Shown in pieces: positions 1 through 64,000 of a stretch of 64,000 bases of DNA. This DNA comes from an uncultured Candidatus Rokubacteria bacterium (GTDB taxonomy: Bacteria > Methylomirabilota > Methylomirabilia > Rokubacteriales > DASRDR01). The notes under the pieces were generated by a model. That model was not told the DNA's origin. It did not search any database and saw only the letters and a list, made by a program, of their open reading frames with translations. Position numbers and translations under genes: made by a program. How positions within the stretch are numbered: the stretch's first letter is position 1; each line of letters starts with the position of its first letter. The stretch lies in the NCBI GenBank assembly GCA_963805625.1, contig CAWDVE010000013.1, positions 416,001 to 480,000 on the forward strand. The letters are read 5' to 3'.

Positions 1-361
1 CCTCCATCATCCGCTCGAGGACGGGATCGAGGAGCTTCCGGGCCTCCTCGGGGTCGCGGTCGGCGAGCAGCTCCATCGAACCCTTGAGGTCGGCGAACAG
101 GACGGTGACCTGTTTCCGCTCTCCTTCCAGCGCGCTCTTCGAGGTGAGGATCTTCTCGGCGAGGTGCTTCGGGGTATAGACCTGGGGCGACGGAGATGGA
201 CCGGGTGAAGGGTCTATCGGCTTGCCGCACTCCAGACAGAACTTCGCGCCGGCTGGCAGTGCCGTGCCGCACTGGGCGCACGTGGGCGCGAGCCGGCTCC
301 CGCATTCCAGGCAGAACTCCGCCGGCGGCGGGTTCTCATGCTGGCACCGGGGACAGTGCAT
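1..361 (-). CDS. Double zinc-ribbon adenylate/guanylate cyclase domain protein (runs off the window edge)
   Basis: Manual translation from ATG at 361: MHCPRCQHENPPPAEFCLECGSRL...CAQCG...FCLECGK...EGERKQVTVLFADLKGSMELL (double zinc ribbon, then class III cyclase signature). Not in the ORF track because it has no stop in the window. Confidence 0.9.
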   Translation of the reverse strand, partial: MHCPRCQHENPPPAEFCLECGSRLAPTCAQCGTALPAGAKFCLECGKPIDPSPGPSPSPQVYTPKHLAEKILTSKSALEGERKQVTVLFADLKGSMELLADRDPEEARKLLDPVLERMME

Positions 362-497
362 GTCCCAACGTCTCCACGCAGAGTGCCGCCAGACTAGCCC
401 AGCCGAACTCGGGGAGCAACCAGACCGGTCCTGCCTGGGGGACGCCCTGGCATACGCCAACGGTCCCTTGACGGGCGCCGAGCACCCAGTCGACCGC

Positions 498-716
498 TCA
501 CCCCCACGCCCAGCACCGCCCGGCATCACCGCGCAACTGGAGAGTCCAGTTCGGAAACTGAAAGACCAGGGAATCCCAGCGCTCGCTCCGCCACGCCTCG
601 CCGATCCGTCCCCGTTCGAGGACAACGTGTTCTCGCCCCAGCTGCGTCAAGTAGGAGCTCATCGCCAGCCCGGCCTGACCGCCGCCGACAATGACCGTTT
701 CGTTCTGTTCGTTCAT
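498..716 (-). pseudogene. N-terminal fragment of an FAD-dependent (flavin monooxygenase-like) oxidoreductase
   Basis: [20 protein letters not shown]...[20 protein letters not shown] carries a Rossmann GxGxxG-type motif, but the ORF stops after ~70 aa. Confidence 0.75.
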
Positions 717-908
717 GAACAGTTCGATCGAAACCGCAGGACGCAAACAGGTGAACCGTGTGCGACGCCCAGAAAGCTTGCTGCGCCAACCATTCCTTTA
801 CCCGTCGGCAGTGAACGTCGCACTGAGGACGGCGAGGGCAGGAGGAGGACCAAGACCAACCGAGTCATGGAGGACCTCCCGATGGCCGCGATGCTACGGC
901 GCCGATGG

Positions 909-1073
909 TCAGCTCTTCTTCGACGTCTGCGCCATGAAGCCGCTGAACTGTGGCACGACCTTGGTGCCTTTGCACTTCGGACACGTGGGCTTCGTATTCT
1001 CGCGCTCGGAGATCGTCATGATGAGCTCGAACGGCTTCTTGCACGTCTCGCAGAGGAACTCGTAGCGCGGCAT
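909..1073 (-). CDS. FmdB family zinc-ribbon protein
   Basis: MPRYEFLCETCKKPFE...TCPKCKG; MPxYEYxCxxC...CPxC pattern. Confidence 0.85.
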   Translation of the reverse strand: MPRYEFLCETCKKPFELIMTISERENTKPTCPKCKGTKVVPQFSGFMAQTSKKS

Positions 1074-1116
1074 GGCGTTCACCCCGTTCAGTTCAAAGAC
1101 GAGAGGCGCCCTCTCG

Positions 1117-1374
1117 TCATCCAGCGTGGACCCGAAAGACCTCATCCCGTCGATGAACCGGAGCCTCCATTTTCATCGCGACTACGCTGCCGCGCGGAGC
1201 CTCCGCCACCGCCTCATGCTCGATCTGGAGTGATTCGACCCATTGCGTCAGCTCGGTCGTGCGGCCGGCCATGTGAACCTGATCACCGACGTGCAGATCT
1301 CCATCCGTCAGATGGATGACGGCGACGCCGATCCGGTCGAGATAATCCGTCACGACGCCGATCTTCTCTTCCAC
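1117..1374 (-). CDS. Small translation-factor-like beta-barrel protein (EF-Tu domain II / U32 C-terminal-like)
   Basis: EKIGVVTDYLDRIGVAVIHLTDGDLHVGD...ELTQWVESLQIEH...VHRRDEVFR; GGAGG RBS upstream. Confidence 0.7.
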   Translation of the reverse strand: MEEKIGVVTDYLDRIGVAVIHLTDGDLHVGDQVHMAGRTTELTQWVESLQIEHEAVAEAPRGSVVAMKMEAPVHRRDEVFRVHAG

Positions 1375-1968
1375 GGCATCGCCCTCCCGTGGCAGGAACG
1401 TGAAGACACGAACGCCCCCGCGGGGCTATGAAGCCAGCGCGGGGGCGAAAGGTTGTCCGGGATGCCACGCCAGGGGCATGATACTTCTCTCCAAGGAGCC
1501 GGACGGCTCACACGATTCGAGTCGCTAAGGACAGTATCTCCGGCGTCAAGGCCATGTCAACGGCTCCGACCCCCGCCATGCAGTCCCTACTCCGCGTTCC
1601 GAGACCTCCCCCTCTTCCTCGAGCCCAGCCTTCCAGGCGGCTGCCTCCCCTGTGGCTCTCCTTCCCCTGTGGCCCTGCGTACCCTCAAGGGAGCAGCTCA
1701 GCGACCCTTCCTCCCTGCGACACGGGAAGCGGAGCCGTCGGTTGACCCCGACGCGGCCTTGAGGGCCTTCCTGACATCCTTCCGGGGCGTCCCCCTTCTC
1801 GAGTGTCAGGCGGCCGCCTTGGTCGGCGTTCAACTTCTCGCGCTTCTCCTGGAACTCCTCGACGGATGGCACGAGCTGGGGCGGCAGCTCCGACTCCGGC
1901 CCCCCCGCCATCCGCATCCGGGTAAGATAGACGGCGAAGGCAGCGGCGCGGAGGCTCGGTCGGCGGGC

Positions 1969-2163
1969 ATGGCTCAGGTCGAAGCAATCGTGATCCTCGT
2001 GCTGCTCGCGGGCGCGACCGCCGGTCTCTGGTACGCGTGGCGTCGCTGGCTCCAGGCCTGCCCGCACTGCGGCTGGGTCGTCCGGCGCGTCCACCACGGC
2101 TGGCTCCGTTGCCCACGGTGTCACAAGCAGTATGCTGGCCGGACCCGGCACCGGTCCCATTGA
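1969..2163 (+). CDS. Small membrane-anchored zinc-ribbon protein
   Basis: MAQVEAIVILVLLAGATAGLWYAWRRW (TM helix) followed by CPHCG...CPRC. Confidence 0.6.
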   Translation: MAQVEAIVILVLLAGATAGLWYAWRRWLQACPHCGWVVRRVHHGWLRCPRCHKQYAGRTRHRSH

Positions 2164-2328
2164 TGCCCGGCGGCTCTTCAGAGGCTCACCGCGCCCTCTT
2201 CGCCGCGCGGGAAAAGCGGAGGCGCCGGTTGACGGTTCCGGCCGCAGTCTTGAGAGCGCCCGGCGAAGGTCCGTTGGGTCTGTGTGGTTTGCCGTTCAGG
2301 GCGAAAGGCGTCGTGTCCGACGTCCATC

Positions 2329-3039
2329 CTACTTCCCGACCCGAACCCCTACCTCGTCCACATGCCTGAGCAGATCCGATGGATCCTGATACACACGATA
2401 GGCACCGGCCCGTTCGAGCTCCTCCTGCCCATACCCTCCCGACAGCACGCCGACCCCGAGAGCCCTTGCCCGGCGGGCCGCGAGGAGATCCCAGACACTG
2501 TCCCCCACGACGACCGATTGGCTGACCTCCACCCCGAGCCGAACGGCCGCCTCCACGAACAGGTCCGGGTCCGGCTTGGCATGTGCCACCTGGTCTCGCG
2601 TCACAATCGGAACACCCGATGGAATCCCAAGAAGCTCCAGCGCGGGGCCAGCGCTCTCGATCCGGCCACTCGTCGCGATCGCCCACGGCACCCCGACCCG
2701 CGAGAGGTAGTCTAGGAGCTCACGCGCTCCAGGAAGCGGGCGCACCTGATCGACCTGACGTCGATAGGCTTCCACGTGGCGTCGTTGGAGTCGTGTCGCT
2801 TCCTCGGATGTCAGTTGATGCCCGGTCTCCCGGAGGAGCGCGTTCACGAAGAGTCCCCCGCTCATCCCAATCCGCCGGTGGATCCGCCAGACCGACAGTT
2901 CGATCCCCGCTTCCTCGAGGGCCTCACGCCACGCGAGGACGTGCTGGTACACGCTGTCCACTAACGTCCCATCGAGATCGAACAAGAAGGCCGGGCCAGT
3001 CGTCGTAAGCATTACGATCCTCCGGTTCTCCCGGATCAC
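2329..3039 (-). CDS. HAD superfamily hydrolase (IA)
   Basis: FDLDGTLVDS motif I, KPDP motif III, VGDSVWD motif IV. Confidence 0.92.
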   Translation of the reverse strand: MIRENRRIVMLTTTGPAFLFDLDGTLVDSVYQHVLAWREALEEAGIELSVWRIHRRIGMSGGLFVNALLRETGHQLTSEEATRLQRRHVEAYRRQVDQVRPLPGARELLDYLSRVGVPWAIATSGRIESAGPALELLGIPSGVPIVTRDQVAHAKPDPDLFVEAAVRLGVEVSQSVVVGDSVWDLLAARRARALGVGVLSGGYGQEELERAGAYRVYQDPSDLLRHVDEVGVRVGK

Positions 3040-3157
3040 TTCGTGCCAGGAACGCCTGCAATCAAGAAAGGCGCACTATGGGTGCCTTTCCAGCGGCTCG
3101 CGTAGCTTCTAGCCTCCTCTGACAACTCCCCCGCGTGACCCAACGGCAGAATCCCCA

Positions 3158-3724
3158 TCATGCGCGTTCCACCAGACGACGAACCGACGCCGGGACGCGG
3201 TCCCACGTCACGTACATCGCCTGAAAAGGTGCCTGGGCCGTCCCGATCGGCGGTCCGAACGCGACGAAGCCCAGGTGACGGTACAGCTTGGCCTGGTGCA
3301 CGGTTGCCGAGATCAGCGCGAGGTCGTACCCCTGGCGCCGACCCCATCGGGCCGCGCGCACGAGCAGCTCGCCGAAGACCCGACCCTGGCGGTGCCGTGG
3401 CGTGATCATCAGCAAGCGAACCTCGCACGGCTTGTTCGCGGGAGGAAGATAGGAATCGAGGTCGGGCAGCTTCCGGTCCAACGAGAACGGCCGTTCGCCC
3501 GAGATCATTACCATGCCGATCAACCGCCGTCCTTCCAGACAGACGAACGGCGTGCTTCGCGCCATCAGACGGTCGACGAGCCGGCCTTCAGGATTCGGAG
3601 GATGCTGCGGGATCTCCTCGACGAATGTCTGGTAGTTGAGCCGATGGATCTGCTCGAACTCCCAAGGCTCGCGGGCGATCCGGTAAGTCCGGCGTGGACG
3701 GCGCCTCACGTCGTGCCGGGTCAT
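3158..3724 (-). CDS. GNAT-fold acyltransferase (N-acyl amino acid synthase-like)
   Basis: C-terminal part of ORF 3158..4255 from ATG 3724: EFEQIHRLNYQTFVEE...CEVRLLMI...LYRHLGFVAFG; start overlaps the plsY stop (ATGA). Confidence 0.8.
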   Translation of the reverse strand: MTRHDVRRRPRRTYRIAREPWEFEQIHRLNYQTFVEEIPQHPPNPEGRLVDRLMARSTPFVCLEGRRLIGMVMISGERPFSLDRKLPDLDSYLPPANKPCEVRLLMITPRHRQGRVFGELLVRAARWGRRQGYDLALISATVHQAKLYRHLGFVAFGPPIGTAQAPFQAMYVTWDRVPASVRRLVERA

Positions 3725-4308
3725 GACATCGCGGCCCCGAGGCCGAGCGCGCGTCGGATGTGTCCACGGTGGGCGACCAGGACCACCACTGCGAGGGCCG
3801 CCAGGACCGCGAGCTCCACTCCGGGACGACGGAGAGCAAGCCCCGTCACGGGAGCGAGAGCGTACGCGACCAAACCGCTGGGAACGAGCCGCCGGCCGCT
3901 GGTGACATACGCGAGGCCGAACACGACCGCCGAGACGAGCAGGACCCACACGTCGTAGGCGAGGAGGGCGCCGATGGAGGGCGCGATCCCCTTCCCGCCT
4001 CGAAACGCGAGCTGGATGGGGAGGACGTGCCCGACGACCACCGCCACGACGGCGATCCCCAGCGCCAGGTCGTCGAGGCCGAGGGCGCGCGCGCCCGCGA
4101 CCGCGGTGACGCCCTTGAGCAGGTCGAAGGTCAGCACGAGCACGAACCCGCTCGGACCGAGCAGGCGCCCGGCGTTCCGGGCGCCCGCGCTCGCGGAGCC
4201 GGTCTGCCGCACGTCGCGGCCAGTGCGCCAGCGGACGAGGTAGTAGCCCGCGCACAGCGAGCCAAGAGCGTACGCAAGGCCGATGCCGACGAAGCTTCGC
4301 ACGATCAC
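3721..4308 (-). CDS. plsY: Glycerol-3-phosphate acyltransferase PlsY family
   Basis: AYALGSL, DVRQTGSASAGARN, DLLKG, GHVLP...FRGGKG motifs; multiple TM segments. Confidence 0.88.
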   Translation of the reverse strand: MIVRSFVGIGLAYALGSLCAGYYLVRWRTGRDVRQTGSASAGARNAGRLLGPSGFVLVLTFDLLKGVTAVAGARALGLDDLALGIAVVAVVVGHVLPIQLAFRGGKGIAPSIGALLAYDVWVLLVSAVVFGLAYVTSGRRLVPSGLVAYALAPVTGLALRRPGVELAVLAALAVVVLVAHRGHIRRALGLGAAMS

Positions 4309-4449
4309 GCCCGGGCGCTCCGGGCCCGCCCCTGCACGTCGGTCCCTCCGGCCAGGATCAACAGATCGCGCGGACGCTCCACCGGCATCGACCTGACCTC
4401 CCCGACAAACGTCGCCCCTCGGTCCTCATACAAGATGGTACGCCTGCCG

Positions 4450-4792
4450 AGCGTGCTCGTCCGACGAGCTCGCCGACGCCCAGCTCGAGGGCACCCGCAA
4501 GGCGTACCTGGCCCACGTCACCACGATCCCGCTGCTCATCATCGACGATCTGGGGATGCGGAAGCTGCCGCAGACCGCGGCCGAGGACCTCCTGGAAATC
4601 ATCATGCGCCGCTACGAGAGGGGCGTCGACGCTCATCACCTCGAACCGTCCCGTCGAGGACTGGGGGAAGCTCCTCGGCGACACCGCGGCCGTCGCCGCC
4701 TTCCTCGATCGCTTGCTCCATCACGCGCACGTCCTGACCTGTGGTCCGCGGAGCTGCGCACCCGGCTGCAGGCCGAGCGCGGCGAGGCATGA
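4450..4792 (+). mobile_element. istB: IS21-family IstB ATPase fragment (frameshifted)
   Basis: LLIIDDLGMRKLPQTAAEDLLEIIMRRYER, then in a shifted frame STLITSNRPVEDWGKLLGDTAAVAAFLDRLLHHAHVL. Confidence 0.85.
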
Positions 4793-4896
4793 GTCAAGAA
4801 TCGAGGACTCGGGTCGACAGGCGTCCGAACGTTGCTGCTTGCAGTCGCGGTCTCACGCGACCGCTAGGTGGGCCATCTGACCAAGGAGGGGGTGCC

Positions 4897-5290
4897 ATGG
4901 AGCCATCCCCGCAAGCCAGCTACCTGTTCGATCGCGGTCAGGCAGACCAGGACCGGTTGATCCGGTCATCAGAGGTCCTCGGTGAGTTCGTCGCCGGAGG
5001 CTTGCCTGCGTGCTGGTCTTGCGTCGGGTGGTCGGGCCATCGACATCGGCTGTGGGCCGTTGGGTGCATTGCCTGTCTTGGTCGACCTCGTCGGTTCCGA
5101 AGGTCGAGTCGTCGGCCTCGACACCTGGGACGTCCATGTCTCCGAAGGCGGCGTTCTGTTCGTCGGTCCCATAGGAGGCGCCGCAGAGTGGGCCAAGTTG
5201 GAGGCGCATCGATTGCTCCTGGAGTTCGACGAGACCGGGATCCTCCGCAAGCACGACCATCAGATCACCACCAGATGGACGCCCCCGTGA
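4897..5290 (+). pseudogene. Frameshifted SAM-methyltransferase N-terminus joined to an unrelated fragment
   Basis: MEPSPQASYLFDRGQADQDRL, frameshift, then AIDIGCGPLG...GRVVGLD (motif I), then unrelated sequence. Confidence 0.65.
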
Positions 5291-5367
5291 TCGCGGCGAC
5301 CGGCTCGCCTGGTGGGAGGCCGCGACGCACGCCGGGGCGGCGCCGGCAACCACGTTTAGCCAGGCAT

Positions 5368-5385
5368 GTATACGGTTTCGTATAC
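5368..5385. promoter_or_regulatory. Palindromic operator candidate at the XRE start
   Basis: GTATACG-GTTT-CGTATAC perfect 7-bp inverted repeat ending just before ATG 5387. Confidence 0.55.
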
Positions 5386-5386
5386 T

Positions 5387-5587
5387 ATGACAGCAAAGCA
5401 GATGGGCGCACGCATTCGACGGTTACGAACGCGTCAGGGGCTCAGCCAGGCGACCCTGGCCCAGCGGGCTCGCCCGACCCGCGTCTACGTCACACGGCTC
5501 GAGGCTGGGCGACAGGACCCGTCCCTCAGCACAATCAACGCGCTCGCCAAGGCCCTCGGCGTGCCGGTGACGGCGCTGCTGGAGTAG
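5387..5587 (+). CDS. XRE-family HTH regulator
   Basis: IRRLRTRQGLSQATLAQRA...YVTRLEAGRQDPSLSTINALAKALGV. Confidence 0.88.
   Translation: MTAKQMGARIRRLRTRQGLSQATLAQRARPTRVYVTRLEAGRQDPSLSTINALAKALGVPVTALLE
5542..5585 (+). repeat. XRE 3'-end repeat, copy 1
   Basis: 44 bp identical to 20844-20887; last 30 bp match 5935-5964 with one mismatch. Confidence 0.9.
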
Positions 5588-5589
5588 GC

Positions 5590-5949
5590 ATGATCGCGTT
5601 CCTAGGTCCGCTCCTCCTGTTCGCTCTCTACGTCGTGTTCGTGGCTTCTCTGTCCCGCACCGCCGGCGATGTGGGCCTATGGCGAAAGGCCGCGTCCATC
5701 GCCATCATGGTCCGCTTGGGCATCTTCTGGGGCCTCCTGGCCTTCCACTGGCGGGGCGCGCTGGGACTGTGGGCGATGCCGCTCCTTCTGGTGCTCCTGC
5801 CCGAAGGATTTCTCCTCCCGCGCGATTTCGCGTGGACCCTGCCACGTGCGGTGTTCGTCACGGGGCTACTCGCGGCTGGCACCGCAGTGTGGACGGCGAT
5901 AGCCGTAGGCCTTGTCCGAGGGCTCCGGCCCTCATCGGCGTGCCGGTGA
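5590..5949 (+). CDS. Small multi-pass membrane protein (cassette-like)
   Basis: MIAFLGPLLLFALYVVFV...; about four hydrophobic segments; starts 2 nt after the XRE stop and ends inside repeat copy 2. Confidence 0.65.
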   Translation: MIAFLGPLLLFALYVVFVASLSRTAGDVGLWRKAASIAIMVRLGIFWGLLAFHWRGALGLWAMPLLLVLLPEGFLLPRDFAWTLPRAVFVTGLLAAGTAVWTAIAVGLVRGLRPSSACR

Positions 5950-5964
5950 CGGCGTTGCTGGAGT
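5935..5964 (+). repeat. XRE 3'-end repeat, copy 2 (no XRE gene attached)
   Basis: TCGGCGTGCCGGTGACGGCGTTGCTGGAGT, 29/30 identical to copies 1 and 3. Confidence 0.88.
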
Positions 5965-6005
5965 GACGTCTGCCGAGCGCGCGAAGGGAGGCACGACCAC
6001 GAAGA

Positions 6006-6163
6006 TGAGCGACAAGAAGACGAACAATACTCAGTTTGTTCAGATCACCACGTCGGTGCACGGCGGCGAGATTCTGCTGTACGCCCTCGATGCGTCAGGC
6101 GATGTGTGGCGCTTCGATGACAAGACACGCCAGTGGGTGATGCTGCCCCGAGACCGAAGGTAA
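6006..6163 (+). CDS. Small hypothetical protein (start approximate)
   Basis: MSDKKTNNTQFVQITTSVHGGEILLYALDASGDVWRFDDKTRQWVMLP; GGGAGG upstream; lower GC. Confidence 0.55.
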
Positions 6164-6289
6164 GTTTTGGTAGAAGTCATCGGTGTCGAGGCGGGGAACC
6201 GCCAGGCTGCCTGCGAGAGCACGGCCGAGCGTCGTCACGCCCGATTCGGAGGCCCCTGTCACAATGAATGCGCCGAACTTGATCAGCAT
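6160..6289 (-). pseudogene. Fragment of an adenylate-kinase-like P-loop protein
   Basis: IVTGASESGVTTLGRALAGSLAVPRLDTDDFY (degenerate Walker A), then truncated. Confidence 0.55.
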
Positions 6290-6307
6290 CCGGATGATCG
6301 CCGCAGC

Positions 6308-7474
6308 CTAGCCCAAGCCCACTTTCCTCGCCGTCACGGGATGGTCCTTCCAGGCGGTGCGATGGATGTTGACCTGGCCACCCCGCGCGAACTGCTCCAC
6401 GTGTCGGCGGCCGCTGCGCCCTACCTTGAAGTATCGCTTTGGGGGGCGTTGCGAGTTGTCCAGCTCCCAGCGCGGGATGTACTCCGAGAGCAGCCAGCCA
6501 CCGCAAAGCGACTCGTGGATCCTAAGCTCGCAATCTTCGTCGGTCTGCGCCAGCGTGCTCGTACCCTCTGCGTTCAGCACCAGCCCGTGAGTCTGCGCTT
6601 CGCCCAGCATCCACCGGAACGGCACCGCCGCGGTTTCCTTCTCCTCGTCGCCGCCACCGATGTCGGAGTGGCAGCCCCGAAACCATACCTCTTCGACGTC
6701 TTGCGTCCGGTAGCCCGAGTGGGGCTTGACCCCGAGTCGTCCCAGATCATCGGCATCGATGTTGCCCCAGCTCGTCGGGATGAACCACGATCGCTGCTCG
6801 TGCAAGGCGAGGGCATGTCGCACGATGTGGACAATTGGGTTGTGCCGCAGGTGCGGCAGGCTCTTGGGCCAGACGCCGCCGTAGGACTTGACCGTGTCCC
6901 AGAGACCCAGGAAGTGGATGGTGCATGTTCTGTGCTCGTTGGACTCTCTGAGGCGCTGCAGCTCACCTTCGTCCTCGTCATGCGGTTCGTACAGAGCGTA
7001 AGCCCTCGTGAAGTACTGCTGGAAGCGGTCCGGTGATTGCGCTACCGACTGCGAGGGCAGACCGCAGCGGTAGACGAGCCCGGCGAGCACGCGCACGGTG
7101 AACGCGCCGCGCGAAAAGCCGATGAGGAACACCTGGTCGGCCGCGCCACCGTACGATTCCCCGAGTGCTCGGTACATCTGCGCGACGTTCTCGCGGAGGC
7201 CGTAGCCGAACGTCAGACCGAACAGCTTGCTGTGCCACCCACCCACCGGGGGAGGGAGGATGGTCAGCGCGGCGTGCCCGTCGGGCGCCGAAAACTTGTA
7301 ACGCTGCACCGCCTTCTCGAGTTGCGGGCTGGTGCCGATGCCTTGGTCGTAGAACACAAGCTGCCCGCTGGGGTTCGACAGGTCGACGCTCCGTACCAGG
7401 CGAGTCACGTTCGACACCTGCCTCGCAAAGGCGTTCCCCGTGCCATCGGAGCAGATCACAATGTTTCTGCTCAC
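6308..7474 (-). CDS. DUF2235 alpha/beta hydrolase (Tle1-like phospholipase domain)
   Basis: IVICSDGTGN, YDQGIGT, GFSRGA nucleophile elbow, FLGLWDTV, HALALHEQR, WFRGCHSDIGGG. Confidence 0.92.
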   Translation of the reverse strand: MSRNIVICSDGTGNAFARQVSNVTRLVRSVDLSNPSGQLVFYDQGIGTSPQLEKAVQRYKFSAPDGHAALTILPPPVGGWHSKLFGLTFGYGLRENVAQMYRALGESYGGAADQVFLIGFSRGAFTVRVLAGLVYRCGLPSQSVAQSPDRFQQYFTRAYALYEPHDEDEGELQRLRESNEHRTCTIHFLGLWDTVKSYGGVWPKSLPHLRHNPIVHIVRHALALHEQRSWFIPTSWGNIDADDLGRLGVKPHSGYRTQDVEEVWFRGCHSDIGGGDEEKETAAVPFRWMLGEAQTHGLVLNAEGTSTLAQTDEDCELRIHESLCGGWLLSEYIPRWELDNSQRPPKRYFKVGRSGRRHVEQFARGGQVNIHRTAWKDHPVTARKVGLG

Positions 7475-7741
7475 GTGCCCCTCCCGGTGTGTTGCGCGTG
7501 GGGATGCGCTCGAGTTGGCCCTGGGGCCGAAACTACCACGGAGTCGGTGCCGTCTGCTGGAGGAGATGACGGCCTCGAAGAAGCCCGGCGTTCCGGCCTC
7601 CTAGACGCAGAGGGCCGTCTGCTGCGGCTACGCGCGCTTCTCGATGGCACGGTTCAAACCCGTCAGGATCGCCGACAGGCCCCGCTGGACCAGCCCCTCG
7701 AACTCGGCCTCGAGCACGGCGGCGCCCTGCAGCGCGCCGAG

Positions 7742-8122
7742 CTAAGGTGCGCCCCGGGCGCCGCGCGAACCCGCCGACGCCGGCCAGCGACGTCGCGAGC
7801 GTCTGCGGCGTGGGCACGGGGCCGTCAGCGAGATGCGGGCGGGGAAATAAGCCTCCACGACATATGGTGCTGGTACTCCAGTAACTGCGCCGAGTTCCTT
7901 GGCACGCTCGAATACATCGCGCTCGGTGAAACCGATCTTGACCAGCCCGGGCATGTACGGAGTAGACAAGAGGTGGATAAAGCCACTTCCACCATGCAGT
8001 TCGATTCCTTCGAACACGGCCGTACAGCTGCTGCATCGTGGATTTCCCTCCAGGCCCTCGATGAAGACAAGCTCCGACTGACGACAGTTCGAATAGTGCA
8101 GCTTGATCGCAGCCCATGCCAT
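7742..8122 (-). pseudogene. Truncated GIY-YIG/T5orf172-domain protein
   Basis: GFIHLLSTPYMPGLVKIGFTERDVFERAKEL...TGVPAPY; similarity stops abruptly near 7830. Confidence 0.7.
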
Positions 8123-8219
8123 GGCTGCCCCTCAACGCTGAACCGGTTCGACCTAGCGACGAGGCGGACACGGGGACGGGAAGCTACGCATCAGCGCACG
8201 TCACCGGCCGCCAGCACTC

Positions 8220-9065
8220 CTAGCGCCCGCGGCGGGCGCGCTTCCCGGCGGCGTCGGCTGGAAGGTCCGCCGGCTCGAAGAACGGGCGGATCTCGCACTC
8301 GCTCTGCCCGCCGAGGCGCCCCGGGGCGTCGACCTTCACGAATCGCTTGGTCCACTCGATCGCTTCGCTTTTCGACGCGAACTGGAGGATCGCGTAGCCG
8401 GCGACCAACTCCTTCGTTTCGGCGAAGGGCCCGTCGGTCACCGTGCGCTTCCGTCCGGAGTACCGGACCCGCGCCCCCTTCGAAGTGGGCTGGAGCCCTT
8501 CTCCCGAGAGGATCATGCCGCCCTTCATCCCCTCCTCGAAGAACGCCCCCATGGCGGACAGGAGCTTCTCGTCGGGGAGGACGCCCGCCTCCGTGTCGGT
8601 GTCGGCCTTGAGGAGGCCGATGTAACGGGTGGTTCCGGGCTTCCGGGCGGGCGGGGCCGCCGCGCGGAGCTCCTCCTCCTTCTTCCGCCATCCGTCGGGT
8701 GTCTCGGCGGGATCGACCGGGAAGTCCGGCAGCTCGAATAGCTGGCGAACCTCGACCTCACCCTCCTGGAAGGGCGCGCGCTTGGCCCATTTGATGGCCT
8801 CCTCCAGCGACTTCGCTTGGATCAGCCAGAAGCCGGCGATCAGCTGCTTCGTCTCAGCGAAGGGCCCGTCCGTGACCGTGAACTGACCGTTGGCATAGCG
8901 GACGCGCACGCCCTGGGAGCTTGCCCGGAGCCCGTCCGCCTCGAGCAGCGCGCCGGCCTCGAGCAACGCCTCGTTGTACTTGCCCATCTCCGACAGCATC
9001 GTCTTGTCCGGCAAGACTCCCGCCTCGGAGTCCTTGTTGGCCTTGACCAGCATCATGAATCGCAT
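8220..9065 (-). CDS. YciI/DGPF family protein with two tandem domains
   Basis: Two copies of VTDGPFAETKxLxAG. Confidence 0.9.
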   Translation of the reverse strand: MRFMMLVKANKDSEAGVLPDKTMLSEMGKYNEALLEAGALLEADGLRASSQGVRVRYANGQFTVTDGPFAETKQLIAGFWLIQAKSLEEAIKWAKRAPFQEGEVEVRQLFELPDFPVDPAETPDGWRKKEEELRAAAPPARKPGTTRYIGLLKADTDTEAGVLPDEKLLSAMGAFFEEGMKGGMILSGEGLQPTSKGARVRYSGRKRTVTDGPFAETKELVAGYAILQFASKSEAIEWTKRFVKVDAPGRLGGQSECEIRPFFEPADLPADAAGKRARRGR

Positions 9066-9589
9066 GACTCGAGCTCCTTCCCGATTTCGTGCCGAGCATC
9101 CGGAGCGTCGTCGCCGGATCCTTCCCCTTCATACTGCTTACACCCGGTAGTCGTCGTATGCGCGGGCGAATCGACATCGGTCAAGTCGCCGACCCTTCAT
9201 CTCCCATGACCATTCTTCCGCGGAAAGGTGGTCGAGTGCCGCGAGCCCAACGATTCCCATGGCTTGGACGTCTGACTGCCGCGGCCCTGCTACTGTCACG
9301 ATCGGAGACGGGGTCGGGCGACACGCCGGTGCAGGAACGGACGGGCCAGCCCCGATGCTCGATGGTCTCCCGCGGCGCGTCTCGGGGATCGGTGGTCGAG
9401 GAGCCGCCTAGCCGGCGCGCAAGATCTTCCAAGCCACCCCTGTCCCCGGGACGTACCATCGAGGTATGAAGCGGCGTCCCCGCCGACCACGCCGCGCCGG
9501 GTCCAGCACGTGGCCCTCGAGGGTCGCCGAGGCAGCGGGCGCCGACGGCGGGGCGGGCGCTCCCCGGGATCACGCTAGGAGGGCTGACG

Positions 9590-10138
9590 ATGACACCAGT
9601 GCAGGCGAAAACGCAGACAGGCTTCGTGACCGTTCTCGCAGCGCCGGGCCGCTCGCCCGAGATCCCTGACACGATGGACGTCTACGGGTGGCTCGTCGGG
9701 AGCTGGGACCTGGACGTCCGCCGCTACCGGGGTGTCGACGTCGCCGGGCGCGGCCTCGAGGGCGAAGTTCACTTCGGCTGGGTGCTGGAGGGCCGCGCCA
9801 TTCAGGACGTCTGGATCATGCCTCGACGCTCCGAGCGCACCGGGAGCGAGGAGAAGACCCAGAACATGTACGGCACCACCTTTCGCATGTGGGATCCGGC
9901 GATCCAGGCCTGGCGCATCACCTGGAAGAATCCGGCCGCGGGGCACTATGAGGAGCAGATCGGCCGCCGGATCGGCCCCGACATCGTCCAGGTCGGCGCC
10001 CGGGCCAACGGCACGCCGACGCGCTGGATGTTCACCGAGATCACACCGGAGTCGTTCCGGTGGCTCGGCGACGCCCTGGAGCCGGACGGCAAGACCTGGA
10101 AGCTTGAGGCGGAGTTCCGTGCCAGGCGGCGCCGCTGA
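9590..10138 (+). CDS. Conserved hypothetical beta-rich protein
   Basis: YGWLVGSWDLD...FGWVLEGRAIQDVW...YGTTFR; AGGAGG RBS. Confidence 0.75.
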   Translation: MTPVQAKTQTGFVTVLAAPGRSPEIPDTMDVYGWLVGSWDLDVRRYRGVDVAGRGLEGEVHFGWVLEGRAIQDVWIMPRRSERTGSEEKTQNMYGTTFRMWDPAIQAWRITWKNPAAGHYEEQIGRRIGPDIVQVGARANGTPTRWMFTEITPESFRWLGDALEPDGKTWKLEAEFRARRRR

Positions 10139-10286
10139 GGCGATGGGTCGGGGGCGAGCGGCGATCCGCCCCGGGGCGGGATCGGCTTTGAGAGAAATGG
10201 CGCGTCCTCCGACGTGGAACCGGCTGAGACCGTCGCCCAACGTCAGACGCGCGAGGAAGAACGGCGCGAAGACGGGCTCATTGAAG

Positions 10287-11390
10287 TCATGCGTTGGTGG
10301 CGGACGAAGCCGAGGTCCCGATTCCGCGCCATTGATCCGGTGGTGGCGGGCGGCCACTGCGATTCGCGCTGAGCAGCGATCGTAGTCGCCACACACCAAA
10401 CAGAAACACCGGAAGTGGGAAGAGGGCAAACAGGTACGCACCACCGAAGCCGCGCACGACCACAACGTCCTTGGGGTCCATCGGGGTGAACCAGCACGGC
10501 ACCGTGCTGCCGAGCGCCCATCGCTGCAACTCTTGCTGCGCGTTCGAACCGCTGCCAATTTGAAGCCGCGACCCCGTATCGAAGCCGGTGGAAATCGTCT
10601 CGACGCCGGCGGCCCGGTAGCGCAGCGCCAGCCGCTTGTCGAAGTGGGTGGTCATCCGTGTCGTCGGCGATCGGCCCGTCCCGGTCGTGGTGGTCTCGAT
10701 TCTCACCCTACGGTCGAGCACGGTACAGGTCGTCTCGGGCCACGAGAGGGATCGCCAGTCGCGCCGGGCCATGCTCGCGAAAATGGTCCAGAAACCGAGA
10801 GCGAGAGCCACCGCCAGGACGGCGGCGAGCGGCCCGACGCCTCGCGCGAGGACGCTTGGGACCGCCCGTCCTCGCCACGCGCTCGACGACCTGCGGCTGG
10901 CGTGCATGCGGACGAGAAGCCACAGCATCGGCACCGCCATGACGAATCCGAGCACGATCAGCCCGACCGAAGTGATGCGCACGCCCCCGAGTACGACGCC
11001 ATCGGACGACGGTCGCGTCCCGATTTCGGTCGAGATGCCGTCAAGATAGGACACCTGGGCATAGAAGTCCTGGAGCGCGATTCGCGGGCTGAGCACATGG
11101 CCGCCCGCATCGCGGGGCGCAACCACTCGGAACGAGAAGCTTCGGTCCGCGCCGGCCGGTAGGGCCACGCTGGTCTCGATCGACTTGTTCGCCACATCCA
11201 CCCGTGCCCCGTCGAGCCCGCCGAGGTCAACGAACATGCCTTCGAGCGGGAGCGTCACCCGTAGCTGCGCCGCGACGCTTTCCGCCTCTCCAGTATTGCG
11301 CAGCGTCACCTGGTAACGGACGACATCACCCTCGAGCGGGGCGCTCGGATCGACGGCGATGGTCGAGCGGCTGAAGTCCGGCTTCGGCAC
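10287..11390 (-). CDS. DUF11 (Ig-like) plus DUF3592 membrane protein
   Basis: GDVVRYQVTLRNTG Ig-like motif; C-terminal WPETTCTVL...TM segments. Confidence 0.7.
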   Translation of the reverse strand: MPKPDFSRSTIAVDPSAPLEGDVVRYQVTLRNTGEAESVAAQLRVTLPLEGMFVDLGGLDGARVDVANKSIETSVALPAGADRSFSFRVVAPRDAGGHVLSPRIALQDFYAQVSYLDGISTEIGTRPSSDGVVLGGVRITSVGLIVLGFVMAVPMLWLLVRMHASRRSSSAWRGRAVPSVLARGVGPLAAVLAVALALGFWTIFASMARRDWRSLSWPETTCTVLDRRVRIETTTTGTGRSPTTRMTTHFDKRLALRYRAAGVETISTGFDTGSRLQIGSGSNAQQELQRWALGSTVPCWFTPMDPKDVVVVRGFGGAYLFALFPLPVFLFGVWRLRSLLSANRSGRPPPPDQWRGIGTSASSATNA

Positions 11391-11579
11391 GGCGGTTCTC
11401 CTCAGGCGCGTCGATCATAGCTCAGCACCCGAGCGTTATCGGCTGAGCGCGTCGAGTGCCTCTAACGTGACCGGTTTGGCCAGGAGCGCGTCGAAGCCGA
11501 ACACTCCACGTCTTGAAGGTCAGGGCGACCTGGCGCCCGAGACGGAGCCTCAGCAGGGCCGACGCAGAGGCGATCTTCG

Positions 11580-12242
11580 CTACAGGAGACTGCGAAGACC
11601 GGCGATCGCGCGGTCGCAGGCCGGCGCCACCGCCTCGGCGACGCCTGCCGTCCACAGGGCGGTGACGATCGCCGTGAACACGTCCGCCGTATAATGAGCC
11701 CGCAGGACCAGCACGGCCCCCGCCTCGAACAGGACGATCGCCACGCCCAAGACCGCCAAGCCCTCGCCGCCCAGACGCGCCAGCTCAAGCGCGCCGTAGG
11801 TCGCGATCGCGGTGTGCCCTGAGAAGAACAGGTCGGTGGCGGTCCCGTAGGTCACGAGGAGCGACGGCACGCCCGGACGGCGCCAGATCATCCCCTCGGG
11901 GGGCGCGAACGCGCAGAGCCCCTGACAGAGCTGACGCAGGGCGAAGAGCAGCAGGAGGCCGATGAACGGGCGGAACGTCGGGCCGAAGATCGCCGCGCCG
12001 AGCAGGAAGAGGCCGAGCGCGTCGATCACGAGGGAGCTCGCGATCAGCAGCGCGTCGGCCACGCGCGGGTGCGCGAGGAGGTAGCGGTTCAGCGGCGCCG
12101 TCCACGTGTGCACCACGTCCCCGATGCCGCCAACCGGCCACGGCCGCTGGCCGATGAGGCGCTGCGTCCAGAACCAGAGGCCGAGGCCCACAGCGACGAG
12201 CACCGCGCGGGTCAGCCACAACGCCGGATCGGCGCCGGTCAC
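11580..12242 (-). CDS. PAP2-like / sphingomyelin-synthase-like membrane protein
   Basis: C-terminal part of ORF 11580..13772 from GTG 12242; DLFFSGHT and RAHYTADV motifs; 4-nt overlap with the MFS stop. Confidence 0.82.
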   Translation of the reverse strand: MTGADPALWLTRAVLVAVGLGLWFWTQRLIGQRPWPVGGIGDVVHTWTAPLNRYLLAHPRVADALLIASSLVIDALGLFLLGAAIFGPTFRPFIGLLLLFALRQLCQGLCAFAPPEGMIWRRPGVPSLLVTYGTATDLFFSGHTAIATYGALELARLGGEGLAVLGVAIVLFEAGAVLVLRAHYTADVFTAIVTALWTAGVAEAVAPACDRAIAGLRSLL

Positions 12243-13483
12243 GCGATCCCCATCGCCTGCATGTCGCGCGCGAGCGTCCGGCGGCCGGCGAGCAGCACGA
12301 CACCTGCGAGCGCGAGCATCGCCCCGGTCACGAGGACGGGCACCGTGAGCCCCACGGTGTCCGAGGCGACCCCGATCAGCCACGGAGAGGCGGCGTCGCC
12401 GAGCAGGTGCATGACCATCGTGGTCATTGCGAAGCCGCGCGCCCGGAGGTCCGCCGGCAGGACGTTGGCCATGGCCGCGTTCAGCGGCCCGATGTTCACG
12501 AAGAGGAGCACCAAGGTCACGAACATCGCCGGCCAGAACACGCGTGGCGACGGCGCCAGGATCGCGGGCACGGTGAACGCAAGCGAGGCCGTGAGGGTCC
12601 AGCCGGAGACGAGGAAGTGCGCAGCCGGCGCGCGGCGCGCGAAGGTGTCGCCGAGCCGTCCGCCCACGAGCGTCCCGAGGAAGCCCGCGATCACCAGCAG
12701 CAGGCCGAAGGTCGAGGCCGCGGTCGCCAGCGGAATGCCGCGCTCGCGCACGAAGTACGTCGGCATCCAGGTCGCCAGCCCGCCCATCGCGAACGTGTAG
12801 ATCACCTGAGCGAGGGTGTTGCAGACATAGCTGCGCCGCGCCAGCAGCGCGCGGAGCGACGCTCCGAGCGTCAGAGGCGTGCTCGCCGTCACGCCACCGG
12901 GATCGTACGCGCCGCGCGCCGGCTCGCGGATCGCGAGCAGCAGGAATGCCAGCAGAAGCCCGGGCGCCCCGGCGAGGAAAAAGGCGGAGCGCCAACCGTG
13001 CCGCTCGCCCACGAGCCCGCCGACGATGTACCCGAGCGCCGTGCCGACCGGGATCGCGGCGTAGAAGATCCCCAGCACCCGCGCCCGTCGCTCGGCCGGG
13101 TAGCAGTCCGACAGGAGCGAGGGCGTGACGACGGCGTAGCTCGCCTCGCCCACCCCGACGACGGCGCGTGCCAGCAGAAGCGCCAGGTACGCCGGCGCCA
13201 GCCCGGAGGCCACCGTGGCGGCGCTCCAGACGAAGACCCCGACCGCGGCGAGACGCGTCCGGCTGCCGCGGTCCCCCAGCCAGCCGACGATCGGGCAGAC
13301 GAGCGCGTACGTGACGATGAACACGGACTGCAGCAACCCCCCGGCGGCATCCGAGAGCGCCAGCGAGGCGAGGATCAGCGGCAAGGTCGCCGCCCCCACG
13401 TAGCGATCGACGTAGTTGAGCCCGTTGAGCCCGGTCAGGATCGAGAGGACGACGCCCGGCGAGCTGCGCCAGGAGGGACTCAC
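12239..13483 (-). CDS. Spinster-like MFS transporter
   Basis: LNYVDRY, GWLGDR, VGVGEASYAVVTPSLLSD, AIPVGTALGY, HLLGDA. Confidence 0.88.
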   Translation of the reverse strand: MSPSWRSSPGVVLSILTGLNGLNYVDRYVGAATLPLILASLALSDAAGGLLQSVFIVTYALVCPIVGWLGDRGSRTRLAAVGVFVWSAATVASGLAPAYLALLLARAVVGVGEASYAVVTPSLLSDCYPAERRARVLGIFYAAIPVGTALGYIVGGLVGERHGWRSAFFLAGAPGLLLAFLLLAIREPARGAYDPGGVTASTPLTLGASLRALLARRSYVCNTLAQVIYTFAMGGLATWMPTYFVRERGIPLATAASTFGLLLVIAGFLGTLVGGRLGDTFARRAPAAHFLVSGWTLTASLAFTVPAILAPSPRVFWPAMFVTLVLLFVNIGPLNAAMANVLPADLRARGFAMTTMVMHLLGDAASPWLIGVASDTVGLTVPVLVTGAMLALAGVVLLAGRRTLARDMQAMGIA

Positions 13484-14793
13484 AGCCGCGCCACGTCACG
13501 CGCGAGCGCCTCGCGCTCGGCCACGAGGTCCTCGTGCAGCCGGCGGTCCGCGAGGAAGCGCGCGAATGCGCGCGCCTGCCGCGCCGCTCGCTCGAGTCGG
13601 GCCCGCCAGGCGAGGGCCACGAGCCCCGACGGCACGAGCAGGAAAAGCACCACCGCGAGCCCGAGACTGCCTGCGAGGCGCCAAACGACCCAACCCTCGG
13701 CGGCCCAGAGCATCGGGTAGAGGACGAGTCCGACGGCCATCTTGTCGGTCGCCTCCTCCTCCTCGGTGGCACGGAGCCGCCGGACCACGGCGTCGGTGAG
13801 AACGTACGGGGCCGCGTGCAGGACCATGCCGACGATCGCCAGCGGGAGGCTCACCGCGAGGCGGGCGGCGTTCGTGACCACCCAGCGCAGCACGACGCGG
13901 ACCGTGTAGGGCCGACCGAGCTCGTCGTCCGCGAGGCCGGCCTCCGCCAGCCGCTCGCGATAGCGCTCGAGACGCCCGCGAAACTCAGCGACGCGATCGG
14001 GCGCGCGCGTCGCCAGCTCCCGCGCCGCCTGCATCACGCGGCGGCGCCAGGCAAGCGACTCGGCCGCGGCGGCCGGCACCGGCAGGCCGGCCGACCGTCG
14101 GACCACGCCCTCCAGCACGCCGAGCAGCTCGACGGTCTGCTGGTCTTCCGCCTCGATGATCTCGGCGCGCAGCGCCTGCGTGAGGCGCTCCGTCAGCTGG
14201 CGCACAGCCGCCTCCGGCGCCGCCGCATACTCCGCCAGGCAGTCGTCGATCGCCACCGGCATCCCGATCGCGACGACCGCGGACGCGTCGCGAAACGTCC
14301 CCGGGCGCTCGAAGACGAGCCCGACCGGCAACAGCACGGTGCCGTGCCGCTGGCCGCCCGTCTCCGCGCCGAGCAGGATGCGCGCGGCCCCGGTACGGAG
14401 CGGTAGCAGCGTGGGCCGCGGCTGGGTGCGCCCTTCCGGGAAGATGAGGACGACACCACCCGCGCGCAGGGCGGCGATGACGGTGGCGAACATCGCGTCG
14501 TTCTTCCGGGGGTCGTCCCCCGACTCCGCGCGGCGATGCACGGGCACCGCCCCCATGATCCGGAGGAAGGGGCCGATGAACGGATGACGGAACAGCGGGG
14601 CATTCGCGAGCACGGTCACCCGGCGTGGAAACGTGCCGAGCACCAGCATGGCGTCCACCACGGAGTTGTGGTGGTTGGCCGCCACCAGGAGCGGACCCCG
14701 CAGGGGGATCCGCTCGGCGCCGACGACGTCAACGCGGCGATAGAACAGCCACAGCAGGAGCCGGATGACGCCTCGGACGGCGCGGTAGCCCAT
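13480..14793 (-). CDS. Glycerolipid acyltransferase (PlsC superfamily) with C-terminal membrane extension
   Basis: ANHHNSVVD (HxxxxD), IFPEG, LRTGAAR motifs. Confidence 0.88.
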   Translation of the reverse strand: MGYRAVRGVIRLLLWLFYRRVDVVGAERIPLRGPLLVAANHHNSVVDAMLVLGTFPRRVTVLANAPLFRHPFIGPFLRIMGAVPVHRRAESGDDPRKNDAMFATVIAALRAGGVVLIFPEGRTQPRPTLLPLRTGAARILLGAETGGQRHGTVLLPVGLVFERPGTFRDASAVVAIGMPVAIDDCLAEYAAAPEAAVRQLTERLTQALRAEIIEAEDQQTVELLGVLEGVVRRSAGLPVPAAAAESLAWRRRVMQAARELATRAPDRVAEFRGRLERYRERLAEAGLADDELGRPYTVRVVLRWVVTNAARLAVSLPLAIVGMVLHAAPYVLTDAVVRRLRATEEEEATDKMAVGLVLYPMLWAAEGWVVWRLAGSLGLAVVLFLLVPSGLVALAWRARLERAARQARAFARFLADRRLHEDLVAEREALARDVARL

Positions 14794-15096
14794 GGCGCTC
14801 CGCCCATCCTAGCATCGCGGATACGCGCGACCGCGACGATCCGTCACGCCGCGCACCGTTCCCGGTGAATCACGACGGTCTCAGGGCAGTGCTCGAGCTC
14901 GACTAGGCATCGCGGCCATAGCCGGCCCCCGTCGAGTGTGCGCTCAGCGAGGGGCGGAGGCGCCTGCCTTCTCCCACGCGGTGATCTCCTCCTCCGCGAT
15001 GTGGAAGCCGAGGAGCGCCAACAGCGACGCGATCCGTTCGCGGTCGTCGGCGGCGTCGGTCAGATCGGCACGTCGAGACCGAGTCGGTGTCAGCCG

Positions 15097-16299
15097 TCAG
15101 CCGACCAGGAGCGCGCGAATGCGAGCGGCGATGACCCGCTCGTCCCCGGGCCGGAGCCCGTTTGGATCCACCAGCAGGATGCCGCGGGACGTCTCGCGCT
15201 CGCTGAGGTGGACGGGCGGCTCTCCCTGCTGGAGCGCCCGGCTGAGCGCCACAGCGCTTCGCCCCATGGTCGCCTCGTCGAACACCAGCTCGAGGAGCGG
15301 GGCCCGGCCGGTCTCTCGGGCGGGGCGCACCCGCGCTCGGACGTGCGGGACGCCGACCAGGTCGTCGGCCAGCGCTGCCAGCCGGGATTCGCTCTCCGCC
15401 AGCTCGGCGTCCACGTCCAGGGTGGCGAAGCGCTCGAGGGCCACCAGGAGCCCGACGATCTCCTCCTTGCCCGCCTTGAACCCGCGCCCGAGGCCATGGT
15501 GCGGGATGCCGCGCAGAGCCGCCCGCGGGATCAGACTCTCCGGGGGATCCCAGGTCTCGGGGGCGACGTCCATGTCGAGCTGCTGGAGCGCCGCCGCCGC
15601 GATCAGTGGCTGGCGCCCGGACAGGATGCCGGTGCTCTGCGGCCCCCGGATGGCCTTGCCGCCGCTGAAGGCGACGAGCGCGGCCCCCTCGCTGATGAAG
15701 CGGCGGAGGTTGCTGACCGGCGGGAGCTGGGCAGCGGCATCGACGATCACGGGCAGACCGTGTCGCGCGGCCAGCGCGGTGACCAGGCGCAGCGGCGGGT
15801 CGTCCGCCGGCGTGGCCGTGTACGCGATCGCCACCACCTCGGGCGTGATCGCGGCCTCCAGCTCCCACTCCTCCACGCCCCGCACCCCCGCCCCCATCCC
15901 GCGGTCGTTGAAGCCGACCTCGCGGATCCGCGCACCGGCCGCCCGGATCGCGTGGTCGTACCCCGTGCGGTGGGTCCGGCACATCAGCACCTGGTTCGGC
16001 ATGCCGTCCGTGTCCGGCAGGCGGTCCATGCGGGCGGCGTCGAGTCCGGTCAGACAGGCGGCCGTGGCGAGCGTGAGGGCCGCCGCCGCGCCGGTGGTGA
16101 CGAGCCCCGCCTCGGCGCCGGTATGCGCGGCGATCACCGCGCTCGCGGCCGCCTGGAGCTCCGCGATGTCCACGAAGCTCCCGGCCGCCTCGCGCATCGC
16201 GTCCAGCACCTCGGAGGGGATCAGGCTGCCCCCGAGCCGCGTGACCAGACCGGCGCCGTTGATGCGCGTCCGGATGCCGAGCTGCCGGTAGACGTCCAT
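15097..16299 (-). CDS. SelA-like / DgaE-family PLP-dependent enzyme
   Basis: INGAGLVTRLGGS, VIVDAAAQ, FSGGKAIRGPQSTG, GRGFKAGKEE. Confidence 0.85.
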   Translation of the reverse strand: MDVYRQLGIRTRINGAGLVTRLGGSLIPSEVLDAMREAAGSFVDIAELQAAASAVIAAHTGAEAGLVTTGAAAALTLATAACLTGLDAARMDRLPDTDGMPNQVLMCRTHRTGYDHAIRAAGARIREVGFNDRGMGAGVRGVEEWELEAAITPEVVAIAYTATPADDPPLRLVTALAARHGLPVIVDAAAQLPPVSNLRRFISEGAALVAFSGGKAIRGPQSTGILSGRQPLIAAAALQQLDMDVAPETWDPPESLIPRAALRGIPHHGLGRGFKAGKEEIVGLLVALERFATLDVDAELAESESRLAALADDLVGVPHVRARVRPARETGRAPLLELVFDEATMGRSAVALSRALQQGEPPVHLSERETSRGILLVDPNGLRPGDERVIAARIRALLVG

Positions 16300-16572
16300 G
16301 CAGCTACTCGATCTGACACCTGTCGTGTCGGCCGCGCCGAACCAGGACCGCGTCAGCGCAGCGCGTCAGACAGGGCTCTCGTATCACCGGGCCGTCCGTC
16401 TGTCTCCTGGAGCATCGTCGCTGCGTACACCCGCCGCCCACAGGTCCGAGCATCTCGTGATGCCCGTCGCGCGCCCGCACGCCGCCGAACGCCTTCACGA
16501 CGTCAGGCGCAGCGAGCGCCAGAAGGCGGATCGGCGGGCTGGCGCCGCGACGCCCCGGGGCGGGCCGGTGCG

Positions 16573-17889
16573 TCATCGGAGCGCGTGGAGCGCTCGGTCC
16601 AGCACGACCGCGATCTCTTCGACCTCCCGCTCCGTCATCGGCGTGGACAGGCAGCCGAGGCCGTTCGTGTTGACGACCACGCCCGCGTCCAGCAGGGCGT
16701 GGCACAGGCGGTCGGCCCGCGCCCCCGCCTCGGGGTCCACGTCGCGGTAGTTCCGGAGCGGCCGGCCGGACAGGACGATCTGGAACAGCGACGCGGCGCC
16801 CGTCACCTGCCCCGCGACCCCGTTCGCCCGGAGCACCTCGGCGAGCCGCGCCCGGAGCCGCGTCCCAAGCGTTTCCAGCCGCTCGAACTCCGGCTCCGTC
16901 ATCGCGTGCATCGCCGCGAGCCCGGCCGCCATCGTCACCGGGTTCCCGCTGAACGTCCCGCCGGACAGGATCCGCGGGCCGCTCGTGCCGGGATCGAACA
17001 CGTTCATCACCCCCGTGCGGCCGCCGGTCGCGCCGACCGGGAAGCCGCCGCCCATGATCTTCCCGAGCACGGTGAGGTCGGGGTCCCCCCCGTACCGCCC
17101 CTGCGCGCCCCGATATCCGACCCGGAACGAGATGACTTCATCGAAGATGAGGAGGATGCCGTGGCGGCGGGTCACGTCGCGGAGGAAAGCGAGGAACCCG
17201 TCGGCGGGCGGGATGAACCCCATCTGGTTGGCGAGCGGGTCCACGATCACGGCGGCGAGCTCGGTGCGATGACGCTCGATCAAACGCTCGCAGGCATCGC
17301 GGTCGTTCCAGGGCAGGACGAGCGTCTCCAGCACGCGGTGCTTCGGGATGCCGCCGGAAGACGGCACGCTGGCGGGCGCCTCGTCCGGCCCCCAGTTCTC
17401 GGGCCTCGAGTTGAAGCTCACCTGGACGTCATCGTAGTAGCCGTGGTAGGCGCCCTCGAACTTCGCAATCCGGTCCCGTCCCGTATAGGCGCGCGCGGCC
17501 TTGATGGCCATCATGACGGACTCGGTACCGGAGTTGCCGAACCGGATCCGCTCGAGGCCCGCGACCCGCTCGCACAAGAGCTCGGCGAGCGCGACCTCCT
17601 CCGGCGTGGAGCTCGCGAAGGCGCTCCCGCGCGCCAGCTGACGCGTGACCGCCTCCACGATCGGGCGGAACCCGTGGCCATGGATCAGGGCCGTGAAGTT
17701 GTTCAGCGCGTCGAGCCGCCCGATGCCGTCCACGTCCGTCACGCGACAGCCCGCGCCGGAGGCGACATAGCACGGGTGCGGCCGGATGCGCATGTTCGCC
17801 TTCGAGGTGCCGCCGGGGATGACCTTCCGGGCGCGCTCGAAGAGCCGGGCGGATGCCGAGCGGTCATCGTGTCCCTTCGTCACCTGCAT
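16573..17889 (-). CDS. Class III aminotransferase (glutamate-1-semialdehyde aminomutase-like)
   Basis: NSGTES, FEGAYHG, IFDEVISFR, LGKIMGGGFP, GTFSGNP; start uncertain. Confidence 0.9.
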   Translation of the reverse strand: MQVTKGHDDRSASARLFERARKVIPGGTSKANMRIRPHPCYVASGAGCRVTDVDGIGRLDALNNFTALIHGHGFRPIVEAVTRQLARGSAFASSTPEEVALAELLCERVAGLERIRFGNSGTESVMMAIKAARAYTGRDRIAKFEGAYHGYYDDVQVSFNSRPENWGPDEAPASVPSSGGIPKHRVLETLVLPWNDRDACERLIERHRTELAAVIVDPLANQMGFIPPADGFLAFLRDVTRRHGILLIFDEVISFRVGYRGAQGRYGGDPDLTVLGKIMGGGFPVGATGGRTGVMNVFDPGTSGPRILSGGTFSGNPVTMAAGLAAMHAMTEPEFERLETLGTRLRARLAEVLRANGVAGQVTGAASLFQIVLSGRPLRNYRDVDPEAGARADRLCHALLDAGVVVNTNGLGCLSTPMTEREVEEIAVVLDRALHALR

Positions 17890-18234
17890 CTCCTCCCTGG
17901 GCCGGCGCGTTCCGACGGGTCGCACGGCACGCCGGGCCGGCCGCGCGTCGCGGCCCCACTGTACCACCGTGGCGGCTCGCCCGAGGGCACGGCAGGCGCT
18001 CGCGAACGCAGCCGAGCCTCCCGCCCCTGTGATTCAGGCCAAACCCTGGGGCGGAAGGGGACGGGGACGGCTCCAGAATCTCGTCGTAGAAGCCGGACAA
18101 ACGGGTACTTCGGCGGCCTAGAATCGCGTCGAGATGGCCAGGCCGGGCCTCGGTATGGGGACGCGTGGAGAACGGTCCCAAAGTGGGCAGTTGTCTGCTA
18201 CCCTGACCGCGCTCCAGCAAGGGAGCCGCATGCA

Positions 18235-18440
18235 ATGAAGTGTCCCCGGCAGCACGAGACCGCCCCAACGATGAAGTTCTGCGGGGAGTGCGGCACGCCC
18301 CTCACAGCGGCCTTGGCAAGCTGTACCCGCGCACCGGCGACCACGCGAAGGCCGAGGAGCACTTGCCTACCACGACGGCGATGTACCGTGGGCATGAGCT
18401 TCTGGCTGGCGAAGGCGGACACGGTTGGCGCCGGAGGGGA
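18235..18440 (+). pseudogene. Internally deleted zinc-ribbon adenylate cyclase/TPR gene
   Basis: N-terminus MKCPRQHE...MKFCGECGTPL is joined directly to the typical C-terminus GLGKLYPRTGDHAKAEEHL...MYR..MSFWLAKA. Confidence 0.65.
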
Positions 18441-18443
18441 CCC

Positions 18444-19430
18444 ATGACGCCAGTTGCAACGGTCGGCCTCCTGGTCCTGGCCCTCCTCGCCGCGCCGCTC
18501 GCCGCCGAGGGGCAGCCAGCCGACAAGGTCTATCGGATCGGGGTGCTCAGGGCCGGAGCTCCCGCGATCCCCTCCAGGCCATCCTTGTCGCTCGACGGCT
18601 TCCGAGAACGTCTGCGCGAGCTGGGGTACGTAGAGGGGCGAAACGTCGCGATCGAGTACCGGTGGGCGGGAACGCCAGATCTGTTTCTGGACCTTGCCGC
18701 TGAGCTCGTGCGCCTCAAGGTCGACGTCATCGTCGCCGGATCTTTCCCGGGGGCTCGGGCTGCCAAGGAAACGACGAGCACGATTCCTATCGTGACGATC
18801 AGTGCGGATCCCGTCGGGACCGGTCTCGTGGCAAGCCTGGCACGGCCGGGCGGCAATGTGACCGGATTCTCCTACATGACGCCCGAGTTGAGCGGAAAAC
18901 GCCTCGAACTCCTGAAGGCGACGGTTCCCGGGCTCACCCGAGTGGCCATGCTCTGGAACCCGGCTAACTCACACGAAGTGCTGGCGTTCAAGGAACTGGA
19001 ACTTGCAGCTCGGCCGTTGGGAGTGACCCTTCAGCCGGTCGAGGTGCGAGCAGCCCATCAGTTCGAGTCCGCATTCTCGGCGCTGATGCAGGGACACGCC
19101 GACGCGCTCATCGTCTTCGAGAACGTCGTCAACATTACTCAGCGACGGCTCATTATCGACTTTGCGGCGAAGAGTCGGTTGCCGGCGATGTATGAGCGCA
19201 GGGAGTTCGTGGATGACGGGGGGCTGATCGCCTACGGGCCCAGCGTCCCCGAGATGTACCGTCGAGCCGCGGTCTACGTGGACAGGATTTTCAAAGGGGC
19301 CAAGCCCGCCGACCTGCCTATTGAGCAACCCACGAAGTTCGAGTTCGTCATCAACCTCAAGACCGCGAAGACGCTCGGCCTTACGATCCCACCTTCGGTG
19401 CTCGCGCGGGCGGATGAGGTCATCCAGTAA
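18444..19430 (+). CDS. ABC transporter substrate-binding protein (ABC_sub_bind family)
   Basis: Signal peptide, LRELGYVEGRN, DPVGTGLVASLARPGG, GAKPADLPIEQPTKFEFVINLKTAK. Confidence 0.92.
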   Translation: MTPVATVGLLVLALLAAPLAAEGQPADKVYRIGVLRAGAPAIPSRPSLSLDGFRERLRELGYVEGRNVAIEYRWAGTPDLFLDLAAELVRLKVDVIVAGSFPGARAAKETTSTIPIVTISADPVGTGLVASLARPGGNVTGFSYMTPELSGKRLELLKATVPGLTRVAMLWNPANSHEVLAFKELELAARPLGVTLQPVEVRAAHQFESAFSALMQGHADALIVFENVVNITQRRLIIDFAAKSRLPAMYERREFVDDGGLIAYGPSVPEMYRRAAVYVDRIFKGAKPADLPIEQPTKFEFVINLKTAKTLGLTIPPSVLARADEVIQ

Positions 19431-19751
19431 ATGCTTAACGGGGGCGAGTTGCCACGGTGGATCATCATCGTGCGGCGTGACAAACCTGGGCTCTACGAGC
19501 ACCTACGCGAGAGCTACGAGGGAGATGCCAGGGTAGAGGTGATCTTGGACCGGCGACTGGCGGCCTCGACGGAGATGCCTGCCGAGGCGAATGCGCGACG
19601 AGCGGAGCGCAGAATTCGCGACCGGCGCGCTGCTGCGCAAGGCGATCGGCGCCAGGCGGCGCGACGTCAGCCGCTCGCACTCTCGCAGCATGACTTCTGG
19701 GTCACCGAGGGGTTCTTCATGGTCCGACGTGTAACCGATACGTCGGCATGA
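19431..19751 (+). CDS. Hypothetical protein with 'VILDRR...ERR..DRR' motif
   Basis: IIIVRRDKPGLYEHLRESY...VEVILDRR; directly follows the SBP gene. Confidence 0.65.
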   Translation: MLNGGELPRWIIIVRRDKPGLYEHLRESYEGDARVEVILDRRLAASTEMPAEANARRAERRIRDRRAAAQGDRRQAARRQPLALSQHDFWVTEGFFMVRRVTDTSA

Positions 19752-20019
19752 CCCCGCCCATCTGGCTCGATGCTGCCGGCCGCCCGAGGCCGACGCGGGC
19801 CTGCTGGACCTGTGGCCGCGAGGTGGCCCCGATGCGGTTCCGGACCCGTGACCTTCGCCCGCACGGCTGGACGCCCCCGCAAACCCTCCACGTCCCGGAC
19901 TGGTGCGGCTGCACGCGAGGCCCCCAGGGTATCGCGCTTCCTGTTCCCGTCGAGAGCCCGGCTGGCGCCCAACGGCCGACGTGTTTAGTTTGTCGAAGAA
20001 CGAGGCGGCGTGCGAGGCA

Positions 20020-20406
20020 TCAGGTGTCTCCTCTCGTGGGGGACAGCGCCTGGAGCACGGCGGCCTTGAGCGTCTCCAAGCGAAAGGGCTTGGCGATGAC
20101 CGGCACGCGCCATCCGCTCGCCCGTCGCATCACGGCCGGGTCATCGTAGGCCGTGACGAGGAGGATGGGCATGGTCGGGGCGCGGTGCCGGATGGCCTCG
20201 ATGACGTCCCAGCCGCTCACGTCGGGCATGGCGATGTCGGTGAGCACGAGATCCCAGCCGCCCTCGTCGAAGCGAGCGAGTCCACTCCGGCCATCCGCCG
20301 CGGTCTCGCAAGCATACCCGAACTCCTCGAGGAGGTAGCGGATGACCATCCGGACGCTCGGATCGTCGTCGATCACGAGTACCCGGGACGGATGCGCTCG
20401 CTCCAT
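20020..20406 (-). CDS. Single-domain response regulator
   Basis: VLVIDDD, DLVLTDIAMP, LLVTAY, AKPF. Confidence 0.88.
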   Translation of the reverse strand: MERAHPSRVLVIDDDPSVRMVIRYLLEEFGYACETAADGRSGLARFDEGGWDLVLTDIAMPDVSGWDVIEAIRHRAPTMPILLVTAYDDPAVMRRASGWRVPVIAKPFRLETLKAAVLQALSPTRGDT

Positions 20407-20657
20407 GGAGTCGGAGCAGCCGATGCAAGCCATGCCAACGGCCGAGACGGGCCCGCCCCGAGCCTTTGGCCCGCCCAGGGGCGCCAGGGCATGGCAAAAA
20501 TCGTCACCAGGGGAATCGCGCCATGGCCCCTTGGGCGGTCCGCTTCGCCGGCTCCAGCGGCTCCAGCGCCCGTGTCTGTGAGCCTCCGCTGGCGCCCACT
20601 CCCGGCTCGCGGTAGGGTCGGCGGGATGGCGGCTGCGTGCTAAGGCAGCGTCCACCC

Positions 20658-20686
20658 TTGACAGGACACTTAACGGATAGTTAAGT
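20658..20686 (+). promoter_or_regulatory. TTGACA -35 box plus palindromic operator candidate
   Basis: TTGACA at 20658-20663; ACTTAAC-GGATA-GTTAAGT 7-bp inverted repeat at 20668-20686 touching the XRE start codon. Confidence 0.6.
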
Positions 20687-20889
20687 TGACGCCACAGAGG
20701 CTCAGCACCGTGCTTACCCGGTTCCGGGAGTCCAGGGACTTGACACAGCGCACGCTGGCGAAGCGCGCGAAGGTGACGGAGGCCTATGTGTCACAACTCG
20801 AAAGCGGCAATCGCAGGAATCCCTCGCTGCCCGTCCTGAAGCGGCTCGCCAAGGCCCTCGGCGTGCCGGTGACGGCGCTGCTGGAGTGA
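20686..20889 (+). CDS. XRE-family HTH regulator
   Basis: LTQRTLAKRAKVTEAYVSQLESGNRRNPSLPVLKRLAKALGV. Confidence 0.88.
   Translation: MTPQRLSTVLTRFRESRDLTQRTLAKRAKVTEAYVSQLESGNRRNPSLPVLKRLAKALGVPVTALLE
20844..20887 (+). repeat. XRE 3'-end repeat, copy 3
   Basis: 44 bp identical to 5542-5585. Confidence 0.9.
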
Positions 20890-20935
20890 CGGATGGGAGG
20901 GCGAGATGCGCGTGCCGGTGCGGGGTAACTCGCCC

Positions 20936-21121
20936 ATGAAGCCCTTCACCCGGATTGCGGTGGTCGTGCTTTGGCTGATTGCCTTGCTGCAATTGCTGCG
21001 GTTCATCTTGCGCTGGGAGGTCACCTGGAATGGCGCGCCCGTGCCGCTCTGGCTGAGCGGGCTCGTGGCGGCCCTCGCCGTCGGCTTGGCGGTCATGGTC
21101 TGGCGGGAACGGCGGCGGTAA
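20936..21121 (+). CDS. Small two-TM membrane protein
   Basis: MKPFTRIAVVVLWLIALLQLLRF...PLWLSGLVAALAVGLAVMVWRE. Confidence 0.7.
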   Translation: MKPFTRIAVVVLWLIALLQLLRFILRWEVTWNGAPVPLWLSGLVAALAVGLAVMVWRERRR

Positions 21122-21251
21122 GAACCAACACGCAGCCTCGGCGTGGTGCGGACACACCGCCCGGGGCTGGCCCATCACCCCACACCCGGCGTTCAACGAA
21201 CGCCAGTTTTTCGCTCACAATCGCAAGGTCGACTCCTTTAGTTGTGCTAGC

Positions 21252-22736
21252 GTGACCTCCATGCGGCCGCCACGTGCCGGCGCGTTGCGATACGCGCTCC
21301 TCGCGGCCGCCCTCGCTTTTGCCCTCGTGAGGCCGGGGGCGGGTTCTGCGGAGGACCCTGCACCGGCCAAGGTGCTCGACTGGGAGACAGGGGCCGGCAA
21401 GAGCTACCTCGTTCCGGCACTCGAGATTCCCGCCTTCGGCTTCTTGCTCAACCTGTTCGACCGGGCCGTCTACGGCCCGCCGGATTACGACACCGACGGG
21501 GAGACGATCTGGAAGAACCTGCGGACCGCGCCGGAGTACGACAAGGACCCGTTCAGCGTCAACCAGCTCGCCCACCCGTATCAGGGCAGCCTGTACTACG
21601 GATTCGCCCGATCGGCCGGCCTCAACTTCTGGGAGTCGATGGGATACACCCTCTTCGGCAGCTTCCTGTGGGAGACCGCCGGCGAGACCACGCCACCCTC
21701 CATCAACGACTACGTCACGACGACCATCGGCGGGAGCTTCGTGGGTGAGGCGTTCTTCCGGATGGCGGGTCTGCTGCTCGAGCACGGGGGGGAGACGCCG
21801 GGATTCTGGCGCGAGCTGGGCGCGGCGGTGCTCTCCCCGTCAACCGGCTTCAACCGCCTCGCCTTCGGCGACCGGTTCAAGCCCGTCTTTCCGAGCCGCG
21901 ATCCGGCCATCTTCATTCGCCTGCGGCTCGGCGCCACGCTCACCACGGATGTGACCAACGCGGCGGGGACCTCCGAGGGAGTCAAGCGGCAGGAGGGCAG
22001 CGGCGATTTCTTCATGACCTATGGTCTCCCCGGCAAGCCCGGCTACAAATACAAGCGCCCCTTCGACTTCTTCCACTTCGAGTTCACCGCGGTTCCGAAC
22101 GCCAGCACGGCGGCCAACGCTATCGAGAACGTCACGGTTCGCGGCCTCCTTCGCGGAACGAAGTATGAGGTGGGCGACGACTATCGCGGCGTGTGGGGAC
22201 TCTTCGGCGGCTACGAGTACCTGTCGCCGCAGGTCTTCCGCGTCGCGACCACGAGCCTCACGCTCGGCACGGTCGGCCAGTGGTGGCTGACCCGCACCCT
22301 GGCCCTTCAGGGGACGGCCCTCGGCGGCGCGGGCTTCGGCGCGGCCGGCACCGTCGGCGACGAGGACGAGCTGGACTACCGCTATGGCATCGTCCCGGAA
22401 GCGCTCCTCAGCCTCCGCCTGATCGCCGGCGAGCGCGCGATGCTGGAGGCGTCGGGGCGCCAGTACTGGGTCGTCGGCCTCGGCGCCGGTGCGTCGGAAG
22501 GCGCCGAGGAGTATGGGCACGAGCTGATCAACCGCGCCAACGCGAGCCTGACCGTGCGCATCTACGGCCCGCATGCCCTCAGCATCGGCTACGTGATCTC
22601 GACGCGTGATTTCCGTTTCCCGGGTGGCGGAGACCGCCACCAGGCGGTGCAGACAGTCACCCTCTCTTACAACTTCCTCGGCCACACGCGGTTCGGCGCC
22701 GTCGAGTGGCGCCCCAGCGAGATGCCGTCCCGCTGA
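21252..22736 (+). CDS. DUF3943-domain putative outer-membrane protein
   Basis: Signal peptide; DKDPFSVNQLAHPYQGSLYY...GSFLWE...PSINDYVTT; beta-rich C-terminus. Confidence 0.8.
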   Translation: MTSMRPPRAGALRYALLAAALAFALVRPGAGSAEDPAPAKVLDWETGAGKSYLVPALEIPAFGFLLNLFDRAVYGPPDYDTDGETIWKNLRTAPEYDKDPFSVNQLAHPYQGSLYYGFARSAGLNFWESMGYTLFGSFLWETAGETTPPSINDYVTTTIGGSFVGEAFFRMAGLLLEHGGETPGFWRELGAAVLSPSTGFNRLAFGDRFKPVFPSRDPAIFIRLRLGATLTTDVTNAAGTSEGVKRQEGSGDFFMTYGLPGKPGYKYKRPFDFFHFEFTAVPNASTAANAIENVTVRGLLRGTKYEVGDDYRGVWGLFGGYEYLSPQVFRVATTSLTLGTVGQWWLTRTLALQGTALGGAGFGAAGTVGDEDELDYRYGIVPEALLSLRLIAGERAMLEASGRQYWVVGLGAGASEGAEEYGHELINRANASLTVRIYGPHALSIGYVISTRDFRFPGGGDRHQAVQTVTLSYNFLGHTRFGAVEWRPSEMPSR

Positions 22737-22872
22737 GCTAACGCGTCGTCCCGCCCCTGACCAGGTGCCAGTATCGCCCTTGGGAACGTCGGCAGTGTCA
22801 TCGCGACTAATCTAGTACGCGGGGCAGCCGACCCCGCTCGACGAACCTCTGAATCCGTAGCGGGCGCCGATT

Positions 22873-22985
22873 CCTACGGACAGTTCCGCGCGAGCCGATA
22901 GCCCGCGGTCTCGGCCTCGGCCGCGCTCCCGAACGGGACACGATTCTGCGAGGCGACCGCTCCGTAGTCGGGACAGTCGGGTAGC
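22873..22985 (-). pseudogene. Ada-like metal-binding domain fragment
   Basis: Manual translation PDCPDYGAVASQNRVPFGSAAEAETAGYRLARNCP*. Confidence 0.55.
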
Positions 22986-23099
22986 CCGGGGCTAGGATCG
23001 CGTTGAGATGGCGGGCGAGGGCATCGGGTCAACCCAGGGGAAGGACAGTCGGGAAGTGGCGGCTTGTCCGTACCCTAACCGCGCTCCGACAAGGGAGGC

Positions 23100-24009
23100 G
23101 CCTGGCATGCAGCGCGCCCTCCAGACCGAGCTGGCCGGGCTGGAAGGTCTCCGATCCGTCGGCGCCCGGGACCTGCAGGACATCCAGCGGGAGGTGGAGG
23201 GGCGACTCACGGACTGGCGCGGACTCCTCCGGCGCCAGATCGCCCAAAGCCGCCAGATCCTCAGGAAGCTCCTGGTGGGGCGAATCGTCTCCCATTATCT
23301 GGCGGGCCGCAGTGGCGTCCGGGGTAACGGGACCCAAGCCGCGATCGCCGCGGGGTACGCCCCCCGGAGCGCCGCCGTGCAGGCACACGCCCTCCTCAGA
23401 CGACCGAGGATCCAGCAGGCCCTCGCCGCCCGTTGCGCTAAGGCGGATATCACGGCGGACCGCGTGCTCGAGAAGCTGCGGCGCGTCGCCTTCTCCGACA
23501 TGGGCGACGTGGCGGACTGGAATGCGGACGGCGTGCGGGTGATTCCGCACGATCAGCTCAGCGAGGATGCGCGGCGAACGCTAGATGAAATCGTGGAGCA
23601 CACGACCCGGCGCATCACGACGCGGCGGACGAAAGCCCACGGGAAACCCGGCGAGCCGGGCTTTGTGCCGGAAGGCGAAGTGGAGACGGTGACGGAAGAG
23701 CGGCAGACGCGCGTGAAGCTCCACGACAAGATCGCGGCGCTGGTGACCCTCTCAAAGTACCTCGGCCTCCTGAAGGACCGGAGCGACGAGCCGGAGCGGC
23801 CCCTGTTCCCCAAGGGGTTCTTCGAGGCCAAGGTGCTGGGCCACGTGAACCGGATCAAGGGGTTCCTGCCCGAGGACACAGTCCTCGAGACGACGGCGAC
23901 TCCGGGAACCCCGAACCAAGCGCAGTATGCGAAGCCCAGGTCAAGTACAAGTCTCGACGGGACCTCCGACTACTGCTTCGGCGGAAGAACCGGGTTCGGA
24001 TTCGCCTGA
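23100..24009 (+). mobile_element. Prophage remnant: recombinase C-terminal-like fragment fused to terminase small subunit
   Basis: RLTDWRGLLRRQIAQSRQILRKLLVGRI (serine-recombinase tail-like) then NGTQAAIAAGY...ITADRVLEKLRRVAFSD...VKLHDKIAAL (TerS). Confidence 0.72.
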
Positions 24010-24485
24010 ACGTTGCCCGTCTTCTGATCCTCGATGTTGACGCGGGGAGTCCCCTTTGGGGCCCATTCCCCTCCGGGCGTGACCGTCTTCGTCGTCACCG
24101 TGACGAAGACGGTCTTCTCGTCCGTGACTTTGCCGTTGAGCGTGGCGAGGTTGATGCTTTTCAGCACACACTTGACGCTGTGGGTCCCCCCACCCTGGAT
24201 ATTGTAGGAGGTCGTGCGACTGTCCCCTTGCCATTGGCCGTTCGACACATTGACGAAGTCCTTCACGGTCCCGTTGTCGGAGATGATGACTTGCAGATCG
24301 TTCTTGTCTATCTCGTCCAGGGTCATCTTGTAGGAACACTTGACGGTGACTTTGCTCCCGTCGGGTGTCTCCTTCGGTGTCGCGGAAAGGCCGGTGACCT
24401 TCCACAGGTCCGCCGCCGCCTCCGGCACCGCGCAGGTCATGAAGGCCAAGGCCATGGCAATCGCCGTCACCCTAGGTCCTTTCAT
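23970..24485 (-). CDS. Secreted beta-sandwich hypothetical protein
   Basis: Signal peptide MKGPRVTAIAMALAF...AAA; Thr/Val/Lys-rich beta strands; GGAGG RBS. Confidence 0.7.
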   Translation of the reverse strand: MKGPRVTAIAMALAFMTCAVPEAAADLWKVTGLSATPKETPDGSKVTVKCSYKMTLDEIDKNDLQVIISDNGTVKDFVNVSNGQWQGDSRTTSYNIQGGGTHSVKCVLKSINLATLNGKVTDEKTVFVTVTTKTVTPGGEWAPKGTPRVNIEDQKTGNVQANPNPVLPPKQ

Positions 24486-24996
24486 GGCTCACCTCCAGCT
24501 GCTGGGCTCAATCGCCCTCCTATCACATTACCGCCCCCGGCGCCCACCGCGAAGCCCGTCGTGTCGCCGTCCAGGCTGAACGGTGCCGTGAGGTCGAAGC
24601 TCACGGATGAAGGCACGGGCCCGATGAGCGCGGGGCGGTGTCTGGTACAGCCAATCCTGTTCCGGCGGGTGAGTGATATCTGAGTTGTGGCGCCCCGGGA
24701 TGCTGCCCGGTGGGGAGATTGACGCAAGACGTTACGCCACCCCGGCACCCTGAACAGGCCCCTCCCGACCCCGGAGAGAGAAGTGGCGCGCCTTCGAGGA
24801 TTCGGCCTATCCTCATCCGCGATGGGTCAGATTCGGGCCCACTTGCCCCGTGGTGCTCGTCCTCGCCGTACGCGTCGACGAGCGCCTCCTCGATGAGGCG
24901 ACGCAGGCGGGCCGAGGCCCGCGACGCGCGCGGCCGTCGTCCGGCACCGCCTGCGGAAGTCACGGTCGGCCCGACGCCATGGAGGTACCCGCCAGC

Positions 24997-25725
24997 TCAG
25001 CCGGCTTCGCGCCCACCCAGCCGCTCGACCGCATCGTGCACCACGCAGAGCGCCCGGTGCATGCGCCGGACTCGCTCGTCATCGGAGAAGATCAGGAGGA
25101 TGCCCCGGTTGAACAGCGTCAGCTCGAACGCCCGGCGCTCGTAGGCCACGTGTAACCGCTCGTACTCGATCGGCTCCCCCGCGTCCGGTTCGCCCCATTC
25201 ACCGGCAAGCTCCTCCAAGCGTTCCCGCTGGATCGCGTCGATGAAGACGGGCGGCAGGGTCTCCTCGCGTAGCGTCGTGCTCGGGGAGCTGGCCGCATCC
25301 GCCACGCGATCCAGCATCGCGCGTGCGTACGTCACCCGCACGATGCGGCCGGCCACGCCTGCCGCCATGGCGCGATCCTCCGGCCGGGCCGACCCCTGTC
25401 CCTCCGGCGTCTGGTCCCAGGGCGTCCCCTCCCACTGGTGGATGACCCCGTTGTCGCCACACGCCGGGCACTCCCACGAGATCCGTCCGGAACCAACTTC
25501 GATGACTGCCCAGATCTGTCCGGCACAGGGATGCCGGCCCGGGCGCCGCCGGCATCTGACGGACGTCTGCCGCAGGTCGCCGGGCGGTTGACTCGTCAGG
25601 GCTGAGACGATCGCGCCGAGATGATTGACCAGGGTTTTCGCCGGGTCCGGCACGTCCACCAGGCAACCCTCGGCATCCAGGTAGTCAGCCATCGCCGTGA
25701 TCCAGGGGTTGCCTATTCGTCTCAC
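24997..25725 (-). CDS. Hypothetical two-domain protein with Zn-binding CRRRP...C...CPACGDNG motif
   Basis: Part of ORF 24997..25923; likely GTG start at 25725, just after the ATPase stop. Confidence 0.6.
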   Translation of the reverse strand: MRRIGNPWITAMADYLDAEGCLVDVPDPAKTLVNHLGAIVSALTSQPPGDLRQTSVRCRRRPGRHPCAGQIWAVIEVGSGRISWECPACGDNGVIHQWEGTPWDQTPEGQGSARPEDRAMAAGVAGRIVRVTYARAMLDRVADAASSPSTTLREETLPPVFIDAIQRERLEELAGEWGEPDAGEPIEYERLHVAYERRAFELTLFNRGILLIFSDDERVRRMHRALCVVHDAVERLGGREAG

Positions 25726-25729
25726 TCGC

Positions 25730-26986
25730 CTACCACTCCCACAGCGCCGTGAGGGGGACTGCGTGGAGATTCGGACCGAAGGCCACCGCCTGGCGCCCGA
25801 GGTACAGCACGAGGCCGCGATGGAACCGGCGACCGGCGATGTCGGCCAGCGCCTTGAGTCCCTTGAAGTCCTCGGCGGTGGCGGTTTGGCTGGATCGTAC
25901 CTCGACGCCGACCACGTGGCCATTCCGCTCGAGGACGAGGTCCACCTCGGCCCCCTTGGGCGTCCGGAAGTGAAAGAGGCGCGGGGGATCCGGGTTCCAG
26001 GACGCCTGTTTGAGCAGCTCGAGCCCGACGAAGTTCTCCAGCAGGCCGCCCCACAGGACCGGCTCGCCGAGGAGGCGCGCCTGGGTGAGCTGGAGGAGCG
26101 CCGCGGCGAGGCCCGTATCGACGAACGCCACCTTCGGCGCCTTCGTGACCCGGCTCCCGAGATTCGTGGCCCAGGCCGGCATCAGTCTGACGAGGAACGT
26201 CGTCTGGAGCAGGGTCATGTACCGCTGGAGCGTGGCGTAGGGAAGCCCAATCCCCCGGCCGATATCGGCGAGGTTCAGCAAGCTCGCCGTGCGCGACGCC
26301 AGGAGCGTCAGCAGATCGGGCATCGCCGTGAGCTTCTCGATGTGGGCCAGCTCCCGGACGTCCCGCTCGAGGACGGCCGTGACGTACGACGCGAACCACC
26401 GCCGGCGCCGGGCCTCGGGCCGGGCATAGGCGTCCGGGAAGCCCCCCCGGAGAATGCGGCGCGTGATCTCGGTGCGGTCCGGCGGGCTCGGCGCCTTCGG
26501 AAGCCGAGCGGCGAAGGCAGCGTCCAGGAAGCCCTCGCGCCGGCCCCCGATCTCCCCCTGAGACAGCGGGTAGAGCGTGAGGAGCTCCATGCGCCCGGCG
26601 AGGGATTCCGAGATCCGGGGGACGACGAGCACGTGGGCCGACCCCGTGAGCAGGAAGCGGCCCGGCCGGCGCCGGCGATCGACGGCGGCCTTGACGGCCA
26701 GGAGCAGATCCGGCGCTCGCTGCACCTCGTCGATGACGGTCAGCTCGTCGAAGGAAGCGAGGAAGCCCGTGGGATCCCGCTGGGCGGCCGCCAAGGTGGT
26801 GGCCTCGTCCAGGGTGACGTAGCGGTCCGGCGGGACGAGCGTCTGGGCGAGCGTGGACTTCCCCGCCTGGCGCGGCCCGACGAGACACACCACGGGCGTA
26901 TCCCGCAGCGCGGCCGTGATTGTCTCGGTGATATGCCGTCGAAGCATGGGTGTATTATACCCATTGAATGGGTGATTTTCATCCAC
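25730..26986 (-). CDS. AAA_14 ATPase with DUF4143 domain
   Basis: GPRQAGKST, IDEVQ, LTGS, ESLAGR, GGFP, DTGL, LENFV, EVDLV...VEVR. Confidence 0.92.
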   Translation of the reverse strand: MDENHPFNGYNTPMLRRHITETITAALRDTPVVCLVGPRQAGKSTLAQTLVPPDRYVTLDEATTLAAAQRDPTGFLASFDELTVIDEVQRAPDLLLAVKAAVDRRRRPGRFLLTGSAHVLVVPRISESLAGRMELLTLYPLSQGEIGGRREGFLDAAFAARLPKAPSPPDRTEITRRILRGGFPDAYARPEARRRRWFASYVTAVLERDVRELAHIEKLTAMPDLLTLLASRTASLLNLADIGRGIGLPYATLQRYMTLLQTTFLVRLMPAWATNLGSRVTKAPKVAFVDTGLAAALLQLTQARLLGEPVLWGGLLENFVGLELLKQASWNPDPPRLFHFRTPKGAEVDLVLERNGHVVGVEVRSSQTATAEDFKGLKALADIAGRRFHRGLVLYLGRQAVAFGPNLHAVPLTALWEW

Positions 26987-27088
26987 CAGAAGGTACCCGC
27001 ACCGTGTGTGGAGGCGGTCGGCTCACCGGTTCATCCCTGGTCTGGCCCGGGACCCCGAGCCGACCGCAACGGCGGCCTCGCCAGTGGG

Positions 27089-27940
27089 CTAGGCCTCCTC
27101 GAAGCGCGGCGGCCGCTTCGCGAAGAAGGCCTCGAGCCCCTCGGCGAAGTCGCGCCCGTCGGCGATGCGGGCGAGGTGCTCGAGCTCCCGGTCGAGATGG
27201 TAGTCGAGCCGATCCACTCCCGCCGCCTGGTTGAGCAGCGCCTTAGCGACGCCGTAGGCTCGGGTCGGGCCCTCGGCGAGCCTCCGGGCCAGCGCACCCA
27301 CTTCGTCCTCGAAGGCCTCGGCCGGGTGGACGGCAGTGATCAGGCCCATCTCCAGCGCAGCCCGCGCGTCGAGGCGCGGGTTGAGGAGGACCAGCTCCAT
27401 CGATCGCCGGAGCCCGATGAGCCGGGGCAGAAAGAAGGTGGAACTCTCAGCGCCGGTGAGACTGGTTTTCGGGTAGGCCCACTCGAACGTGGCGCGGGCG
27501 CTGGCCAGCACGAGATCGCAAGCCATCGCGATTCCGAAGCCGCCCGCCGCCGCCATGCCGTCCACGGCGGCGATGAACGGTTTCGGGGCCCGCTTGATCT
27601 CGGAGATCGTGCTGTGGATGTACTCGAGGATCTGCTTGAAGATCTCGCCGTACCCGCCCGGGACCTCCCGGGCGTCCGGCGAGAGGTAGCCGAGCTCGGC
27701 CCGCTCGCCGCCCGCCCGGATGTACTTGAGATCGGCCCCGCTGCAGAAGACCCCGCCCGCGCCCCGGATCACCACGGCGCGGATCTCGTCGTCGCGGGCG
27801 TACCGGAGGCCCGCTCTACGGAAGTCCTGGGCGGTCTCCACGTCGAGCGAGTTGAAGCGCTCTCGCCGGTCGATGGTGATGACACCCACCGCGCCGTCGC
27901 GCTCCATCCGGATGTGCTTCATGCTCGGCTCTACGGCCAT
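27089..27940 (-). CDS. Enoyl-CoA hydratase/isomerase (crotonase) family protein
   Basis: FCSGADL, AAVDGMAAAGG...ACDLVLA, FFAKRPP. Confidence 0.9.
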   Translation of the reverse strand: MAVEPSMKHIRMERDGAVGVITIDRRERFNSLDVETAQDFRRAGLRYARDDEIRAVVIRGAGGVFCSGADLKYIRAGGERAELGYLSPDAREVPGGYGEIFKQILEYIHSTISEIKRAPKPFIAAVDGMAAAGGFGIAMACDLVLASARATFEWAYPKTSLTGAESSTFFLPRLIGLRRSMELVLLNPRLDARAALEMGLITAVHPAEAFEDEVGALARRLAEGPTRAYGVAKALLNQAAGVDRLDYHLDRELEHLARIADGRDFAEGLEAFFAKRPPRFEEA

Positions 27941-27950
27941 GACCGTCTCC

Positions 27951-28991
27951 TCAGCAGATCCGAGGCAGCGGCTCCCCCTCCGGCTCGGAGAGCAGCCGCC
28001 GCCCGAAACCCGTGTCCAGGATCACCGCGCCTGCGTGCTCGGCGATGCATGTCCCGATGACGGCCGCGTTCTCCCCGAGCGGGTGGGCGCGGAGCGCCGC
28101 CAGCACCCGCTCCGCCGCCTCCGGCCGGACGCCCAGCACCGCCTTGCCTTCGTTGGCGATGTGGAGCGGGTCGATGCCCAGCAAGTCGGCGGCCGCTCCG
28201 ACCACCGGCGACACGGGCACGGACCGTTCGTCCAGCACGATGCCGACGCCGCTCTTGTCGGCCATCTCGTGGAGCGCGCTCGACAGCCCTCCGCGGGTCG
28301 GGTCCTTCATCGCCGTCACTGCGCCTCCGCCGGCAGCGAGCGCGCGGGCGACGAGATCGTTGAGCGGGGCCACGTCGGAGCGGAGGTCGGCCTCGAGTTC
28401 GAGCCCCTTGCGCAGCGCCATGATGGCGAAGCCATGGTCCCCCATGGTGCCGGTGACGAGGATGCGGTCACCGGACCGGAGACCCGAGTCGGGCACCACG
28501 CGGTCGGTGAGGCCGATGCCCGTCGTGTTGAGCACGATGCCGTCGAGCTCCCCTCGGCCCATGACCTTGGTGTCGCCCGTGACGATCACGGCGCCTGCTT
28601 CACGGCAGGTGCTGTGGATGGACGCCTGGATGCGCTCGAGATCCGAGCGGGCGAAACCCTCCTCCAGGATCACGGCGCAAGTGAGGGCCAGCACCTGGGT
28701 GGCGCCCATCATGGCCAGGTCGTTCACCGTCCCCGCGATGGCCAGCCGGCCGATGTCGCCGCCCGGGAAAAAGACCGGGTGGACCACGTGGGAGTCGGTG
28801 GTGATGACGAGCCAGCGGTCGCCGACCCGGAGCGCGGCTCCATCGTCCATCGCGGCCAGGCCGATCCCGTCCACGGGCGTCTCGGCGAAGCCATTCACGA
28901 AGAGGCCCTCGATGAGCGCCCGCATGGCCCGGCCGCCGGCCCCGTGCTTGAGGCTGATGCGCCGGTCGAGAAGGGGCGGCCGCGCTCTCAC
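27951..28991 (-). CDS. hypE: Hydrogenase maturation carbamoyl dehydratase HypE
   Basis: HGAGG, TTDSHVV, GTVNDLAM, TGDTKV, MKDPTRGG, ANEGK, C-terminal PRIC; GTG at 28991 overlaps the hypD stop. Confidence 0.95.
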   Translation of the reverse strand: MRARPPLLDRRISLKHGAGGRAMRALIEGLFVNGFAETPVDGIGLAAMDDGAALRVGDRWLVITTDSHVVHPVFFPGGDIGRLAIAGTVNDLAMMGATQVLALTCAVILEEGFARSDLERIQASIHSTCREAGAVIVTGDTKVMGRGELDGIVLNTTGIGLTDRVVPDSGLRSGDRILVTGTMGDHGFAIMALRKGLELEADLRSDVAPLNDLVARALAAGGGAVTAMKDPTRGGLSSALHEMADKSGVGIVLDERSVPVSPVVGAAADLLGIDPLHIANEGKAVLGVRPEAAERVLAALRAHPLGENAAVIGTCIAEHAGAVILDTGFGRRLLSEPEGEPLPRIC

Positions 28992-29292
28992 GGCGCTCCT
29001 CCGAGATCGGGGTGGCCGCCGTACTGGTGCCAGATCCTGCAGGTGCCTTCGCTCGAGACCATGCAGGCCCCCACCGGCGTCTCCGGCAGGCACTCCTTGC
29101 CGTACAGCGCGCAGTCTGTGGGCGAGGCGATCCCTGCCATGATGTCGCCGCAGACGCAGTCCTGGACGAGCGCAGACGGCGCGTAGTCCCAGAGGCCGGT
29201 CACGTCGATGCGGAAGCGCCGCCTCGCGTCCATGTGGGCCCACTCGTCGCGGAGGCGGAGGTTGCCGTTCGGCACGTGGGCGATGCCGCGCG
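28988..29292 (-). pseudogene. hypD: HypD C-terminal fragment
   Basis: RGIAHVPNG...CVCGDIMAG...DCALYGKECLPETPVGACMVSSEGTC; the N-terminal ~270 aa are absent. Confidence 0.9.
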
Positions 29293-30326
29293 CCGTCCCA
29301 GGGGTGCCTGGCCTTGCCGTCGCCGTCGCTGTACTCGTACCAGGAGCGGGTGACCCACTCCGTGATCTGCTTGTGGTCCATCGGGTGGACCGTCGAGAGA
29401 TCGCGATTCAGGATCACGCCCCGCGGCAGCCAGAGCCGCGCCGCGTCGCCGCTCGTGTCGATGGGGTAGTCGCCGTAGGCGAGATAGTTGCCGACGCCGG
29501 CACCGAGCCCGGCCCAGTCCTTGTAGAACGGGGCGATGGCCAGGACGTCGGGGACGTAGACCTGGTCCACAAATTCCTTGGCGGTCACCAGGAGCTGATG
29601 CTGGAGCGCCAGCTTGTCGGCGTTGAGCGCGGCGGCGCTGTTGGGGTCCAGCGGGATGGCCATCCCGCCGACCAGGTAGGTCTGCGGGTGCGGGTTCTTG
29701 GACCCGAGGATCGCGTGGATCTTGATCACCTCGCGCTGCCAGTCCAGGGCCTCGAGATAGTGCGCCACCGCCATGAGGTTGGCCGCCGGCGGCAGCTTGT
29801 AGGCGGGGTGGCCCCAGTAGCCGTTGGCGAAGAGGCCGAGCTGCCCAGACTCCACGAACTTCTTCAGGCGATCCTGGACGGTCTTGAAGTAGGTTGTGCT
29901 CGACTTGGGCCAGGGCGAGAGGGACTGGGCGAGCTTGGAGGTCTCACCGGGGTCGGCCTTGAGCGCGCCCGTGATGTCCACCCAGTCCAGGGCGTGCAGG
30001 TGATAGAAGTGGATCACGTGGTCCTGGACGTACTGGATCCCCGCGATCAGGTTGCGGATGATCCGGGCATTATCCGGGATCTTGATACCGAGAGCGTCTT
30101 CCACTGCGCGCACGGCGCAGGCGGCGTGAACCGTCGTTCAGACGCCTCAGATGCGCTGGGCGAAGAGCCAGGCGTCGCGCGGGTCCCGCCCCTTGAGCAC
30201 CAGCTCCATGCCACGGAACATCGTGCTCGAGCTCCAGGCCTCCGCGACCTTGCCACCCTCCACCTGCGCCTCGATCCGGAGGTGCCCCTCGATCCTGGTG
30301 ATGGGGTCGATCGCGATCTTCGGCAT
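29293..30326 (-). CDS. Group 1 [NiFe]-hydrogenase large subunit with two in-frame TGA at the L1 CxxC (putative Sec60/Sec63); 3'-truncated
   Basis: MPKIAIDPITRIEGHLR...RDPRDAWLFAQRI*GV*TTVH...HFYHLHALDWVD...KNPHPQ...WYEY...HPWDG; TGA at 30147-30149 and 30138-30140; no other stop in ~345 codons; C-terminal DPCxxC missing. Confidence 0.9.
30101..30124 (-). promoter_or_regulatory. SECIS-like hairpin downstream of the hydrogenase TGA codons
   Basis: mRNA CCG-C-CUGCGC[CGUGC]GCGCAG-UGG; loop starts 23 nt after the second UGA and 32 nt after the first. Folded by eye. Confidence 0.6.
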
Positions 30327-31461
30327 CACGTGGCCTCCTCTTTCGATTGCTGTCCCTGTTCCTTCGGCCGGGTCTTGGCGCGGATGGTACTGACGACGCC
30401 GTGGGCGGCAAAAGCCGCTGCGGTGCCGCCCACGATCCAGCCGCCAATGCGGTCCACCGTGGTCTGCACGCCGGCACCGGGCAGTGGCGGCAGGCGCCGG
30501 TAGAACGGCGTCATGGTGTCCCAGAAATCCCGCTCGGAGCAGCCGACGCAGCCGTGCCCGGCCCCCACCGGCCAGCTCGTCCCGTCGTTCCAGCGGACCA
30601 CGGGGCAGTTGTGATAGGTCTCGGGCCCCTTGCAGCCCATCTTGTACAGGCACCAGCCTTTGCGGTGGCCCTCGTCGCCCCACTCCTCCACGAACTGGCC
30701 GGCATCGAAGTGGGCGCGCCGCTCGCACTGATCGTGGATGCGCTCGCCGTAGGCGAACAGTGGCCGGCCCTGCTGATCGGTCGCCGGCAGCGCGCCGAAC
30801 GTGAGGAAGTGGACGATGGTCGCGGTGATGTTGACGGCATTGGGCGGGCAGCCGGGCAGGTTGATCAGGGTGAGGCCCGGCACCGCGTCCTGGACGCCGA
30901 CGGCCCCGGTGGGATTGGGTTTGGCCGACGGCCAGCCCCCGTAGAAGGCGCAGGCGCCCACCGTGATGGTCGCGGCGGCGCTGCCGCACACCTCCTTGGC
31001 GATGTCGAGCGCCGTCCGGCCGCCGATTGTGCAGTAGATCCCGCCGTCCCCGGTGGGGATCGAGCCCTCGACCACCACCAGATACTTCCCCTTCTCGCTC
31101 CTCACCGTGTCCATCAGTGACTTCTCCGCCGCCTTCCCCGACGGCGCCATGATGGTCTCGTGGTAGTTGACCGAGAGGATGTCCAACGCGATGTCGCCCA
31201 CCGAGGGGCGGCTCGCGCGGAGGAAGGACTCGGTGCACCCGGCGCAATCCTGGAACTCGAGCCACACCAGCGCCGGACGACGGACCTGCTCGAGCGCCGC
31301 GGCGACCCGCGGCAGGTAGCGGTCAGGCAGCGCCAGGACGGCCGTCATGGCGGCGCAGAACTTGACGAAGCTCCGCCGCGGGACCCCCCGCTCCGCCCAG
31401 CGCGTGGGCGGCCGCCCTCCCCAGCCCCGGGGCGTCGCGGTCTTCGGAACGATGGAGCCGT

Positions 31462-31477
<16 letters not shown>
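30326..31477 (-). CDS. [NiFe]-hydrogenase small subunit (Tat signal, C-terminal TM)
   Basis: RRSFVKFC Tat motif, EFQDCAGCTES, GACAFYGG, PGCPP, HDQCERR, WCLYKMGCKGP, WPVGAGHGCVGC. Confidence 0.95.
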
Positions 31478-32143
<666 letters not shown>

Positions 32144-32154
<11 letters not shown>

Positions 32155-32512
32155 AGGGCACCTCCTCGCTCGTCTCGAGGCTGATGACCTCCAGCTCACG
32201 CCCCGAGATCAGCTCGACGAGCCCGGAGCCGCAGCGGGGACAGCTGAAGGACAGCACTTCGATCTCGAAGCCCGCGGCGCAGTCGGCGCAGGTGGCCCGG
32301 ACAGGGATGTGTTCTATCACGAGGACCGCCCCGTCGAGCGCGGTCCCCGGAGTCAGCAGGTCGAAGTAATGGCGGAGGCAATCCGGGACGACGGAGGTGA
32401 GCCGCCCGATCCTGACCGTGACACACGATACGGGAGGGCGCGGCCCCGCGAGGCGGGCCAGGGCGTTCGTCGCCACCTCGATGATCCCCTCGCAGACCGA
32501 CAATTCGTGCAT
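32144..32512 (-). CDS. hypA: Hydrogenase nickel metallochaperone HypA
   Basis: MHELS, CADC...CPRCG, GRE. Confidence 0.95.
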
Positions 32513-32537
32513 GCCCGGTCTCCCGTCCGCATCAGCC

Positions 32538-32957
32538 TCACGTCGGTCCGCGCGCGGCGACCTGGGCGAGAGTGGTCTCGTCCATCATCGCCTGGAGCGT
32601 CGCGCTGACCCGGGCCCACTCGCTCTGCAGTCGGCAGGGATGGGGGTCGCCCGCACGGCGGGGCGGGAAGATGCACCGCCGGAGGACCACGGGCCCCTCG
32701 ATGGCCTCGAAGATCTCCCTCAGCCGGATCTCCTGGGCCGGTCGCGCCAGCGCATAGCCGCGAACGGCGCCGCGGTGGGACGAGACCAGGCGGTGACGCC
32801 GGAGCTTCTGGAGCGTGCGGGCCAGAAAGCCGGCGGGCAACTGGCCCGCCTGAGCGATCTGGCGAAGAAGCATGACCGTGCCCCGGGGCTGTCTGGCCAA
32901 CACGATCAACCCCTCCAGGCCATACTGACTCTCGCGACTGAGAATCACCGGAGTCAA
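32538..32957 (-). CDS. Rrf2-family transcriptional regulator
   Basis: YGLEGLIVLA...FLARTLQKL...SHRGAVRGYALARPAQEIRL...IEGP. Confidence 0.85.
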   Translation of the reverse strand: MTPVILSRESQYGLEGLIVLARQPRGTVMLLRQIAQAGQLPAGFLARTLQKLRRHRLVSSHRGAVRGYALARPAQEIRLREIFEAIEGPVVLRRCIFPPRRAGDPHPCRLQSEWARVSATLQAMMDETTLAQVAARGPT

Positions 32958-33169
32958 AAGACCTCACGGGTCGCTTGAGGAAAGAGTGGATCGGCCCGCG
33001 CGTAGGGTCCATGAGCCAAGAGCCTCATTCTTCTGAGGCATGGGCCTCACCTCGGGTCCAGGACAGGCCTGTAGGTCGTGGGCCGCCACGACCGGAGCTT
33101 GACCGCGATCGTGAGGTGGATCAGCAGCGACCCGGGAACCTCGCGAGATCCCTGGCGCCTGGTGCACGG

Positions 33170-33412
33170 CCGGCATCTTCTGCTTCACCCGGTCGTGGAA
33201 CGAGTTCCTCTACGCGCTCATCTTCATGTCGTGCGGCTCGATGAAGATCATTTCGGTCGGGACGGTCAGCGACCTGGTCAAGGCGGACACCCTGTTCTGG
33301 GGATCGCTGATGGCCTCCGCGGTGCTCGGCTCGGTCCCGATCGCCATCCTGTACTCGTTCTTCGTCAAGCAACTACGTGTCCGGGCTCACCGCCGGGGCC
33401 GTGAAGGGATAG
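33170..33412 (+). pseudogene. Carbohydrate ABC permease C-terminal fragment
   Basis: GIFCFTRSWNEFLYAL...WGSLMASAVLGSVPIAILYSFF, frameshift, VSGLTAGAVKG*. Confidence 0.75.
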
Positions 33413-33659
33413 GCAGGCACCGCCCGGCCTGGGTCGCGCCCGACACCGGCGGGGGTTCGGGTCAGGCGCCCAGACGGCCCCCGGAGGCGCCGGCGTGAGT
33501 TCCGGTCAGGACCCGGCGGACATCGTCGGCGTAGGTCACCCGGCGATGCACGAGGCCTATCTCGAGAAATACTCCGAGGGCGCTCCCGCCCCGCTGGCCA
33601 AGTGCTCCGAGCTCTACGGTTCCTCGCCAGAAAGCGCAAGGAAACGGCGGGTGGTGGCT

Positions 33660-33688
33660 CGAACCCGTGTTTCAGCCTTGAGGATGGC
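33660..33688. repeat. 29-bp direct repeat, tRNA-Glu(CTC)-like att relic, copy 1
   Basis: CGAACCCGTGTTTCAGCCTTGAGGATGGC, identical at 38170-38198; its reverse complement contains CTCAAGGCTGAAACACGGGTTCG. Confidence 0.8.
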
Positions 33689-33779
33689 CCTGGCTCGCGC
33701 AGCTAGGGGTACGGCCGCGGCGGCTTCTATAGCTACGACTGGCTCGAGTGAAAAGCACCGAGCGCGTCAATAACCCACA

Positions 33780-34679
33780 TCATTTCCTCTCGAATACCGT
33801 CCGCTGATGAGTGAAGATCTCACGCTCAAAGACCAGCTGATTGCATGAGTACCAGAAGGAGACGATCTGATACCGGAAGTTCTTGTCGAAGATATACTTG
33901 GGCAGCAGCTTCAGCACGAGCCAAAGTTTTCTGAAACTGAACTCGAGGCTCTTTCTCCCCCACTCTTTGAGCGTCTGGATATAGTCCAGCCGTCCGTTGT
34001 TCGCGGATATGAAAGTAAAATAAGGATCGGCGCACTTCTGCAGCTGCTCAAGGCCGCTGGGCAGCCAACTGCCGGGATAATACTTCTCCAAGTGCCCCAT
34101 CACCCAATTGTCCGACAGTTTTTGCGCGTTCACGTCACACTCTTCAGGCCTTGGGACGCGTTTGCCCCAGAGCATGGTCTGGACATACAAGCGTCCGCCG
34201 GGTTTCAACATCTGGGAACATTTCGCGAAAAAGCCATCGTAAATCTGATCCTGCTTGCCCGCCTCGAACTCTTCAATGCTGCAGAAGTGCTCGAGTGGAC
34301 CCACGGCCACGACCGCGTCAAAGACGCCTTCGTTCGAGTCCAGCTCCCTGAAATCCTTCAAGATGGCGTTCAGCCCGTCGGCTCGACATGCCGCGGCCTG
34401 CGCCGGAGACAACGTAAGCCCAAGCCCGACCGCGCCCCGCTCTCGTATGGCGTTTAGAATCGGTCCCCAGCCGCAGCCGACCTCAAGAACCCGGTCCCCT
34501 CTCTTGACGTGAAGGCTGTCAAGAATGAAATCATGCTTCTTCTTCTGCGCCTGTTCGAGCGTCAGGGTAAAGTCACCGCCATACATGGCGCCGCTGATAT
34601 CGGCATGATCTCCGAGGCTCAGACGGAAGATGTCATCCATGTAATCGTACGTAGCCTCGATCTGCTTCTGCGTTGCCAT
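33780..34679 (-). CDS. Cyclopropane-fatty-acyl-phospholipid synthase family methyltransferase
   Basis: TLEQAQKKK, VLEVGCGWG, GLTLSPAQ, LEHF, PGSWLP, DYIQTLKEW; visibly lower GC. Confidence 0.88.
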   Translation of the reverse strand: MATQKQIEATYDYMDDIFRLSLGDHADISGAMYGGDFTLTLEQAQKKKHDFILDSLHVKRGDRVLEVGCGWGPILNAIRERGAVGLGLTLSPAQAAACRADGLNAILKDFRELDSNEGVFDAVVAVGPLEHFCSIEEFEAGKQDQIYDGFFAKCSQMLKPGGRLYVQTMLWGKRVPRPEECDVNAQKLSDNWVMGHLEKYYPGSWLPSGLEQLQKCADPYFTFISANNGRLDYIQTLKEWGRKSLEFSFRKLWLVLKLLPKYIFDKNFRYQIVSFWYSCNQLVFEREIFTHQRTVFERK

Positions 34680-34923
34680 AATAGGTTAACCTTATCATGG
34701 ACACGGCAAGCAGCTTCAGGGGATCGACTTGCGCTGGTCCTCAAGGATCTCCCAGAGCCTTCCGCGCGGCGTCCACTTCGCCGTCCTGCATAGTGGGCCC
34801 TGTACTCTCCGAGATCAGCTTGCAGGCCAGATCCCTCTGCGCCACTCGTGATAGTGCTGATCCAGTAAGCATTGCTACTCTCCCGATCTCCCCGGATCAC
34901 TCGCTTCCAAGAACCTTCACATT

Positions 34924-35232
34924 CTAGAGGAATCCGATGCGCCTGGCGCCTCCGCCCTCCGCACCGATTTCCAGAATCGCGACCACATACGACCACGGGA
35001 CGAGAATCTCGAACCCCTCGTGCTTGCTGCCCGTACCGTCCCAGCTACCATCGGTCCTCGCCACTATGCCCGCCAGGTGGCCGAAGTTCACCACGGTGCA
35101 GGCGATGGCGAAAGCGGGCGCTCCGCGAGGCTGATTCAACTCAGGATCCAAGACTTGGCGGCTCCATGAAAACTTCTCGAACCAGGCACCCTCGACGACC
35201 AGCTCCACACGGTCGCCCTCCCGGATCGGCAT
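34924..35232 (-). CDS. Hypothetical protein (Sm/SH3-like, ends RIGFL)
   Basis: 102-aa ORF with GAGG RBS; EILVPWSYVVAI. Confidence 0.55.
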   Translation of the reverse strand: MPIREGDRVELVVEGAWFEKFSWSRQVLDPELNQPRGAPAFAIACTVVNFGHLAGIVARTDGSWDGTGSKHEGFEILVPWSYVVAILEIGAEGGGARRIGFL

Positions 35233-35639
35233 ACCTCACATCTCCCTGTTCATGAATCACTTGGATCTAGGAACGTGTTACCCTTCCCACTTCGTTCCAC
35301 TCTGAAGTCGCACGGTTCCGGCCCTACTGGTACTTTGACAGACATCGCTGGGTCTGACAGCCAGGTCATGTATCTTGCCATCAACCAGCCGGAATCCCTC
35401 GCGTCCGAAGCTTCCCTGCACTTTGCTGACGATCTCGATCGGAAGCCGGACCATTCGGCTATGAGTCTCGGCATCTTCCTAATGATCAAGTGTGCCGCGG
35501 TGTCCACGGCATGGGGAATGGAATCTGGTATCCCGCGTACTCGTTAGATCGGCTGCTCGCGGTAGCGGTCCCGTCCGAGCGGAGGGCCACGGGTGGCCGT
35601 GGCCCTCGCCCCTGCTCCTGGCGTTCGTCACCCCATGGC

Positions 35640-36281
35640 TTACTGACAGATTTGCTGGCTGTAGGCGGGAATCCACACCGTGGCGCGCTGCCCGTTCTGG
35701 ACCGTCCGGGTCTCGTAGTGGCCCTGGACGGTCACGGTCTCACAGTTCTGACCGCCGGTCGGGGCCGACCCCTGGGCAGGCGGCTGCGGCGGCCCCGCCG
35801 GCGGGCTGCCGTAGCTCAGGCTGGTTGACGGATTCACCTGGCCTCCTGTCCCGGGGTCAGGCGGCGGGGTGTAGGCGGGGGGTGAGTATGCCGGGTACGA
35901 GTATGCGGGATAGCTGTAGGCCGGGTATGGGTAGGTAGGGTACGCGTAGGGATACGCAGGGTACGCGTAGGCCGGGGGATACCAGTAGGGGGCCGTAGCG
36001 AGGGTACCGATCCCCAACCCGAGGGCGAAGCCCCCCCAGCCCCAGCCCCAACCACCCCCGTGCCCACCATGCCAGCCCCCACCTCCACCATGCCAAGCAC
36101 CACCGCCGCCACCACGAAATCCACCGTGCCCCCCACCCCGCTGAGCCTGAGCAGGGCCCGCGAGGAGCGGCACGAGAAGCAGGGCCGCGAGCGCGATCGC
36201 CGTCAATTTCCTCACGTTCTTAGCCTCCTCTACAGTTGTTTTGACGGCAATATCGCGCCTTCGATTCCTAGGTTCCGTCAA
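35640..36281 (-). CDS. Secreted Gly/His- and Pro/Tyr-rich low-complexity protein
   Basis: Signal peptide, GGxHGG repeats, PAY repeats, C-terminal CETVTVQGHY...IC. Confidence 0.75.
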   Translation of the reverse strand: MTEPRNRRRDIAVKTTVEEAKNVRKLTAIALAALLLVPLLAGPAQAQRGGGHGGFRGGGGGAWHGGGGGWHGGHGGGWGWGWGGFALGLGIGTLATAPYWYPPAYAYPAYPYAYPTYPYPAYSYPAYSYPAYSPPAYTPPPDPGTGGQVNPSTSLSYGSPPAGPPQPPAQGSAPTGGQNCETVTVQGHYETRTVQNGQRATVWIPAYSQQICQ

Positions 36282-36520
36282 TCCCGGCGACCACCCCCCG
36301 CCGCCATCCCGGTCTGCCCACCGACCCGCGGGGGCCGGTTCTCACCCAGCGCGCCCGGCCCACTCTGGCCGGCCTGCCGCGCGCTAGAGTCCAGCCACCC
36401 TGGGACTGAACCGGACGCGGAAAACTAGCGACGGAGGGGCTACTCGCCGTCGCTGCAGCAGCCGGAGCGCAAGATTCCGCATGGAGGGTACAGGCGGAAA
36501 ATAAGGTATTCTCGGCGAGC

Positions 36521-37180
36521 ATGAACGACCCCGCCCAGGCGCCGCGCATCGAACCGCGCTGGCCCCCTGCCCTCGTGATCCTCGGGGTGACCGTCTTGCT
36601 CCAATCGCTGCACCCCCGCCTCCGGGTGTTGCCGGCCTGGTTTCACTACACCGTCACGATTGCTTTGCTCGTCCCGATGGTCGGCGTCGCACTGACCACG
36701 GCCAGAGCGCCGTGGCCACGTGTCGAGCGGACGATGACATTTCTCTTTTTCGCGACCGTTCAGGTCGCGACCCTGGTGGCCCTGGGGCGATTGATCGGCG
36801 AGATGGTGTACGACTCGAAGGAGGTCAGCGGGCTCGTGCTACTGGCGTCATCCATTGGGGTGTGGGCGCAGAACGTGCTCGCGTTCTCGTTGCTGTACTG
36901 GCAACTCGATCGAGGCGGGCCGCACGCTCGGGCGAGTAATCTGAGTCAGAAGCCGGACTGGCTCTTTCCGCAAACGGGAGTACCCGAGGACGTGCTGCCC
37001 GGTTGGCAGCCCACGTACGTAGACTACCTGTTCCTGGGATACTCGACGGCGACGGCATTCAGCGCCACCGATGCGCTGCCGCTGACGTCTCGCGCCAAGA
37101 TGCTGATGATGCTTCAGAGCATGATCTCGCTCGTGACGATCCTCCTCGTCGCCGCACGCGCGATCAATATTCTCCAGTGA
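36521..37180 (+). CDS. DUF1345-like membrane protein
   Basis: FSLLYWQLDRGGP, DWLFPQ, YVDYLFLGYSTATAFS...D, KMLMMLQS. Confidence 0.85.
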   Translation: MNDPAQAPRIEPRWPPALVILGVTVLLQSLHPRLRVLPAWFHYTVTIALLVPMVGVALTTARAPWPRVERTMTFLFFATVQVATLVALGRLIGEMVYDSKEVSGLVLLASSIGVWAQNVLAFSLLYWQLDRGGPHARASNLSQKPDWLFPQTGVPEDVLPGWQPTYVDYLFLGYSTATAFSATDALPLTSRAKMLMMLQSMISLVTILLVAARAINILQ

Positions 37181-37419
37181 GACGGTGACCTGGCAGGATG
37201 CGCCCTTCTATCTTGATTCCAATACCAAAGGGCGCCTTTCCGGATGAAACCCCCAATTCGAGTTGACCCGCTTCCGTGGATTCCGTTCCCCTTGTGGGGA
37301 GCGGGAGCTGCGCAGTAGATTCAGTCCTCGCGGCGTTGGGCGGCGAGTCGTTCAGTGCTCGGTTCGCTCACTTCGGTTCACCATGTTCATGCCCCGGCAA
37401 GGAGGAAGGAGACGACTCG

Positions 37420-37851
37420 ATGTTGGCTCAGCTCTCGCTCCGTGAGATCTCGCACGTGATAGCGCTGTCCATGGCGCCGGCCTTTCTTCTGGCGGCGGTC
37501 GGTGCGTTCAGCTCATTGGTGGTAGGCAAGATGACGAGCATCGTCACACGTATCCGCATCCTGAATACCATCGAGGATACCGATCGAGCCCGTGCTCATC
37601 TCAAGGCGGATATTCCAAGGCTCAAGCGCTGCGCGAAGCTGATGGACCGCGCGCTCACATGCTTGGTGGGCAGCGGCTTGGTCACGGCGTCTCTCATGAT
37701 CCTCGCGTTCGCCGGGGCTGTCATGAAGTGGCAGCATGAAACGGCAGTTGCCGTGCTCTTCATGATTACCCTCGCGCTCATCGCAGTCGCGTTTGGCTTC
37801 CTCTTTTGTGAGGCCCTCATCTGGCACGGCGAATTTGATCATCAGGCGTGA
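37420..37851 (+). CDS. DUF2721 membrane protein
   Basis: IALSMAPAFLLAAVG...IVTRIR, three TM segments; GGAGG upstream. Confidence 0.8.
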   Translation: MLAQLSLREISHVIALSMAPAFLLAAVGAFSSLVVGKMTSIVTRIRILNTIEDTDRARAHLKADIPRLKRCAKLMDRALTCLVGSGLVTASLMILAFAGAVMKWQHETAVAVLFMITLALIAVAFGFLFCEALIWHGEFDHQA

Positions 37852-38169
37852 GGTTGCCGCTCCGGGGGGTGCCGACGCACCCGGCCCCAAGGCAGGCCGT
37901 CGATGCACGCGCAGAGGGCAGCGGTGGAGGCCGGAGGCCTCATGTCGTACGGGCCGAGCGCTCACTCGTGGGAAAATTGTGGGAGCGGGACAACCACGGG
38001 GTGGCTCCGGCGCGGTTGTCATCGGCCAGAATGCCGTCGCGAGACGGCCCGGAACTCCCCGGATTCATGGCGATGACGTCCAATGGTGGCCGATAGACCC
38101 CTCCCGGTCACAGAACTGAAAAGCCCGGGTGCATCTTGGTCCCGGAGCCTGGGGGTCTGCAACGAAATG

Positions 38170-38198
38170 CGAACCCGTGTTTCAGCCTTGAGGATGGC
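38170..38198. repeat. 29-bp direct repeat, tRNA-Glu-like att relic, copy 2
   Basis: Identical to 33660-33688. Confidence 0.8.
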
Positions 38199-38389
38199 GA
38201 CGAGCACTGCAGCCGCACGCACTTCTCGCGCGACAGCTACGTTTGGTTGGGATGCATACCGGGCCATGTCCATCTCAGGTTTCAGTAGACTTTCTGAAGA
38301 CTTGTAAAGCGGGCTGGCACTCGTCACCGGCTTTGTCCCGAGACTTGAGAGCGCCTTCTAGACCGGGGCGACCGCGCCCGCTCGAACCT

Positions 38390-38670
38390 CCGGCGATCTA
38401 CCAGGTGTGGCCCCGTCTCCTGACACAGGCGCGGTTGACTGGCAGGCCGGGCGGGAGCCTCCGCGAGTGCCCCCCAGGCCCTCCGCCAATACTCTATGCG
38501 AGCCTCCAAATTGCCAAGGTCATCGAGGCCGGACGCGACCGGGACGCCCTCCTGACGTACCTCAGAAGCCAGCTGCGTCATCGGAACATCCAAAGGGCGA
38601 TGGGCTACTACATCCACCTCTTCCCGGGCGGCCAACGGGAGATCACCAACCGCCCGGACGACGACATCGG
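38390..38670 (+). pseudogene. Tyrosine integrase C-terminal remnant
   Basis: YASLQIAK...LTYLRSQLRHRNIQRAMGYYIHLFPGGQREITNRPDD resembles box II (QLGH...Y.HL.P). Confidence 0.6.
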
Positions 38671-38793
38671 CCGGGACTGGCCGTCGGTCTTCCGGTCCAT
38701 CCGGCCGAGGGATGCGAGGCCTCTGGATTCGTCGCAGACCATCGTAAATCCGTCTCACTTGGCGAAAACGTCGCAATCGAGGGCCCCTGGAAC

Positions 38794-39039
38794 GTGAGCG
38801 AAAGGTCCGTAACGGTATATAGTTCGCCCACCTGACGCCCCTGCAAGCAGACGAAAGAGTTTCTTTCGTCCAAGGGCGTGACGTATCGGGAAGTGAACGT
38901 GGCGGAGGACTTGGAGGGCCGGGATGAGCTGATCCGGCGTACCGGTCAGCTGGCCGTGCCAGTGACGGTGATCGACGACGAGGTGGTGCTGGGCTTCAAC
39001 CGGCCCCGGCTCGTCGAGCTGCTCGGCCTGGACGCCTAA
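38794..39039 (+). CDS. Glutaredoxin/NrdH-like selenoprotein (UxxC)
   Basis: VSERSVTVYSSPT*RPCKQTKEFLSSKGVTYREVNV...TGQLAVPVTVIDDEVVLGFN; in-frame TGA at 38833-38835 occupies the first Cys of CxxC. Confidence 0.88.
38836..38878 (+). promoter_or_regulatory. Bacterial SECIS-like hairpin of the glutaredoxin gene
   Basis: Lower stem CGCCC/GGGCG; upper 9-bp stem GACGAAAGA[GUU]UCUUUCGUC; loop starts 23 nt after UGA. Confidence 0.75.
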
Positions 39040-39064
39040 CCTACCTGGGCCGGAAGCAAAGCTG

Positions 39065-39086
39065 GCCGGCGGGAGTCCCCGCCGGC
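39065..39086. terminator. Hairpin between convergent genes
   Basis: GCCGGCGGG-AGTC-CCCGCCGGC 9-bp stem; no clear U-tract. Confidence 0.45.
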
Positions 39087-39135
39087 AGCTCAGCTCGTCC
39101 CAAGAGCGGAGGGCCGGAGCCCTCCGCCGCGCGTC

Positions 39136-40497
39136 TCACTGGGGATACTTGTCGCGAAGCTTCTTGAGGTGCTGCCGGGCGACGTCCACCCACTCCTTCT
39201 CCGTGGCGACCGTGGACGCGATCCCGATGTACCGATCCCATTGCGCGATGGCCTCGCGCGGGTCCAGCTTCTCGTAGGCGAGGGCAAGGTTGTAGTGCGC
39301 CGCCGTGTGTTTCGCCTCGACCTCGATCACCTTCTTGTACTCGGCGACGGCGTCCTTGTAGAGACCCTTCTCCTCGTAGATCTCGCCGAGTCCCATGCGA
39401 GCCTCGAGAAAATACTGGTCCAGCTCGATCGCCTTCTTGTAGGCGCTCACCGCCTCGTAGTAGAGCCCCTTCTCGGTGTAGTAGATCTTGCCCAGGGCGA
39501 ACTGCACCCGGGCATTCAGGGGATCGAGCGAAAGGGCCTTCTGGTAGTGGGCGATGGCGGCCTCATGCTCGCCCTTCGCGGCCTTGGCGTCCCCGAGGCC
39601 CACGTGCGCGTCCGCGTAGTGCGGCCTGATCGTGATCGCACGCTGGTAGGCCTCGATCGCCTGGTCGAAGAGCCGCCGCGGGCTAGACATGAACAGGTCC
39701 CCGAGCGCCTTGTACGGCTCCGGGATCCCGGCATCCACCTGGGTCGCGGCCCGGAACTGCGCCGCCGCCTTCCAGCGGTTCCCGAGGACGAGGTGCACGG
39801 AGCCCAGCTGGTAGTGTGCCAGAGCGAAGGTTGGGTCGACCTCGACCGCTCGTGCCAGGAGCTCCGCGGCGCCTTCGTTCCCCTCCTGGGTCCCGGAAAG
39901 GGCCGAGCGGCGCCCCTTGGCGAAGGCCTCGAACGCCGTGAGGTTCGTCGTGGGCTTGGCCGCCGCCACCAGGCGGTCGACCTCGTCCGCTTTCAGTCCG
40001 AGGTTGAGCGCCTTCGCATACGACTGGATCAGCGTGGCCTGCGTCTCGATGAGCTTGTCGCTCGGGCCCCGGACCGGATCGAGCGTCTGGCTCTGCCCCG
40101 TCTTCACGTCGATCAGCCGGGGCGTGATCGTGATGCCGTCACTCGCCGTCCGCTGGTAGTCGCCGAGGAAGACGATCTCGGCCTTGACAGCGCGCCCGAG
40201 GGCAAGGGGGCTCCGATCGGTGGCGCTCTCCGCAGCGGTCCCGCGAGCCGCCTGCCCGGCCCGGCTCCGGTCGATGGGCAGGAGCGCGGGTGTGCCCTGG
40301 GACGCCACGAAGAGCGTCTCGGCGATGGCCTCGCCGAACCAGGCGTCCGTCTCGGTCGACTGGTACGGCAAGATCAGCACGGGCCTGGGCTTCGCCCACG
40401 CCGTCCCCCCGAGTGCCGCCCAGAGGGAGCACGCCGCGAGCAGCCCCAGCATCGGCCCCCGCATTCGATGGACCCGGCGTCCGGTGCGTCTTGCCAT
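39136..40497 (-). CDS. Secreted tetratricopeptide-repeat protein
   Basis: Signal-like N-terminus, TolB-like segment, many TPRs. Confidence 0.88.
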   Translation of the reverse strand: MARRTGRRVHRMRGPMLGLLAACSLWAALGGTAWAKPRPVLILPYQSTETDAWFGEAIAETLFVASQGTPALLPIDRSRAGQAARGTAAESATDRSPLALGRAVKAEIVFLGDYQRTASDGITITPRLIDVKTGQSQTLDPVRGPSDKLIETQATLIQSYAKALNLGLKADEVDRLVAAAKPTTNLTAFEAFAKGRRSALSGTQEGNEGAAELLARAVEVDPTFALAHYQLGSVHLVLGNRWKAAAQFRAATQVDAGIPEPYKALGDLFMSSPRRLFDQAIEAYQRAITIRPHYADAHVGLGDAKAAKGEHEAAIAHYQKALSLDPLNARVQFALGKIYYTEKGLYYEAVSAYKKAIELDQYFLEARMGLGEIYEEKGLYKDAVAEYKKVIEVEAKHTAAHYNLALAYEKLDPREAIAQWDRYIGIASTVATEKEWVDVARQHLKKLRDKYPQ

Positions 40498-40502
40498 CGT
40501 GG

Positions 40503-43500
40503 CTACCTCCTTGTCCTCCACCACGCGAGCCGCGCGAGAGCTGGGCCGACCCGGCGCATCGCGATCTCCGGCACCAGCGCCACGGTCACGAGGCCCACCA
40601 GCCACGGCCACAGGTCGGTCGGGATCCGGGAGCGACGCCGGTTCAGGGTGAAGACCTCTTTGGCGTCACTCAACGGACCACCACCGGTCAGCTCGCTCAC
40701 CTCCCGCAGGAAACCCTCGTTGGCCCCCAGCTCGCGATACTCCTGCGCGTAAGGCACGACGGTGCCGACGATCTGCGAGCCGAAGCTCTGCTGCTCCCGA
40801 CGGGTCGTCAGGCCGGCCAGGTACACGCCCTCGTCCCGCGCCCCGAAGGTGCCGCGGTACCGCCCGGGTGCGACCTGCTCGAGCTCGACCACGGACTGCC
40901 GCTTGTCAGGATTGACCACCCCGAGCTGACCGTCCAGGAAGTTGATGAACTCTCCCTTCGGATCGATCCCGTCGACGGTGACGACCGCCTGGCCGTCCCG
41001 CCGGTCCACGCTGACGGTGGTGTCGCTGCGCGTGTTCGCGCGCAGCGTCCAGCGGACCACCTGCGCCCAGAACTTGTTGTACGCGCCCCACCGGAGCCAG
41101 AGAATACCCCACTTCGCCCGGGCGTCGGCAGTGAAGGCCACCGACCGTCCGAGCCCGTAGCGCCAGGCAGCCAGCAGCGGGTCCTCCTGGTGGGTCATCA
41201 GGACCTGGTCGGCGGTGCCCTTGATGCTGGTCGCGACATAGCCACCGAGGGGGGGCGCCTTCGGCCAGTCGATGTCCTGGATCGTCTCGTGGGACGGACT
41301 CGTCACGATCGCCTTGAACGGCTGCTCGATCAGCGACGCTTTCGATGCGAGCTGGGTCTCCAGCGTGAAGATTCGCGGGACCGTGCTGGTCTCCTCGGTG
41401 AAGTAGAAGCGCCCGCGCCCCCACTTGGAGACGTCGTTCATCAGCTGGACGTCGGCGTCGGAGCCGATCGCGACTCCGGACACCGTGATCTTGTCTTTGA
41501 CCATGCGACGGATCAGGGCGGCGAAGTCGCCGCGCGTCATTTGCCCGTCCGACAGGAAGATGACGTGCTTGAGCAACGCGTCGCGGTCGAAGAGGGCCTT
41601 GTACGCCTCGCGCACCGCCGGGTAGCCGTCGGTGCCGCCCCCGGCCTTGATCGCCGAGATCTCGCGGTGGATCGCCTGCTTGTTCTTCGCCGGCTGGATG
41701 GGCACGTGCCACACGAACTCGGTGTCGAACGAAAGGACGCCGACCTCGTTCCGCTCGTCGAGGAGGTCGACGACCAGATGGGCGGACTCCTTCGCGACCT
41801 CGAGCTTGTTGATCTTGTCGTTGTCCTTCATGCCCATCGCCATGGAGCCGGACCGGTCGATCACGAGCATGACCGCAAGGCTCGGGATCTCGACCTTCTG
41901 CTTCACCTCCATGGTGACCGGCAGGGCCTCCTCGATGGGCGTGCGGTAGAAGCCGCCGAGCCCAAAGCTCTCCTCACCGCCGATCATGATCAGGCCGCCA
42001 CCCTGATCCCGGACGTAGTCGCGGACGAGGGTCATCTGCTGGCGCGTCATCTTGAGCGAGGACACGTTCGACAGGATGACTCCGTCGTACTTCTCGAACG
42101 CGGCCATCGTCGAGGGCAGGCCCTCGGGGCCGACGAGCCGCACGTCGAAGTACTGGGACCGGAGAGCGTTGGCCAGATTCTGCGCCTGCGACTCCTCCTT
42201 GTCGACCAGGAGCACCTGCGGCTTGCCGCGCACCACGGTGATCCCGATGGCGCGGTTGTTCTCCTCGATGACGTCGCCCTCGACCTCGACCAGCGCCTGG
42301 TAGACGTGCACCCCGGCCTGCTCGAGCGACTGGCGGTAGGTCAGGACGTTCTTCCCCGCGTTGAGGCGCACTACCTGCGAACCGAGGAACTCACCGTTCC
42401 GGTAGAGTGACAGCCGGCCGCTCGCTTCCTTGACCGAGGTGACGACAGCCTTCGCGTAGAACGGCTCGCCGAACTTGACCTCGTTCGGCAGGAGCAGCTG
42501 CTCGACGACGATCTCCTGGGGGAACGTCAGACCGACCGGCGAGTAGTAGATCGGGATGCCGGCGTCCTTGGCTGCCTGGGCGGCCACCACCGCCTTCCCG
42601 GCGTTCTCGCGACCGTCCGACAGGAGGACGATCCGGTTGGCCTCCCCACGCGGAAGCGAGGCCTGGGCAAGCTGGATCGCTCGCGCGAGGTTCGTGATCC
42701 GCCCGCCCGCCGTCGGCTGCGGACGGGCGAAGGTCGGTGTCGGCCGGAGCGCTTCCGCCAGCTGCGGGTCTCCCGCGAAGGTGATGAGCCCGGCCCGGTC
42801 CCCGGCCTTCATGCCCTCGAGCGCCGCCGTGGCCCACCGATAGGCGGTCTCCCGCGCGGCGAGGCTGACGCTGTCGGACATGTCCAGCACGAAGAAGACG
42901 TTCTGCCGGTCCAGCCACCGGGTGAACTGGGGCTGGGTGAGGCCCCAGGCGAGCAGCAGGAGCGCGACCCCGCGGCTCGCCAGCGCCCAGCGGTCCGACG
43001 CGCGCAAGGGCCACGACAGGCGCCCCGCGGTCTGGCGCCGCCAGTAGAGGAAGCCCTCGAACGCGAGCGTCAGCATCGCCAGGCCCAGGAGGAACGGCCA
43101 CAGGTCGCGCTGGTACGTGAAGCTGTCCCCCACCCCGCCCGCCGTCGGCGGCGGCGAGACCGGAAGAGGCTGGGGGCGGATGTTCGACTCGGTGCCGTCG
43201 AGAAGGTTGACCGCGAACCGCACTTCCCGCTTCCCGCCCGTTGTCAGCGTGTACAGACCCACGCGGTCCGTCTGCGAGAACGACAGGGCGCCCCGCGTGA
43301 TCTCGGCTTGGTGCGTGGCGCCGCTCGGGTCCCGCACCGTCCCCTCCTGGACGCCGTGCTCGACGGACAGGAGGAAGGGTGTCCCGGCGGTGACCATGAG
43401 ATCCGAGCCCTCGAGACCCACGGGCTGGAGCCATCTCAGGCTGTTCGCCAGGATCAGCGGGAACGCGACCCGCAGCGGGAGATCGGTCTTGAAGAGGTCG

Positions 43501-44870
43501 AAACCGACGAACACGGCCTTCCGCTGCGGCTCCTCCAGCAGGAAGATGAGGGGACCGCCCACGGATTCGAGCAGCGTCTTCCCTGCCGCCAGCGGCCGCA
43601 CGCGGAGCGCCTCTTCGACCGCCACCTTCGACAGGTCGACGAACCGCATCACGGGGTGGTTCCGAGCCCAGTCGAGCACGACGGGCTGCTCCATCGTGCC
43701 GAGGGACTCGATCGGGACGTCGCCGGGGGTCGAGTTCACGAGGACGAAGCGGCCGGCGCCGATCTTCGCGGGCGACGTGCCGTCGAGCACGACCACGTCG
43801 AAAGTACCCATGCCTCCGGAGTACTCGCCGGGAGTCTTCGTCTCGAGGATCACCTGCGGGTCGGTGCGGAGTGCCTTCTCCAGGAACAGGTTGCCGGGGC
43901 TCACGAGGAGGACGCGGAGCTTCCGCGGCTCCGGCACCACGGCGTGGACGGTGTTGTCCGCGTCGAGATCGTCCCGGACGTCGGCAACGGCCTTGACGAC
44001 CGCCCCGGTCTGGAGGGTGAAGGGAACGATGACGTTTCGCTTCACCTGGGGATCCAGCGCGATCGTCTGCTCGCTGATCTTCTGGTCGTCGACCGTCAGC
44101 GCAAGCGGGAATGAGACGCGCTCATCGGAGAAGTTGGTGACGGACAGGAATGCCTGGTAGTCGAACGCGCCGTAGTAGGCCTTCCGGACAGCGAACTGCG
44201 TGATCCCGACGTTCCGGGCGCCGCCCCCGACCGTGACCCACCGGACCCGCGGGTCGGGGAACTCCCGGACCTGTGCCGGGTCGAACGCGCCGTCGGTCAG
44301 CACGTGCACGCGGACCCGCGGGTCAACCGGGGGCACGAGGGCCAGCGCCGTGCGAATCGCCTCGCTCAGGTGGTTCGGCTGGTCGCGCGCTTCGAGGTCG
44401 AAGACGGCCCGCCGCGCCCGGTCGCGGTCGCGGGTGAAGTGCAGCCGGATCGTCGGCTGCGAGCCCGCCTCGATGACCATCAGCTCGGCGCCCTGGCCCG
44501 CCTCGGCGATCAGGCTCGCCGCCTGCTGCTGGGCCTCGCGGAGGCGGCTCGACCCGACGTCCCGCGCCTTCATGGAGGCCGAGGTGTCCACCACGAAGAT
44601 CAGCCGCTCGGCGCCCTTCCCCTGGAGCGTCAGGGTGGGCCGGGCGAGCGCCGCGCACAGGAGCAGGAGCGCCAGAAGCTGGAGCAGCAGCAAGGGATCG
44701 AGCTGCAGCCGCTGGAAGAGGGCCGACGCCTGCTGGTCCCGGAACACGGGGGACCACAGGAGGACGGAGGAGACGCGGCGCTGCTGGCGGCGGACCTTGA
44801 GGAAGTACAGGAGGAGCAGCGGGACCGCCAACCCCAGCAGCAGGAAGGCCCAGGGCTGCAGGAAGCTCAC
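40503..44870 (-). CDS. BatA/VWA/GATase-like multidomain membrane protein
   Basis: N-terminal BatA (PLLLLYFLK...SSVLLW), three DxSxSM MIDAS motifs, GGGLIMIGG, W.YGLGRS. Confidence 0.88.
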   Translation of the reverse strand: MSFLQPWAFLLLGLAVPLLLLYFLKVRRQQRRVSSVLLWSPVFRDQQASALFQRLQLDPLLLLQLLALLLLCAALARPTLTLQGKGAERLIFVVDTSASMKARDVGSSRLREAQQQAASLIAEAGQGAELMVIEAGSQPTIRLHFTRDRDRARRAVFDLEARDQPNHLSEAIRTALALVPPVDPRVRVHVLTDGAFDPAQVREFPDPRVRWVTVGGGARNVGITQFAVRKAYYGAFDYQAFLSVTNFSDERVSFPLALTVDDQKISEQTIALDPQVKRNVIVPFTLQTGAVVKAVADVRDDLDADNTVHAVVPEPRKLRVLLVSPGNLFLEKALRTDPQVILETKTPGEYSGGMGTFDVVVLDGTSPAKIGAGRFVLVNSTPGDVPIESLGTMEQPVVLDWARNHPVMRFVDLSKVAVEEALRVRPLAAGKTLLESVGGPLIFLLEEPQRKAVFVGFDLFKTDLPLRVAFPLILANSLRWLQPVGLEGSDLMVTAGTPFLLSVEHGVQEGTVRDPSGATHQAEITRGALSFSQTDRVGLYTLTTGGKREVRFAVNLLDGTESNIRPQPLPVSPPPTAGGVGDSFTYQRDLWPFLLGLAMLTLAFEGFLYWRRQTAGRLSWPLRASDRWALASRGVALLLLAWGLTQPQFTRWLDRQNVFFVLDMSDSVSLAARETAYRWATAALEGMKAGDRAGLITFAGDPQLAEALRPTPTFARPQPTAGGRITNLARAIQLAQASLPRGEANRIVLLSDGRENAGKAVVAAQAAKDAGIPIYYSPVGLTFPQEIVVEQLLLPNEVKFGEPFYAKAVVTSVKEASGRLSLYRNGEFLGSQVVRLNAGKNVLTYRQSLEQAGVHVYQALVEVEGDVIEENNRAIGITVVRGKPQVLLVDKEESQAQNLANALRSQYFDVRLVGPEGLPSTMAAFEKYDGVILSNVSSLKMTRQQMTLVRDYVRDQGGGLIMIGGEESFGLGGFYRTPIEEALPVTMEVKQKVEIPSLAVMLVIDRSGSMAMGMKDNDKINKLEVAKESAHLVVDLLDERNEVGVLSFDTEFVWHVPIQPAKNKQAIHREISAIKAGGGTDGYPAVREAYKALFDRDALLKHVIFLSDGQMTRGDFAALIRRMVKDKITVSGVAIGSDADVQLMNDVSKWGRGRFYFTEETSTVPRIFTLETQLASKASLIEQPFKAIVTSPSHETIQDIDWPKAPPLGGYVATSIKGTADQVLMTHQEDPLLAAWRYGLGRSVAFTADARAKWGILWLRWGAYNKFWAQVVRWTLRANTRSDTTVSVDRRDGQAVVTVDGIDPKGEFINFLDGQLGVVNPDKRQSVVELEQVAPGRYRGTFGARDEGVYLAGLTTRREQQSFGSQIVGTVVPYAQEYRELGANEGFLREVSELTGGGPLSDAKEVFTLNRRRSRIPTDLWPWLVGLVTVALVPEIAMRRVGPALARLAWWRTRR

Positions 44871-45790
44871 TGGAGCAGGCCCCCCTTCAGCCGCCGAAGC
44901 AGGAGGTCCTCGACGGGCATGTCACTGGCGACGCGGACGTAGTTCAGCTCGTTCGCCCGGCAAAATCCCTCGATGCCCGAGATGAACGTCCCCAGCTGGC
45001 GCTCGTACCCTCGCAGCACCTCGGCGTCGACCGACACCTCGCGCATCTCGCCGGTCTCGGCATCCACCAGTTCCAGGTCCCCCCCGAGCATCGGGCGCAG
45101 CTCGTCCGGGGACAGGAGGTGGAGTACGTGGATGTCGAAGCGCCGCTCCATCAGCGCCCGCAACCCCGACGCGTAGCCCGCCGGATCCAGGAAGTCGGAG
45201 ATCACCACCGCCACTCCGGCATCCTTCGCGCGCTGCGCGTACTGCCGGACGGCGTCGTTGAACGCCGTGCCTCCGCCGGGCGTGAGATTGGCCAGGAAGT
45301 CCTGGATCGGGAGAAACTGGTTCCGCCCTCGAGTCGGGAGCCATCCCTCGGCAACACGGTCCCGGAACACCGCCACGCCCACGCGCTCGAGGTTCACGAA
45401 CCCGATGAACGCCAGCGCGGCGGCCAGGCGAACGGCGTACCGGAACTTGTTCGGCGTGCCGTAGTCCATGGAGCCGCTCGCGTCGAGGATGAGGTGGATG
45501 CAGAGATCCTCTTCGTCGATGAACACCTTGAGATAGAGCCGGTTGAGACGGGCGAACGCGTTCCAGTCGACGTAGCGCAGGTCGTCACCGACCTCGTACG
45601 GCCGGTAGTCGGCGAATTCGACGCTCGAGCCCCGGCGCGGGCTCTTGCGCTCACCCTTCACCGCTCCCACGTGCGAGCGCTTGGAGACGAAGCCAAGACG
45701 CTCGAGCTGCATCAGGAAAGAGTTCGAGAAGAAGCGCTCGGCAGCCGCGGCCGGTGCGGCGGCGGAAGCCGGGCGGGCGGCGCGCGCCAT
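44867..45790 (-). CDS. DUF58 domain protein
   Basis: EFADYRPYEVGDDLRYVDWN, LDASGSM, ISDF. Confidence 0.92.
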   Translation of the reverse strand: MARAARPASAAAPAAAAERFFSNSFLMQLERLGFVSKRSHVGAVKGERKSPRRGSSVEFADYRPYEVGDDLRYVDWNAFARLNRLYLKVFIDEEDLCIHLILDASGSMDYGTPNKFRYAVRLAAALAFIGFVNLERVGVAVFRDRVAEGWLPTRGRNQFLPIQDFLANLTPGGGTAFNDAVRQYAQRAKDAGVAVVISDFLDPAGYASGLRALMERRFDIHVLHLLSPDELRPMLGGDLELVDAETGEMREVSVDAEVLRGYERQLGTFISGIEGFCRANELNYVRVASDMPVEDLLLRRLKGGLLQ

Positions 45791-45794
45791 GTGG

Positions 45795-47264
45795 TCAGCG
45801 TTCCTCGAGCGCCTGGAAGTAGTCCCGCACCTGACTGCGGTAGTCGAGCGGGATCGCCTCCTTCGCCAGGGCCTCCTCCATCATCTTCCGGTACTGCGTC
45901 ACGACGCTCATCGATGGCAGGCGGGAGGGATTCTGGGCACCCTTGCCCAGCATGTTCGTATCGTAGGACTCGCGCCGGCCCTTGCGCATGGCGCCCTCGA
46001 CACCGATGTCGAAGGGGTTCTGGCCCAGCCGGTTCGTGGGATCGCCCTTCCAGCCGGGATTCGTCCCCTTCCCGGGAAGCGATCCCTGGCCTTCGCCGAA
46101 GTCGGGTTCGTCCTCGCCCGGACGGCCCGCTCCGCCACGCTCGTCGCGACCGCGCCCGCGGTCCTTCCCACCCTGGAGGCCCTTGCCCCCGCGGTCCCGC
46201 TCGTCCTGGGCCCGCATCTTCTGGAGCGCGCGCTCCATCGCGTCCATGGCCTTGTCCATCTGGCCCCGGTCGAGCGCCTCGGCGCCCTCCATCATCTCTT
46301 GGCCCCAGTCGCCTTCCCCGCCCGATCCGCTGCCGGGGCGCCGGCCCATCCGGTTCATCTCCTCGAGCAGCTGACGCAGCTTCTCCGGCGTCATCTGTCG
46401 GGGATCCATGCCCGAAAGGAGGCTGCGCGACTTGCGGAACATGACCTTGTACTGGCTCTGCGTGAAGTCCCGCTGGAGGTCGGGGAGGCTGTCGACCCGC
46501 TCGAGGAGCCGGATGCGGTCGTCGCCCTGCTTCAGGAAGCTCGAGAAGTCCGGGCGCTTCGTCGCGACGTTCGTGTCCTTGAAGGCCGCGGCCAGATCGC
46601 CCTTGGTGTGCTCCCGGCTCTCCGGGTTGGGGCGCGTCTGGTAGTCGCGGTCCTGCATCTCCACGCGCTCGACCTTCTCGCTCTTCTTCTGCGTGGGGCG
46701 CTCGATGGCCTGCTGCGGACCGGCGGCCTCGGGCTTCTTCTCTTCCTCCGTCGCCGGCGTGAACGACGGCATGGAGACGTCGGGGATCGGGATCGGCGGC
46801 AGATAGGGCAGGACGGCCAGCGCCAGCACCGGAGCGGGAAGGAGCTTCAGCTCCCGAGGCCAGCGCCACGCAACCGCCCGCCCGAGTGTGATCTGGGCAG
46901 CGTGCGTCTCGGCGTCCGCGATCGCCGCGTCGGCCAGCGCGCCGCGGTCCGGGCGCGCGAGGAGATCGTGAGCGGTCGCGAGCCGATCCTTCAGGCCGAA
47001 CGCGCGGTCCGCCAGACCCAGCGCGTCCACCGGAGGCACTCTGAGGAGCATCCCGTACAGGACGCCCACCAGCGCCCCGCCGGCAGCCAGGCCGCCCGCC
47101 AGCGGCAGGGCCCACGGCCCCACCATGGCCCGGAGCGCCACCGGCACGACCGCCAGGCAGAGCCCCCACGCCAGGCCGCGCACGCCGTAGAACAGCGCAC
47201 GGCGCTGTCGTATCAGCCGGGTCAGGCGGGTGATCGTGAGGCCGAGCGCTGCGCCATGTGCCAT
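45795..47264 (-). CDS. Membrane-anchored coiled-coil protein of the MoxR cluster
   Basis: N-terminal TMs, GLKDRLATA, Gly-rich linker, IPLDYRSQVRDYF tail. Confidence 0.8.
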   Translation of the reverse strand: MAHGAALGLTITRLTRLIRQRRALFYGVRGLAWGLCLAVVPVALRAMVGPWALPLAGGLAAGGALVGVLYGMLLRVPPVDALGLADRAFGLKDRLATAHDLLARPDRGALADAAIADAETHAAQITLGRAVAWRWPRELKLLPAPVLALAVLPYLPPIPIPDVSMPSFTPATEEEKKPEAAGPQQAIERPTQKKSEKVERVEMQDRDYQTRPNPESREHTKGDLAAAFKDTNVATKRPDFSSFLKQGDDRIRLLERVDSLPDLQRDFTQSQYKVMFRKSRSLLSGMDPRQMTPEKLRQLLEEMNRMGRRPGSGSGGEGDWGQEMMEGAEALDRGQMDKAMDAMERALQKMRAQDERDRGGKGLQGGKDRGRGRDERGGAGRPGEDEPDFGEGQGSLPGKGTNPGWKGDPTNRLGQNPFDIGVEGAMRKGRRESYDTNMLGKGAQNPSRLPSMSVVTQYRKMMEEALAKEAIPLDYRSQVRDYFQALEER

Positions 47265-47286
47265 GAGCGTCTCCTCGGGGAGCGGG

Positions 47287-48297
47287 CTAACGGAGGAACA
47301 CCTCCTTGCCCTCGCGAGACGATGCCTCGACGGCCTCGAGCACCTCCGACAGTAGGCGATCGGCCTCGATCCCCTCGGCCTCGCCCTCGAAGTTCAGGAT
47401 GACCCGGTGGCGGAGCACGGGAAGCGCGATCGTCTTGATGTCGTCGACGCTCACGGCGAAGCGACCGGCCCGGAGCGCGAGCACCTTGGCCCCGAGGACC
47501 AGCGCCTGGGCTGCCCGGGGGCTCGCCCCGTAGCGGATGTAGCGCCGCGTGATGTCCGGAGCCTCCTCCCACTGGGGATGGGTGGCCATCACGAGCGTGG
47601 CGGCGAAATGCCGAACGTGAGCCGCGATCGGCACTTCCCGCACGAGCTCCCGGGCGGCGAGCGTCTCGCTGCCGGTCATCACCCGTTCCACGGACGGATC
47701 GTTCGAGGTCGTCGTGCGATCGATGATCTCGTTCAGCTGCTCGAGCGCGGGATAGCGCACGCGGAGCTTGAACAGGAACCGGTCGAGCTGCGCTTCCGGA
47801 AGGGGGTACGTCCCCTCCATCTCGATCGGGTTCTGGGTCGCCAGCACGAAGAAGGGGGGCGGAAGCCGGTGGGTGACGCCCGCCACCGTCGCGCTGCTCT
47901 CCTGCATCGCCTCGAGGAGCGCGGACTGCGTCTTGGGCGTGGCCCGGTTGACCTCGTCGGCCAAGAGGATGTGCGCGAAGACGGGACCCCGCTCGAACTG
48001 GAAGTGCCGCCGCCCGTCCGCGTCCTCGACGATGATGTTCGTGCCGATGATGTCGGCCGGCATCAGATCCGGCGTGAACTGGATGCGCGAGAAGGAGAGG
48101 TCGAGGCACCCGGCCAGGGTCCGGACGAGGAGAGTCTTCCCCAGCCCCGGAACTCCTTCGAGCAGGACGTGCCCGCCCGCGAAGAGCGCGACGAGAACCT
48201 GGTCCACGATCTCGTCGTGGCCGACGATGACCTTGTGGACCTCACGCTCGAGTTGCCCGTAGCTCTTGACGAACGACTCTACCCGTTCCCCGGCCAT
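47287..48297 (-). CDS. moxR: MoxR AAA+ ATPase
   Basis: GHVLLEGVPGLGKT, RIQFTPDLMPAD, DEVNRA, ATQNPIEMEGTYPLPEAQLDRF. Confidence 0.95.
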   Translation of the reverse strand: MAGERVESFVKSYGQLEREVHKVIVGHDEIVDQVLVALFAGGHVLLEGVPGLGKTLLVRTLAGCLDLSFSRIQFTPDLMPADIIGTNIIVEDADGRRHFQFERGPVFAHILLADEVNRATPKTQSALLEAMQESSATVAGVTHRLPPPFFVLATQNPIEMEGTYPLPEAQLDRFLFKLRVRYPALEQLNEIIDRTTTSNDPSVERVMTGSETLAARELVREVPIAAHVRHFAATLVMATHPQWEEAPDITRRYIRYGASPRAAQALVLGAKVLALRAGRFAVSVDDIKTIALPVLRHRVILNFEGEAEGIEADRLLSEVLEAVEASSREGKEVFLR

Positions 48298-48472
48298 CCC
48301 CTGTCCTCCGGTCGATGGAATCGGTTCCGAGCGCCTGCTACGGGACCCATTATAGGCCGGGCGGTCAAGCGGGCAACCGCTTTGTGCGGCGCGAGGGCAC
48401 CATGGACTCCCCGCGCGTCGAATCGCTCGCCGCGACGCCGTCGAACGTGCGGTCGCGAGCCCGGGCGCGATC

Positions 48473-50560
48473 TCACGGATCGAGCACGATCCGCGCGTCC
48501 ACGATCGTCGCGCCAGCTCCGAGGGATCCGACGATCACGGGGTTGAGGTCGAGGGCGGCGAGGCGCGCGCCGAGACCCGCCGCCAGCGCGGCGGCTCGCA
48601 TGACCGTGTCCACCAGGCCCGCACGATCCCCGGGTGGGCCGCCCCGGTACCCCCCCAGGAGCGCGTCGAGCGCGCGGCACTCGACAATCAGCCGCTCGGC
48701 GGCAGCCTCGTCGCAGGGGGCCGGCGCCATCGCACGCTCCCCGTAGAGCTCGGCCCGCACGCCCCCCGGCGCCACCATCACGAACGTGCCCAGCTCCGGG
48801 TCCCGCACCGCGCCGACCAGCACCTCCAGCCCCTCGACCATCGGCTGCACCAGGCAGGCCTCGCCGAGCGGCCCGAGCGCCCGGACCGCCGCGACCAGCT
48901 CCTCGAGGGTCGCGACGCCGAGCCGCACGCCGCCAACCTCCGTCCGGTGAAGCGGGCCGAGCACCTTGACCGCCACGGGATAGCGAAGACGCGGCGCCGC
49001 CGCCCGGGCCTCGTCGGCGTCCCGAACGATCACCTCGGACGCCATTCGGAGCCCGGCGCCGTCCAGCAGCGCGCGGACCGACGCCCAGGGCAGCGCGCCC
49101 GCGCCCTCCGGCGCCACGACGGTCGCCACCTCAGGCACGCGACGGGGCACCCGGGTCCGGACCGAGCGAAAGGCGAGCGCGGCGCCGAGCGCGGCGGCGC
49201 AGCTCGACACCGTGGCGAAGAGCGGCACGCGCGCCTCGTCGAGCGCCCGGAACCCCTTGCGGACGAGCCGTCCCCCGGGCCAGCAGACCACGAGGGGTTT
49301 CGTCGCCCCGCGCGCCGCCTTGATCACGTGCTCCGCCCGGGCCGCGCCCCCGCCCGCGGTCGCCATCGTCAGCGGCACGACGACGACGTCGATCCCCGGG
49401 TCCCGCGCGACCGCGGTGAGCACCTCGCCGAACGTCTCGTCCGGAAGCCCGGCCGTGATGTCGAGCGGGTTGGCGACGGTGACGTAGGGCGGGAGCAGCG
49501 CCTCAATGCGCCGCACCGTCTCCCCCGCCAGCGGGGCGAACGCGAAGCCCCGCGGCTCGAGCGCGTCCGCGAGCAGCACCGCGACGCCGCCCGACGACGT
49601 CGCCATCGCCATGCGCGGCCCGTCGAGAGTCGGCACCCGCGCGAGGTGCGCCGCCGTCTCGACGAGATGGTCGAGCTCGGTCACCTCGAGGAGGCCCGCC
49701 GACCGCGTCCAGGCCCGCCATGGCTCGCGCCCGCCCGCGAGGGAGCCGGTGTGCGAGCGCGCGGCGCGGGAGCCGGTCGAGGAGGCTCCGAGCTTCAGCG
49801 CGACCACCGCGATGCCGCGGGCCGCGGCCCGCTCGACGGCGGCCGCGACGCGGGCGGGCTGCCGCACCTGTTCGACCAGGCACGCGATGGCGCGGGCCCG
49901 GCCGTCGTCGACGAGCCAGTCGAGGTAGTCCGCGAGCGAGAGGTCCGCCTCGTTGCCCGTCGAGACGAACAGACCCACGCCGAGGCCCCGGTCGGCCGCG
50001 CGGTCGAGGAGGCAGCCGCCGAGCCCGCCCGACTGCGAGAGCACCGCCACCGGACCCGGCACGAGGGCGTCGAGCTTGCCGACCGTCGAGAAGGTGAGCG
50101 CCACTCGGTCCCAGGCGTTGACGAATCCCACCGTGTTCGGCCCGAGGAGCCGCACGCCCACCCCCCGGGCGCTCTCCACCAGGCGCGCCTGCTCCACCGC
50201 TCCGGATTCCCCCGTCTCGGCGAAGCCGGCGCCGAGGACCACCGCGAAGGGAACGCGGGCGCGGCCGCACGCGAGGATCGCGTCGGCGGCCTGGGCGGCG
50301 GGCAGGCCGATCCAGGCGACGTCCGGTGCTTCCGGCAAGGCGTCGACGCTCGGATAGGCGGGAAGGTCCCCGATCACGCGATGGCCGGGGTTCACCGGAT
50401 ACATCCGGCCCGGATAGCCGTGACGCCGCAGGAAGTGGAGCGGGCGCGCGCCCGGGCGCGAGAGGTCGCTGGGCACTCCGATCAGCGCGATCGCCCGCGG
50501 CGCGAACAGGCGCCCGAGGTCCGCCGCGCGCCCCGTCACGCTCGGGCCTGCCTCCGTCAT
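48473..50560 (-). CDS. Acetate--CoA ligase (ADP-forming) family protein
   Basis: CoA-binding domain, GPNTVG, SQSGG, GNEAD, SHTGSL, NPLD, ATP-grasp DLNP. Confidence 0.92.
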   Translation of the reverse strand: MTEAGPSVTGRAADLGRLFAPRAIALIGVPSDLSRPGARPLHFLRRHGYPGRMYPVNPGHRVIGDLPAYPSVDALPEAPDVAWIGLPAAQAADAILACGRARVPFAVVLGAGFAETGESGAVEQARLVESARGVGVRLLGPNTVGFVNAWDRVALTFSTVGKLDALVPGPVAVLSQSGGLGGCLLDRAADRGLGVGLFVSTGNEADLSLADYLDWLVDDGRARAIACLVEQVRQPARVAAAVERAAARGIAVVALKLGASSTGSRAARSHTGSLAGGREPWRAWTRSAGLLEVTELDHLVETAAHLARVPTLDGPRMAMATSSGGVAVLLADALEPRGFAFAPLAGETVRRIEALLPPYVTVANPLDITAGLPDETFGEVLTAVARDPGIDVVVVPLTMATAGGGAARAEHVIKAARGATKPLVVCWPGGRLVRKGFRALDEARVPLFATVSSCAAALGAALAFRSVRTRVPRRVPEVATVVAPEGAGALPWASVRALLDGAGLRMASEVIVRDADEARAAAPRLRYPVAVKVLGPLHRTEVGGVRLGVATLEELVAAVRALGPLGEACLVQPMVEGLEVLVGAVRDPELGTFVMVAPGGVRAELYGERAMAPAPCDEAAAERLIVECRALDALLGGYRGGPPGDRAGLVDTVMRAAALAAGLGARLAALDLNPVIVGSLGAGATIVDARIVLDP

Positions 50561-50696
50561 GGCGCACACCTTAGCCCGAAGCCGCGGCCTTCCCAAGACC
50601 CGGCGGCGGCAAAGCGTCGCTCACGCTTCACGGGGTACTCGCACACGCCGCCTCCTGCATTGCGCGAGGCGCAGCGCCACCGCATAATGCGTCGGC

Positions 50697-51620
50697 GTGA
50701 AGGTCCTCGTGACGGGCGGCGCGGGCTTCATCGGCTCCCACGTGGTGGATCGCTGCATCGAGGCGGGGCACGAGGCCGCCGTCGTGGACGACCTCAGCTC
50801 GGGTCGACGCGAGAACGTCAACCTCGCGGCGCGCCTCCACGTCGCCGACGTTCGCAGTCCAGCGCTCCACGACGTCTTCCGGGCCGAAGCGCCCGAGGCC
50901 GTGATCCACCTCGCGGCCCAGGCCGCCGTCAGCCGCTCCGTCGCGGATCCGCGCCTGGACGCCGAGATCAACATCCTGGGTTCGATCAACGTCCTCGAAG
51001 GCTGTCGGCAGTTCGGCGTGCGGCGCGTCGTCTACGTGTCGACGGGCGGCGCCGGCTATGGCGACACGGACGTGATCCCGACGCCCGAGGACCACCCCAC
51101 CCGGCCCATCTCCCCGTACGGCGTGTCGAAGGTGACGGCCGAGGTCTACCTCGCCTGCTGGGGTGCGCTCTACGGACTCAGTGGGATCGTCCTGCGCCTC
51201 GCCAACATCTACGGGCCCCGTCAGAACCCGCACGGCGAGGCTGGCGTGGTGGCCATCTTCACGGACCGCCTCCTCCGGGGTGAGCCGTGCGTCATCAACG
51301 GCGACGGGCTCCAGACCCGGGACTACGTCTACGTGGGGGATGTCGCCGAAGCCGCACGGCTCGCGCTCGAACGGGTCGACGTGACGGGGCCCGTGAACAT
51401 CGGCACCGGCGTCGAGACGTCGGTCGTGACGCTCTTCGAGCGCCTCCGGGCAGCAGCGGGCGGCGGGGTCGATGCCCAGCACGCGCCCGCGCGACCCGGC
51501 GAGCAACGCCGAAGTCTTCTGGACGCCTCCCGTGCCCGACGGGTCCTCGGCTGGACCCCACGGGTGACGCTCGACGAGGGCCTCCGCCGGACCATCGCGT
51601 CGGTCCGGATCCGCACCTAA
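50697..51620 (+). CDS. NAD-dependent epimerase/dehydratase (UDP-glucose 4-epimerase-like)
   Basis: VTGGAGFIGSH, YGVSK, NIYGPRQ, TRDYVYV. Confidence 0.92.
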   Translation: MKVLVTGGAGFIGSHVVDRCIEAGHEAAVVDDLSSGRRENVNLAARLHVADVRSPALHDVFRAEAPEAVIHLAAQAAVSRSVADPRLDAEINILGSINVLEGCRQFGVRRVVYVSTGGAGYGDTDVIPTPEDHPTRPISPYGVSKVTAEVYLACWGALYGLSGIVLRLANIYGPRQNPHGEAGVVAIFTDRLLRGEPCVINGDGLQTRDYVYVGDVAEAARLALERVDVTGPVNIGTGVETSVVTLFERLRAAAGGGVDAQHAPARPGEQRRSLLDASRARRVLGWTPRVTLDEGLRRTIASVRIRT

Positions 51621-51737
51621 CGCGGCCAAGACCCTGACCGCTCGCGCTGAGCAGTGCGCGGCGCGCCTCTCGAGCGCGGGGCTAGCTGGCTCCCGCTTCG
51701 CCGGTCTGCCGTTTCCCCTGACCGGCATCCGACGCCT

Positions 51738-51983
51738 TCACTGAATAAGCTTGTCCGCCCGCAGCAGCAGCGACTGCGGGACCGTGAGGCGGAGCGCCCT
51801 CGCAGTCTTGACGTTGTTGTTGAGTCCATGTCGCAGCGCTTCCAGGCACGGGTCCTCGTTGGGAAAGCCCCCTGCGACCACACCGATCCTCGGGATCGCC
51901 GGCTGCGTCTCGGCAGCGAGCGGCGCCGTGAGGAGAGCACAGCTCAAGACGAGGAACCATGCGGGCTGCAGTCTCATGTTCAT
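51738..51983 (-). pseudogene. Internally deleted ABC substrate-binding protein
   Basis: Signal peptide plus PRIGVV...LRHGL joined directly to the C-terminal NVKTARALRLTVPQSLLLRADKLIQ. Confidence 0.75.
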
Positions 51984-52110
51984 GTCCAGCTAACGTCGGG
52001 CATCAGGCGCGACCGGCCATTGAAGCCGCACCGTGAGCGTACGTGCCCCGACTTCTGGCCACTTGCTGACAGGCTCGACCCGCGCGGCGCCGCGACGCTT
52101 CACGGGTCGG

Positions 52111-53271
52111 CTACCGGGGATCCTCACGAAGGCCGAGCGCGTACTCGCCCACCAGGACCCGGTGGATGTCGTTCACCCCCTCCACGACCTGGAGGAACTT
52201 CGCGTCCCGCAGGAACCGGCCCACCACGTACTCCTCGGACACGCCGTACGCCCCGTGGATCTGGACCGCATCCGACGCGGCCCGGAACGCCATCTCCGAG
52301 GCGTACAGCTTGGCGATCGACGATTCCCGCCGCGCGCGGCGCACGCCCTGCCCCTTCAGCCAGGCCAGGCGATAGGTGAGGTACCGGGCCGACTCGATGC
52401 CGAGCACCATGTCGGCGATCTTCGCCTGCACGAGCTGGTAGCGGGCGATCGGCTGGCCGAGCACGACGCGCTGCCGCGCGTACGCCGCCGACGCGTCGAG
52501 ACAGCCCTGCGCCAGCCCGACCGCGCGACACGCCACGGAGAGACGCCCGTTCTCGACCGCGCAGAGGGCGACCTTGAGCCCTTCACCTTCCCGGCCGACC
52601 AGGTTCTCCGCCGGTACCCGGCAATCCTCGAACACGAGCTCGCCCACCTGGGCGGGCCGGAAGGCGAGCTTGTGGCGGATCGGCCGCTCGCTGAAGCCCG
52701 GGAACCCCCGCTCCACGACGAAGGCGCAGACGCCGCGCGCGCCCTTCGTGCGGTCGAGCGTCGCGAAGGTGAGGTACCACTCGGCCAGGCCGACGCCGGA
52801 GATCCAGATCTTCGAGCCGTTCAGCACGTACTCGTCGCCGCGGCGGACCACCGTGGTCTCCATGGCGGCGACGTCGGTCCCCGAGTGGGGCTCCGTCACG
52901 GCCGTTCCAGCGAAGGTCTCGCCACGGGCGAGCGGGACGAGATAGCGCTGCTTCTGCGCCTCGGTCCCGAACTGGAGGATGCCCGAGCCCACCAGCCCCG
53001 CGGCGCGTCCCATCGCGGATCCCATATGGATGCAGACGCGCGACATCTCCTCGATCCCGAGCGCCATGGTGAGATGGTCGATGCCGGGCCCGCCATACGC
53101 CTCGGGGATCGTGCCTCCCAGGAACCCAAGAGGGGCCATCTTCCGGACGATCTCCACGGGGTAGCGCTCCTCCCGGTCGTAGTCGCGCACGTGCGGCGCC
53201 ACCTCCTGCTGCGCGAACTCCCGGACGAGCGCCTGGTAGCGCTGCTGCTCCTCGGTCAGGCTGAAGTCCAC
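52111..53271 (-). CDS. Acyl-CoA dehydrogenase
   Basis: TEPHSGTD, NGSKIWIS, QIHGAYG, VVEGVNDI. Confidence 0.93.
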   Translation of the reverse strand: MDFSLTEEQQRYQALVREFAQQEVAPHVRDYDREERYPVEIVRKMAPLGFLGGTIPEAYGGPGIDHLTMALGIEEMSRVCIHMGSAMGRAAGLVGSGILQFGTEAQKQRYLVPLARGETFAGTAVTEPHSGTDVAAMETTVVRRGDEYVLNGSKIWISGVGLAEWYLTFATLDRTKGARGVCAFVVERGFPGFSERPIRHKLAFRPAQVGELVFEDCRVPAENLVGREGEGLKVALCAVENGRLSVACRAVGLAQGCLDASAAYARQRVVLGQPIARYQLVQAKIADMVLGIESARYLTYRLAWLKGQGVRRARRESSIAKLYASEMAFRAASDAVQIHGAYGVSEEYVVGRFLRDAKFLQVVEGVNDIHRVLVGEYALGLREDPR

Positions 53272-53280
53272 GCGTTCCTC

Positions 53281-53350
53281 CGAATCAATGCGGGCGAATC
53301 AATGCGGGCGAATCAATGCGGGCGGGTCAATGCGGGCGGGTCAATGCGGG
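53281..53350. repeat. 14-bp tandem repeat x5 (VNTR)
   Basis: (CGAATCAATGCGGG)x3 + (CGGGTCAATGCGGG)x2. Confidence 0.92.
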
Positions 53351-54714
53351 TGATGGGAGAGCGCGAGCGTCCGGAGACCATCGGTCAGCTCGCGGGCGCT
53401 CTTGAGCTCGCCGACGCGCCGGCAGAGCTCCCAGGCCGATCCGGCGCCCCCGGCTCCGAGGTCGGATCCGGCGAGCGCGACGAACTTCTCCCGGAGCGCG
53501 CTCTCCGAGTACGGGCGATCGAACTCCCCGAGCGGCTGGTCGACCTGCCGGGCGAGCATCCGCCCGTCCGCGAGGCGCATCTCGACGCGAGCGGGCCGTG
53601 CGTGCGGGGTGAGCGCGGTCAGCGCGGGATCCTCCACGACCTCCACCCGCCGGGCGAGAGCGCGCACGCGGGGGTCAGACAGAGCGGGCTCTCGGAAGGC
53701 CTCCACCCCGCAGTCGCCCCACTTTCCGAGGACGAGCCGGACGGCGAGGGTGTACGGGATCGAGAACTTTGCGCCGAGCGCCCCGACCGGGTCCTGGTCG
53801 CTCATCGTGGCGCCGAGGGCCGAGGTCGCGACGCGGATCGACGCGATCCGCTCGGGCGCGATGGCGGTCATCTCCAGGAGCTCCTCGATCGCGTCGACGG
53901 CGGGGTGATTGTACCGGCAGCAGGCGTGGCGCTTGAAATAGTTGCGCGAGATCTCGAAGCGCTCGCCGAGCCCGTCTAGGACCGCGGGCGCGGCGAGTCC
54001 GGAACCGCTGATCCGGCCGAAGATCTCGGTGAGCATGTCGGGCAGCGGCGTGATCCCGGCGACCGCGAGGTCGGCGGCGAGCCAGCCGTTGGCGCCCGCC
54101 ACCCCCGCGTAGGCGTTCCGCACGGTCGCTCCGCCGAGCGCCGTACGCCAGGACGTCCCCAGCGTGAGGCCCGCGGCCACTCCGAGCGCCCGGGCGGTGA
54201 CGTCCTCGTCCAGCTCCCGCAGTCGGGCGACGGCGGCCGCTGCACCCAGGGTTCCGTGGACGCCGTGCATGTGCATCCCCGGGCGGACCGGCGCCCCGCC
54301 GCCCAGCCGTGCCGCCACGTCGTAGCCCACCACCAGCGCGGCGAGAAGGGCCCCGCCGGACCGGCCGAGCCGCTCGGCCTCCGCCAGAGCGGCCGGCAGC
54401 ACGTGGATCCCGGGATGACCCCGCGCGAACCGGTTCCCCTCGTCCAGCTCGAGCATCGTGCCGGCGAGGCCGTTGGCCACGATCGCCCACCATGGCTCGA
54501 CGAGGGCGAAGCCCTCCCCGAGAACGGTGGCCACCCCCATGGCCCGGTCTGCGCCAGCGTGGAGCCGTCGAACCTCCGGCTCGTGGCTCCCTCCAAGGAT
54601 GGCGCCGATCGTGTCCGCAATGACCAAGGCCGCGCGGTCGCGCACCGCGCCGGGGATGACGCCCTCGGAGGTCCCCGCCACGAAGCGGGCGAGCCCGGCC
54701 AGAACCGGCTCCAT
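53341..54714 (-). CDS. MmgE/PrpD family protein
   Basis: LELDEG...GHP, VVGYDV, YFKRHACCRYNH, KFSIPY. Confidence 0.92.
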   Translation of the reverse strand: MEPVLAGLARFVAGTSEGVIPGAVRDRAALVIADTIGAILGGSHEPEVRRLHAGADRAMGVATVLGEGFALVEPWWAIVANGLAGTMLELDEGNRFARGHPGIHVLPAALAEAERLGRSGGALLAALVVGYDVAARLGGGAPVRPGMHMHGVHGTLGAAAAVARLRELDEDVTARALGVAAGLTLGTSWRTALGGATVRNAYAGVAGANGWLAADLAVAGITPLPDMLTEIFGRISGSGLAAPAVLDGLGERFEISRNYFKRHACCRYNHPAVDAIEELLEMTAIAPERIASIRVATSALGATMSDQDPVGALGAKFSIPYTLAVRLVLGKWGDCGVEAFREPALSDPRVRALARRVEVVEDPALTALTPHARPARVEMRLADGRMLARQVDQPLGEFDRPYSESALREKFVALAGSDLGAGGAGSAWELCRRVGELKSARELTDGLRTLALSHHPH

Positions 54715-54737
54715 GCAGGTCTCGGCGACGCGCGGTC

Positions 54738-55196
54738 TCAGCGCCGCGGGGCCTGGAATGGAAGGGGCTCGCGCCCGGCGAACGGGTTCCGGCCTGGGGG
54801 CCACGTCTCACGGGGCTTCTCGTACGTGACCTCGAGCATGTGGCCGTCGGGATCCTCGAAGTACACCGACAGGTTCGCACCATGGTCCATGGTCGCGCGC
54901 ACGGCTACCCCTCGGGCGGCGAGCGAGCCGTGGAAGGCCTGGAGGTCCTCCTCGCGCTCCACCTGCCAGGCGACGTGGAACAGTCCCACCTGCGCCGGCG
55001 CCTGGGGGGCTGCGTCCGGCCCCACCTTCCAGAGGCCGAGATCGTGCGAGTCAGTGTTCCCCGGTACCGAGAAGAAGACCATTCGACCCGGCAGCCGGCC
55101 GGTCACGACGAGTCCGAGGACGCCCGTGTAGAACGCCTCGGAGCGATCCAGATCGCGCACCTTGAGGACCACGTGGCCGAGCTTCTTCAGCGCCAT
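54738..55196 (-). CDS. VOC/glyoxalase family protein
   Basis: LGHVVLKVRDLDRSEAFY, GLFHVAW, SVYFEDPDGHMLE. Confidence 0.9.
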   Translation of the reverse strand: MALKKLGHVVLKVRDLDRSEAFYTGVLGLVVTGRLPGRMVFFSVPGNTDSHDLGLWKVGPDAAPQAPAQVGLFHVAWQVEREEDLQAFHGSLAARGVAVRATMDHGANLSVYFEDPDGHMLEVTYEKPRETWPPGRNPFAGREPLPFQAPRR

Positions 55197-55451
55197 GGCG
55201 GCCTCCCCTCGAGCGGTCATGATAGCGGAGCCGGGGGACCGCTCCAACCCGCCAGGCCTCCCGGCGGCCGTCCAGGCCCCCGCAGGGCCCCGGACCCCGC
55301 AACGATCGGCCAGCGGAAGCCGTCTCATCAGTAGAGCGGGTAGGTCCCGGCGGTTCCCGCCGGAGGGGCTTGCCGCGTGGGAGCCCATGTTAGGATCAGG
55401 ACGGACGGTCCGAGACATCGCCGTCTCCGGACCGGAGGAGAGCGACCGGGC

Positions 55452-55721
55452 GTGGAACTCATCCCCCACGTGACGCGCTGCGACGAGTGCGTGGAGCTCC
55501 TCGTGGACTACATAGCGGGAGAGCTCCCACCGGAGCGCTCGAGGGCGCTCGAGATCCACCTTGACCTGTGTCCCTCGTGCGTTTGCTTCGTGAATACCTA
55601 CCGGGACACCGTCAACATCGCCCGCACGCTCCAGGCCGAGGACATCCCTCCCGAGCTGACCCAGCGCCTCATCGACTTCCTCCGCAAGGAGAAGGAAGCC
55701 CCGCACCGACGCCCGGATTGA
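55452..55721 (+). CDS. zf-HC2 (anti-sigma-like) protein
   Basis: CDECVELLVDY...HLDLCPSC; GGAGGAG RBS. Confidence 0.82.
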   Translation: MELIPHVTRCDECVELLVDYIAGELPPERSRALEIHLDLCPSCVCFVNTYRDTVNIARTLQAEDIPPELTQRLIDFLRKEKEAPHRRPD

Positions 55722-55801
55722 CGCCTCCGCGCCTGGCCTCGCATACTCGGAAGCCAGAGACGCGCTGACGCGTCGGTCACCCTCGCTCTGGAGGTCGGCC
55801 A

Positions 55802-56677
55802 ATGCCCCGCGGGATGCGCTTCGGGCTGTGCACTGACCAGAACCTGCCGTTCGCCACGCTCGTCGAGCGCTGGCAGCACTTCGAGCGCCTCGGCTTCGAC
55901 AGCGTGTGGGATTGCGACCACTTCAACCAGCCCAGCCGGCCGACCGGGCCGTACTACGAGGGCTGGACCCTCCTCGCCGCGCTCGCGGCCCGCACGTCGC
56001 GCATTCGCATCGGGGTCCTCGTCAGCTGCAACACGTTCCGCCATCCGGGGCTCCTCGCGCACGAGGCGATGACGGTCGACCACGTCTCCAATGGCCGGCT
56101 CGAGCTCGGTCTCGGTGCCGGGTGGTTCGTTCCCGAGCACGAGCAGTTCGGCATCCCGCTCCCGCCGCCCGGGGAGCTGGTCGGCCGCTTCCACGAGGCC
56201 GTCCAGATCGTCGACGGGCTCTTGCGCCACGGCCAGCTCACGTTCGCCGGAAAGTACTACCGGCTGACGGGCGCCCACGTCCGCCCGAGCCCCATCCAGC
56301 GGCCGCGCCCTCCGCTGACGCTCGGCGCCCACAAGTCGCGCATGCTCCGGATCTGTGCGGAGTACGCCGACGCCTGGAACTCGTTCGGCACCCTGGGTGA
56401 GATGCGCGAGCGCAACGCGATCCTCGACGAACACTGCGCGGCGATCGGCCGGGATCCGGGAACGATCTGGCGATCGTTCTACGGCTGGGCGTCCAAGATG
56501 AAGGAGCAAGGGCTCGCCGACCCCTGGTCGAGCGTCGGCGCCTTCGAGGAAATGGTGGGCCGCTACGGCGAGGCCGGGGTCAATGAGTTCCTGGTCGACG
56601 CCCCGGGCCTGGAGCACTTCTCGGTCCTCGAGCGGGTCGCCACCGACGTCATCCCCCGGCGCCGCGCAGGCCAGTGA
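55802..56677 (+). CDS. LLM-class flavin-dependent oxidoreductase
   Basis: GFDSVWDCDH, EGWTLLAALA, FRHPG, GRLELGLGAGW. Confidence 0.92.
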   Translation: MPRGMRFGLCTDQNLPFATLVERWQHFERLGFDSVWDCDHFNQPSRPTGPYYEGWTLLAALAARTSRIRIGVLVSCNTFRHPGLLAHEAMTVDHVSNGRLELGLGAGWFVPEHEQFGIPLPPPGELVGRFHEAVQIVDGLLRHGQLTFAGKYYRLTGAHVRPSPIQRPRPPLTLGAHKSRMLRICAEYADAWNSFGTLGEMRERNAILDEHCAAIGRDPGTIWRSFYGWASKMKEQGLADPWSSVGAFEEMVGRYGEAGVNEFLVDAPGLEHFSVLERVATDVIPRRRAGQ

Positions 56678-56822
56678 CCCGGGCCCTGGCCGGGGCCGCG
56701 CGTCACGCGTGAGACATCGGATCGCGCGCGCCGGGGCGATCGCCTTCGCGCTGGCGCTGATCGCGGGTCCCGCGGCCGAGGCCGAGGAACCATCCGAGGC
56801 GCTTTGGCTCACGCGGCTCGAA

Positions 56823-57290
56823 CTACGGCAACACGGCCCGAATCGCCTCCCACAGGTCAACCAGATCAAACGGCTTCACGAGGGTGGCGTTGGCCCCGAC
56901 CTCCGCGGCGACCGTCGCGGTGGCACGATTTGCGTAGAGCGCGTCGGCGCTCGTGACGATGATGGGAACGGTAGGGTACAAGCGGCGCACCGCCCGAATG
57001 AATCCGAAGCCGTCGAGCCGAGGCATGGCGACGTCCGTCACGACGAGATCAGGGACCCACTCCTGAGCGAGCGCCAGCGCCTCCTGGCCATTCGCTGCCG
57101 ACAGCACGCGAAAGTTTCCTTCCTGTAAGGCGTCACGTAGGGTCTCCAGGAGTACGGGATCGTCGTCGGCGACCAGCACCACCGGCAAGAGGGTGGTAGC
57201 CTGGTGCCTCGCCAGCGGCGTCCGGGCATCGGTTACCGCCATCACTCGCCCGGCCGACACGTTGAAGGCGGGTTGGCGCCGCATCGCCAT
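56823..57290 (-). CDS. Response regulator receiver protein
   Basis: VLVADDD, DLVVTDVAMP, KPF; GGAGG RBS. Confidence 0.82.
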   Translation of the reverse strand: MAMRRQPAFNVSAGRVMAVTDARTPLARHQATTLLPVVLVADDDPVLLETLRDALQEGNFRVLSAANGQEALALAQEWVPDLVVTDVAMPRLDGFGFIRAVRRLYPTVPIIVTSADALYANRATATVAAEVGANATLVKPFDLVDLWEAIRAVLP

Positions 57291-57808
57291 CGGACCTCCG
57301 ATCCGCGACCACCGGGGTCGCCTCGAGCTCGCTAGCGCTGGCGAGGGTGCAAGAAGGATGCCCTCGCGCTGGATGAGCCAGAGGCACAAAGCGCGACCCA
57401 TCGCTTGTGTCGGTCAAGATGTCTCCACGACGACACTTTCACGGCCGGATCCTGTGGCGCAGGGGAATATCGATGTCGGCGGCAGCGACCACGACGCTAC
57501 GCCATCAACTGAGCAACGCTTTGCCTAGTCTCCATGTCGAACGACACCGTGTTGTGCACGATCTTGCGCAAGCCGGATGTCGAACGCCAGCCGAGTGACG
57601 GTGCGCCTGCCATCGGCGTCCGTGCCCCCGAACTGGTCGAGGCAGCTGACGAATGAGACTTTCACGATCGCGTCGACTACCACGCGAACTGCGGCCTCGT
57701 CAGCGCCCCCCGTGTTGCCGCCGCTCTTGCTGGAATGGTAAGACTGGACACGAGCGATACCGGACGGGCCGAATCCACCGTCGTGATGGACCCCACGACA
57801 CCGCAAAT

Positions 57809-58705
57809 CTAGCTCCCGCTCTCGCTCCCCAGGAACTCCAGGAACGTGCGACAGAGCGGGGAGCGCGACCGACTCGCGTGGGTGACCACGTAGAAGTGAC
57901 GCGTGACCGTCAAGTCCTTGAGCTTCACGCAGCCGAGGAGCCCGTGGCGGCACTCGTCCTCGGCGGCCCGGCTCGACATGACGGACAGCCCGACGCCGGC
58001 CTTGACGGCCTGCTTGATGGCGCTGGTCGAGCCCATCTCGGCGATGACCTGCATCTCTCCCAGGCTTCGCCCGGCCGCCTCCAGCGCACGCTCGAGCGCC
58101 TGCCGGGAGCCCGATCCCGGCTCGCGCACGATGAGAGGCTCGGCCCGGAGCTCGTCGAGGGTGGCCTCATGGCCGCCGATCCACCGGTGCCCCGGCGGGA
58201 CGGTCAGGACCAGCTCGTCCGGCATGAGGGCCCGCGCCTCGAGCCCGCGGTTGCCCGGGTCGGCCCCCACGATGCCCGCCTCGACCTGGCCGTCCAGCAC
58301 GGCCTGGACGATCCCGCGCGTGTCCGAGATCTGCAGCGTGATGGCCACGCGCGGGTGTCGCTCGCGGAACCGGCCGATGACGGCCGGGAGGACATACTCG
58401 CCTGGGATGGTGCTCGCGCCCACGCGGAGCGTGCCGGTGACCTGACCGAGGAACTGGTCGAGCGCCTGCCGCGCCTCGGTCCGGAGCCCGAGCATCTGCC
58501 GTGCGTAGCCGTAGAGAAGCTCCCCGGCTCGCGTCGGCACGGTCTCCCGGCTCAGGCGGTCGAACAGTCGGGTACCCAGCTCCTCCTCGAGGAGCCGCAC
58601 GTGCTCGCTCACGGTGGACTGGGTGAGTCGGAGGGCGGAGGCGGTCCGCGAGAAGCTCCGGAGCTCGTACACCCCGGCGAAGACCTCGAGCTGGCGAAGA
58701 TCCAT
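57809..58705 (-). CDS. LysR-family regulator (CysL-like / selenium-metabolism-associated type)
   Basis: MDLRQLEVF...SFSRTA..L.LTQSTVSEH; GASTIPGEYVLP; REPGSGSR. Confidence 0.88.
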   Translation of the reverse strand: MDLRQLEVFAGVYELRSFSRTASALRLTQSTVSEHVRLLEEELGTRLFDRLSRETVPTRAGELLYGYARQMLGLRTEARQALDQFLGQVTGTLRVGASTIPGEYVLPAVIGRFRERHPRVAITLQISDTRGIVQAVLDGQVEAGIVGADPGNRGLEARALMPDELVLTVPPGHRWIGGHEATLDELRAEPLIVREPGSGSRQALERALEAAGRSLGEMQVIAEMGSTSAIKQAVKAGVGLSVMSSRAAEDECRHGLLGCVKLKDLTVTRHFYVVTHASRSRSPLCRTFLEFLGSESGS

Positions 58706-58725
58706 GGGGCCGCGACGTGCTCGCG

Positions 58726-61700
58726 TCAGGCCTCGGCGCCGAGGGCCCGTGCCTCTTCGTGGAAGCGCCGGACGTTCCGCAGCTTGACGTCCTCGTAGCC
58801 GCGCACGATGTCGGGGAGGCGCGCGATCCGCACGGCGCGCTCGTGGCGCTCGGGACCGAGGTCGCGGAGCGCGCGCTCCACCATGCCCCGGTACTCGGCG
58901 ACGAGCGCCCGCTCGACCCGGCGGACCCGTGCGAAGCCGAACGGATCGAGCGCGGTGCCCCGGAGACGGCGCAGCGCGACCAGCAGCCGGAACACGCCCT
59001 CGATCCACGCGCCGAGCGAGAGCTTCCGCTTCATGCCCAGCGCCCGGAGGATCGGCGGCTGGAGCTCATAGCGCACCTTGGCCTCGCCCATCTCCGCCTG
59101 GATCGACGCGCGGACCTCGGGCCGCAGGTGGAGCCGCGCCACCTCGTACTCGTCCTTGTAGGCCATCAGCTTGTAGAGATGGCGCGCCACCGTCTCGGCG
59201 AGCTTAGTCTCGCCAGGCACAGCCGTCCGCTCCGCCTCGGCGACCGTCCGGACGAAGTCGACGTACCGGCGCGCGTACTCCCCGTCCTGGTACGCGATCA
59301 GCTCAGGGACCCGGATCTCGAGCAGCCGCCGCAGCTCGCCGCTCGCTCCCAGGGAGTCGATCAGAGCGCACGCCTCGAGCCCGAGCTCTCCCCGCACGGC
59401 CACGGCACCCGCGCGGCCGCGCTCGATCGTCCCCACCCATCCGGGATCGGCGACCAGAAGCCGGCCGACGCGGAACGCCTGGGCGTTCATCTCGACCTGG
59501 ACGCCGTTGATCGCGATGGCCTCCTCGATCGCCGCGGCCCGCACGGGGATCGCCCCCGCCTGGTAGGCCGCGCCCAGCAGGATCATGTTGGCGGCCATGT
59601 GGTCGCCGAAGAGGGACTCGCCCAGGCCGAGGGCGTCGACGAACACGTTCTCGTCCTTCCGGGTCACCCGGTTGACCGACGCGATGAGCCCGCCCGGGTC
59701 GGGGAACGCGACGTCGGTCGAGGCCACCATCGCGCCCGTCGGCACCTGGGTGGTCGAGACGACGGCGATCGTGAGATCAGGCCGCGCGCGCAGGAGATTC
59801 GGCGCCGAGGTCGCGACGAGCAGGTCGAAGCCCAGGTAGAGGTCGGCCTCGGCGACGCCCACCTTGCCGGCGATGTCGGCCGCGGTCTCGCCGATGCGAA
59901 GGTGCGAGACTACCGGCCCGCCCTTTTGGCTGAGACCGGTCTGGTCGAGGCCCGCGACGTGCTTGCCGTCGAGGAGTGCGGCGGTCCCCAGGATCTGGTT
60001 CACGGTCACGACGCCGGTGCCCCCGATCCCCATCAGGAAGAGGCTCGCCGTCCTCCGAACGCGCAGCTCGGGCTCAGGCAGGCTCCGGTCGACGACGTAG
60101 CGCTTCCGGGGCCTGGGGCGCAGCCCCCCCGCCGGCACCACCGTGAGGAAGGAGGGGCAGTCACCCCGGAGGCACGAGTAGTCCTTGTTGCAGGACGACT
60201 GGTGGATCTGGGTCTTGCGACCGAACTCCGTCTCGACCGGCTGGACGGACAGACAGTTCGACTTGACGCCGCAGTCGCCGCATCCCTCGCACACGAGCTC
60301 GTTGATGACCACGCGCATGGCGGGATCGGGAAGCTTGCCGCGCTTCCGGAGCCGCCGCTTCTCGGCGGCGCAGCGCTGGTCGTAGATCAGGGCCGTGACC
60401 CCGGGCGCCTCCCGAAGGATCCGCTGGGCCTCGTCCAGGCGGTCCCGGTGCCAGACCTCTACGCCGGGCGCCCAGCGCGCGCCCTGTGGATACTTTTCCG
60501 GCTCGTCGGTGAGCACCAGGATGCGCCCCACGCCCTCGGCGTCGAGCTGGCGGGTGAGCGCCGGCACGGGCACCGCCCCCGCCGCGTCCTGGCCGCCGGT
60601 CATCGCGACCGCGGAGTTGTACAGGATCTTGAAGGTCACGCGGGTACCCGCCGCGACCGCCTGGCGGATCGCGAGAGATCCCGAGTGGAACAGGGTGCCG
60701 TCGCCGAGCTGCTGGAAGAGGTGCGGCACGTCGACGAACGGCGCGAGGCCCACCCACTGGACGCCTTCGCCTCCCATCTGGGTGATCCCGATGACGTTCC
60801 GCCCCATGTTCATCGCCAGGCCGTGACAGCCGATCCCGCCGGCAGCCATCGAGCCCTCGGGTACCACGGTCGACCGGTTGTGGGGGCACCCGGAGCAGAA
60901 GTAGGGCGGGCGGGCCAGGGTGAGCGAGATCGGCCGCTCGCGCGCCGCCTCGATGACCGCGACGCGCGCCCGGACGGAGTCCAGAGCGATCCGGCGCTCG
61001 AGACGACGGGCGACCACCCGGGCCACGACGTCGGCGTCGAGCTCCCCGTCCGCCGGAACGAGGATCTGGCCGGCGTCGTCCCGCTTGCCCACGATGCGGG
61101 GGCGGTCGGGTAGCTCGTAGAGCGCCTCGCGGAGGAGCAACTCGAGGAAGCCGCGCTTCTCCTCGACCACGAGTAGCTCCTCGAGCCCGCGGGCGAACTC
61201 CCGGACGATCCCCCGTTCCAGCGGGTAGAGCATCCCGAGCTTGAGGAGCCGGATCCCGTGACGGCGAAGCGCCGCGTCGTCGAGACCCAGGTCGCCCAGC
61301 GCCTGCCGGAGGTCGTAGTAGGTCTTGCCCGCCGACGCGATGCCGAGCCACGCGCCGGGCGTCTCCACCGTGATCCGGTTGAGCCCGTTGGCGGCGGCGA
61401 ACGCCCGGGCGGCCTCGAGGCGTCCGTACACGATCTCGCGCTCGGCGTCGAGCGTGTAGGGCGGCAAGAGCCCCGGGATCTGGCGCACCTCCCACGGGCG
61501 CCCTTCGTAGACGAATCCCGGATCCGCGATCCTCACCCGGTCGGGATGGACTTCTGCGGTGCCCACCGCATCGGCAACGTCGGTCACGACCTTGAAGGCC
61601 ACCCAGAGCCCGGAGTAGCGCGACAGCTCGAAGCCGAGGCGCCCGAGGTCGAGGATGTCCTGGACGCTGCCGGGGAAGAGTACCGGCATCTGGAAGTCGT

Positions 61701-62205
61701 AGAAGGCGACCTCGGAATGGGTGGGCAGGGTGGACGACTTGGCCTGCGGATCGTCGCCGGCCAGCGCCAGCACGCCGCCGTGCCGTCCGATGCCCGCGAA
61801 GTTCGCGTGGCGGAGAATGTCGCCGCTCCGGTCGACGCCGGGCGCCTTGCCATACCACATGCCGAGCACACCGTCGTGGCGCGCGCCCCCGTAGAGGTGA
61901 GCGAGCTGGCTGCCGAACACGGCGGTGGCGCCGAGATCCTCGTTCACGCCCGAGATGAAGACGACCTGGTGCTCGCTCAGGAGGGCTCGGTGGCGCTCGA
62001 CCGTCTGATCCAGCCCGCCGAGGGGCGATCCCCGGTACCCGGAGATGAGGGTCGCCGTGTCGAGGCCACGGCGGCGATCGGCGCGGTGCTGGTCGAGCGG
62101 GAGGCGCACGAGGGCCTGGACGCCGGACATGAAGACGCGGCCGGCCTCGAGTCGATACTTCATCTCGAGGGAGAAGGGCTCAGGGGCCTTCAGGATCGTT
62201 TCCAC
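58726..62205 (-). CDS. Indolepyruvate:ferredoxin oxidoreductase family (fused subunits)
   Basis: SGYRGSPLG, WYGKAPG, FCSGCPHN, GDGTLFHSG, CEGCGDC, GIGGTGV, YKDEYEVARL; start uncertain (up to 62334). Confidence 0.93.
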   Translation of the reverse strand: METILKAPEPFSLEMKYRLEAGRVFMSGVQALVRLPLDQHRADRRRGLDTATLISGYRGSPLGGLDQTVERHRALLSEHQVVFISGVNEDLGATAVFGSQLAHLYGGARHDGVLGMWYGKAPGVDRSGDILRHANFAGIGRHGGVLALAGDDPQAKSSTLPTHSEVAFYDFQMPVLFPGSVQDILDLGRLGFELSRYSGLWVAFKVVTDVADAVGTAEVHPDRVRIADPGFVYEGRPWEVRQIPGLLPPYTLDAEREIVYGRLEAARAFAAANGLNRITVETPGAWLGIASAGKTYYDLRQALGDLGLDDAALRRHGIRLLKLGMLYPLERGIVREFARGLEELLVVEEKRGFLELLLREALYELPDRPRIVGKRDDAGQILVPADGELDADVVARVVARRLERRIALDSVRARVAVIEAARERPISLTLARPPYFCSGCPHNRSTVVPEGSMAAGGIGCHGLAMNMGRNVIGITQMGGEGVQWVGLAPFVDVPHLFQQLGDGTLFHSGSLAIRQAVAAGTRVTFKILYNSAVAMTGGQDAAGAVPVPALTRQLDAEGVGRILVLTDEPEKYPQGARWAPGVEVWHRDRLDEAQRILREAPGVTALIYDQRCAAEKRRLRKRGKLPDPAMRVVINELVCEGCGDCGVKSNCLSVQPVETEFGRKTQIHQSSCNKDYSCLRGDCPSFLTVVPAGGLRPRPRKRYVVDRSLPEPELRVRRTASLFLMGIGGTGVVTVNQILGTAALLDGKHVAGLDQTGLSQKGGPVVSHLRIGETAADIAGKVGVAEADLYLGFDLLVATSAPNLLRARPDLTIAVVSTTQVPTGAMVASTDVAFPDPGGLIASVNRVTRKDENVFVDALGLGESLFGDHMAANMILLGAAYQAGAIPVRAAAIEEAIAINGVQVEMNAQAFRVGRLLVADPGWVGTIERGRAGAVAVRGELGLEACALIDSLGASGELRRLLEIRVPELIAYQDGEYARRYVDFVRTVAEAERTAVPGETKLAETVARHLYKLMAYKDEYEVARLHLRPEVRASIQAEMGEAKVRYELQPPILRALGMKRKLSLGAWIEGVFRLLVALRRLRGTALDPFGFARVRRVERALVAEYRGMVERALRDLGPERHERAVRIARLPDIVRGYEDVKLRNVRRFHEEARALGAEA

Positions 62206-62293
62206 GCCGCCGCTCCTCGACTGCCCACCAGAAACGCGAAAGGGGCCCGCCGGCCCCTCGCCGCTCGCTCGCGTCCACCCGACGTCCCGTGCG

Positions 62294-62512
62294 TCAGTGG
62301 CAGCCGCACCCGCCCCGGCCGCACCCACAACCACCGCCGCTCGCCGGGCTCGCCGAAGCCACGAACCCCTGCCCGCTCTTGAACCCGAACAGGGACAGGA
62401 GACGCGTCACGTCCGTGCTGTCACAGGCCGGGCACGCGACCGCCTGTTGTGAGTGCACGAGACGCTCGAACGACCGACCGCAGGCGGCGCAGCGGTACTC
62501 GTAGATCGGCAT
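62294..62512 (-). CDS. FmdB family zinc-ribbon protein
   Basis: MPIYEYRCAACG...CPAC; tail GCGCGRGGCGCH. Confidence 0.9.
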   Translation of the reverse strand: MPIYEYRCAACGRSFERLVHSQQAVACPACDSTDVTRLLSLFGFKSGQGFVASASPASGGGCGCGRGGCGCH

Positions 62513-62517
62513 CGAGC

Positions 62518-62718
62518 TTACTGCCCGCCCCGCTGGACGTAGCTCTTCACGAACTCCTCGGCGTTCTCCTCGAGGATGTCGTCGATCTCGTCCAGGAGCT
62601 TGTCGAGGTCTTCCTTGATCTTCTTGCCCTTCTTGGACACCTCGGGGTTCGCAGCCGCCCCCTCGCCGTCCCCGTCACCCTTCGGCCGCTCGACCTTCTT
62701 CTTCTGTTGCTCGGCCAT
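62518..62718 (-). CDS. pup: Prokaryotic ubiquitin-like protein Pup
   Basis: LDKLLDEIDDILEENAEEFVKSYVQRGGQ, the Pup C-terminal signature ending GGQ. Confidence 0.93.
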   Translation of the reverse strand: MAEQQKKKVERPKGDGDGEGAAANPEVSKKGKKIKEDLDKLLDEIDDILEENAEEFVKSYVQRGGQ

Positions 62719-62727
62719 GTCGCCCCC

Positions 62728-63282
62728 TTACACCTTGGGCAGCACGATGCCCTGCTGCGCCTGGTACTTTCCCTGGCGGTCCGCATACGAGACGGCGCAG
62801 ACCTCGTCCGACTCGAAGAAGATCACCTGGGCAATGCCCTCGTTCGCGTAGATACGGGCCGGGAGCGGTGTCGTGTTCGAGATCTCGAGAGTCACGAACC
62901 CCTCCCACTCCGGCTCGAACGGTGTCACGTTCGTGATGATGCCGCATCGCGCGTAGGTGGACTTGCCGACACAGATCGTCATCACGTTGCGCGGGATGCG
63001 GAAGTACTCGATCGACCGGCCGAGCGCGAACGAGTTGGGCGGGATCACGCACATGTCGCCCTGGAAGTCCACGAAGGACCGCGAGTCGAACGCCTTGGGG
63101 TCGACGACCGTGTTGAAGACGTTCGTGAAGATCTTGAAGGAATCCGCGATCCGGATGTCGTAGCCGTAGGAAGACAGGCCGTAGGAGATCACGCCCGTGC
63201 GAAACTGCCGTTCCTCGAAGGGCTCGATCATGCCCTTGTCGACGGCCATCCGCTTGATCCAGCGATCGCTTTTGATCGTCAC
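62728..63282 (-). CDS. dcd: dCTP deaminase
   Basis: [38 protein letters not shown]. Confidence 0.95.
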
Positions 63283-63413
63283 GCCGACACCGGCGCGGGG
63301 ACGGCCGGCCGATCCCCGTAGCCCAGGCTCAGGGTAGCCCCCGGCACTAGGGCAGTCAAGCCTTTTACCACTCTCTTGCCGCCCGCGGGGCCGACGGGGG
63401 AGCGGTCCGCCCT

Positions 63414-63656
63414 GTGCTAGAGTACGTGTCGATGCGCCCCGAGGAAACGCCCGAGCCCGTCCTGACGCCGCGCCTGCGTCTCGGGTTCGGGATGCTCGCT
63501 TTCGGCCTCGGGCTCATGTTCTTCTCGGGCAAGGTCCTCCCGAGCCCACTGCCCGCCGGCATCGCGGGCGGGATCACGCTGGGAATCGCCGGGCTCGTCG
63601 TGGTGATCGTGGACGCGCTGCGCGAGCCGCCGGAGGGACCGACTCAGTCCCGGTAG
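63414..63656 (+). CDS. Small two-TM membrane protein
   Basis: [15 protein letters not shown]...[10 protein letters not shown]. Confidence 0.55.
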
Positions 63657-63991
63657 GCCGGGCTGCGCCGACTCGCGGGTCGGCCACCCCCGCTGCCTCG
63701 CTTCTGGAAGCAATCACGGCAGTAGACCGGCTTCCCCGCCGTCGGCCGGAACGGGACCTGCGTCTCCTTGCCGCACTCCGAGCACACGGCGGGGTGGAGC
63801 GCGCGGTTCCCGGTGTCCGAGCCCGCCGATCCGCCACCCCCTGCCCCGCCCTTCCGCGTGGTCCGGCAGGTCTTGCACCGGGTTGGTTCGTGCTCGAATC
63901 CCTTCTCGGCATAGAAGCTCTGCTCACCGGCGGTGAACATGAACTCTTTGCCGCAGTCACGGCACGTCAGCATCTTGTCCTGGAAGCTCAT
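63644..63991 (-). CDS. Zinc-ribbon CxxC-x17-CxxC domain protein
   Basis: CRDCGKEFMFTAGEQ...RCKTC; CSECG...VPFRP...VYCRDC. Confidence 0.9.
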   Translation of the reverse strand: MSFQDKMLTCRDCGKEFMFTAGEQSFYAEKGFEHEPTRCKTCRTTRKGGAGGGGSAGSDTGNRALHPAVCSECGKETQVPFRPTAGKPVYCRDCFQKRGSGGGRPASRRSPAYRD

Positions 63992-64000
63992 GGTTCGTGC

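Follow-up and report, generated by a model that had tools for sequence, protein, structure and literature searches.

The 64,000-nucleotide stretch of an uncultured Candidatus Rokubacteria bacterium analyzed here (the window) contains an operon for a group 1f-like uptake [NiFe]-hydrogenase, in whose large-subunit gene both ligand codons of the N-terminal motif L1 are TGA. Judging from related sequences, both UGA codons of this family are probably read as selenocysteine (Sec). With somewhat less assurance, we favor a broader picture in which a di-selenolate [NiFeSeSe] form would be dominant among group 1f-like enzymes in Thermodesulfovibrionia-type Nitrospirota, many Anaerolineae and some Methylomirabilota, its first 63 residues being cut off by gene callers, a single SECIS element serving two Sec codons with help from the rare codon ATA, and the order of the two positions being fixed.

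The Large-Subunit Gene and Its Two TGA Codons

The large-subunit gene of a group 1 [NiFe]-hydrogenase, 569 codons long in intact orthologues, is represented at positions 29291–30326 on the minus strand by its first 345 codons. At the L1 motif this strand reads GCC CAG CGC ATC TGA GGC GTC TGA ACG ACG GTT CAC (RI-TGA-GV-TGA-TTVH), and translation of the 344 codons of 29293–30326 reveals no stops other than these two TGAs, in agreement with the first-pass annotation of the window. Codon 60 (30147–30149, minus strand) corresponds to the first L1 ligand, equivalent to C76 of Escherichia coli Hyd-1 and predicted to be a terminal Ni ligand, and codon 63 (30138–30140, minus strand) to the second, equivalent to C79 and predicted to bridge Ni and Fe; these roles are based on sequence alignment and on the literature (available text of PMC13582414). 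The earlier placement of the TGAs on the two L1 cysteines holds, since RICGVC of PDB 3MYR aligns with both positions without gaps when an intact orthologue is the query. Two chance nonsense changes on just these codons had been thought improbable, and the probability that two random stops both fall on L1 Cys codons is indeed about 2e-4 (101 single-base routes to a stop, uniform rates). Contigs of RNA run X15 extend over both TGA codons, a weak hint of transcription, as DNA can occur in such a library.

Operon Structure and a 5.3-kb Gap

The small subunit (30326–31477, minus strand) scores above the cut-off of TIGR00391, and its stop codon overlaps the ATG of the large subunit. It carries a twin-arginine leader, which we take to be a Tat signal, a CAGC motif, presumably the proximal-cluster motif, and a C-terminal hydrophobic anchor. 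With CAGC as our assumed criterion, the motif points to a standard proximal cluster. Profile matches on the same strand identify hypB (31462–32199) and an Rrf2-family regulator upstream of the operon (32538–32957), and hypA (32144–32512) scores 79 bits, slightly below its 88-bit cut-off. On the other side of the large subunit are a 3' remnant of hypD (28988–29291, minus strand) and hypE (27951–28925, minus strand), both also profile matches.

In G019, a genome of another genus in the same family, the operon is 98–99% identical at the nucleotide level and 5,277 bases longer. Comparison of the two places a junction with one shared base at 29291. The missing 5,277 nucleotides comprise the large-subunit C-terminus with the second ligand motif (L2, DPCMACAVH in G019), cytochrome b, a maturation protease, hypF, hypC and most of hypD; no trace of them was found anywhere else in the window's genome (G000). 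After ...HPWDG the large subunit runs at 29291 into the last part of hypD in a different reading frame, and hypE follows. The first-pass annotation missed this gap: the large-subunit gene has no natural end at 29293 but is cut. The L2 motif is absent from this copy, and no second copy was found in the genome. The gene content of the operon is therefore drawn from several sources, with the small subunit, hypA, hypB and hypE seen in the window, and cytochrome b, the protease, hypF, hypC and hypD in G019 and G436. As assembled, the window's copy, having no L2, is predicted to be non-functional and could not make the enzyme.

Contigs of four public runs were compared with the region. None of the contig pieces listed spans 29291. 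In X1 and X2, loose contig ends at this position run on into an intact large subunit, and in X1, X2 and X6 they reach hypD sequence from further upstream. Run X1 includes pieces without any difference and may be the source sample, so it is not independent. Given the intact contig continuations and the frameshifts in selB and formate dehydrogenase of the same genome, the balance tips toward an assembly artefact or a minority haplotype rather than a fixed deletion.

Several further features of the locus were recorded. The gap yields a stop-free chimeric ORF of 720 aa (27951–30113, minus strand), composed of the middle of the large subunit, the out-of-frame hypD remnant and hypE, which a gene caller would report as one protein. 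The operon (27079–31985, compared with L193, G019:C15:2-10185) is 98–99% identical between G000 and G019, whereas selB is 79% identical over the 179 nucleotides compared, a contrast indicating either recent transfer between genera or mis-binning. Contamination amounts to 6–9% in both genomes, and the operon was found in none of 14 genomes of the same genus. Its flanks include a terminase small-subunit domain (23008–24009, plus strand), an AAA/DUF4143 ATPase (25730–26986, minus strand) and, at 33000–39000, DNA of lower GC content (57–67%) with a cyclopropane-synthase-like methyltransferase; this suggests a patchwork of acquired genes. A scan of the operon for promoters and terminators gave nothing above chance.

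Inheritance and Spread of the TGA-Type Genes

Genes are designated here by their two L1 positions, with U for TGA and C for a Cys codon; UxxU and CxxU genes together are called TGA-type. Among 251 genomes of the window's phylum, six orthologues with at least 89% identity were found, five of them UxxU (G000, G438, G436, G391 and G316) and one CxxU (G019, TGC then TGA). G438, G436, G391, G316 and the metagenome contig L202 encode proteins of 569 aa with intact L2. Relative to the window, synonymous and non-synonymous codon differences in the shared part number 42 and 8 in G438, 80 and 26 in G436, 91 and 26 in G391, 97 and 62 in G316, and 39 and 15 in L202. The orthologue search proposed with the first-pass annotation thus recovers intact genes that keep both TGAs amid synonymous divergence, and by this comparison the TGAs are inherited, not damage. 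The closest copy, that of G019 (98.8% nucleotide identity), nests among UxxU rows, so its TGC represents a reversion or an error.

A pattern scan that required the second TGA, covered 20 of the 64 parts of the genome collection and is uninformative on UxxC or on frequencies gave 120 loci (about 400 estimated overall), mostly titled Nitrospirota, Anaerolineae, Desulfobacterota and Bacillota. Removal of seven chance matches outside hydrogenases (L024, L026, L040, L042, L067, L103 and L113) left 55 UxxU and 58 CxxU loci; duplicates of one gene were likewise set aside. In 201 genomes of Anaerolineae, 58 matches comprised 22 genes with two TGAs, 6 with one, 29 without a stop and one with TAG, all TGA cases having at least 75% identity. 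The 141 genomes of a Nitrospirota-rich class, that of G079, gave 110 matches, namely 63 with two TGAs, 17 with one and 30 with no stop; codons were read for all 17 one-TGA genes and, among the 63 two-TGA genes, for the few that had also come up in the pattern scan. Among metagenomes, which gave 589 loci, the best 80 comprised 18 UxxU, 10 CxxU and 52 CxxC. In the samples not selected for TGA, UxxC alone was never encountered: all 34 single-TGA genes are CxxU.

On a FastTree tree of 191 rows, from which 14 distant rows, rows shorter than 300 aa and rows with an upstream stop were left out, the three states require at least 20 changes, which implies gains or reversions on more than one occasion, in a direction that the tree does not show. 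All 68 of the best 120 database proteins with at least 80% identity begin after the L1 motif, and the other 52 are full-length, all CxxC and at most 79% identical; the splitting of the gene by gene callers, noted at first pass for the window, is therefore general among its close relatives. L2 is DPCxxC in 84 of 84 full-length TGA-type genes (51 UxxU, 33 CxxU) and in 20 of 20 metagenome ones, so a third Sec, looked for in L2, was not found in the genes examined. A search for amino-acid changes linked to Sec gave top columns confounded by clade, and residue 69 alone could be explained, by the hairpin described below.

A second, distant group 1 lineage (L047, L114, L053, L056, L110, L071, L072, L075, L092 and L133) also contains TGA-type genes. 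Two of its loci, L047 and L114, are UxxU and share both the ATA codon and the location of the hairpin; its CxxU loci include two in a complete Desulforudis genome. L076 resembles the CxxU entries of HydDB group 3c. The CxxC gene L146 appears to have reverted from a TGA-type ancestor, as it retains ATA ahead of L1 and TCC GTG CGA GCT, with the stem partly disrupted. The Anaerolineales genome G095 (L154, L173 and L174) has two UxxU paralogues and one CxxC paralogue. G038 gave two weak matches only, and no claim is based on them.

A SECIS-Like Hairpin Downstream of L1

A SECIS-like hairpin is located at 30104–30120 on the minus strand, with the stem UGCGC/GCGCA, closed by C-G, and the loop CGUGC (z -2.14 for the 65-nt region). 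Its loop G, at 30113, lies 24 nt past the second UGA and 33 nt past the first; the corresponding distance in selD of the same genome is 20 nt from UGA to loop G. A loop G at the first or second position is the SECIS criterion given in the available text of PMC13582414. For the survey we required a stem of 5 bp spanning +21 to +35, counted from the second UGA, and a G second in a 5-nt loop, a stem definition that was made on TGA-type genes and favors finding it there. Among distinct sequences it was present in 63 of 84 UxxU and 43 of 66 CxxU genes, i.e., in 106 of 150 TGA-type genes, versus 0 of 79 CxxC genes. The strict stem was failed by 19 of the 84 UxxU genes, 17 of which share a variant with a GGU loop, and by 23 of the 66 CxxU genes. 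The outer pair covaries (U-A 42, A-U 42 and G-C 21), with 1.4 bits of mutual information and 98% pairing, the values for Cys genes being 0.02 bits and 48%. In the window this pair is a rare compensated G-C instead of U-A, found in 2 of 106. The association of hairpin and TGA persists on seven independent tree pairs (6.7 concordant, 0 opposite, median p 0.016).

Isoleucine ahead of the first UGA is encoded by ATA in 73 of 84 UxxU genes versus 4 of 66 CxxU and 2 of 79 CxxC genes, and this codon recurs in a distant UxxU clade; the window has ATC. On independent pairs the link between ATA and UxxU is not significant (4:0 of 8, p 0.125). Two other candidate elements for the first UGA, a UxxU-specific second hairpin (UGAAC/GUUCA) and ACG at +2 as an adaptor, received no support on independent pairs (p 1 and p 0.5, respectively).

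Selenocysteine Machinery and Candidate UGA-Cys tRNAs

The genome containing the window (99.9% complete) encodes tRNA-Sec(UCA), selA and selD, the last with its own UGA and hairpin. Its selB has a 1-nt frameshift at a C/G homopolymer (G000:C21:225030-224976). The Sec machinery that had been proposed as a check is thus present as selA, selC and selD, with selB frameshifted, and no UGA-Cys tRNA was detected. In five phylum relatives both selB and tRNA-Sec are intact in all five. More widely, selA was found in 46 of 50 UxxU genomes and selB in 50 of 55 TGA-type genomes; in Anaerolineae, selA or tRNA-Sec is present in 26 of 26 TGA-type versus 19 of 25 Cys-only genomes (p 0.01, its significance exaggerated by the relatedness of the genomes). 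Elsewhere in the window's genome are a formate dehydrogenase-like gene with several frameshifts (G000:C11:74300-77600) and, in lower-GC DNA, a group 3b-like hydrogenase with Cys motifs (C11:1400-2730).

Three methods (profile, pattern scan and covariance model) detected no SelC*-like tRNA in this genome, and it has a single cysS, a single selB and one canonical tRNA-Cys. When secondary tRNA-Sec-like matches in other genomes were fetched, nine of ten proved to be long-arm tRNAs with a GCA anticodon and U73. A model built from these tRNAs detected them in 12 of 29 genomes of a Nitrospirota-rich UxxU set, of which 9 are training rows, and gave no hit in the 35 TGA-type genomes of Chloroflexota or the six of the window's phylum, where a model trained on Nitrospirota may miss divergent forms. 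Within the class of G079, genomes with SelC*-like tRNAs number 21 of 63 with two TGAs, 7 of 17 with one, 14 of 26 that are Cys-only and 8 of 35 without a match, and there is no enrichment with two TGAs (p 0.72; sensitivity limited, 28 candidates scored per genome). SelC*/tRNA-ReC-like tRNAs with GCA, U73 and a variable arm of up to about 45 nt are thus carried by 50 of 141 genomes, independently of hydrogenase type (L298, L300–L307 and L313–L324). Truncated cysS paralogues of about 405–430 aa (L282–L287) lack the C-terminal part and have a transporter-like neighbor in five of six cases. They were considered as CysRS* and rejected, as none of the six examined has selB or a convincing tRNA nearby.

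Comparison with Known Hydrogenases

The best-matching models are of the HyaB/HybC type, and the operon includes cytochrome b rather than antiporter-like subunits, which separates the enzyme from group 4. Among solved structures the best match is the group 1e enzyme 3MYR (774 bits). Intact orthologues combine the TGA-containing L1 with L2 of the form DPCxxCxxH, the pattern of group 1 uptake large subunits. HydDB lists Oscillochloris trichoides and three Thermodesulfovibrio species under group 1f (PMC5037454), whose architecture of small subunit, large subunit and cytochrome b is shared here. An Oscillochloridaceae-named protein falls in the same supported clade as the window, and so do proteins from Thermodesulfovibrionales, the named relatives of which HydDB classes as 1f. 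The enzyme is probably an uptake hydrogenase of group 1f, an assignment by proxy clade in a tree that has no HydDB reference. Group 1f has been placed in Chloroflexales (PMC6776052), and the available text of PMC11291895 and PMC12727194 holds nothing further on its placement.

In characterized [NiFeSe] hydrogenases a single Se serves as a terminal ligand, at the C-terminal site. Members of groups 1a, 3a and 3c (PDB 1CC1 and 2WPN; NF045518) share with the window's family a Sec that serves as Ni ligand in the large subunit, but theirs is the C-terminal terminal ligand (UxxC), whereas L2 is DPCxxC here; accordingly, NF045518 scores 396 against a cut-off of 780. The canopy residue, described as Asp versus Ser in [NiFeSe] enzymes (PMC8020662), is an invariant Asp (D102), whose equivalence to D118 of Hyd-1 comes from the motif. 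In the available text of two selenoprotein reviews, hydrogenase alpha subunits are listed only as UxxC (PMC13188914, PMC9312934).

Sec at the L1 positions has precedents. N-terminal CXXU was noted in two group 1 sequences and one group 3 sequence (Baltazar 2011, via PMC13582414); the bridging second L1 position is the same, and these three sequences have a single Sec with no UXXU. The HydDB table, as available in PMC5037454, contains neither RIUG nor GVUT, and RICGVU only in two group 3c proteins. UXXU, CXXU and UXXC forms of group 4 [NiFeSe] hydrogenases were described in silico by Takano et al. 2026 (PMC13582414), so the first-pass remark that no description of a two-selenium active site was known does not hold for the motif itself; its occurrence in group 1 appears to be new. 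Like the window's family, these predicted group 4 enzymes have UGA at one or both N-terminal Ni ligands, a Cys-only L2, a single downstream SECIS-like hairpin with a loop G, co-occurring sel genes and a mosaic spread. As far as the available text goes, that study concerns H2-evolving energy-converting complexes, with 47 of 23,473 sequences, 16 of them UXXU, and excludes groups 1–3. The window's enzyme differs in being a three-subunit uptake hydrogenase; in its family two-TGA genes form the majority in some lineages (63 of 110 matches), UxxC was not seen, and tRNA-ReC is not enriched. In the literature covered, with subscription papers largely outside, no report of a group 1 UXXU form was found.

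Alternative Explanations

None of the observations named at first pass as counting against recoding was made, these being Cys codons in the reads, Cys throughout the close full-length orthologues and a genome lacking UGA-decoding machinery. Recoding of UGA is strongly supported for the family, and that the residue is Sec rather than Cys at both codons is what we infer. A dead gene, with the TGAs arising from nonsense mutation or from errors in long reads, could be proposed because the window's copy is truncated and its genome has frameshifts in selB and in the C11 formate dehydrogenase, but this is scarcely credible: numerous genomes from different phyla have the same TGAs in intact genes that differ at synonymous sites and are accompanied by a hairpin that covaries. 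The X1 summary tables count no T>G or T>A (plus strand), those of RNA run X15 place its sole T>G at 29895, and contigs of both runs cover the two codons. With intact orthologues and synonymous divergence, sequencing error or a pseudogene is ruled out as the source of the codons. An ordinary [NiFe] site with Cys at both UGAs is very improbable in a genome having neither a suitable tRNA nor a second selB or cysS, although SelC* tRNAs with a UCA anticodon can insert Cys at Sec codons (PMC5389517); in other carriers the six truncated cysS paralogues have no selB or tRNA beside them.

Only the second UGA may specify Sec, with Cys inserted at the first through a SelC*/tRNA-ReC or through near-cognate read-through, which would give a single selenium. 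We regard this as unlikely. It fits the distance of the first UGA from the hairpin (33 nt), the lack of any UxxC among the 34 single-TGA genes, all of them CxxU, the frequent interchange of UxxU and CxxU on the tree, the GCA/U73 tRNAs in 12 genomes of the Nitrospirota-rich UxxU set and the enrichment of tRNA-ReC in group 4 UXXU genomes, published with this very caveat (PMC13582414), yet offers no reason why UGA should be kept in many lineages merely for Cys. Moreover, SelC*-like tRNAs were not found in the window's genome, its five phylum relatives or the 35 Chloroflexota TGA-type genomes, and they are not enriched in the class of G079. The tandem UGAs might instead act as a selenium gate, full-length enzyme being made only when Sec-tRNA is plentiful and the chemistry of the residues being secondary; two recoding events within four codons would sharpen selenium dependence, and Cys and TGA paralogues lie side by side in some genomes (G095). 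This appears quite improbable as the main explanation and is compatible with, not exclusive of, Sec at both codons. A gate could sit anywhere, whereas the UGAs occupy metal ligands only, and the preference for ATA before the first UGA, which would favor a gate, loses significance on independent pairs and is not shared by the window.

Proposed Mechanism and Significance

If Sec is inserted at both UGAs, as we favor, one hairpin, 24 nt beyond the second codon and 33 nt beyond the first, would bind SelB and serve for two deliveries of Sec-tRNA. The Ni site would then comprise Se60 (terminal), Se63 (bridging), S548 (terminal) and S551 (bridging). Hyp proteins would insert Fe(CN)2CO and Ni, the protease would trim the large subunit after DPCMACAVH, and the dimer would be exported by Tat, the electrons from H2 passing via cytochrome b to quinone. 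Such maturation and Tat export follow the ordinary route of group 1 enzymes.

The bridging Sec would be acquired first, and the terminal one added only on top of it. Sec is tolerated at each of the two positions in E. coli Hyd-1, where C79U retains 13% and C76U 3% of native activity, the KM for H2 is 5.3 uM in C79U, 21.9 uM in C76U and 36.8 uM in the native enzyme, and both variants are less O2-tolerant (PMC8020662). These are artificial single substitutions in an O2-tolerant group 1d enzyme, the available text describing no double variant among the four made, and no double-Sec enzyme was found in the literature covered. The variant data fit the natural order, with the bridging position first and the terminal one never alone, and suggest H2 affinity over O2 protection. 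The likely benefit, the weakest step of this scheme, may be tighter H2 binding in anoxic, low-H2 habitats and not O2 tolerance.

Intact representatives of the enzyme are those of G438, G436, G391, G316 and L202, the window's copy being, by its sequence, the damaged one. The group 1 UXXU form is far commoner than its group 4 counterpart and apparently undescribed. Hydrogenase surveys that require an intact L1 would miss these genes, since all 68 database proteins with at least 80% identity lack the N-terminus. As a three-subunit enzyme, it would be a simpler purification target than the predicted group 4 complexes, and it opens to testing the role of Se at each of the four ligand positions and the recoding of two nearby UGAs by one SECIS element. 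If the reading is true, bridging and terminal Se at the other two positions would constitute a new coordination set for a well-studied H2 catalyst.

Follow-up and report, generated by a model that had tools for sequence, protein, structure and literature searches.

The closest described counterparts of the locus discussed here are found among the Group 4 [NiFe] hydrogenases. Takano et al. (2026) have reported 16 UXXU enzymes of this group and proposed a single shared SECIS for them (PMC13582414). In its available text, the study leaves out Groups 1-3, citing only two Group 1 sequences with an N-terminal CXXU motif, and the question of how a bacterial in-frame SECIS serves two UGAs three codons apart is raised without a test. 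Reviews including PMC13188914 list, as far as their accessible text goes, UxxU motifs for other bacterial selenoprotein families and hydrogenase alpha subunits only as UxxC. The bacterial SECIS consensus, in the Zhang and Gladyshev model, comprises a loop of 3-9 nt on a stem of 4-16 bp at a spacing of 16-37 nt, with a U following a G that occupies loop position 1 or 2, and an energy of -7.5 kcal/mol or lower (PMC13188914). With regard to decoding, SelB carrying Sec-tRNA is described as being bound to the SECIS already when the ribosome reaches it, the lower part of the element then being unwound (PMC4513850, PMC7026636).

The locus lies in a window of 64,000 nucleotides (the whole stretch of DNA that was analysed) from an uncultured Candidatus Rokubacteria bacterium, referred to below as the source genome (G000). 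On the minus strand, positions 29291..30326 cover codons 1-345 of a gene for a [NiFe]-hydrogenase large subunit (PF00374, E 5.9e-132 with 2 TGA), whose ORF starts at 30326 (-) and whose N-terminal nickel motif reads RI-U-GV-U. The gene for a small subunit of 383 aa (30326..31477, minus strand; TIGR00391, 436 bits, above the cut-off) lies directly upstream, its stop sharing 1 base (30326) with the large-subunit start. The ORFs that precede it (window 31475-33023 (-)) are presumably hypA-, hypB- and Rrf2-type-regulator-like, judging from motifs in their translations. The top NCBIfam and PDB matches of the large subunit are group 1 enzymes, and its nearest named relative, at 92% identity, comes from a Ca. 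Methylomirabilia genome (L013). The protein is 71-72% identical to the Roseiflexus enzymes, which are assigned to group 1f (PMC6776052), and this identity suggests a group 1f-like enzyme. By its sequence the protein is a group 1 [NiFe] hydrogenase: the subunit families and the operon fit this assignment, with the cytochrome b and the protease visible in the related genome G019 only. It does not fall into Group 4, having group 1 matches and a group 1 operon and no Group 4 antiporter-type complex.

In the assembly, the large-subunit gene is cut at about 29291 and lacks its C-terminal third, including the DPCxxC motif. Comparison with G019 places a junction at 29288..29294, where a gap of about 5.3 kb is flanked by identities of 98.1% and 99.0% on its two sides (blastn), with a 4-nt match at 29291. 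The gap removes the large-subunit C-terminus, cytochrome b, the maturation protease, hypF, hypC and most of hypD, and the missing 5.3-kb part was not detected at any other place in the source genome. The cut frame stays open across the hypD remnant, which it reads in an alternative frame, and on into hypE, resulting in a 791-codon chimeric ORF that ends at 27951. As assembled, this truncated copy could not give rise to a complete large subunit, and the gap represents either a deletion or a misassembly. Close contigs from runs X1, X2 and X6 end at 29291 from both sides and continue into other sequence, which indicates that the relatives are intact. In the RNA run X15, no close contig is listed across the motif. 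The hydrogenase locus (window 27079-31985) has 98-99% DNA identity to a locus from a genome of another genus (L251, G019:C15), and a close match to the large-subunit protein is present in 0/14 genomes of the same genus, suggesting a recent transfer or misbinning. With the large subunit as query, a close orthologue appears in 1/60 relatives (G019). Gene callers using table 11 end such genes at codon 60.

The two UGAs, at codon 60 (UGA1, 30147..30149, minus strand) and codon 63 (UGA2, 30138..30140, minus strand), align to the two conserved Cys of the N-terminal RxCGxC motif, that is, the first and second N-terminal nickel-ligand positions. Judging by motif position, they would be equivalent to C76 (terminal ligand) and C79 (bridging) of E. 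coli Hyd-1, respectively. Contigs of runs X6, X7 and X3, with 3-6 differences from the window, have none listed at either UGA, although a missing row is not proof. Orthologues were collected as the best 80 GTDB loci, found by patterns outside the motif (19 UxxU, 5 CxxU and 56 CxxC), and from a metagenome scan in which TGA was required as the second motif codon and which covered 120 of an estimated 470 loci. After removal of those that lacked the motif or had less than 90 nt of downstream sequence, 198 regions including the window were left, of which 185 are distinct: 67 UxxU, 62 CxxU and 56 CxxC. The first codon is TGA in the 67 distinct UxxU regions, which span several phyla, and the second in 129/129 Sec-type regions. 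An additional sample, counted by hand, covered 121 genomes from the Nitrospirota class that includes G072 with an unbiased pattern and shares at least 3 genomes with the first orthologue set; its 88 matches comprise 60 UxxU, 12 CxxU, 16 CxxC and 0 UxxC. The UxxC arrangement is also absent from 301 genomes of one phylum. In a Chloroflexota sample, 1/151 matched, and the match was the centre genome itself. On the tree, the three states UxxU, CxxU and CxxC need 17 changes. The C-terminal motif is CxxC in every locus whose frame reached it (39 UxxU, 29 CxxU and 56 CxxC, the long loci L153 and L171 without this motif being outside the count), and no third Sec was found there among the 68 Sec-type loci reaching the motif. 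Two apparent exceptions proved to be frame breaks, with DPCMAC in another frame. The two Group 1 CXXU sequences mentioned above are said to stem from Baltazar 2011.

A predicted bacterial SECIS, here termed hairpin 1 (30101..30124, minus strand), emerges from folding and from the orthologues. It has 9 bp, a bulged C and the loop CGUGC (30114-30110 (-)), in which the conserved G is at 30113 (loop position 2) and the U at 30112. Counted from UGA2 and UGA1, the distance to the start of the loop is 23 and 32 nt, respectively, as a reading made from the sequence alone had proposed; both spacings lie within 16-37 nt, and with an energy of -12.4 to -13.5 kcal/mol the hairpin agrees with the consensus on every point. 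Folded alone, its stability is unremarkable (-12.4 kcal/mol, z -0.92, 35/200 shuffles equally stable), and the case for hairpin 1 comes from the orthologues. At the gathering score, Rfam gives 0 matches in the 64-kb window. Comparable hairpins accompany the single-Sec genes of the same genome. A glutaredoxin-like gene in the window (38833..38870, plus strand; Pfam), with a U-x-x-C motif and a lower GC3, has its UGA at 38833 (+) and a SECIS-like hairpin whose loop GUU begins 23 nt further on, a spacing that the sequence-only reading had already noted. In a second glutaredoxin-like gene (G000:C10:725132), also with a UxxC motif, the loop of the SECIS-like hairpin lies 22 nt after the UGA, and in selD the hairpin loop lies 20 nt after it.

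Across the distinct regions, the core of hairpin 1, defined as the loop G plus the three closing pairs, is found in 65/67 UxxU, 55/62 CxxU and 7/56 CxxC. The hairpin is accordingly not equally common in Cys orthologues (120/129 Sec-type versus 7/56 Cys-type); equal frequencies would have spoken against the earlier reading. The loop G is present in 129/129 Sec-type and 35/56 Cys-type regions, while a constrained energy of -7.5 kcal/mol or lower is reached by 60/67 UxxU, 45/62 CxxU and 5/56 CxxC. When compared with 40 synonymous shuffles, hairpin 1 beats 95% of them in 43/67 UxxU, 46/62 CxxU and 7/56 CxxC regions. RNAalifold on the 67 UxxU regions recovers the hairpin-1 core alone; the long lower stem predicted for the window is not recovered on the orthologues. 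On well-supported branches there are only 4 independent Sec/Cys pairs, with a mean of 2.8 changing the same way and 0 the opposite way (p 0.25). In 30 further loci of the Nitrospirota class, the core is present in 18/19 UxxU, 3/7 CxxU and 3/4 CxxC, so that the separation between Sec and Cys forms is not clean everywhere. Four CxxU loci with an RF-C-GV-U motif (L295, L298, L300 and L314) are without the core hairpin in the usual register, and may use a different SECIS.

The covariation analysis used 25 Sec-type regions, taken from the window, G019 and 23/24 GTDB Sec loci. Double changes occur in 4/6 pairs of hairpin 1, slid controls score lower, and the score is reached by 0/500 shuffles, a control that ignores kinship. 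The compensatory changes cross codon boundaries, through TGC-GCA, AGC-GCT, GCT-AGC and GCC-GGC pairings, and also shift amino acids; in the window, the replacement of Ser by Ala corresponds to a double change that yields a G-C pair. Since the changed pairs span codon boundaries, the unusual residues appear to follow the stem. This bears out the earlier proposal that RNA structure constrains the segment and its residues, made from the local peptide HAACAV, which is indeed present, HALASVRA being the commonest Cys form (13/56). The accompanying remark that A/T-ending codons cluster here is correct: codons 64-86 contain 7/22 of such codons of the gene and form its densest 23-codon window, but only GTT and GCA lie inside the hairpins, with GAA touching the base and the other four downstream. 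Selection on hairpin 1 as a bacterial SECIS of the standard kind thus looks real from these comparisons, SelB binding being predicted. Two further features of the segment can be mentioned. An extra Cys at codon 70 (30117-30119), seven residues past the second ligand, is part of the SECIS stem and is found as TGC in about one third of the Sec-type enzymes (22/67 UxxU and 21/62 CxxU). Moreover, the Val codon before UGA2 has C or T as its third base in 128/129 Sec-type versus 36/56 Cys-type regions.

The same hairpin, in the same register, is present in CxxU and UxxU genes. A sister gene in G019 (L094, 98% identical) is of the CxxU type, and the 60 nt from its first motif codon are otherwise identical to those of the window. 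L094 is nested among UxxU genes, with branch support of 84-95, which together with the identical segment suggests that UGA1 was lost with no change in the hairpin. As the hairpin is common to one-UGA and two-UGA genes, including this sister, one shared SECIS appears to be the best reading, in line with what the sequence-only reading had put forward as a possibility. In our judgement, hairpin 1 is probably a single SECIS that recruits SelB and Sec-tRNA for one UGA after the other; an intact gene would then yield an enzyme with two Sec nickel ligands. SelB would sit on the G-U loop ahead of the ribosome and Sec would be delivered at UGA1; the move of the ribosome by three codons would leave the upper stem unmelted, and a second SelB complex could then load on hairpin 1 for UGA2. 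The latter looks like the primary site, its 23 nt comparing with 20-23 nt in the single-Sec genes of the genome, and UGA1 would have been gained or lost as a further site on this SECIS. One point against this model is the yield: at a read-through efficiency of about 40% per UGA (PMC7026636), two UGAs would give about 16% full-length product if they were read independently.

The segment contains a second hairpin, hairpin 2 (30123..30146, minus strand), with its upper stem at 30140-30127 and the loop GACG at 30135-30132. It folds from 30146 to 30123 as had been described, overlapping the base of hairpin 1 by 2 nt, with a z of -2.87 and 2/200 shuffles equally stable. Seven of its nine pairs are fixed by the protein sequence, and the free pairs of the lower stem form in 41/67 and 44/67 UxxU versus 42/62 and 48/62 CxxU regions, respectively. 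The covariation check across orthologues, which the sequence-only reading had suggested for both hairpins and which hairpin 1 withstands, yields for hairpin 2 a double change in 1/9 pairs, in one sequence. With its loop beginning 11 nt past UGA1, hairpin 2 falls short of the 16-37 nt of the SECIS consensus, and the first loop base in the 67 UxxU regions is A in 31, G in 22, U in 9 and C in 5, without a conserved G. In spacing, loop G and covarying stem, hairpin 2 is therefore unlike a SECIS, and most of it is probably a side effect of the U-T-T-V-H codons. A role for its upper part can still be considered because the loop contains an ACG codon that is specific to UxxU genes.

This codon belongs to a wider signature of the double-UGA genes. 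ACG stands two codons after UGA2 in 65/67 UxxU versus 27/62 CxxU regions, against an ACG background of about 20%; its last base, the G at 30132, is the synonymous third base of the second Thr codon and is enriched in UxxU. The Ile codon before UGA1 is ATA in 56/67 UxxU versus 11/62 CxxU, the background being 150/802 Ile codons in UxxU genes, and the Val codon is GTT in 46/67 versus 25/62. In the Nitrospirota-class sample, counted by hand, ACG is found in 58/60 and ATA in 59/60 UxxU genes, and the G in 3/12 CxxU. On the tree, the ACG base shows on average 0.0 pairs changing the opposite way in both tests, out of 6-7 independent pairs only, and the tree-corrected median p values are not significant, at 0.125-0.25 for ACG and ATA and 1 for GTT. 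The window copy has ACG and GTT, with ATC before UGA1, as in its own clade. Several origins of the signature were considered and set aside. Turner 2004 energies do not support tetraloop stability as the cause of ACG, and pairing of an ACGG stretch with the SECIS loop is without covariation. An alternative hairpin with UGA2 in its loop is not specific to UxxU (pairs in 34/67 and 32/67 UxxU, 27/62 and 45/62 CxxU), and an out-of-frame ATG in ATA|TGA as a restart site would open frames of 16-108 codons with no constant length. The ACG and ATA preferences of double-UGA genes are left without explanation by the shared-SECIS model.

As for the decoding machinery, the source genome encodes tRNA-Sec, an intact selA and a selD with its own UGA. 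Its selB, which adjoins the intact selA near tRNA-Sec, is frameshifted in a C/G homopolymer run (G000:C21:224970-224997), probably through a sequencing or assembly error. Matches to the tRNA-Sec family (E <= 1e-8) are present in 17/19 UxxU, 5/6 CxxU and 7/19 CxxC genomes, the last being hand-picked from 56, and the UCA anticodon was confirmed for the fetched tRNA-Sec loci. Additionally, long-armed tRNA genes with a GCA anticodon and a U-CCA end, similar to tRNA-ReC, occur in 6/19 UxxU genomes and in one CxxC genome. These loci, L284-L290 (in G079, G077, G075, G073, G062, G072 and G087), fit the available description of tRNA-ReC (PMC13582414). They have a short D-loop and long, sometimes branched extra arms, and ARAGORN missed 6/7 of them. 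No tRNA-ReC was found in the source genome by nhmmer, by an anticodon-arm scan or with model R1, nor in G019 or the remaining genomes among the 33 searched, which are incomplete. Contig C7 of the source genome carries five weak matches to the tRNA-Sec family (182-263, 15558-15635, 21005-21096, 28761-28844 and 35834-35916); they have in common a segment resembling the 3' half of a tRNA, repeated on one contig, and are possibly integration-site remnants.

The signature left over by the shared SECIS has led us to consider, tentatively and as an addition rather than a replacement, that the upper part of hairpin 2 is a helper for UGA1. This 5-bp hairpin, starting 6 nt after UGA1, would fold at the mRNA entrance of the ribosome only when UGA1 is in the A site; by taking up 14 nt of spacer, it would bring the SECIS to about the position that it has for UGA2, and the ATA in the P site might add a pause. 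The enriched G of the ACG codon, 6 nt after UGA2, would sit inside the ribosome during the reading of UGA2. The helper would account for the ACG, GTT and ATA excesses in UxxU genes, for their recurrence in the case of ACG and ATA in the class sample, and for the lack of opposite changes of ACG on the tree. It is set back by the small number of independent pairs and their p values, by a predicted hairpin-2 stem pairing that does not differ significantly between UxxU and CxxU (p 0.39) with a stem mismatch in 21/67 UxxU, by the lower stability of the commonest UxxU loop, AACG, relative to alternatives (Turner 2004), and by the ATC that replaces ATA in the clade of the window. The other role envisaged for hairpin 2, a switch in which hairpins 2 and 1 are alternative folds serving UGA1 and UGA2 in succession, had been offered by the sequence-only reading, and now seems very improbable. 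The 2-nt overlap of the hairpins as drawn would fit it, as would an ACGG stretch able to pair with the SECIS loop in 46/67 UxxU. In the predicted ensemble of the window, however, both hairpins form next to each other (pair probabilities 0.94 and 0.98); the lower stem of hairpin 2 is not enriched in UxxU, its loop is too close to UGA1 for the consensus, and RNAalifold returns only the core of hairpin 1. The ACGG pairing, for its part, does not covary, and 21 UxxU regions have G at loop position 1 while ACG is still present in 65/67.

Other explanations depart from the assumption that both UGAs are read as Sec in a working gene. One of them, most likely the first, might be read as Cys by tRNA-ReC (SelC*) or by a near-cognate tRNA, resulting in a functional CxxU enzyme. 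The tRNA-ReC-like genes make Cys at one UGA possible in the 6/19 UxxU genomes that carry them, tRNA-ReC is reported in about 56% of Group 4 UXXU genomes (Takano et al., PMC13582414), and in engineered Hyd-1 the activity falls to 3% with C76U against 13% with C79U (PMC8020662). Conversely, searches of G000, G019, G061 and a set of Chloroflexota genomes gave no such tRNA; the model used, R1, was derived from the seven tRNAs already detected and could overlook more divergent ones. For the present gene we regard Cys reading as unlikely. A dead gene in which the UGAs arose by nonsense mutation or misassembly, and the hairpin by chance, is scarcely credible. The truncated copy and the frameshifted selB do point to assembly errors or a decaying locus, and the hairpin has a z of only -0.92. 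Nevertheless, the 67 distinct UxxU regions come from several phyla, DPCxxC is retained in 39/39 UxxU loci that reach the C-terminal motif, the close contigs of other runs have no difference listed at either UGA, and hairpin 1 covaries; on these comparisons, conservation already contradicts the dead-gene reading for the codons and the hairpin.

The single shared SECIS therefore stays our preferred reading. Its extension to a wide clade of group 1 uptake hydrogenases with two Sec nickel ligands, in which one SECIS would be complemented by a synonymous-codon helper for UGA1 (a fixed ACG within a small hairpin at the mRNA entrance of the ribosome, mostly with ATA before UGA1), is speculative and more doubtful than not. 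The locus belongs to a natural panel of hundreds of genes with one hairpin, CxxU/UxxU sisters reaching 98% identity and a pair of synonymous codons varying with the number of UGAs, which makes the two-UGA question directly testable in a reporter. A natural N-terminal active site with two selenium atoms would be notable, if true. The engineered E. coli Hyd-1 variants C76U and C79U, besides their low activity, are described as almost inactive at 10% O2 (PMC8020662), and natural two-Sec enzymes would have to differ from them. The importance of the finding is tempered by the hairpin being a standard SECIS, by the prior publication of the idea for Group 4 and by the truncation of the copy in this genome.

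No paper on Group 1 UxxU enzymes or on the ACG and ATA preferences was found in a literature search that subscription journals were mostly outside of; the Group 1 UxxU variant is thus not found in print, whereas UxxU with a shared SECIS is already published for Group 4 (PMC13582414). The SECIS consensus model, in its accessible text, is written for one UGA and silent on double decoding (PMC13188914). By analogy, hairpin 2 might play a role similar to that of the eukaryotic SRE, a stem-loop beside the UGA that is reported to enhance recoding without being essential (PMC5727441), although the SRE works with a SECIS in the 3' UTR. Like the classical [NiFeSe] enzymes of Desulfomicrobium baculatum (1CC1) and Desulfovibrio vulgaris (HysA), the present enzyme belongs to group 1 and would have Sec as a nickel ligand. 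Unlike HysA, its orthologues have an all-Cys C-terminal motif (68/68 Sec-type loci reaching it; the motif is absent from the window copy), and the large subunit matches Cys enzymes much more strongly (3MYR, E 1.9e-150) than 1CC1 (E 2.2e-50). The resemblance to the UXXU Group 4b [NiFeSe] enzymes, as described in the available text (PMC13582414), extends to UGA at both N-terminal ligand codons, a C-terminal CxxC, one downstream SECIS with a loop G, a hairpin common to CXXU and UXXU forms and tRNA-ReC in some hosts. That text describes no context effects of ATA or ACG. The present enzyme differs from those of Group 4b in being of the group 1 uptake type, with a cytochrome b partner in G019, and in a SECIS of unrelated sequence, whose loop G comes from a Val codon here and from a Thr ACG in Group 4b, and which lies 32/23 nt from the two UGAs, compared with 25/16 nt in one Group 4b example.
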